Below are positions 1-39,474 of a stretch of 39,474 bases of DNA, piece by piece. Source of the stretch: Thelocarpon superellum. Its lineage: Eukaryota. Each line of letters begins with the position of its first letter. Positions within the stretch are counted from its first letter, which is position 1. Below the pieces are notes generated by a model. It was not told where the DNA came from, ran no database searches, and saw only the letters and a list, made by a program, of their open reading frames with translations. Location: positions 1 to 39,474 of the forward strand of contig JAPEUG010000129.1 in the NCBI GenBank assembly GCA_026025795.1, given 5' to 3'. Position numbers and translations under genes: made by a program.

Positions 1-1164
1 CACGCCATCCCGTCGATACGCCCGTCGAGACGGAGTGTCGGCGGACGGGTGGGGGCGCGAACATCCTAACAAGTGCCAAGTGCGAGCACCAAAATCGCAA
101 GAGGAGGATCGCGTGGACGATGTTGGTGGTGGCTCCGCGCAAATGAAACCAACGGTCGAGCTACGCGACTCACTTGACTCACGTGTCTTACTTGTCTCGG
201 TGAGGTCGCCCGGTCGCACGCGAGGGGAAGAATCAGTGGAGAGCTGCCCACCTACTAGGCTGTCCCGCCGTGCGGTCTGGAGGCCTCCAGACCGTACTGG
301 TATGTTAATAGTATCATCACCAGCACGGGAGTCAAATTGCAGAAGCCCTTTGCGTCTTGGGGCGCGCTCTCTGCGACCGAAGACAACGATGCTGTGTAAC
401 AGCAGAGAATCCCCTAGACGAGGGTATCTACCTAGGAACCCACGAACAAGGGGAGACCCCGATCACGTATGCTTGTGTTCTGCTACTGAGGGCCGTCATA
501 CCGAGCGCTAGGGGTATGCGCAGACTCGTGTCCGGCAGTTGCAAGAGTCGCGAGTCCGAGTCGTTGTGGCGGGCTTGGTCCCGGTGCCTGGTCACCGGAT
601 CGCCACGCGCCGTCACGAGGCCGAACACGCAGCAATGTGACGTCGGAACATCAACTCCCTATGCTCACTGCCCCTGTCCCTCTCGGCGTAATGTCGCTCA
701 AACACGACGTCTTCTCCCACCTTGGGCAGTGGATAGCCACCGCTGCCCCGGTTGGGTGCACCTGCCAGTGGGCCAAGTACCGTAGCCAATCGAACGATGC
801 GTTAGACGGCATCTGACTGCCTACGCCGCCCTCCTGGATCACCAAGACACATCATCCATCGCTCGTCCAGTGCAACGACGACCTCCACATATCCTTATTC
901 TTCCTTGACCCGACGCGCCCCGCTCAATGAAACAGGCTTGCACGGCCGCAAATCTAACGGCTGCGTGAGTGAGCAGAGCCTCGCCAAATGGAGGGCCCAC
1001 AGAATACCGCCGCCACAAATGGCCAGGAGCCGGTCCGTGGTGAGAGCACGGTGCGGAGTCGGTGGTGGAAGCCGGTCTTCCGAACCCCGAGACAGGAGCT
1101 GCCCAAGATTCCAAGTGGCGGTAGTGATGAGACCGGCACGGAGAAGGGGAGAAGCACGTGGAGC

Positions 1165-3370
1165 ATGGGCATTCTGAACGACCCGACTACAGATGAGGTG
1201 CCAGGTGTGTTGGCGTCAATTGGCCGCGTCCTCGGGCCGGGACAAGGGAGAACCGGGCTGATCACGTCATGCCATCGCAGGCTCCGTGCTCCTGCTTTCG
1301 TCCTCGCATCATAATGAGCCGCTCGGTCTCCACCATCAGCCGGCGCGAACGTCAGCCTCGTCCCTCCCGTCGTCATATGTCCTCCCTTCCCCCGCATTAT
1401 CCCGCCAGGTGGAGGACAAGAAGAAAACCGCCGATGGCCTGATCATCTTGGACCCACAACCGGACGAATCCTTGAACGACCCCTTGAACTGGCCGGCGTT
1501 GAAACGGGACGTGGCCCTGTTGTCCCTTGGCTTCTACTGCATGGTCGGCGGCGGGATGACCCCGATCCTGGCCGCAGGCTTCACCGATGTCGCTCAAACC
1601 TACGGCGTCTCCATTCCCCAGGTGGCACGGACCACGGGCCTCTATATGCTGGGCCTTGGCCTTGGCTCTGTCATCTCGTCGCCCACGGCAATCCTGTATG
1701 GGAAGCGGCCCGTCTACCTCGTAGGCATCGCCTGTTTCTGCGTCAGCGCGGTCTGGTGCGCGGCCTCGCCGAGCTACATCTCCTTGGTGCTGGCGCGCAT
1801 CGTCCAGGGCATTGCCGTGAGCCCGTGCGAGAGTCTGCCGTCGGCAACCATTGCCGAGATCTTCTTTCTGCACGAGCGGGCCTATCGCGTGGGCGTCTAC
1901 ACGCTCTTGTTGCTCGGCGGCAAGAACTTGATTCCCCTGGTCAGCGCGGCCATCATCGAGGGTCTCGGCTGGCGCTGGGTCTTCTGGATCGTGGCCATGG
2001 TCGTGGCGTTGTGCTTTGTGCTGCTGTTTTTGTTCGTGCCCGAGACCTTCTGGGACCGGACCCCGCGGCCCAAACATCGGCACAGTGGCGCCGGGGGAGC
2101 GCGAACACTTTCGGCCATTTTTGGACACAGCCCACTCACCCCACCTCCCACCAACCAGAAGCACGAAACGTCCAGTGCGCACGATGACGTGGGCAAGGTG
2201 ATCGACAACTACTCCTTGGATGACCCGGCGCCCGGGAGCCTCGCGCATCGTCGACAGCACAAGGAGTCGCACGTGGGATGGGTAGATGGGAAACCAGCCA
2301 ACGAAGGTGATGGCCCCACTGCGGAGACGATAACCAAGGCGCCTGCCAAGGAGTCCGACCCGACAACTCGCATGTCCACTCGCATCGAAGGTGTCGTGGC
2401 AGATGGTGCGGGGCCAAGGCACGCTGGCCCCTCTTCACCCACCTCATCGTATCCGCCGACCGCCCGGGGGCCCAGCCATGTATCTGACGAGGAAAAAGGA
2501 GAGAGGCATGACACCGCGACCGAGGATTCGACCCACCCGGCGGAACAGAAGCCGGACGCCGGGCGCGTACCGCCCAGACCAAGACCAGTGCGGTACACGA
2601 CGCATCTGAAGACTCAGCCACCACGGAGCTTCCTGCAGAGCCTCAAGCCCTGGAACGGGCGATTGCGTGAGGACCCGTGGCTGCGCGTCGCCATTCGACC
2701 CTTTATTCTCTACGCCTACCCCGCGGTGCTCTGGAGCACGCTGGTCTACTCCTTGAGCATCGGCTGGCTCATCGTGCTTTCGGAAACGGTGGCGACCATC
2801 TACCGGAGCCCGCCGTATAACTTCACGGCGCTTGGGGCTGGTCTCGTCTACGTCTCGCCCTTCATCGGCGGCGTGCTGGGAACCGCGGTGGCGGGCAAGG
2901 TGTCGGATGTCATCGTACGCTTCCTGAGCCAGCGCAACGGCGGCCTGTACGAACCCGAATTCCGGCTGGTCATGGCGATCCCCGTGGCCATCACCACCTG
3001 CATCGGCTTGATGGGCTTCGGATGGTCGGCACAAGAGCAGGATCGGTGGATCGTTCCCACCGTCTTCTTCGGCGTCATCAGTTTTGGCTGTTCGCTTGGC
3101 AGCACGACGGCCATCACTTTCTGCGTCGATAGCTATCGGCAGTATGCGGGCGAAGCCTTGGTGACGCTTAACTTTTCCAAGAACGTCTTCCACGGTCTCG
3201 TCTTCTCGCTCTTCTTCAATATCTGGCTGGAAGCCGACGGATCGAAGGCCGTTTTCTTGGCCATTGGCGGCATCCAGCTCGGTTGCCTGCTCACCACCAT
3301 TCCCATGTACATCTACGGGAAACGCGCGCGGATGTGGACCGTGAGGCGGAACCTCATGGAGAATTTTTGA
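1165..3370 (+). CDS. MFS transporter (DHA1/HOL1-like), ~709 aa; exons 1165-1204, 1281-3370
   Basis: ATG at 1165 (MGILNDPTTDEVPG). Intron 1205-1280 (GTGTGT...GCTGAT...CAG) joins in frame to the 1286..3370 ORF. Motifs DPLNW, YGKRPVYL, IAEIFFLHERA, GWRWVFW and PEFRL; two hydrophobic halves separated by a long loop. Confidence 0.92.
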
Positions 3371-3998
3371 CGCGCTGCTGGGGCATGGAAGGGCGACAGG
3401 CGATCAGCGGAGGGCGTCAGATTGTGCAAAGCGCCGAACGGTCCGGTAGAGCATTTCCTCGTAACACCTTGCCCTATCCAGCACTACCTAGCTCTCCCTA
3501 GCATGGACACTGTATTCCAAAGTACTCCCACTTTCACTCATGACGCTTGTCTGAGTCAGGAACCAAGCGTCTAGCACGTCCCGGCCAGGAGGCTGACGGT
3601 CGCTGGCGGATTAGCCGCGTACGAGGTCAGGATGACACACTGATGCTCGAGTGGGCCAGGCAGCGAGAATGAGGAGTGGCGAGCGAAGGCGTCATAGCAG
3701 ATGGTCCAGCATCGGTAGGACCAGCGACTTGCTAGTGCCCAAGTTGCATTGATTGGTGCATAGTTGCGGTGGGATGTGGATAAGGATGTGATGATGGCTG
3801 GTGCTGCGTCTCCTAGGAGCGTGACTAAGTAGTGCTGGAGTACTTGTAGTAGCACCACCTCTGGTGGAGGTAGCTCCTGCAGGTCCTCGTAGGTAGAAGA
3901 ACCTGCTGTGCCGTGCGTCCTGGCTGAGGACGAGCACGGCGGTGGATGGGTCGGCGTGGCAGCGCTGAGGTAGAGTCCGGCGTTGTATAACATAGAAG

Positions 3999-4088
3999 TG
4001 TAGGAGCGCGCACGTGACCTGGTCACGTGCCCACTCCTATTACTATCCCGACTACACGTAGATTAGCAATTCAGCTCTGATGCCTACA
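3999..4088. mobile_element. 90-bp non-autonomous element (solo-LTR/TRIM- or MITE-like), copy 1
   Basis: Termini TGTAGG...CCTACA (inverted). GAAG flanks both sides (3995-3998, 4089-4092). Differs from the reverse complement of 9621-9711 by 6 substitutions and 1 indel. Internal dyad GCACGTGACC-T-GGTCACGTGC at 4010-4030. Confidence 0.8.
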
Positions 4089-5051
4089 GAAGTTACTCGT
4101 GCTCTTGCTCTTACTCGTACTACGAGTAAGTATACGAGCAACTGCTATGAAAGACAGGTGCGAGCGCTCGTATCTCCAACGACCCGAAAATACTCGTAGC
4201 TGTCCCACCTGCCCCATTTCGGTCCTAGGCAGCCTCACCCACGGCTCTGCACAAGAAGAAGACTCTGCCGAGCCCCGGATCTCCCAGGAATGACTGCCGC
4301 CCAGCGAAGTGGTGGTCCGTAGGCCGCTGGTTACCAATCCGCGGGGGTCCTTGGGCTCCAGGCTGCGGGCTAAGGCTGCGAAACGTTGGAGCTACCTCTT
4401 CATCCCACGCACCAATTGACAAAGAAGCCTGGATCGCTCGGTTTAGTACCACCAAGCGCCAAGCCACCGGATGCTCCCCGCGCCCGGCGAGCCGTAGTGC
4501 CCGGACGTGGACCCTCGTGTAGGAGGACCGCCTCATGATTGGCAGGTCGACGACTTCGTCGGCGCCGCCACTAAGGTCATCGCATCGCTGTTTACGCGAT
4601 CTTGAAGTCATCCTTCCGAGCGCCGGTTATCCTGCAAGCATCCATCAAGGTAGGTCGTTACACCCTGTCTGCCCCACCCCGCCACGGGTGCCCGAGTCCG
4701 CTCGACCCAGACGCTCCACGGCACGTGCTGGACATGATGCGGTCCGAGGGCTTGTTGCGCCCTCCGGCCTCCGGCCGGCGGCGTGAGCTCCACTCGTTGC
4801 GAGAGCACGAGGTGCTATTTGTTGGTCAACAGGCCAGGGCGAGGAAGAATCTTGTTCCGGTTGAGGATCGACCCGGCGAGGTATGAGAACGTCACAGCCG
4901 TTGTGGGAGCTTCCCCGCACAGACGCAGGAAGGAGTACTTGACCGAGCCGCTCGGCCTTCTGGTCTATGGGAATTGATCGCCGTCATCCGGGAGCTTCCT
5001 CGCCCAGACCCTTCGACATCCATCCGTCATTGATTGCTTCATTTTCTCATC

Positions 5052-6820
5052 ATGCCTAGCCTGCTCACTTGCTTGGCGCTCGTCGGCCTGAGCACCGCGT
5101 CGGCAGCGATCAAGCGACAGGCCGTTGTGCACACCACATTCTCCACAACAACGGTGACGGCAGGTTGTTGCAGCTCGAGCTTAAGCGTGACTTCTTCTGT
5201 GCCAGATTACTTCCAAACCAGTCCCGAAGTATTCGCAGGTTCGATGCCGATGTCCTGCCTCTGATGAGATCATGGCCAACTGATCGCCGCGGCAGGTCCG
5301 ACAAAAACGGGATCCGCCCCATTCTTGGCCGAGACCAACCCGGCACCATTCAATGAGCAATACTCATTTATCGCCAATGCCCCGCTGGAGACAGCTATCC
5401 CGATCACGGGTAACACACAGAATAAGAGCATCTTCCAACTGGTTGGCCAATTGAGCTCCTATTTCCCTAATCCCGACGGCTTTGGCGCCCTGGAGTACCC
5501 ACTCCCTGCCGGCGCCAACATTTCCCAAGTTCACACCCTCCATCGACACGGCGCTCGGTATCCCACCACTGGAAGCAATGTTCAAGCCTTCGCGAGCCGC
5601 ATCGCCGCGGCCAAGGGCAAGTTCAACGCAACTGGCCCCCTTGGCTTCCTAAACACGTGGACCTACCAGCTGGGGGCTGAGATCTTGGTTCCTCGCGGAC
5701 GTCAAGAGTATGTCATTCCGCCGCCAAACTCCCCTGGCATTGCTGATGGACGGGTAGGCTATTCGACTCCGGCGTCCTCCATTACTACAACTACGGCAAA
5801 CTGTACAATCCTGCCACCAAGATCATTGCCCGCACCACGACGCAGGACCGTATGCTCAAGAGCGCGGAATATTTCATGGCGGGATTCTTCGGTCTGGACT
5901 GGACCAAGAATGCCTCGCTCGAAGTCATCATCGAAAACCCTGGCTACAACAACAGCCTGGCTGGCTATAACCAGTGCAACAATTCGAACCTACCTGTCAG
6001 CGAAGGCGGCAACAATGCCACCTTAGCCTGGGAAGCTGTCTACCTGAACAACGCCACGGCGCGTTTCCAGAGCATGATCAAGGGATACAATTGGACTCTC
6101 ACCGACACCTACGCTGCGCAGACCATGTGCCCGTACGAGGAAGTGGCGTTTGGCTATTCCGCCTGGTGCGGTCTCTTCACCTACGCGGAATGGCTCGGCT
6201 TCGAATATTCCATCGACCTCAACTTCAACGGAAACGATGGCTTCGCTTCGCCGGCGGGTCGCGCCGTCGGCATTGGCTACCAGCAGGAGATCCTGGCGCG
6301 CCTCCAGAATCATACGTTGACCACTCCCAACACCCAAGACAACATCACCCTCGATAACAACACCACGACCTTTCCCCTGAACCAGACCCTCTACTTTGAC
6401 TTCTCGCATGATACCAACATCATGTCCATCCTTACCGCCTTTGGCCTGACGCAGTTCCGCGAGAATCTTCCTGAGACGGCTATCCCCGCCTCGCGCAACC
6501 TAATCGTGTCACACCTGGAGCCATTTGGCGCCCGCCTCAACATCGAGATCATCAAGACGCCGCAGCCCGTCCCGGCGAATCGGTCCACGAACTACGTCGC
6601 GGGGCCGCCGACGACCTATGTTCACTTCATCCTCAACCAGCGCACGCTCCCGCTGAATGTCAGCTTCCCCACGTGCGGGAACCGTGTGGACGGCTGGTGC
6701 GAGCTCAACACCTTCATCAGCACCCAGGCCAACGCCCTGTCGCTGGCAAACTACAACTTCGCCTGCAACGGCAAGTACCCTGCCGTGCCCTATGGCAACG
6801 TCACCAATGGCGCTCCGTAG
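5052..6820 (+). CDS. Secreted histidine acid phosphatase / 3-phytase, ~553 aa; exons 5052-5238, 5296-5707, 5758-6820
   Basis: Signal peptide MPSLLTCLALVGLSTASA; catalytic RHGARYP and HD (FSHDTN) motifs; many N-x-S/T sites. Introns 5239-5295 and 5708-5757 restore one frame (FAG|PTKTG; RQE|LFDSG). Confidence 0.93.
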
Positions 6821-7359
6821 ACCGCTTCTGCTCTGCACACGCTCATTATTCACTGCCATGGCCACCCGCCTCCGCGCCGTAATTCCGCCTGCCTCTGGAG
6901 TCCTCCATGATATATTCCTCCCCTGACGCTGCCGCTAAAGCCCGAGGCCATTGCCTTCTAATGAACGAGCCGTGTCCAATCCCGGCTACGTCTCTCTTTG
7001 ACCACGGCGCTCCTTACGTACATACGAGTAAATAATAGATCGCGCGCCGGCTCTGCGCCCATGCACCTCCGTTGTCTGACATTGGTCGTGCCAGCAAGCT
7101 TAGTAGGAAAGGAAAGCACGGAGCTTCTGTGTGATGTCACGAAAATAAACGAGCTGAATTGAAATTCCTTATTCCCGCATCCGTGCGTTCCTGCCTATAT
7201 CACGTCGTTGTGTACTCATGGCCAGCCAACCATACCCACACGTGTGTCGCGTCCAATGACGTCCGAGACCTCTCCGTCTAGATGTCGCTATGCCACGCTA
7301 TGCAATGAATGATGAGAAATCTCCGAAGGATAACAAACGCGAACGTAGGGTCGCTGGTG

Positions 7360-8106
7360 TCAGGGCAGCAGCGGGTCGCATTCCTTCTCGTCGAGATGCG
7401 GAGTGCTTTCGGACTTAGAGGGAGGTGCTGACGCGGTGGGTGCGAGGTGGATCGGTCCGCTTGACGGACAGCAGATGGATCCGGTCCTGTGGAGACGGGA
7501 TCTAGTCAGTTCCGACATGACGGGAGGCTGGTTCCGCAACCGACATGACGGGAGGCTGGTTCCGCAAACAACGTACTTGGTCAGGAACTTGAACGCCAGC
7601 TCGATCATGGCCGTCATGGCCACGAATCCCAAAACCAAGCCCACCACCAACAGTTGCAGCGCCTTGTGGGGCGGAGACCATGCGCCGAGGTGGTCCAGCT
7701 CGCGCTGACAGGCAAGCATGGGCAAGATGCCAAGCTCTTGCAGCGCCGCCACGGCGGCCGTCGGCGCCGCCGCGTCGGGATTGTGCAGGGTCAAGGACGG
7801 GATCGGGATGCGTAGTCGAGGGGTTCGAGAGAGGGCCATGAGTTGAAAGGTCGTCAACGGTCGCTCGTTCCACATGATCTTGGTGGGAATCGGTCGTGGC
7901 TCTTCGGGGTCGTCCGCCGTACTGACCACGGTAGGTTCAGACTCTGGTGTGAAGTGGATGGCGACGGGTCGGTGGTTGAAGAGCGCGTGGAGTTGTGCCG
8001 GCGACAGACTGGACGAGACCCGACGACATATGGAGGAGATGGGTGCGGCGGATGCGGGAGTGACCAGCAGGACGCCGAGCGCGAGGGCGAGGCACGGCAG
8101 CTTCAT
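7360..8106 (-). CDS. Small secreted / type I membrane protein of unknown function, ~218 aa; exons 8106-7577, 7486-7360
   Basis: Signal peptide MKLPCLALALGVLLVTPASA from ATG 8106; TM helix LLVVGLVLGFVAMTAMIELAF; intron 7576-7487 (GTACGT...CTGAC...CAG). Confidence 0.65.
   Translation of the reverse strand: MKLPCLALALGVLLVTPASAAPISSICRRVSSSLSPAQLHALFNHRPVAIHFTPESEPTVVSTADDPEEPRPIPTKIMWNERPLTTFQLMALSRTPRLRIPIPSLTLHNPDAAAPTAAVAALQELGILPMLACQRELDHLGAWSPPHKALQLLVVGLVLGFVAMTAMIELAFKFLTKYVVCGTSLPSCRLRNQPPVMSELTRSRLHRTGSICCPSSGPIHLAPTASAPPSKSESTPHLDEKECDPLLP
7512..7567. repeat. Perfect 28-bp tandem duplication inside an intron
   Basis: CCGACATGACGGGAGGCTGGTTCCGCAA at 7512-7539 and 7540-7567. Confidence 0.95.
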
Positions 8107-9620
8107 GGCTGACGTCGAAGCGCGGCAGCGGGCCGACGAGAGAGTCGACTCGACCGACGGAGAGGCTCTACATGTAGGCACGAGCACAACGGTCAGCATA
8201 GCCATACATATACGAAGGCACAACATGACACAATCGCGTCGTACAATGGGCGCAGTGGCTGCACGTACTAGGGGGCCTGCACGCCTGACTATGCACGTAG
8301 CATCGACGGGCAACTTCTGGGCGTGAGCGCTTGGCGAGTCGCGGGTCGCGATGGCGGAGCAGGCATTCGTGACACTCAGGCAGGTTGACACTCGACGATG
8401 GGGGAAGGGGAGACGGTTTTAAAAGGACCCTCCAAACCTCCACAGCAACGCGCAGGCCAATTCAAGGTCAGCGGGCCAGACCGGTCCGACCAAAGGACGC
8501 ATAGCGCAGGTCCTGGCCCATATATTGCTCGCCCAACACGCCCGTGACGCCGCACCTATTAGGCGGTCGACGCAAATTACTCTTGACCGGCTGGTCCGGG
8601 TATTGCGTGCTATGGGGTGCGGGCGTGGCGGATCTGCGTGCACCGGCACTGGCTCTTAGTGGCGTGCACGTGTGGCGGTCGACTCGCGGGGCATTGCACC
8701 CGAACCTTGAGCCACACCAGCGAGCCCTATGGCGAGCCTGCGTTGAGCCAGGTGCCTCGCTCGGATCTACCTGCGCCAAGTCTCCTGCCAAGCCTGGAGG
8801 GGCCTCAGAGAAGTTCATCGGCCGCAATGATGATAATAAAGCACTGTGGCAAGTGGGCGCGGGGGCCGTCTCTTCAAGTTGGCCCCCGCGCCTTCCTAAA
8901 CAAGTCGCGCTCTGCCATGGGTCAATCATGCAGCGTCGCTTCGTGCCTTGCCGATGCCTGATGGCTCTTACTACGGGGACCGAGAACCTAGTAGGTAAGG
9001 TGAGGAGCGAGGAGAGGAGCGCGGCTCTACTCGTACCATCCTCGTACAGTTGTCAGATAGTAGTGTCGCGTGCTCGCCCTCCTCGTCCGCGCCGATCCTA
9101 CCATTGGTTCCGTGGACGTGTTCAGGTCGTGTTCGTGCCGCCATTGGTCGACGAGAGCTGCGTGAGGCCCTCCCCGCCTTTTCCACGCGGTGCGCCCGTG
9201 GAGGCTCCGCTTCGAGGTAATGCGAGTACGCGGGTTCTACGCGTCTGGCTTACGAAGCTGGGGAGTCCGGCGTCCCAAAGGCCGTCTTTTCCAAGTTCCC
9301 TAGACCATTCCGCTAGGACGGAGATCCCCCCAATGTGAATCGGTTTCCTGCACCGCAATCCCGGAGGAAGGGCAGAAAGGCGCTGACAATAATGCGAGGT
9401 TGCCAAGGCTAGATTGGTCCGGTGCGCATCTTCTATGCGTTCAGCCGGCGGGCTCCTAGCGGAAAGGTAGGGTGGTGCCGTATCTTGGGGGCTCCTCACA
9501 GTGGACCATCCCAAGCCTCATGGTATTCTCGGCCCGCAAGCGGACGGAAATAGGATTACAGTGCTGCTACGTTTGAGTCGCTGTGGCGGTGTAGAATAGC
9601 ATTGAGTACTATGTTAGTAG

Positions 9621-9711
9621 TGTAGGAATCAGAGCTGAATTGCTAATCTACGAGTAGTCTGGGATAGTAATAAGGGTGGGCACGTGACCAGATCACGTGC
9701 GCTCTCCTACA
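9621..9711. mobile_element. 91-bp non-autonomous element, copy 2 (opposite orientation to copy 1)
   Basis: Termini TGTAGGA...TCCTACA. GTAG flanks both sides (9617-9620, 9712-9715). About 92% identical to 3999-4088. Confidence 0.8.
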
Positions 9712-10168
9712 GTAGTAGTATGTCGGGTTCGTCGTAGGCGAAGGTGTACCCTGGAGTCGCTTGGGCACCTTTTGGCCCCATGGACGATCTGACATGGGCA
9801 AAGAGGCTCATCACGCCCATTGGTTGAACAGGCCATTGACACGGTAGCCAAGAGTCCTCGAAGATAGCACGAGGGTCGCCAGAAGTATCTTGGAAAGAGA
9901 AACCAGCCGATGGGCTCATGGGCTCATGGTGCCTCAATGACGGGCGTGGATATAACCCAACATAAACTACTATGTTAGTAGTAGTCGGGGCACCTCCGAG
10001 GTAGAAGAAGGGCCGTGGTTGATGACATAATCATACGAGGTTCGATGTGATTCTCATTTGGCCCCGTGCTGTTGACGCAGAAGGACGAGGTTCAGGCTCT
10101 CGTCTTAGTAGTCACGGCACATCCTGCCAAGACTGATGGAATCACGATGACCAGCAGCCCCCCGGAAC

Positions 10169-11769
10169 ATGCCCGCCGAGGCAGGATACCCGCGACGGAT
10201 GTCTGGGGGACAAGCCATGCAGCATACCTTCGATCCATATCGAGCGGACCGAAGCCATCTGGCCCCTGAGGATGCCTTCTTCGCCCACTCTCCGCCGCAA
10301 CGGCCGCGATCATCGAGCAAGGCCGAGGCACCGGCAGCGGGGAACGGGGCAGTGGCGAACGAGTCGCTCAAACGCGTGCTCCTGCGCGGGGTCAACGGCA
10401 CGCAACGTCGCCCAGAGAAAGAGCGCGGCCGTAGCGGCAGTCGGCGGCGGAAAGGCGTGTGGAAGAAGCTACTCTGGGTCAAACAGTCCTGTCCGGATCC
10501 CCCGTCCTCCGTGGCTGACCTCATCTGTACTGACCATGCGCGGGCATAGATCCGGACAATTACACCGACCAAGAGACCTTTCTCGACCATTGGCAGCTCA
10601 ACCCGCGGTGGCAGCCCTACGACTTCTGGCCGCTGGTGGCCGACTCGACGGTGATCGTGCAACACGTGTGCTCCGTCATCATCTTCGTCTGTTGCTTTGT
10701 CGGCATCTTTCAAGAGCGCACCTCGCCCGTCACCGTGGTTGGCTTCGGCAGCTTTGGCACGGTCGTCGGATGGGTGCTATGGGACTGGTGGGTTGCGTCG
10801 GAAGACGGCAGCACTGCTTCGCTCGAGGCCGTGGCCGGAGCAGGCAGCAGCGTGGGCGCCGGAACAGGAGCCGGAGCAGGCAGCAGCGTGGGCGCCGGAA
10901 CAGGAGCCGCAGCAGGCGCCGAGGAGGGATCGAGCGCCAGTTCAACCTCGAGCTCCTTCAACGCTGGCTTGCCCGGCAAGGACGAGACACCGGTGCATGG
11001 CCTCGGGCTCTCGATGCCATCCTTGCAGACCGGACCGAGCCACTCCCACAGCGCGAGCGCCACCTCACTACAGTCGAACGCGTCGGCCGCTTCTCCGGAC
11101 ACGATGGGTCCTCCCCCGGGGGCGGCGAGCTTCGTCAGCTCGAGCTACTACCCGCCGTATGGCGCGACGGATTCGCCCTTTTCCCCGCGCAACCAGCAGC
11201 GCCTGGCGACGGCCAAATCGGCCTTGCTCATCTACTGTGCGCTTCTGGGACTGAGTCCCATCCTCAAGTCCCTCACCAAATCTACGACGAGCGACTCCAT
11301 CTGGGCCGTCAGTTGCTGGCTCATGGGCATCAACGTCTTCTTCTTCGACTACAGCGGCGGCGTGGGCGTCAAGTTCCCGGCGTCGCTGTCAACGAACGCG
11401 GCGCTGATGGCCTCCACCGTGCTCGCGTCACGGCTGCCGTCGACGACGCATGTCTTCTCCCTCACCCTCTTCTCCATCGAGGTCTTTGGGCTGTTTCCGG
11501 CCTTTCGTCGTCACCTCCGTCACGTCTCTTGGCGAGGCCACCTGGCGCTGACCATCTGTCTCATCACGGCGGCGGGGGGAGGCGTCGGGGTGACGAGTTC
11601 AGGGGGCGGTTGGAAGGCGGCCATTGTGGGGATTGTGCTGGGGGGATTCCTGACCGCGCTGGCCATGGGTGGGTGCAGCTGGTGGTTGATCGGCTTGCAG
11701 AAGTACAAGAACGAGATCCATGGGCCATGGGATCCGGCGCGGCCGGTGATCCGGAGACACTGGGATTGA
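10169..11769 (+). CDS. GPI2: GPI-GlcNAc transferase subunit PIG-C/Gpi2, ~513 aa; exons 10169-10490, 10550-11769
   Basis: Intron 10491-10549 yields WKKLLWVKQSYPDNYTD. Further family motifs LSPILKSLTKSTTSDSIWA, SLSTNAALMASTVLASRL and C-terminal LQKYKNEIHGPWDPARP. Exact start ATG uncertain. Confidence 0.93.
10834..10905 (+). repeat. 36-bp coding tandem duplication (AGAGSSVGAGTG x2) in GPI2
   Basis: GCCGGAGCAGGCAGCAGCGTGGGCGCCGGAACAGGA at 10834-10869 and 10870-10905. Confidence 0.95.
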
Positions 11770-12277
11770 GTAGCATCGGGAGTGTAGATGGATGGTAATC
11801 GACCGACACACGTCCTGCCGTCAAGCAAGGAGAACCTCTTCAATGCACAAGGCGATTGGCACGAGGCCCTCCCCATGCAATAGCCACATGGTGCCGATCG
11901 TGCCAGAGTCGCACGACGAGCCTCGCGATTGATGGATGCACAAGTTCGGTGCCAGGGCCAAGGACGAGTCCCCGTATCATGCAAGAGGAGGGGCGGCGTC
12001 TGATTGGACCAGCCCCTCTAGACCCCGCCGGCCTCTCCGACACTAACGTATGGAACCCTGCACACCACCAACCCGCCACAAGCACGGTAGCTGTACGGAC
12101 GGCTGTCTGCGTTCTGCGTCCTCCTGTCTGCTGTCCTGCCTGCTGCTCGGGCATCGGAGGGGTGACGAGTCCGCCTCAATCGAGCCATCGTGTTCCACCC
12201 TCACCGAACCCTCTCTCCTTGACCTGTCGCCCGTTGCTGTGGCTCCTGCCTCTGCTCCCACCAGCACATCTTCCATC

Positions 12278-14498
12278 ATGTCTCTGGCCGCTCCCGGTCG
12301 TTCCGGCCGCTCGCGGTCCAAGTCGCCCGGCGGCCGGCACCGCGAGAGATCAACGAGTCGAGCGCGATCGCCCACACGCGACACCGAAGTGGTCAAATAT
12401 GAATATGCCGAGGAGTCGTACAACTACCCTCCCGCTCCCCAGGTTCCTGATGCGCCGACGGGCCATCTCTCGCAGGGACGCCATTATTCCTACTCACAGC
12501 CCCACACGCAGTACGATACACGTCCGCCGGCCTCACCACAGCCAGGATACGCCAAGCCTGGGCAGTATCAGCATGCCGATCCAAGCGCATATTACCAGCA
12601 CCCGTCGCACGAGTCCATGCCTGGCGAATTCCCCCGGACTCATGAATACGCCCAGGTGACCCACGAAGAGCGCACGCAGTATGCCACTCCCGGACGATAT
12701 GAGTATTCGAAGAATGACCATCAAGACCGACGCGGTCCGCCGCACCCGGAAGCCACGCGACATCTCTCGTTCAGCACCGGGGGCAACTTCCACGTGGACA
12801 TTGGCGGCGGCCAAGGGTCTCATCAACACGATCGACCGGAATACGTCCAGTCACCCAGCTATGCCTACGCGCAGCCGCCACCGCTCGCACATTCGGAGAG
12901 CGGTCATGGACATCCGTCCACCCGGCCTCCAGTACGTGGGCAGCCTGCGCATGGTCCGACGTACGCCTCGCCGTCCGAGTATCAATATGCCCGCCCCGAC
13001 GAACGGATCCAATACAAGTACAAGCAGGGGAAGCATTCGGGCTCGTACGAGGAGAAGGACGAGGCCGAACGGATCGAGTACCAGTACAAGCAGGGGAAGC
13101 ATTCGGGCTCGTACGCGGAGAAGGAAGAGTCCACCATCATCGAGGTGCGCCCTGGAGGTTCTCATCGACCCCCGCCATCGCCCGGTTTGACCCCACACAT
13201 GCATCGTCTCTCGGTGAGTGGAGGAGCGCCGGGGTCGTTGGGACATGGCCTTGGCCATGGCCATGGCCATGGCGGTGGTGGCCTGCCCCCGGGGTCACCA
13301 TTGCTGGAGGCCTACCACGGCACTTATCAGTCCATGTCGCCCATGCCGTCGCCCATGGCATTGCCTGCGTCGTTAGATGACGGGCTTGATGACCTCGACA
13401 CTCTGTCGGACCTGGACTCGAGCGACGATCCTCGCCGGCGCACCGGGTCGAAGCGGGTCAAGTTCTACGACCCGGAAGATGATGCCAAGGCGCTGTCAGC
13501 CGCGCTCCGAGGGCGTACCGTCGACGAGGCGGTGCTGATTGAGGTCCTGCCGGGGCTGACGCATGACCACATGCTGCTGCTGCGGACGGAATACAAGAAA
13601 CATGCCAAGGTGCAGGGCAAGGGGATCAACATTGCCAAGCACATCAAGATGAAGTGCCCCACCTCGTCCTTTGGTAAAGTGGCCTACGCCACGGCGCTGG
13701 GACAGTGGGAGAGCGAGGCACACTGGGCCAACCTGTGGTATCAGAGCCACACGTCGCGGCGCGAGCTGCTGATCGAATCCTTGATGGGCCGCACCAACGC
13801 CGAGATTCGCGAGATCAAAGAGGCCTTCAGCGACAAACGCTACAACGACAGTCTGGAGAAGTGCATGAAGGCGGAGCTGAAGGCCGACAAGTTCCGCACC
13901 GCCGTCCTGCTCGTGCTGGAGGAGAAGCGCATGGAGGAGAGCAACGTGCTCCGGGGCGACGTGGTGCGCGACGACGTCCGCCGTCTGTACGATGCCCTCA
14001 GCGGCCGCAGCGGCGGCGAGACCGTCATGATCCAGATCGTCGTGACGCGGTCGGACTCGCACCTGCGCGAGGTCTTGCGCGTCTACGAGAAGACGTATAA
14101 CAAGAACTTTGCCAAGGAGATGCTGCGCAAGTCCACCAACCTCGTCGTACGCCCTCCTCTGAGCTCCATGCCTTTTCTTCCCTCCCCTTTCCTTTCCTCA
14201 CCGAGCCGTGCTGACCGGACTACACCAGGGCGAAACGCTGGCACACATCCTGAACGGCCTCATCAACCGACCCGTCCGAGACGCCCTGCTCCTGCACCAG
14301 GCCATCGAGGAGACGGGCAAAGAACGCACGGAACTGCTCATCTCGCGCCTGGTGCGGTACCACTGGGATCGGCCGCACCTGGAACGCGTGAAGCAGGAGT
14401 TTCGGGCGCGATATGGCGAGGAGCTGGCCACTGCATTGGCCGAGAGCACCAAGGGGGATTTTGGGGAGTTTTGCGTCGAGTTGGTTGTGAGGAGGTAG
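12278..14498 (+). CDS. Fungal annexin, ANXC4-type, with long disordered N-terminus, ~712 aa; exons 12278-14146, 14229-14498
   Basis: Annexin-like repeats (YDPEDDAKAL, LIEVLP, RELLIESLMGRTNAEIREIKEAF, VTRSDSHLREV, TKGDFGEFC). Intron 14147-14228 (GTACGC...GCTGAC...CAG) gives STNLV|GETL. The upstream in-frame ATG at 12050 is less likely. Confidence 0.88.
13001..13132 (+). repeat. 66-bp (22-aa) imperfect coding duplication in the annexin N-terminus
   Basis: ERIQYKYKQGKHSGSYEEKDEA / ERIEYQYKQGKHSGSYAEKEES; units start at 13001 and 13067. Confidence 0.9.
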
Positions 14499-15079
14499 AG
14501 AGCGGTCGTGGAGGGTGGGGGGGACCATAGTCGCAGCACATGGCACACCCGGTTGCAGGGAATGCCACATCTATATCGGGACTCGAATCTATACATGACG
14601 GAGGAATATATTCAGCCATCACTGCCACGATCCAATCTCCAGTCTCCAGTCTCAATATTGACTATGGCAGCATTGTACGAGTGCGACCGGCGACCACTCG
14701 ACACCTAACACAGCACGAAGTACTCTGTATAACGACAACATACGCTTCGTTTTGTCGATAATGCATGGGGTACCAGACTTCTTCATCAGGCTAATTTGCA
14801 TTCTTTTTCCATTCTCCGTCTCCTCTTCTCTCACTTCCTCCCTGCTCCCCACTCTCATCCCCTTGCTTATGAGCTCGGCTGCTGGACCGGGCGTGGACAG
14901 GTGCGAATACTCTCGTCCGACGCGGAACACAGGAGGATATCACCCAGAACGAACGAACGAACGCCTCCACGGACGTACGGAGACACGGAGACACAGATGC
15001 GTGGATAAAGTCAAGCGACAATGGTGAGAGGGTGAGAGGATGGGGGAAGCAAAAGAATAGTTTGGTAGTACAAAGTACC

Positions 15080-15109
15080 AGTAGTAGTAGTAGTAGTCGT
15101 AGTAGTAGT
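15080..15109. repeat. (TAG/GTA)n microsatellite
   Basis: AGTAGTAGTAGTAGTAGTCGTAGTAGTAGT between the convergent annexin and septin 3' ends. Confidence 0.9.
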
Positions 15110-15435
15110 GATTGAAATAAACCAGACGTTGAGTTGACGGTGGGAAGAATAGGCTCCCTCATTCCTTTCCCCAATTGTCTCCGTCTGCCTCCCTTCCACA
15201 CATAGACACGCACACACACATGCGGACTCGCTCTCCGCCTTTTGGTCCTCTCCATGAATCGACGCTGATGAACATCACACCGGAACATACGCGTCATCAC
15301 TGTCCAGGTCTGTCGAGACGACGTGCATGGATAGGGTATGGACCCTCATGCAAGGGGGTCGTGCCATCACAACACACTCGGGAGCAACGCGTCGTCTGCT
15401 TCAACCTCCAATCTCCAACCTCCGCACACCATCTC

Positions 15436-17261
15436 TTACACCTTCCCTCGCGCCATGGGAACGCCATGCAATGGCACCGGTCCCGCAGATCTCTTTACGG
15501 CCGCGGCCGACGGGGGTGGGCCCGGTCGAGAGGGTCGACGCTTCCTCAGTCGACTCGTGCGCCAGCCTTCATACCACAGCTCGCGGCTCGCTTCTCGCAG
15601 CTCGCCTCGCCACTGGTTGAAGACGGCGTCCTTGAGACGGACAAAGTCGCAGTGATCGGGGTCGTAGGGATCCGCAAATCCCCAGGGGAACTTCCGCCCG
15701 ATCGTCCCCGGATCGTAGGCATCCGGGCTGATGATCGAGAGGGGGAGATAGGGTACCTGCGAGTCGGACCCGATGCCGGACGGTGCTAGGAGGGACGAGC
15801 GAGGGGACGGACGATCAGCCGCGGCTCCTTCTGCCGTCGCGGTGGATCCGGCTTCTTTGCGCGCCGGGCCGAGTGGGTCGACGGATTCTTCTTGATCCGT
15901 GTTGGATTGCTTGATCAGCATGCTGGAATCCGACGACTCAACCTCCTCGTCCTTCTCCTCAATGTCCGAGTTCGCGTCCGCGTCCGCGTCCGCGTCGAGT
16001 TCATCCAAGCCCAGGGCCTCCAGCGGGTCCAGGTTCGCGCGCTTCAGACCATCCCACACCAGTCGCTTGAGGAAGCCCATGTGCGCACTGGTGATGGTGT
16101 CCGCCTTGCTGATGACCGGCACCACCGTCGTCTTCCCTTGCAAGGCACGCAGCACCTGCAGATCCAAGTTCTCGTCCAAGCCGCTGATGAAGGACTTGCC
16201 GTGTTTCCCGTTGACGCCATTCTTCGACTCGCTGAGACTGGCCTTGGATGCCGCCACGTTCTCCGTCAGCCGCGCCGGGTCGAGCAGCAGGAAGACGCAG
16301 TGGATGTGCGTGTCCTGCACGCCGGGAGCGCGCACGACCTTCATCTCTTCGGTAAAGGTCTCTTCGAACTTGCTCTCCAGAAATGACGTCATCTCGCGCA
16401 GCTGCAGGTCCACCACGTTCTTCTCCAGTCCTTGCGAGTCCCAGAGCGTCAGGCCGACGCGCTCGCCGTCGATCTCCGTCTCGAGATACTGCGACTCAAA
16501 GGCCGAGTTGCCGCCTTCCGCCGACGACGTGCGCGGCAGGGCCGGCTCGGTCTCCTCGATCTTGTTGAAGCCCTTCCTCTTCGACAGGGCGAGGGAGGAA
16601 CGCAGGAAGTTCAGGAAGGACGTCTTGCCCGCGTCACGGGCGCCCACCACCAGCACACTGGACGGGTCAGTCAACGCGAACGCGTCCGCGACGGTGGGGC
16701 GACGATGGCTTACTTGAAGGGGGTGGGATCCTTGCGCCGTCGCACCTTGCGCGGACTGTTGATGGTGCTGATGGCGCTGCTGGCGTAGCTGTACCGGCCG
16801 CGGTGCGTCATGCTCTCCGTTCGCGCGTACGGGTCGATGGGTGGCTGCTCCGTCGGCGAGTTGGTGGGAATGGGAGGGATGGGCGGGTGTGAGGGCGAAC
16901 GAGGTGAGCGGCCGTCGGCGGAGGCGCGCATGACGGTGGAGCTCAGGTCGCCGGGGCCGAGGGACTGGAAGGACGTGTCGTAGATGTCGGGCAGACGGGG
17001 CGGCGATTGCGGCACGCCCGCCGCCTCTCGCTGACGGCGGAGGAGGTCCTGTCGTTGATTGGCCGAGCGCTTCCGGGTCAGTCGGGTGCCGGAGCTGTTG
17101 CGGCCGCTGAGATCGCCCGACTTGGAGCGACGCAGGAAGCCCAAGCTGGAGCGTCGCGGCGGGTGGTCTTTGCCCTCGGGGATGCTTGGCATGGTCTCAC
17201 TCTCGGCCGCGGGTGGCGAGCGGCCGGGCGTGCTGGGTCGGGCAAACGGACTGCTGACCAT
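15436..17261 (-). CDS. Septin-family GTPase, non-core type, ~589 aa; exons 17261-16714, 16657-15436
   Basis: Intron 16713-16658 (GTAAGC...CTGAC...CAG) gives KDPTPFN-VLVVGARDAGKT (G1). G3 WDSQG, G4 ISKAD, DTHIHC; septin unique element GRKFPWG...HCDFVRL. Confidence 0.9.
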
Positions 17262-18885
17262 GCTGGCGGGTGTCACAGGACGGGGCAGATCCACGGTCCG
17301 GCTCACCGGAGCGGCGCAGGCGCAGGCGCAGGCACAGGCGCACGATGGGGGAGGCCGGATGGCGCACGATGGGCGGCGGCGGAGAGGGTGGAGGAAGATG
17401 GTACGAGTCCGAACCCGAGCACGAGGAGAGAGGTCGACGGGGACGGGGGTGCAGCAACGGAGCACCAGGGCACCGGGAACGCGCGAGAGAATAGGAGAAC
17501 CCCGGCGGCGGCGTCAGGGGTCAAGCGAGCGACTGGTCGGAGCCTTGGCGTCGGCCACGGTCGCGCAACGCTCGCAAGCTCCCCAGGCGATGATGGACGA
17601 GAGCTGATGATGCAATGGTCTCGATGCTCGGCCCAGTCGATGATGGCGCTGAGATTTTCGGGACGAAAGATGGAGTCGCCAGGTCGTCCCGCGTCTGATG
17701 ATCTGGGTGGATGCGGACGCGGGCGCGGGTGCGGGTGCGGGTGCGGACGCAACCTGCGAGCTGCGCACCTAACTGCTCCTGTTCGAGCTGGCGCGGCTCG
17801 ACCACTCACGCTTCGACCTCGCCCTCACTCGTTTGGCTCGTTTGGCTGGCGCCGGAAGTTGCAGGTGCAGGTTGCAGCTCTAACGACGACTTCGCTAACA
17901 GAGCGGTTGCTGCTCCTCGTACCGTAGTGATTTCGCTTGGGACCCACAGCCGGGCGGCAGGTGACTTCGCGACGGTACTTGGCCGAGTGGCGGTACAAGT
18001 ATCGATTCTCGGACCCGTGCCCAAGCGAAGTGATCCACACCTGCGCCCTGCATGCAACCTCTCCGCCCTGGAGGAAGCGTGGAGGGCTTCAGGGCTTGAA
18101 GGAGCATGCCCCGGGGAAATGATCGTGGGTCCAAGACACCAGTGCTCGAAAGCAGCGCTGCAGCGATGGGCGCGCGATGGATTCTCCACGACGCCGTGCA
18201 TCTCAAGTCCGCTTCCGCCCATTTGCCAATCGGCGCCGGGGACCTCGCTGAACTCGTCCGCCTTGCTCGTACGGACAAGCTTGAAGGGCAAAGTACTCTC
18301 CCACCAGTTTTTGGCCTGTTTGGTACGACGCGTGGCATGCGGCCGGCTGCTTTCGGCGTGCCACCTCGCACCTCGCACCGAGCACCTCGCACCGAGCATT
18401 ATCGCTGACCTAAGCCACGGCACAAGTATGAGCCCTACAGGCGGGTAGGGAGCACGGCCTGCTCCGAGGTACGAGGTCTTCTACGTCTCACTGGCGCGAC
18501 TCCTCTTCTAGCTCTGGGCGCTCCGAGTAACTACGTCTCGCACCTCGATAGTTGCGATTGATGAGACGAGGAGCGAACCCACAGTACATACTGGATATGG
18601 TACGACGCATATATAGGAGGGCGAGATTGTCCCACAGCGGATGCTCGCCTGGCTGGGAAGGCAAGGTCGGTCGTGCGGCTGGCCGGACAGCACATTCAAG
18701 CCACAGCGTACCAAACTGTACGTAGTCTACAGAAGGCGGTAGATCAGAGTGGGATTATGTTACCGCTCGGCCTCTCTCCTTGTTTTCATCCCGCATCATG
18801 ACGCAACGCTCTAGCTTGGGAGTTTGTCATGGCGCCCGGTGAGCTCAATCGGTTCGTGCTCATCGTGATGGTTGTGCCAGGCCCT

Positions 18886-19953
18886 TCATGGCGAGTCCGG
18901 GCACATGATGCCGCCGGCGATTTGCATCGTCCGCCAGTACTGGTAATAGTGTTGGAAGGTGGCATACCATGGGTGCACAACGCCCGGGATCGCGGGGATG
19001 CCTGTCGGTGGGGTGAAAGGTGGGTCGACAGCCCCAGCTGTTCCTTCATGGTGTGGTCGACGTCGAGGAGGCCGGTAAGGGGTGTGCACTCGAGGCAAGG
19101 GAATGTGCCGTTCCTGGTACATCCGCACCATGCCAAGATTGAAATGCCTCTCCATCTGACCGTAGGGAGTGACGTCGAAGATTTGGGCCGCAAAGCCATG
19201 GGGCGGGCCGATCGAGGCGATGCGCCGGAGTAGCTCGACGAGCACACACGCCGGCACGTGGCGATGCGGGCTCGGGCGAAACTCGTATTCCCACCGGTGC
19301 GGCTCATCTCCCTCCAGGTCCCGGTGCGGAGCCCAAAGCTCGTCGAATCGACGACCAACGTCTGCCTCCAGCCCACCGCGAACTCGGTTGAGCAAAGCGA
19401 GCATGTCGCCGAGCGGGTATTCGGCATCGCCTTGAGCTTCCAGCGGCCTGATGTCGATCTGGAAAAGGTGTGGTCTGCCGTCGGGAAAGAGAAATTCACA
19501 TCGATAGGATATGTTCTCATCGCTGGTGCCATCGTGGTCCGTCGTGTCGTCGACGCCTCCTACCGGATCATCTGTCTCTCGGGACTCCAGCACCGGAGTC
19601 CTGGAGGTGAACGTGTCTTGGCGTGTAGACGACCCGTCATCCACTTCAGCGGGTTGAGACTGGCGTCGTCGCAACTCCCACCGACTGCCACTCTTCGTGG
19701 CCTTGCCATCCACACGGTCGTAGATTTCGTCGTGGCCAGGTGCGTCTCTCACAAGGCTGCCATAAGCACGGTCCACGAGTGTTGCTATGTCTGCCCTACA
19801 TCCCGTTGCATCACCGACATCGTCCTCCGTCGTCCGCAAAGCAGTGCTCAACTCGTCGACGACGCCATGGCCGGAAGCAAGCCGGGCGAGAGCGAGCGAG
19901 CACTGGAGCCACAGGCAAAGGAGCGAAGCGACGCTGGGTTGACGGACCATCAT
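18886..19953 (-). CDS. Putative secreted protein of unknown function, 355 aa
   Basis: Uninterrupted ORF; N-terminal signal peptide (SVASLLCLWLQCSLALA); acidic pro-like region with RRR; no family recognised. Confidence 0.6.
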   Translation of the reverse strand: MMVRQPSVASLLCLWLQCSLALARLASGHGVVDELSTALRTTEDDVGDATGCRADIATLVDRAYGSLVRDAPGHDEIYDRVDGKATKSGSRWELRRRQSQPAEVDDGSSTRQDTFTSRTPVLESRETDDPVGGVDDTTDHDGTSDENISYRCEFLFPDGRPHLFQIDIRPLEAQGDAEYPLGDMLALLNRVRGGLEADVGRRFDELWAPHRDLEGDEPHRWEYEFRPSPHRHVPACVLVELLRRIASIGPPHGFAAQIFDVTPYGQMERHFNLGMVRMYQERHIPLPRVHTPYRPPRRRPHHEGTAGAVDPPFTPPTGIPAIPGVVHPWYATFQHYYQYWRTMQIAGGIMCPDSP

Positions 19954-20790
19954 AGATCATGAATCATGGACATGGGTCAGGAGGCAGTCGAGGAGTCACT
20001 CGATGCTCGTCCAGCGATACTTCCTGCCAAGGGACGTTGGCGAAACGGAGGCTGGTCAGTATTCCCCCGGTGTAGCTGTCGAGAGCTGGCATGAGGGCTC
20101 TCGGGCATGGTCGGCATGCGAGAAACACGCCCTCCGTGTCGCTTGCTCCTCCTTGTGCAGGAGTCAAAGGCGCACGAGATCAATGACACATGCGGAGCGA
20201 ATAATGGCGCGATATCGCCCAGTGCGGCGGGATGAAAGAGGACGTAGGAATAAGGTTCAACAGGTCGGGGTCACAATCAGGATCGGCCATGCATCGCAGG
20301 GCCGGCATGGTCGGGGGGCACATGCGGGCAGACAGACACACAAACTTGCGGCAGGTCACTCTCCGCAATTTACATCTACGGAGAAGGAATGGCATGTCGA
20401 ACAGCTGAATGGTCCCTTTGGCAACCATCCTTTCTTCTCTCGTCCCTATCCTGTCCGCCTGCCCGAAGGCGTCACTGTCCATGGGCGCGGGGTCGTCGCC
20501 GGTCAAGCGTCACCATCCGTACCAGACGCAGTGTCTCAACGGAGGCATTGCGCCCCGCATGATCGGGTCTGTGCTCCCTCCACCCACCCATCGCCCATGG
20601 CTACTGATCCTCGAACACAGGGAAGTTGCCTCACAAAGCCAATCCTTCGTGGGCCCCCATACGAAGCGAGGCCCGGGACAAGTCGGAGAGCGGCCAACCT
20701 CGGTCACTCGCTCATACCTGAGCCCACCCTGCGTGAAGCCTCCGATGAAGAGACTTCTCCGCTGGCCCAGTGGGCGGTCTCCGTCCGATC

Positions 20791-21659
20791 ATGATCGACT
20801 CACGTTCGTTCCTGGCGGCGACAATGGCCGGCCTCGGGCTGTGGTGCACGGTCGCGCGGGCTCAAGAAGGAACATGCGATTTCAACTCGTGCGATCGACC
20901 CTTCCGTTCTTCGAAAGAGCCCGATGACGAGAGATGCTGACGTTGAATAGCGCCCAAGCCAACCTGACCTATCCATATCCGCCCTTTGAGGGCCAGCCCC
21001 TCGCATACGCCTCCTCGCTGGCCAGCGGCGCGAGCCTGGCGCAATGGGGCATGAGCGACGCAGACCAAGCCTATGTCTTACCCTGGAAATGGATGCGATT
21101 ACCTCCCCTCGATAATGAGGTGTTTGGCCTGCGCCTCTATGATGGCCAAATCATCACCAACGTCTTCAATAGCGCGGGGACCAAGACGCAACTCCTATGG
21201 GAGGACCCCTTCTGGCCACCGGCTTGCGCCCGCATGACGGCGGAGCTGGCACGCCTACAGGGGACGGCGCATGTGCGCAAGACGATGGGCGTCACCGTCA
21301 AGCATCACGGCGTGTCGTTCCCTGACGAGCAGAACGTCAACGCCACCGTTTACGCCTACATATCCGTCTTCGTGGCCAATCATGGCCCGGAGACTTTGTC
21401 GACCTTCACCCAGGGCTGCGCCTCGTGGTTCGCGGGCCTAGTAGCCGACGGACTGGAGACTCGCGCGTCCCGCGTCGACACCAATCGCCAGCACGTCTTG
21501 GATACCAACGGCTCCGCGCTTCTAGATGCGCAAGGCCGCATGGTGACGGATGCGCCGCCGCTACTCGGGGCCACGGTGGGCGGCGGACGCTCCGTTCGCA
21601 CGGCCAACGGCACCTTCATGCTCTGGGTCGAGCCCGTTGCCGTGCCGGCATCAGACTAA
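20791..21659 (+). CDS. Putative secreted protein of unknown function, ~268 aa; exons 20791-20888, 20951-21659
   Basis: Exon 1 encodes MIDSRSFLAATMAGLGLWCTVARAQEGTCDFN (signal peptide). Intron 20889-20950 (GTGCGA...GCTGAC...TAG) splices in phase into the 20934..21659 ORF; several N-glycosylation sequons. Confidence 0.7.
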
Positions 21660-21764
21660 GGATAGACCGATGGACGATGAGGCCTCATCTAGCCCTCACG
21701 TGTACTTTCGTGTGATTACATATGAAGTTGCATTTGTGATGTGCTCTGTGGAAATGCATCCCTC

Positions 21765-23067
21765 TCATGGTGTCAAAAACGGACGCACGATGCAGAGGAT
21801 CCCGTCGTCAGGGCACACGTTGGTACGGTTGAGCTGCTTGTCCTCCGGCCCTGTCGGCCCGTTGGTATATTTGGCCGAAACCTCCAGACCGAAAATCTTC
21901 TCCTGTCGCTTGTCCGAGTCCGGGTACTGCTGATCGCCCCATTGACCCACGAAGTTGACCAGGCCTAGGGGATTGTAGCCCGCGGCAGGGGTAAAGGCCT
22001 TGGTAGACGCATCGAAGCTGTAGAAGTAGGCGGAGAGAACAGGGTCCCAGAGCTTTCCTTGGTCGCAGTAGTCGTTAAGGATCCCATAGAACAGGTTCAC
22101 GTCAGGGATGAGGTGATCGTGCGTGCTGTCGAGCGGAAGTTAGCTGATTCTGTCGCAAGAAGGATGGTGTCCAGTGCACCCTCACCCTGATGTCGCATAA
22201 TTGGCGTGTGAGCCATTGGCGCTGTACACGACGGGCTAGAGCATGTCAGAGTCGTGGAGAGAGCAGCGTTGACCAAAGCGGGAACGTACGCGCAGGCCGC
22301 GCTTCTCGACGGCGTCGTAGGTAAAGGCCTCGCCGTTGGCATGTTGGCTGAACCAAACGGCGGTGGGGACGCCATTGCTGAAACGCACCATGGTATGCTC
22401 CCTGCCTCGGATGAGCGGGGTGTCTCACATCAATGCTCTTCTCTCCGAGCGTCTTACCAGTCACCCACATGATCGTCCACTTGCTGCCAGAGAAAGATCC
22501 CGCCATAGTTGTACCTATGATCTGTGAGGACCGGTCTCGAAGAGGCCAAGGAAGGGGGGGCATACGCGTAAAAGTACATATAGAAGGCATCGACATTGCC
22601 GGACCCATGGTCATTGACAATGACCACGGTGCTCACGGCGCCATTCGTCTTTCCGCTTGCATCCGGGGCGACGCCGAAGAGCCAGGAGGGCAGGCTAGAT
22701 ACATCCTCGCGTGCCGTCAGGAAGACCTTGGAGCCCCCCATGCTGTTGAGGGCGTCGAGATTATCTAGCGTCAGGGGCGAGGGCGCCCCCAAGACCGGAG
22801 CGAAAGTCACTTCCGGTGCGGTGTGGAGTAGCTGTGCTCCGAGATCCGATGGCAGGAAAGGGTCTTCGGAGTGCAGCCAGACCAGTGGCGCTGCCAGCGT
22901 GTCAGCTCCGAGCCAGCAGTCTCGCGTCGGCGGAGAGACTGACCATAATCCATCACGTAGCCAGGAATCGTGGCCGTTGTACGACGCTCTAATGGCGCCG
23001 CGATAACCAACGGACTGGCCACGAGCGCCGTGCCCAGCAACGCCAGACAGATGGAGAAACGTGCCAT
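21765..23067 (-). CDS. Vps62/TDA6-family protein with signal peptide, ~342 aa; exons 23067-22944, 22890-22566, 22514-22458, 22401-22290, 22235-22186, 22125-21765
   Basis: Five canonical introns reconstruct YVMDYAPLVWLHSEDPFLPS, VDAFYMYFYAYNYG, HVGDWEH, WFSQH, RPVVYSANGSHANYA and GKLWDP, all typical of the Vps62 family. Confidence 0.88.
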
Positions 23068-24479
23068 CGTGAAGGCGGCCCGACTCTGGCTCGGACAAAG
23101 CGTCGATGAGAGACCTCTGATGGAGCCGACATCTCTCTCCCGGGACCGAGACACGATATAAATGCCGGGGGGCCCCATGGAAGGTCATCCTGGCCCGCGC
23201 ACGCGGCGGGCTGAGGGGATCTAATTGGACCTGGCGATGCATGTGGAGGATACGTGAACGGGTGCGAACAGCCGTACATAACGAGACACAAGGGAAGCAG
23301 AGCTCAAGCCTCGGATATGGTAGATAAGGTAGGTCCCTTCCGATCAAAGCTTAGTCCAAGGAGGGAGGCGATTCTCATCCGCTGGCCCAGCCTTCCTCCT
23401 GGACGTGGTACAGACGTGCGCCGGTTCCATGAAGCGTCCGGGCTGTACTCGTACCAGGTGGCGCAGGGATGGCACAAGGATACATTGCAGCTTGGTGGGG
23501 CTTAATCAAGATGCAACTAACGGATGAGGAGACACCTGCCTCATGGAGCTGCGCTACGATGAAGACACACAAGTCCAGATATTTTCGGACATGACACGGA
23601 GATGATAGATCGGAACGTAGCGCAACGTCGAATCACCCCGACTAGCCTGCACGTGGATGCTGAAAAATAGGGGTGGGAAAGATGTGAGAAGGAATCGAGA
23701 TATCTATGCCGAGTCAACCAGCTCTCGAGGGCCCCTTATTTCTACCGGTCGGGCGTTGGTCACGCGTGCCGGATGACGTCTGCGTGCGACCTCGTCCCCA
23801 GACGATCCGACTCTGGGTCTAGCGAGGTGGTAGTCGAAACGGGACGACCCACCCTCTGATTGGCCAGAAACCCGTGAGAGCGACAGAACGTACCTCGTAC
23901 TCGTAGGCCCGACTAGCCACCTTCATGACCAGTGCACGCACCCAGCCAATGCGGGACTCCCTGTTGAACCAGCAGATAGTCTGCAGCATTCCCTCTTCTA
24001 TCGGCACTGATGTCTGTAGCAGTAGGGGGCCCTTCTGAAGACCTTCTTATGGCGCAAAGGGTGTTTGCGCTCGACTGAGTATCTAAGGACGTGTAGAGTA
24101 GAGGTGTGCCGACCCCAGCCGCCGATTTGTTAGGGCAGCTACCAGTGCCAGGTCGCTAGCTTAAGACGGTTACTCCCCGCTCGTCTGCTGGTCAGTGACG
24201 GAGGGGGCGTCAGCAGGAGCTCGAACGAGTCGCGCCCGTTGTTGGGTGGTGAGACAGGCAGCCTGCCAAGGCAAAGAGATGGTTCGAGAAATCGCCGTCA
24301 CTACCACCCGGGGGGAAAGACAAATCACTGTCCTAGGATTTCTTGCATTGGTCTATGAGATGGCGAACAGCGTCTCCTTCTTCCCACGCACCAACTCTTG
24401 GAGCACCCCAGGACACCGGCGGACCGCCCGTTTCTTGCGCGTCGTGTCGCCGTTCTAACGCCCGAGTGCACCACGCACC

Positions 24480-26580
24480 ATGAACGACCCCGGGATCGAT
24501 GGCGCCATTGGCGAGGAGGCCAAAGATGTCGAGAAGCGGCAGATCAGCCAGAGGGAACGCGAGGAGGAACTCGCAGCCTCGGACCAGCGAGACCCCAGCC
24601 GGTGGTGGTTTGCATCCACCGCGGCGCCATTGATCGCGGGGACCTTTGGTCCCATGGCGTCCTCCTTCAATATCTGCGCCCTGTCGACCAACTGGCGTAT
24701 CCACATCCCCCCCGGCCTAGCCGAACCGCAGTCCGTTCCAATCCAGGACCCTCAATGGTGAGTGGAGCCTCTCACGATTGCCGTGCCGTCCTCCCATCCG
24801 GTCCAGAGCTGATGCTGTCGGCTGGCCCAGGCTGCTCGCGCTCAATGGCGTCTCCGTCGCCGTCGCCATCCTCGCCAACTTCGCCCTGCTCCTGAACATG
24901 GCCCGCCGCGTCCCATTCTCCGTCGCCCAACCCATCACCATCATCGGCTGGTATTTCTCCTCCGTCCTTCTCATCGGCATGGTGGCAGCGTCTCCGGCGA
25001 AGCTCGCCCTCGACGATCCCGACCATGTCTTCTCGCAGGCCTTCTATTATGCCATCATTTCGGCCGTCATCTACTTCATCATTGCCACCATGATGGTTGC
25101 CACTGTGTGGGGCGCCTTCCGCGGCCACTACAGTCGCGATTTCAAGCTGTCCACCAGCCAGCGGACCCTCATGCTGCAGACCATCAGCTACCTCATCTAT
25201 CTGCAAGCCGGGGCCGCTGTCTTTGCCCATATCGAAGGCTGGACCTATCTAGACGGCGTCTACTACGCCGACGTGACCCTCTTGACCGTCGGCTTCGGTG
25301 ACTTCGTCCCTGTCGCGCACCTATCCCGCAGCTTGCTCTTCCCTTTCGCCATCGGCGGTATCTTGATGCTCGGTCTGGTCATTGGCTCCATTCGGTCGTT
25401 GGTGCTGGAGCGCGGGAAAAAGAAGATGGGCGCGCGAGAGATGGAGAAGCTCCGCGCGCACGTCGTCAAGAAACTCGAGACCAACGGCGGCCCCGTGAAG
25501 CTTACCCCAATCCGCGCACGCACCCTTGATCAGAAAGATACATCGGAGTTGGATCGTCGTCGTCAAGAATTCCATCTGATGCGTCAGATCCAGAACGACG
25601 CCGCCAAGAAAGGTCGCTGGTATTCGCTCGTCATCTCCGCCACCGTCTGGTTGGGCCTCTGGACGATCGGTGCCGTCGTCTTCTGGCAGGGCGAATATGC
25701 TCAGGACTGGTCCTACTTTGAAGCCCTCTACTTTGCCTACGTGTCGCTGCTGACCATTGGCTATGGAGACCTGCGCATCATGAATGAGTCCAGCAAGGCC
25801 TTTTTTGTCTTTTGGTCCCTGCTGGCCGTGCCCACCATGACAATTCTCATCAGCAACATGGGCGACACCGTCGTCCGTCTGCTCCGCGACGGCGCCCTTT
25901 GGGTCGGCGAGCTGACCGTTCTCCCCGCCGAGACAGGCGTACGACAGCGGCTGAAGCAGACCGCAGCCAAGATCACCCCCGGCGACTTCGGCTTCTCCGA
26001 AGCTGAACCCATGGCCGGCGCCACCTCCAGCGGGGAGGCCGAAGATCCTGGTCCCAAGAAGCAGAAAGATCTCGAGGCGGTCAGCGGAGCTGCCAAGGAA
26101 TACGAGGGCGCCGAGGAAGATGCCGCCGCGGACGCCGCTGAACGAGGCGACATCCGTGGCATGGACCGGCACCATCGTCACTATCTGCTCATGCGAGAGA
26201 TGCGTCGGGTTATGAGCCACATGAAGGAGACGCCGCCCCGCAAATACTCCTACGAGGAATGGGCTCACTTCTTGAAGTTCATGGGTCACGATGAGGCCGT
26301 CGCCGCCAACCACGCCGCGGCACGTACTGACTGCCCGGAGACTGAATCCAATGCCGACGCGGCGACATCCACGGACGAGGAACACTCGGAGACGCGGTGG
26401 AGCTGGATCGGAGCAAAGAGCCCGCTCATGGACACCAAGGATGAGGCCGAATGGGTGCTTGAAAACCTCGCCGCCGCCCTAGAACAGGAGCTGCGTGAAG
26501 AACGAGACAAACGTCGACGAGAGCGGGAACAGGAAAAAGGGGCGAAGGGGGACTCAGGAAGCGAGCAGCACCGGCCGTAA
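24480..26580 (+). CDS. TOK1: Two-pore-domain outward-rectifying K+ channel (TOK1 family), ~675 aa; exons 24480-24757, 24831-26580
   Basis: WWFASTAAPLIAGTFGPMA N-terminal motif; QRTLMLQT; two selectivity filters TVGFGD and TIGYGD; intron 24758-24830 (GTGAGT...GCTGAT...CAG). Confidence 0.93.
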
Positions 26581-26953
26581 ACTCAAGTTCATCCTTGACT
26601 CCAGATCGATCTGGATATAGAAACCGTGCGATGCGGGAGTGACAAGGAGCGGGTCAGCCTTTCCGAAGTGCGCCCACTTGTTGCCGTTGCACCACCAGAG
26701 CATTCACTGCCTCGTCTATGTCTGTGCTTCTCCGGCGACCTACGTGATTCACTTTAGTGGGGCGCTCGCAGCGCCCGCGCGCCGGTCGCCGACTGTCCTT
26801 TCCCCCTCGCTCCTGCTATATGATAAGGATCCTGTTTCCACCTCTTCTTCTGGTGACATCGATCTCTGATGCACTGTCCGGGTTCATCACGTCTTGGAAC
26901 CGAGGAGATCGCCAACGATATCAGCCTCCTTGCAACCCGACACAATCGGAAGG

Positions 26954-28201
26954 ATGTCGTCGCAGAGTGCCATAGGGACATCCATCACTCGTACAGGAGG
27001 CCAGTTCCTCCCGGCCTTTTCGACGGATTACACGGGAACATCCGCCCCACCTACGCAATTTCGAACACAGATGTCGCCGACGTCGACGGTGACCGTCTTC
27101 CCATCCTCATCGCCTCCCACCTCCACCTCCACCGCAGCATTGACGAGTGACCAGGCCGCACTACGAGCCGCACCTACGTTGATCTCGTCGCCCTCATCGG
27201 CGCCTCCCTCGATCGTCACTTCACGAGCGAGCGGAGGGGTGCCTGCGGTCGGCTTTTATGGCTTTGCGGGGGGCATTGTGGTGCTGATCGTGGTGGCGGG
27301 TGGCGTGTTCTGGTATCGCGGGACCCGGATTCGGGCCAAGCGAGCTGGTCAAGTTGCGACTGCTGCACGCCTTCAGACGCTGGTCCAAACGGGCGAGCTT
27401 CGCGACGATCTGGAATGGTCGCTAGCACCTCCGATCCCGGTACTCCAGTCCAGCGCACGCAGCTGGACGAGCTCCGAGTGGGACGCCCGCTCGAACGCCA
27501 CACCGCGACGAGCTCTCGAGCCCAGTGCGGGGCGGCCCACGCCCGGTCGAAGTGCTCTGCAGGATGCTGGCCAACGAGGTCACTTGGCTCGAGTGGACGC
27601 CCTGCAAGAGGGCAAGATCAAGGCCGAGGCGGAGCGACGGGCACGTTTCGCGGCCCTTTCGCAGGCAGACGAGCTTGCCCGCGATCATGCCCGTCCGGCC
27701 GATGACGGATCGCACAGCGACGGGTCAGCCTTTGATCTCGACCGTCGCGGCCCAGCGGTCAATGCTGCCTACGCGGCCGCACGGGACCGGAGGTTCAAGG
27801 AGAAGCTGGCGCTGGGCATGACCTTTGACGAGGCCCTCTCCACCTCCGATGCCAGCACAGATGTAGGGGACTTTGGCGACCACGGTCTATTTTCTGGAAG
27901 GCGTAGACCGATCGTTGCGACCCTGCCAACCCCACAGGCCTTGCTTGGGGTTGCGGATCCAGTAACCCCGGGCGATGGCACACAGCTCGCTCCGACTGAC
28001 ACCCCAACACGACGGCGGGCGACGGCCATGGCTGCAGCGGCGGAAGGTGAGCCCTTCGCCACGATTGAAGAGGCCACGTCGTCACGCCTCAGCCAAATCG
28101 ATCTGGCTTTCACCGACGACACAGCCACTCGGGCTAGTGTCGCCATCTCCGATGACCCGTGGAGGGAGGACGTGTTGGAGAACCGGCGCAAGGGTCGCTA
28201 A
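26954..28201 (+). CDS. Single-pass membrane protein with Ser/Thr/Pro-rich N-terminus, ~415 aa, unknown function
   Basis: ATG 26954; S/T/P-rich segment, then TM GFYGFAGGIVVLIVVAGGVFWY followed by basic RGTRIRAKR; long charged tail. Confidence 0.65.
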   Translation: MSSQSAIGTSITRTGGQFLPAFSTDYTGTSAPPTQFRTQMSPTSTVTVFPSSSPPTSTSTAALTSDQAALRAAPTLISSPSSAPPSIVTSRASGGVPAVGFYGFAGGIVVLIVVAGGVFWYRGTRIRAKRAGQVATAARLQTLVQTGELRDDLEWSLAPPIPVLQSSARSWTSSEWDARSNATPRRALEPSAGRPTPGRSALQDAGQRGHLARVDALQEGKIKAEAERRARFAALSQADELARDHARPADDGSHSDGSAFDLDRRGPAVNAAYAAARDRRFKEKLALGMTFDEALSTSDASTDVGDFGDHGLFSGRRRPIVATLPTPQALLGVADPVTPGDGTQLAPTDTPTRRRATAMAAAAEGEPFATIEEATSSRLSQIDLAFTDDTATRASVAISDDPWREDVLENRRKGR

Positions 28202-29544
28202 CATACCAACACAAAGAGTGCTCTCTCTATCCCACTCTCCGCCATCTCTTCAAAGTGTGACCATGTCGAGACTTTGAAGATGATGGTGAACCAAGACGTA
28301 ACGAGCTTCTTCTGATCACTGCGTCATTCGTCTTACAACTTCCCCTTGCCAGCTTCCTGATTTCCATCTTCATCCTCATCTTCTACCAGCGACATGACTG
28401 CAAGAACAGTGCCCCACCGATTTGAGTTGGGGGGAGGTGGCAGGCTCTGGCTTCGCCCTGGTCGAAGTGAGTATTTCGTGTCAGGGCTTTACCTGTGCAG
28501 GTTTTGCCCGCACCGTTGCCCCGTCCAACCGTGCGCCAAGCAAGAGATCAGAACTCAAAGAAATGCCCTGCAGGTGTGATGAGTGATTCAGTCGATCTGC
28601 ATGGCATGTATGAAGCGTGAACCGTGATCTCTTGGTCCGTGACGACGTATCATAAGTCCTCTTGATGCCACGCGACTTGTGGGCCAACTTGATCCTGCGA
28701 CCGCACCCTTACCGTGACCCACTTTTCCATTCACCGACATGAAGTTATGTGGATGTGCAAGGACAACGGTAACGGCAAGGCAACGGTAACGATTGTCTTG
28801 TCTTTCTTGCCATTTCTTTACTCCCATCCGCCTCGTTGCAAAACTCGCGATGTCATCGCCAACTCCAGAACTACGACAACAGCCCAACCAGCACATTTTC
28901 CCAAACACTCTCACTACAGTGCTTTCGGAGTGCTGACCCCTCTCTTGTCCAACGTGAAGAGCGTTCACGTATCACCAGCACGTCCCATCTTTGTTACCCT
29001 CCCCAGCCTGAGCTTCTTCTACCAGCCTTCTCTCCTCTCTTCTCTCTCCTCTCTCCATCTCCCACCGCCCTGACAAACTTCTGTCCCCACGGATTCCGCT
29101 TCCCGAGCTGTTCAGAGGAGTCTGGGTCCCTCCCGCCTCCTTTGGCGTTCTCCACATACGTCTCTACATCCAGCTCCTCAATCACTTGCGTCTTTACTCT
29201 TCGGTCGGCATTCTTGTTCCTGATCACCCGCTGTAAAGGCAAGTCAGTTCCACTCCCCCCACCATTGACTGCCTCCTTTCCTCGGGTGGTAAGCACGCCC
29301 CATCCCCGCTGCTACGCATCGTGCCCGCCCCGAAGCCGATGGGCTTTCTCCCTCTCCCTTGTCCTTCTCATCCGCACCACGCTTCTCGGTTTCGTCGCCT
29401 GATCTGGCATCCCGCAGCTCCTCCTGGCTGCTGAGATCTGGGTTTCTGAGACAGAGGCGACGGGCCTTTCATCGCTTGTCTGGACCTACCGTTGGCGTAA
29501 GCTGACTTTCAACCTAGATCCAAGCCCCACGAGCTTCATCCACC

Positions 29545-31816
29545 ATGTCTGAAGCGGACGGTACCTTCGGTCACGCCGAGATGTCGCGCGCACTGGGCGA
29601 CATTACCAACATCTCCGGCTCGGATGCGGCCAACAAGGACAAGGCAGCCGTGGCGCCGGCTCACGCCGTGGGCTGGGTGCCCCGCACCGATTTTGATTAC
29701 AAGGTCTACAATGCCACCACTCGCGAAGAGCTCGAAGCGGTCGAAGGGCCAGGGCAAGCCCCCACATGGGCCGCCAACGCGGAGAAATACGAGTGGCAGG
29801 AGGAGTACGGCGATGTCGGGCCTCCGCATCCAATTCTCGAAAAGCAGCTGTTCGGCCAAGACTACACCGTGCGCTCCGGAGATCAGTTTGCCAAGTGCGA
29901 TGGCTCCTCGATGCCATGCCTGCCGTTGTCGCTGACCTGGCGTAGGCTGAAAGAGATAGCCGTGCTCCAAGAGGGCGAACAACGCATCAATCCCGTCCGC
30001 CTGGTGAGCGTCCTTGGGTGCCGGCACGATGAAGCGATGGCTGACCCCGATAGTTTGCGGATGCGGGTCTTCATCCAGTGATGCTCAAGAACATCGAGCT
30101 GTGCCACTACGACGTGCCAACCCCTATCCAGGCCTACTGCCTCCCCGCCATTCTCAAGGGACATGACATCGTCGCCTGTGCGCAGACGGGCACGTACTCC
30201 CTCCGAGACCGGCATCGCCCGTCGTTACTGACGTGAGTGGAGTACAGGGTCCGGAAAGACGGCGGCCTTTCTCATCCCCACGTTGTCCAAATTGATGGGA
30301 AAGGCGAAGAAGCTTGCGGCGCCCCGTCCGCATCCCAACAACGTCTCGGACGAGGAGCTGCGCAAGTATCGTGCAGAGCCACTCATGCTGATCGTCGCGC
30401 CTACGCGTGAGTTGGCTACGCAGATCTTCGACGAGGCTCGTCGGTTCTGCTACCGCTCGATGCTCCGTCCCTGCGTCGTCTATGGCGGGGTGCCCGTGCG
30501 TGAGCAGATGCACGAACTCAAGCGAGGATGCGATGTTCTCATTGGCACACCTGGTCGTCTGCTCGACTTCATGCGCCGTGCTGACTTCTTGTCTCTGCAT
30601 CGGCTCAAGTAAGTTGCATCGGCCGATGTGGACCTTCGGACCGATTGCTCACACAAGTCCAGGTACACCATCATCGACGAGGCGGATGAGATGCTCCAAG
30701 ATGACTGGAATGCGGATCTCAAGCAGATCATGGCTGGTGGGCGTGGTGGTGAGTTCATCTCTCGTCTTTGACCCCTTTTCCGTGGGTTACGTGTGTCGGA
30801 TGTGCAGGCTGACCTCTTGCAGTGGCCAACTCCGATGGCGATCGCGTCTACATGATGTTCTCGGCGACCTTCCCCAAGGAGGCTCGTGACCTTGCTCGGG
30901 ACTTTATGGCGCGAGATCATGTGCGTATCCGTGTCGGGCGCGCGGGCAGCACCACCGACAACATCAAGCAGCGAGTATGCATTCCCCGTTTTATGAGAAG
31001 CGCTTCCACTGGGCTGACTTGTGACAAGATCGTGTACACGGACGACGACAAGAAGCGTCAGGCGCTCCACGACCTCATCACGTCGGCGCCCCCCACCCGC
31101 ACCATCATCTTCGTCAACTCGAAGCGTACGGCGGACTTTCTGGATGACTACCTGTTTAATCTGGACTTTCCAAGCACCTCGATCCACGCCGACCGTACCC
31201 AACGTGAACGCGAAGATGCGCTGTTGGTTTCCTCATCCGCTGGGCGAGCATTCACTGATCTTCATATTCACAGAAACGCCTTTCGTAAAGGCAAAGCCCC
31301 AATCCTCATCGCAACCGGGCTCTCTGCTCGTGGGCTCGACATTAGCAACGTGATGCACGTCATCAACTATGATCTTCCGAGCGGTAGCCACGGTGGGATC
31401 CAGGAGTACATCCATCGCATCGGTCGGTCATGTCTTGTCTTGTGCAGGCTCGGCTTCCGTTGACTCGGTCAGGTCGAACGGCTCGCATTGGGAACGTGGG
31501 CATGGCCACTTCCTTCTACAACGAGCGCAACGATGATATCGCCGAGGTGTTGGTCAAGGTGCTGCTCGAGACGAAGCAAGAAGTGCCCGAGTTCTTGGAG
31601 TCGTGGGTGCCGGAGGGGGCTCGCGAGGATCACACGAAGATTGGCTTCGAGGACGACTCGGACTCGGACTCGGAAGACGAGGACGAGGACGGGGATGCAG
31701 AGGACGAGGGCGTTGCCCTACCTGCCGAGAAGAAGGATGTGCCCGATGCCGATACGTGGAATGCCGAGGACACCGGGTCGGTCACGGGAAAGGCGGCGGT
31801 CGAGGAAGGATGGTAA
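29545..31816 (+). CDS. DEAD-box RNA helicase, Ded1/Dbp1 (DDX3)-like, ~609 aa; exons 29545-29894, 29946-30003, 30054-30189, 30248-30608, 30663-30748, 30823-30974, 31029-31222, 31274-31422, 31473-31816
   Basis: Q motif (PTPIQ), AQTGSGKT, APTRELA, GTPGRL, DEAD, FSAT, ARGLD, HRIGRTAR. The spliced length of 1830 nt is in frame. Intron 3 is GC-AG. Confidence 0.93.
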
Positions 31817-32413
31817 GCGTACTCTCGTGACCGACGACCGGCCACCGGCGACCGGCGAGCCTGACCGTACGGTGGCACACGGGTGGGTGGTTTTACTTTC
31901 CAAACTGCCATCATGTCACCACCCAAGGGCCCGATACTCGATCAACCCCCCTGCGCTTCACCTGCACTCATCCAACATGAGCTGCGCTGAAGAGACGAAG
32001 GAGGTGATTGTGGGGGGCTTTGCTACAGGTATTACTTTTCCTTGGTCCCACGGGTCGCCCACACGGCCCCCCCAACACATGTCTAGTCTTGCCTCATATG
32101 CTTCCTTGTCTGTCCATGTGCGCCTCCAATCTCAACATTGAACCTGCAGACCATCGAAGAGACAGCAGAGGGGTGAGACGGGCCGAGCTGCACACAGACT
32201 TGCCGTCGACTGTGATGTCGAACTTTGACTTGACACTTGACGCCCTACTCTACCACAGAGTCACGTCGCACATACCAGACTAATGCAATGCAAGAGTACC
32301 ACGATCCGTACAGTCCATGCGATCTAATGTGTCGGACGGTAGGATACATACATCTGCTGGGGATGGTCACCTCATGGAACAGGTGAGGTAAGGGAGGGGG
32401 AAGGGCAGAGAAA

Positions 32414-33796
32414 CTAAGTACGATCCAGCTCCCCTTTCCAATCGCCAATATGGCTCGAGATGATATCCGCTGCCCGTTCAGCGCTATACTGGCGCCCTAT
32501 AGCCTCGACAAAGTCCCCTTGTGGGTCTGTTTGGTGCACTCCATTAGCATGCTTGCTGACCACAGGTGGATCGGACACGAGAGAGAGGCGGGGGGAGAGG
32601 GGACACGGACCCATGAGATAGAAGTATATACTATGATCCACCAGATAATCCTGGCCTGGCTTCAGGGTAGGCGGAGTGGAGAAGTAGACACGGTACGCCT
32701 TACACACCGCCTTGACCTGGTCCCAGGTGCCGGTGAGGCCGATGAGCGCGGGGTGGAACTCGGCGAGGTAGGACTTGATCACGGCGGGGGAGTCGCGGGC
32801 CGGATCGCACGTGATGAAGACGGGACGCATCACGGACCCGGAGCTGGAGCGGACCAGGTCGATCATCGTCGCCATTTTGTCGAGCTCTTCGGGACAAATG
32901 TCGGGACAGTGGGTAAAGCCAAAGTAGACCTGGGGGCCACAGCACAACGATGAGCGGAATGTCGGGTAGGTGGGTAGGGGAGGTGGAAGTGGAGGTGGAG
33001 GTGGAGGTGGAGGTGGAGGTGGAGGTGGAGGTGGAGGTGGAGGTGGAGGTGGAGGTGGAGGTGGAGGTGGAGGTGGAGGTGGAGGTGGAGGTGGAGGTGG
33101 AGATGGAGGTGGAGATGGAGGGGGAGGTGGAGGGGACTTGGGATGGGAGAGTAGAAGGAATGGCAGACGTACCAGGGCGTATTTCCCCTTCATATCCTCA
33201 CTCGTGAACCGCTTCCCGTCCTGGTCCACGAGATCAAAGTGCCCGCCCACCTTGGGCTTCCCCGCGCCTTTCGCTGCATCCGCGACGCGCTTCCGCTCCA
33301 TCCGCGCCTTTTCGTACCTGAAATACGTGATCAGGCCCGCGCCGGACGCGAGGAAGAGGAGGCCTGCTTTCCATGAGAAGGGCTACATCTCACTCACTCC
33401 GCCATCAGTCCGACTCTCCAATGCAGGTACGAGGCAAAGTGGGGGACCGGGGAGGGGAATGTGGCAGCAGTCATGACCCACCCCCGACCGCTGCTTCGCA
33501 CGCGCTTCTTGAACGGTTTTGTATCTCAAGTGAGGCTGCGAGGTGCTGAGGCTCCGCGTCTGTGCTGGCGTCGAACGAGTGGCATGTTGTAAAAGCGGAC
33601 GAGACGCCTTGCAGGGTGGATAGTGCGGTCGCGAGGACTGCGAGAGGCGCCGGTGACAAGTCGAAGAGCGGGAGGTGGGGAATCGCGATGGCGCTGCGCC
33701 GGTCGTGTTGGCGCGCGTGGCGGACTGGTGGAGGGCGCGGTAGAGCTGATACTGCTGCCTCCATGGCGATGAGACCGGTAGCGATGAGAGACGCAT
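32414..33796 (-). CDS. SCO1: Mitochondrial copper chaperone Sco1, ~318 aa; exons 33796-33482, 33382-33173, 32929-32611, 32526-32414
   Basis: Basic, Ser-rich presequence; GPFSWKAGLLFL TM; GKPKVGGHFDL; VYFGFTHCPDICPEEL (CxxxC); YLVDHSIYFYLMDP. Confidence 0.95.
32979..33134. repeat. (GGAGGT)n hexanucleotide tract, ~26 units, inside SCO1 intron 2
   Basis: 18 perfect units at 32991-33098, flanked by GGAAGT/GGAGAT/GGAGGG variants. Confidence 0.97.
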
Positions 33797-34060
33797 CGTG
33801 CGTGGGCGGACGGATGGCTAGATCTCGCTGTGCTCTGTGCCGTTCATCCGGAAATGCAGAGGGAAGGTCAAGAAAAGTACGAGGCTCATGACTGTGACTA
33901 CGCATTGGCCTCTACGGCGTCATCGTCGACGGTCAGTCGGTCCAACACCCCCGGCCCCCTGCACCTCGGCTTGAGTTGCTGCCGCACTGTGGTTACGCGT
34001 ATCGTTCCCCGGTTCAAGTACGAAACGGCCTGGGTGCACTCCGTCCGAGGTGAATGTAGG

Positions 34061-34203
34061 ACTACGACTACGACCACTGCCACTACCACTACCACTACCA
34101 CTACCACTACCACTACCACTACCACTAGTCCGTCCTATGATCAAGACATTGTCTTATTCTTGTGGGTCCTGTCTGACTACCCATGCCCATGCCCATGCCC
34201 ATG
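34061..34203. repeat. (ACCACT)n and (CCCATG)4 microsatellites upstream of SCO1
   Basis: ACTACC-type units at 34061-34127; CCCATG x4 at 34180-34203. Confidence 0.9.
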
Positions 34204-34976
34204 TTGACGCCGGCGCAGATGCAGATGCTGCGTGGTTGCGTGCGGAGGGTCATGGGAAGGAAGACGGGAGTGCTGTCGTTACACCGAACCCGTACCTGTG
34301 CAGAGAGTCTCTGTCGATACTATGGAGAGTGTAGGTTCTTGGTGCGAGACCCTGAAGGTGGGGCTACCCGTGATCACGCAGCGCCCGGTATGTATGCGTT
34401 GGCGCAAGGTCAGTTTCAAGAATGCACTGCTCCCACTTCCACTTCTACCCGTCCGAGTCCACGGTCTCACGCGATGCAGCATTACCAGACTACCAGACAT
34501 GCTTATTACCTACTGGACACAGGAAATACATAGGAGACTCGCTCTACTACCACCGCAGGACGGACAAAGAGATCACGAAAGGAGGAACGAAGGAGAAACG
34601 CCCCCAAAGTGCCATGGAGACAGCCTTTCCCTAGCCACGAGATGGACAGATGGATCAACGCACGACGCACGATGCACGATGCACGATGCACAGAAGAGCG
34701 GTGACGGATCAAGTCTGCATGGCTGCATGGCTGCATGGGACGCACGCCATACCATATGTAAGTCAGAAGGCCGCCCGGTGGTTCCTTTCACTTCCTTGCA
34801 CTTCCCCACCCCCGCTCCCCGCTCGCCCCTCCTTGATCCCTTGCTGGGACCCTCGCTAGGAGCCTGCGGGAGAGTTGCTGGAGACGGCCGTGGAATGCAC
34901 CTCTATGAAATCCTGCTCCCCGGGCCAACCGCTGGCGCCGCCGATGCGCTCGCCGGTCCCAGCCCTCGGCAGCAAA

Positions 34977-37726
34977 TCACCGACGACTGGCAATGCTGGC
35001 CCGACTGGCGCTGGTTCGACTCCGCTCATCCTCCTCCAGGATTCCGCTCAGGCGTGTCGGGTGGTGATGTTGTGACACGTTCTCCCACGCCGAGCCATAC
35101 TGCGCGCCGCTGTAATCCGCGCCGGGCTCGCTCCATGTTGCACCTCCACCACCTCCATTTCCACCTCCGCGTCCCGCCGCCGGCGCCGTCGCCGTCGCCG
35201 TTGCCGTCGCCGTCGATGTCGGGACATAGTCGCTGCTGGACACGGCGCCATATCGCGCCGCATGGGCCCGTTCACGCTCGAGGTCCTCGCGGACGTCATA
35301 GTCGTCGCTCCCCTCCGACGCCAGCCCGCGACGATAGGCGATCCGTTGGCCCTGCGGGTCGAGGCGGTAGTCACCGCGTTCATCGAGCTCAAAGTCCACC
35401 TCGCTGACCGTCGCCACTTCCGACAACGGAGACTGCAGCGTACGCTCCGGCATCCCAGTCGCGCCCACACCCTCTGGCTCGTGGATCGAGGTGCCCGAAT
35501 GCTGGTAGAACTGCGCCGCGCGCGATGACGGGCCTTGAGAGCTTGGCGCCGCTGCGCTGGCCGACACGCCTGGATCAAAGGGCGCGTGGGACCGTGGCGG
35601 GTTCGCAGTACGCGTGTTGGGCGTCACGACCGCGCCGTTGCTCGTCGTCGGTGGCAGCTGGCTCGGCCGCGAGGCCGCCTCTCGTTCCGACTGCGACGAC
35701 GAGCGACCGCGTCTCGCAGTGTCCACGTACGCCTCCTCCCGCCGTGGGCCCGAATCCGACGCATACGGGGCGTATCCGCCGTGGGCCTCGGCACCTTCGC
35801 GCCCGTACTGTTCCGCTCTCGTCTGGCTGGCCGGTCCCGTGCGGCTGGCCTCGCTCGCGCCGGCGCCCTCGCGGGTGGGCGGTTGGTTGACGCTACCGTG
35901 CCGGCTAAGGCCGCCTTGCCCGGTCGGCACAACCTGGACCCCACCGACCAAGGTGGGGATGCCCTCCCGCAGCGAGCGCGTGCGTTCGATCTCTTCTTGT
36001 TCGCGGCGACCCAGCTCCTCCCACGCCCGCCGCGCTTCTTCCTTGGAGATTTGCAACTCGCGCTTCATCTCCTCCACCATCGTTTCCGCGATCGATCGCG
36101 CCTTTTCTGCCCGCGTCACCAGCGCCAACGCCTCCACGCGCTGTGCCCGTTCACGTCGAAGGTTGGTCTCGAGCTCGCCTTGCAACTCCGCCGCGCGCTC
36201 CTGTTCCGCCCGGGTCTCGAAGAACCAGCGTTGGAACTTCCGTTCCGATGACGCCCGCAGTCGTTGCAGCTCCACCACCGCGTGGAAGAGATTGGCCCCG
36301 GCCGCGGACAGGTCCGTGATCTGGCGCGACATCTGCTGCGCGAGCGGTTCCTGTCGCACTTCGTCGCTGTTCTGCTCCAAGCGCCGGATCCAGTAGGACG
36401 TCAGACCCTCCCAGTGCGACGACAGCGTCTCCCATCGTTCAAAGGCATGAGGAAAGGACGAGGCGGTGGGGTTGCGTGACGGCTGGCCTTCGGACGCTTG
36501 CCCGCCCTGGGTCGGCTGTGAGCTGGAAGGTGCGGCCGAGATACCCGCCTGCGCTTGTGACGATTGCGCCGTCACGGGAGCGGGCCGGTGTTGTGATCGT
36601 GGGGGAGGCTGGCTGTGTCCCGCGTCTGGTGCGGTCGACGACACCTGGCCTGGCGCCGACCGACCCGCTGGTTGTGAGGCCGAGGGGACGCGTGCGCGGC
36701 TGGACGGACCCGAGGCCATGCGAGGGCCGTCGCCGCCGCCGCCGGGGCCGCTCGCGCGGGGGATTGAGGTTTCGGCCGGGGGCCGGTCGGGAGGAAGATG
36801 GGCGGCCGTGGCGGGCGGAACCCGTGAAGACGTCGTTCGCGAGGGAACGCTGCCGGACAGGCGATCGGCCGCTCGCCGCTCGCCGGCATACAACGGGCCG
36901 GCGGGGTTCGCCGTTGCGCCGGGCCCACCCGACGGACGACGATCCGATGCGTCGCCTGTCCCGGCGGTGGGCCGGCCTTCAGCAACGCCAACAGCGGCAG
37001 CTCGCCGCTCGGCACTCCTCCTCCGGTCCTCTTGGCCGCGTCGCCGATCCTCGTCATCCTGTTCCTTCTCCTTGGCTTCGATCTCAGCTTTCCGTCGTGC
37101 CTCGCGTGCCTGCCGCTCCCGCATGATGTCGCGAGGGCCACGCACGCCGGGGGCAGAGTATTGCGCGGCCGGGGCCGACGTGGATACGGGCGCGGGTGCG
37201 GGCGCGGGCGCGCGCGAGGCGCCGTTGCTGGTGCCGCGCACGTTGCTGCTCGCCACCTTCGACGCGCCCGAGCCGAGAAGATCCGACATCGAAGCGGTCT
37301 CCTCGTTGAGGTCCGGCGTAAAGGGAAAGGGGGTGCGGATGGCTTCTTCGAGGGCGTAGAGGATGGCGGAGGCGGTGCGGCGCGAGATGTGCGTCGATCG
37401 TTGGAGTCGAGCGAGCGGTTGCGGCTCCCACCGGTCATTCGCGTTGGACGGTCCGGGGGTAGATGAGCCCTCGAGATCGTCGCTCAGAGCACCCTGTGCG
37501 CGGTGCTGCAGAACGGTGGAGGTCGGGGTGACGGCGGCTTCTTGGTATGGCGGACGCTCGACCGACGCTACCGGACGATCGCCACGACTTGGCTCTTCGA
37601 ATCGGCCCGTCCGGCGGAGCGAGCGGCCAAGGCTACCGGAGGAGCTTGAGGGCGGGGTTTTGAGAGTACGGGTGGAGAGCGACGGCCGCTGTTGGCGTTG
37701 CGCATAGGGATAGGGAGATGTTACGG
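34977..37726 (-). CDS. Large, mostly disordered protein with a central coiled coil, unknown function; 5' end unresolved (first in-frame ATG at 37289, giving 770 aa)
   Basis: Open frame of more than 900 codons. Ordered block SSFPHAFERWETLSSHWEGLTSYWIRRLEQN...AAGANLFHAVVELQRLRASSERKFQRWF, then coiled coil and C-terminal HHHPTRLSGILEEDERSRTS. Confidence 0.8.
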
Positions 37727-39474
37727 CTTCGTGGACGTCGTGAGGATCGTTAGTGGTCGGGGGTTGTTGAGACGTCACGCTTGCCGTTGACGACCAGACC
37801 AACGGGAATCTGGGCGACAAGGCGACGGACAGCGGTCGCGCGCGAACAGGCCGTCCGCGGCGAGCCTGGGAGAGTGGGGAAAAAGTTACCCGGCGACGGG
37901 GATGGTCGGGGCGCACAGGCGGCGCTCGCGATCGTGGACGATGACGATGTCGGTGATGGTGTTTGGAATGCTCGCGTGGATGCTGGAGCGGGAAGGTGGA
38001 CGCTGGCCGTGTAGGAGCTTAGAAGCTCGGACACAATGTGAGGAATGCTTGTGAAGGGACGCGGAGGAGCTGACAACGTGGTCAGCACATGTGGACCAAG
38101 CCAGCGAAAGTTGGCGGCGTGCAATGGCCATGGCAATAACGGCAATTGGCGGAATTCGGGTGGTTGGACGAATCGCTTTTTTTCTCCCTCGCCAACCGAA
38201 ATCGCGGAGGTTGGAGGTTGGAGGTCGGAGTTTGACAGGTTTAACGAGCACCACCGAACACGAAATACTGAAATTCACCGAATAATAGCGTCACCCACCT
38301 TTGGTCGCACCCTTCACTTTTCGCTTCCGCTTTCGCTGTCGCTCTCGCTTTCGCTTCCGCTTGGTTCTGCCAAAACGTGCAATTGGTCCGGTCGGTCCAA
38401 CACGTCACGCCCGCAAAACGAGAGATGGGCGTGGGCTATCGTCACCGTGGTCGCTGCGCGTCGGAAGAATTCAACCGTCGTCCGGGCCGGTTGCCGCTCC
38501 GCGTTCCGCGAAGCTCGCTGCTCGCTGGTGGTCGAATGCAAAATGCGATGGCCGCAGCAGGTCGACCGAGCACCGCCAAGTCGATTCAATTTTTGCGCCC
38601 CGGTCGGAGCGCGCAAGGACGAGAATGGTAGGTGAATGCGTCGTGATGACATGCTACGGTCAGGATCGTGCCAATGGGGAAGCACACCGGGCGGCCGATG
38701 AAGGCGACAAGGGCGACGACGCTGGAGCGCTACACCGCAGGATAGCTGACGCTCGCATGCAAGCGATGGCGGTCAGACTGGCGAGAGCAGCCGGGATGGA
38801 GGGAAGAGGCAATGGAATCACGATCAATTGCATGGGCAGGGAAGCACAGACGCCGTCACATTGGACCAAAGATGACGACGATGCTCGAGCAGTCGTCGCC
38901 TCCGCCCTGGGCGCGAGAGTGGAGTGGCATGGTGGACCGCGCCGTGCTGCGGAGGGAAGAAAAGCGATGGCTGGTGTTGTGCGTTGTGCGTTGGCAAAAT
39001 CCACCACCTCGCGCCTCGCACCTCGCGCCTCGACCGCTTGCTCCAATACCCCTGCCCCAGCGACGAGGATGGTGCAGGGCCGAGTACTCGCAGCACTGGT
39101 TGAGCAGCAGCGACGCAGTGACGAGGACTAGAGCACCGGGTGCAGACGACTCCGGACTACTACTGCTCTAGTAGGGCGTAGAGCTTGCCCCGGCGGAAGA
39201 CGCCAGCGGCCAGCAGGACGGGTCGGTGACGGCGAGTTGGTGCTGGCTGGCCCGAACCACCCCGGTCGGCGCAAAGCCAGGTCGCAACACGTCAAGACGC
39301 CACGATTCCTCCTCGGGACGCAACGAGGACTCGCACCGGAGCCGCGAACCAGTGGCATAGCTACAAGTCCTTGTATGGGACGAAGTTCTCCTTGTAAGAG
39401 TGTGGCTCGGCGCGGCGCGCGCTCACCGCACCGCAGCCCCACACGACCGCCGACGGGGAAGCGGCCGCCAGTGC

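Follow-up and report, generated by a model that had tools for sequence, protein, structure and literature searches.

Solo LTRs are, as far as is known, the commonest repeats with TG..CA ends in fungi. According to the literature, a TGTNR end pattern is common to Gypsy LTRs and Ginger elements (PMC2836005), the target duplications of LTR elements span 3 to 6 bp (PMC10045372), and LTRs carry short inverted repeats of about 7 bp, with conserved motifs that include signals of the AATAAA, TATAAA, or TATATA type (PMC3601003). These three sources agree with the premise of the initial annotation that TG..CA ends together with short duplications are a mark of LTR-type integrases and Ginger transposases. 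Ginger elements are described as having terminal inverted repeats (TIRs) 40 to 270 bp long, and the Ginger2 group, known from protists, fungi, and animals, combines TGTNR ends with 4-bp duplications in a 6-bp target, R-TATA-Y (PMC2836005). At the small end of the size range, TRIMs and MITEs with hundreds of copies are on record from another filamentous ascomycete, where their length of under 400 bp is thought to let them escape repeat-induced point mutation (RIP) (bioRxiv 10.1101/2020.11.12.379651); the 400-bp figure for RIP is also found in PMC3227409.

The window analyzed here is a 39,474-nucleotide contig labeled Thelocarpon superellum, with ordinary genes. In it we find two copies of a short non-coding element, copy 1 (90 bp; positions 3999 to 4088, plus strand), with the ends TGTAGG...CCTACA, and copy 2 (91 bp; 9621 to 9711, minus strand), which is inverted relative to copy 1. 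The full-length alignment proposed in the initial annotation (6 substitutions, 1 indel) was reproduced, with 84 of 91 columns identical from end to end between copy 1 and the reverse complement of copy 2 (blastn E = 1.4e-29 within the window). Its further points, that similarity ends at TGTAGG/CCTACA and that each copy has its own duplicated flank, are borne out as well. Outside the termini, the flanks are no more alike than chance would make them, with 5 identical positions out of 20 to the left and 4 out of 20 to the right. Copy 1 lies between perfect repeats of GAAG (3995 to 3998 and 4089 to 4092), preceded by A at 3994 and followed by T at 4093, and copy 2 lies between perfect repeats of GTAG (on the plus strand, 9617 to 9620 on the left and 9712 to 9715 on the right), preceded by A at 9616 and followed by T at 9716. 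Given the base composition, a 4-bp flank match of this kind would arise by chance with a probability of 0.0047 for each copy alone and 2.2e-5 for the pair. The two ends of the element match each other as inverted repeats over 6 bp (copy 1) or 7 bp (copy 2). A blastn-short search recovered no third copy or fragment in the window, the remaining matches being of 12 bases or fewer, with the exception of the element's own internal palindrome. The two stretches represent separate insertions of a single lineage-specific family of non-coding mobile elements of about 90 bp.

To follow this family outside the window, contigs of four public sequencing runs (X1 to X4) were placed on positions 3000 to 10700 at a likeness of at least 80%; X1 is the run that contains the region best (631 contigs placed, versus 14 in X4). 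Single-copy contigs in X1 are about 160 deep (e.g., 161.5 for 3000 to 4028), and the summed depth is 99,094 at position 4056 (73 contigs) and 35,425 at position 9653 (42 contigs); over the copies, it amounts to 200 to 600 times the single-copy level, sums that are not copy numbers. Contigs have loose ends at the borders of copy 1, at 3998 (10 contigs) and 3999 (14 contigs), and of copy 2, at 9620 (12 contigs), 9621 (8 contigs), 9714 (4 contigs), and 9717 (5 contigs). Since the consensus agreement of these loose ends is only 0.43 to 0.56, the contigs exit the element at its ends into differing flanks. The high copy number suggested by the initial annotation is consequently upheld, both by the many X1 contigs that bear the element in differing flanks and by the summed depth far above the single-copy level, and the family is probably present in several hundred copies in this ascomycete genome. 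Among the positions listed, copy 1 departs from the majority letter at 4056, where G accounts for 98,099 of 99,094 depth units, and copy 2, the more diverged of the two, departs from it at 9653, 9673, and 9675.

Two moss metagenomes contain a related strain that likewise has several copies of the element, and a second species belonging to the same study has none. In X2 and X3, a contig of 467 letters spans 3558 to 4025 with 10 differing letters and 1 gap and suggests that copy 1 is at the same site in the moss-metagenome strain, its 27 letters inside the element falling below the 31-letter rule. A 24-mer of the element had 0 matches in collections of metagenome, genome, and viral contigs, and the sequencing runs listed as carrying the region include no RNA run.

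Empty sites had been proposed as a further check, and one X1 contig looks as an empty allele of copy 2 would. Its joint, 9615>9711, omits 95 bases, which is exactly the element plus one duplication, with 6 letters shared and no footprint; its depth of 79.6 is about half the single-copy level, and its shorter side of 24 letters is under the 30 advised for metagenomes. A flank contig (8486 to 9621; depth, 117.3) ends at the very base at which an allele with the element would part from one without it. At least one insertion, copy 2, appears to be polymorphic still for presence and absence in a single sequenced sample. The candidate empty allele also bears on whether the two copies, being inverted and 5.5 kb apart, could bound a single composite transposon of 5.7 kb (3999 to 9711) as its terminal inverted repeats. 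We rejected this reading, to which we accord a negligible probability, because the perfect duplications are separate for the two copies, the candidate empty allele drops copy 2 alone (95 bases), and single copies with other flanks are dispersed over many contigs. The outer flanks also differ (GAAG versus GTAG), and a gene for a histidine acid phosphatase lies in the interior. No transposase, reverse transcriptase, or integrase was found among the 54 distinct window ORFs scanned, a scan that left out 31 of the 83 ORFs of at least 150 aa.

The letters next to the duplications raise a second question, namely, where the element ends. Once the neighboring A and T are included, both copies do read as flanked by 6-bp repeats (AGAAGT and AGTAGT), as the initial annotation had noted in offering a 6-bp alternative. 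Were the duplication truly 6 bp, the element would be GTAGG...CCTAC, 88 to 89 bp long, and it would have been moved by a transposase that makes 6-bp duplications, IS3EU/GingerRoot being examples; we regard this as improbable. The extension of the repeat to 6 bp in both copies has a chance of about 1/256 if A and T are random neighbors, the joint of the candidate empty allele shares 6 letters, and IS3EU/GingerRoot elements do make 6-bp duplications (PMC10045372). However, the termini implied are GT..AC, and those of IS3EU/GingerRoot are given as TA..TA, occasionally TG..CA (PMC10045372). Furthermore, the X1 loose-end groups listed begin either with the T itself (3999, 9621) or with the base just outside it (3998, 9620), and none of them begins at the G behind the T, which implies that in those copies the T moves as part of the element or that the target T is nearly invariant. 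The same letters are accounted for by a preference for A-NNNN-T combined with a 4-bp duplication, comparable to the R-TATA-Y of Ginger2 (PMC2836005). We infer such a preference from the two window copies, from the share of contigs keeping G before the element, and from one putative nested insertion, an X2 contig of depth 3.56 (side, 28) that runs from the left half of one copy, across 9 intervening letters, into an inverted end of a second copy (joint 4049>9620) and that reads as an insertion again at A-NNNN-T. The flanks of both window copies have a GC content of 37 to 40%, versus 61% for the window.

An integrase-type DDE enzyme supplied in trans is indicated by the TGTAG ends, the 4-bp duplication, and the A....T flanks, and the general class of explanation, in which a DDE enzyme resembling retroviral integrases carries out the insertion in trans, is very probable. 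Such an enzyme would recognize the short inverted ends TGTAG...CTACA, would attach the CA-3' ends to a target opened by cuts staggered by 4 bp, and would favor A-NNNN-T in intergenic stretches that are locally AT-rich, with the 4-bp duplication arising from gap repair after joining. Within this class, we favor, tentatively and by a narrow margin, a reading of each 90-bp copy as a solo LTR that would have been left by LTR-LTR recombination in a retroelement with very short LTRs, most plausibly a small, non-autonomous, TRIM-like parent serviced by a coding Ty3/Gypsy-type element. Both the 90-bp remnants and a TRIM-sized parent would be under the approximately 400 bp needed for RIP, so the family could multiply in a filamentous ascomycete.

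In favor of this reading, TGTAGG...CCTACA has the TG...CA ends, the inverted repeat of about 7 bp, and the TGTNR / TGTTRNR type of start seen in LTRs, and the duplication, 4 bp in 2 of 2 copies and also readable as 6 bp, is within the 3- to 6-bp span of LTR elements. As the inverted match extends over only 6 to 7 bp, close to the approximately 7-bp repeats of LTRs, the ends are LTR-like rather than TIR-like. Solo LTRs and TRIMs, of which RLX_TRIM_Sinope of Parastagonospora nodorum is an example, share with the element the TG..CA ends, an inverted repeat of about 6 to 7 bp, a short duplication, the lack of coding capacity, hundreds of copies, a length below the RIP limit, and a filamentous ascomycete host (bioRxiv 10.1101/2020.11.12.379651). 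Unlike solo LTRs and TRIMs, the element described here is a mere 90 bp long, with a 4-bp duplication and with neither TATA nor AATAAA; paired direct copies, a primer-binding site, a polypurine tract, and gag-pol were likewise not seen in the window. AATAAA, TATAAA, and TATATA are absent from both strands of both copies, and since fungal signals are loose, the missing promoter and polyadenylation motifs count only weakly against membership among LTRs. The solo-LTR reading is further weakened by the inverted orientation of the two window copies, with ordinary genes between them, and by the scant room that 90 bp offers for U3, R, and U5. To our knowledge, 90 bp is at or below the length of the shortest LTRs, and the usual duplication of fungal Ty1/Ty3 elements is 5 bp, not 4. 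Finally, copy 2 is diverged (7 of 91 columns relative to copy 1) and yet polymorphic, which fits the remobilization of an old copy, as a DNA transposon would undergo, more easily than fresh retrotransposition.

This last point leads to a reading that we consider almost as likely, in which the 90 bp is the whole mobile unit, a stand-alone MITE of a Ginger2/Tdd-style superfamily that moves by cut-and-paste with an integrase-like enzyme. A transposase from one or a few autonomous copies elsewhere would excise and reinsert it, with a 4-bp duplication at R-NNNN-Y. If any old copy were movable, it would be expected that the polymorphic copy is the diverged one. The element shares with Ginger2/Tdd the TGTNR termini (here, TGTAG), the 4-bp duplication within a 6-bp purine....pyrimidine target (A-GAAG-T and A-GTAG-T), and AT-rich target DNA (PMC2836005); both window copies and the putative nested insertion in X2 are at A-NNNN-T. 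It also has the high copy number (200- to 600-fold depth excess), small size (judged as uniform on the two window copies), and absence of coding capacity characteristic of MITEs, and its left 43 bp fold back on themselves, with arms that repeat the left terminus and look like a TIR pair. TIRs of MITEs usually measure 10 bp or more, and here an inverted match of 6 to 7 bp between the ends stands beside this internal repeat of the left terminus. A single-copy autonomous partner would presumably be immune to RIP. Against this reading, the ends share just 6 to 7 bp, versus the 50- to 180-bp TIRs of Ginger2 (PMC2836005), and the inner target bases are GAAG, CTAC, and CATG, none of them the TATA core of Ginger2. 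No transposase is among the window ORFs scanned, and the candidate empty allele, which has no footprint, fits a never-occupied site equally well. We know of no Ginger family described from filamentous ascomycetes. The EFT families of MITEs in Epichloe resemble the element in being short, non-coding, abundant, near genes, and too short for RIP; they differ in having TIRs of 29 to 61 bp and TA, AT, or TWY duplications typical of Tc1/mariner, PIF, and similar superfamilies, and no EFT family has TGT..ACA ends with a 4-bp duplication (PMC3227409).

The internal foldback deserves separate description. In copy 1 it contains an imperfect palindrome of 39 nt (4001 to 4039), with 19-nt arms that are 89% complementary, separated by 1 nt, and repeat the left terminus internally. 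The palindrome carries two CACGTG boxes (4011 to 4016 and 4024 to 4029), each extended to TCACGTG on one strand. Its predicted DNA fold has an energy of -16.1 kcal/mol (z, -3.55), and that of the opposite strand has one of -21.2 kcal/mol (z, -4.69); the palindrome is weaker in copy 2, where the arms are 76% complementary. Three metagenome loci matching a 21-letter pattern of the palindrome were set aside as chance or bacterial sites, the rest of the element not being shared. Rfam gave no match in 3800 to 9900 at E ≤ 1, and the window contains no tRNA.

Titles and abstract starts in the literature on Thelocarpon and on transposable elements, MITEs, solo LTRs, and RIP in lichens describe no such element. 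Judged by these papers, the family is new, yet a fairly ordinary transposon family of a known sort. A bolder proposal, which we think unlikely, is that the 90-bp unit is moved directly by an integrase-like transposase and would be the first Ginger2-style MITE family of filamentous ascomycetes or, failing that, the shortest functional LTR known; that it would have reached hundreds of copies by being too short for RIP; and that its jumps would put palindromic pairs of Cbf1/Pho4-type CACGTG boxes beside genes, making it a mobile cis-regulatory module. An acid phosphatase gene is found about 1.2 kb downstream of copy 1. The paired E-boxes make such a regulatory side effect testable. Current views of transposons are not overturned by this family. 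Nevertheless, an unusually small and abundant element of the integrase type joins the few repeat families known from lichen-forming fungi, and it would be another case of mobile DNA escaping RIP through shortness. Depending on its class, it would either push down the minimum size known for LTRs or widen the range of Ginger-type transposons to filamentous ascomycetes.

The two copies of the ~90-bp noncoding element, copy 1 at positions 3999 to 4088 on the plus strand (90 bp) and copy 2 at 9621 to 9711 on the minus strand (91 bp), align over their full length, as the initial annotation had proposed. Alignment of the former with the reverse complement of the latter yielded 84 identical columns out of 91, with 6 substitutions and one indel (E = 1.4e-29 in a blastn-short search within the window), and in a repeat search of the whole window no inverted repeats were longer than those of this pair (I1 and I2). 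The similarity was likewise found to be confined by the inverted termini, starting at TGTAGG and stopping at CCTACA, with the 20-base flanks alike at only chance level (5/20 and 4/20). The separate target-site duplication claimed for each copy also held: GAAG surrounds copy 1 (3995-3998 and 4089-4092), and GTAG, read on the plus strand, surrounds copy 2 (9617-9620 and 9712-9715). At the base composition of the window, a 4-bp flank match has a chance probability of 0.0047 per copy and 2.2e-5 for both. Around the two insertions, the adjoining 15 bp per side have a G+C content of 37% and 40%. No third copy or fragment was recovered in the window with blastn-short, other matches being of at most 12 bases, the element's own palindrome excepted.

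The element is a dispersed family. Contigs of four sequencing runs (X1; the moss metagenomes X2 and X3; and X4, from another species of the same study) were aligned to positions 3000 to 10700 at a likeness of at least 80%. Sampled words of 3400-4700 were present at a fraction of 0.93 in X1 and 0.18 in X2 and X3. In X1, single-copy contigs have a depth of ~150 to 180 (e.g., 161.5 for a contig over 3000-4028), and the summed depth reaches 99,094 at 4056 (73 contigs) and 35,425 at 9653 (42 contigs), i.e., ~610 and ~220 times the single-copy level, figures that support the proposed high copy number but do not equal copy numbers. Most likely, the genome holds some hundreds of copies, an order of magnitude with which two copies in 39 kb are consistent. 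Among the X1 contigs listed, groups exit at the element borders, namely, 3998/3999 (10/14 contigs), 9620/9621 (12/8), and 9714/9717 (4/5), and their consensus agreement is just 0.43 to 0.56, indicating that the flanks differ between copies. The majority letter in X1 is G at 4056 by nearly all of the depth and differs from the window at 9653, 9673, and 9675; thus, at the positions listed, copy 1 is one letter and copy 2 several letters from the majority form, in tables that are biased to the consensus, rare variants being dropped by contigs. In X2 and X3, where the single-copy depth is ~2 to 3, the depth at 4056 rises to 190 and 272 (8 and 9 contigs), with loose ends of their own that differ; a strain diverged by a few per cent thus carries the family too. 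X4 has zero depth in the bins holding the two copies.

In the accessible parts of two papers (PMC2836005, PMC10045372), the end pattern TGTNR is common to Gypsy LTRs and Ginger transposons, and duplications measure 4 bp in Ginger1, 4 to 5 bp in Ginger2, and 3 to 6 bp in LTR elements. The TGTAG ends agree with this pattern and the 4-bp duplication lies within these lengths, from which we infer insertion of an integrase-like DDE type. Such an enzyme, supplied in trans, would insert the element by joining its CA-3' ends to target strands staggered by 4 bp. It is very probable that the family is a miniature mobile one of the integrase type, and within this class we tentatively prefer a solo LTR or TRIM; a stand-alone integrase-type MITE is almost as likely. 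Among fungal TG..CA repeats, solo LTRs are by a wide margin the most frequent, which favors the former. A duplication of 4 bp instead of the 5 bp usual in fungal Ty1/Ty3 elements counts against it, as does the lack of paired copies or a retroelement interior in the window. An A....T frame around the duplicated bases is seen in both window copies and one X2 contig. It resembles Ginger2, whose 4-bp duplication lies inside an R-TATA-Y target in the available text of PMC2836005, and so speaks for a MITE, but the core bases here differ. As had been noted, the A before and T after the four bases allow a 6-bp repeat to be read in both copies. A 6-bp duplication, based on these two copies, is conceivable; it implies GT..AC ends, which are absent from the families compared by description (IS3EU/GingerRoot, with 6-bp duplications, has TA..TA ends in the part of PMC10045372 available). 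A G is kept before the element in about half of the junction contigs listed (10/24 at one end and 12/20 at the other). In the X2 contig with the A....T frame, the left half of an element copy runs into an inverted end of a second copy, which we interpret as nesting of one insertion within the central palindrome of the element.

The inverted match between the element ends spans 6 bp (7 bp in copy 2). Such LTR-like short ends are a point for a solo LTR, LTR inverted ends being ~7 bp and Ginger TIRs 40 to 270 bp in the portions available of PMC3601003 and PMC2836005, respectively; the lack of long TIRs weighs against a MITE. Element positions 3 to 41 form a 39-nt imperfect palindrome (arms 4001-4019 and 4021-4039 in copy 1, 89% complementary), which folds as single-stranded DNA at -16.1 kcal/mol (z -3.55; other strand, -21.2, z -4.69) and whose outer arms repeat the left terminus. 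This internal foldback favors a MITE. In copy 2, private changes reduce arm complementarity to 76%, so there is evidently no upkeep of the palindrome after insertion. The core holds two CACGTG boxes, each TCACGTG on one strand. In the accessible text of PMC8256859, CACGTG is preferred by the yeast bHLH factors Cbf1 and Pho4, with TCACGTG as the Cbf1-preferred form; by analogy, Cbf1/Pho4-type factors may recognize the boxes in the lichen fungus. Given the majority G at 4056, the element centre is a second palindrome of 10 bp. AATAAA, TATAAA, and TATATA are absent from both strands of the copies, and Rfam and tRNA searches gave no match for the element. Both this absence of TATA and AATAAA motifs and the very little space that 90 bp affords for U3, R, and U5 count against a solo LTR.

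The family has probably moved recently. The empty sites that the initial annotation had proposed looking for yielded one candidate, for copy 2: an X1 contig (depth 79.6) joins 9615 to 9711, with 6 letters fitting either side, and the 95 bases skipped equal the element plus one duplication, as for an unoccupied site. Its shorter side has 24 letters, below the advised minimum of 30, but a 31-word bubble contig has to have just this 24 + 6. Independently of this joint, the X1 flank contig 8486-9621 (depth 117.3) stops at the exact base past which the filled allele would part from the empty one. With moderate confidence, we consider copy 2 polymorphic within the X1 sample and the joint a candidate empty allele; copy 1 is at full depth. 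That the polymorphic copy is the diverged one counts against a solo LTR, being more easily explained by remobilization of an old MITE copy than by fresh retrotransposition. In X1, the stretch 8382-8657/8486-10195 shows two letter states at ~2:1 (93.8 of 141.5 at 8382, 8383, and 8436), four positions with exclusively a nonwindow letter, and a depth of ~117 to 122 versus ~165. Around copy 2, more than one haplotype of the fungus appears to be present in the sample.

The window is gene dense (~61% G+C), and the nearest other-species matches of the protein of ORF 1262-3370 (64 to 66% identity) belong to other lichen-associated ascomycetes. The stop codon of an MFS transporter gene (exons 988-1206 and 1274-3367) precedes copy 1 by 629 bp, and copy 2 lies between ORFs without an assigned family and a GPI2 homologue (10534-11766). 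Further genes identified encode an annexin-repeat protein, a septin, a potassium-channel-like protein, a helicase, and SCO1. Pfam searches of 54 distinct window ORFs (a set of 11 plus 48 of 83 ORFs of at least 150 aa; the searches did not extend to 31 of these 83, chiefly alternative frames that overlap) recovered no family of reverse transcriptases, integrases, or transposases. A branch-2 histidine (acid) phosphatase gene (5268-6820) starts ~1.2 kb downstream of copy 1, which bears two CACGTG boxes. In yeast, Pho4, a factor that binds CACGTG, has acid phosphatase genes as its classic targets; as a single case, this arrangement is probably coincidence. An unrelated 41-bp imperfect palindrome (4100-4140; 20-nt arms, 80% complementary, 1 nt between, with repeated TACTCGT/ACGAGTA units) follows copy 1 on the right at a distance of 12 bases; it may be what is left of a further small foldback element, or it may be native. 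Other repeats are long runs of a 12-bp GGAGGT-type repeat at 32943-33175 (a 77-nt frame in 14 copies that overlap one another), overlapping the minus-strand ORF 32417-33382 that bears the SCO1 domain; a 12-bp ACCACT-type repeat at 34061-34127; a perfect 36-bp tandem duplication at 10834-10905, which lies either within the GPI2-gene region or upstream of it; and a 66-bp tandem duplication (91% identical) at 13000-13131 within the annexin-repeat ORF.

The family resembles solo LTRs/TRIMs, Ginger2-type MITEs, and fungal MITEs. No description of it was found in the literature, at incomplete coverage, or by scans of contig collections; in this comparison, which lay outside Repbase and Dfam, it is new but within known kinds. 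We know of no Ginger-type MITE family in this fungal group, which counts against a MITE. TRIMs with hundreds of copies in a filamentous ascomycete, described in the available part of a preprint (bioRxiv 10.1101/2020.11.12.379651), count for a solo LTR. Repeat-induced point mutation (RIP) needs ~400 bp in Neurospora, according to the accessible text of PMC3227409 and the same preprint. The element is far below this length, which offers a reason for its abundance under the LTR and MITE readings alike: by analogy, it may have become abundant by escaping RIP through shortness. The significance would be greater if the 90-bp unit were the shortest working LTR, if it were the first MITE of the Ginger type in filamentous ascomycetes, or if the element carried functional E-box pairs.
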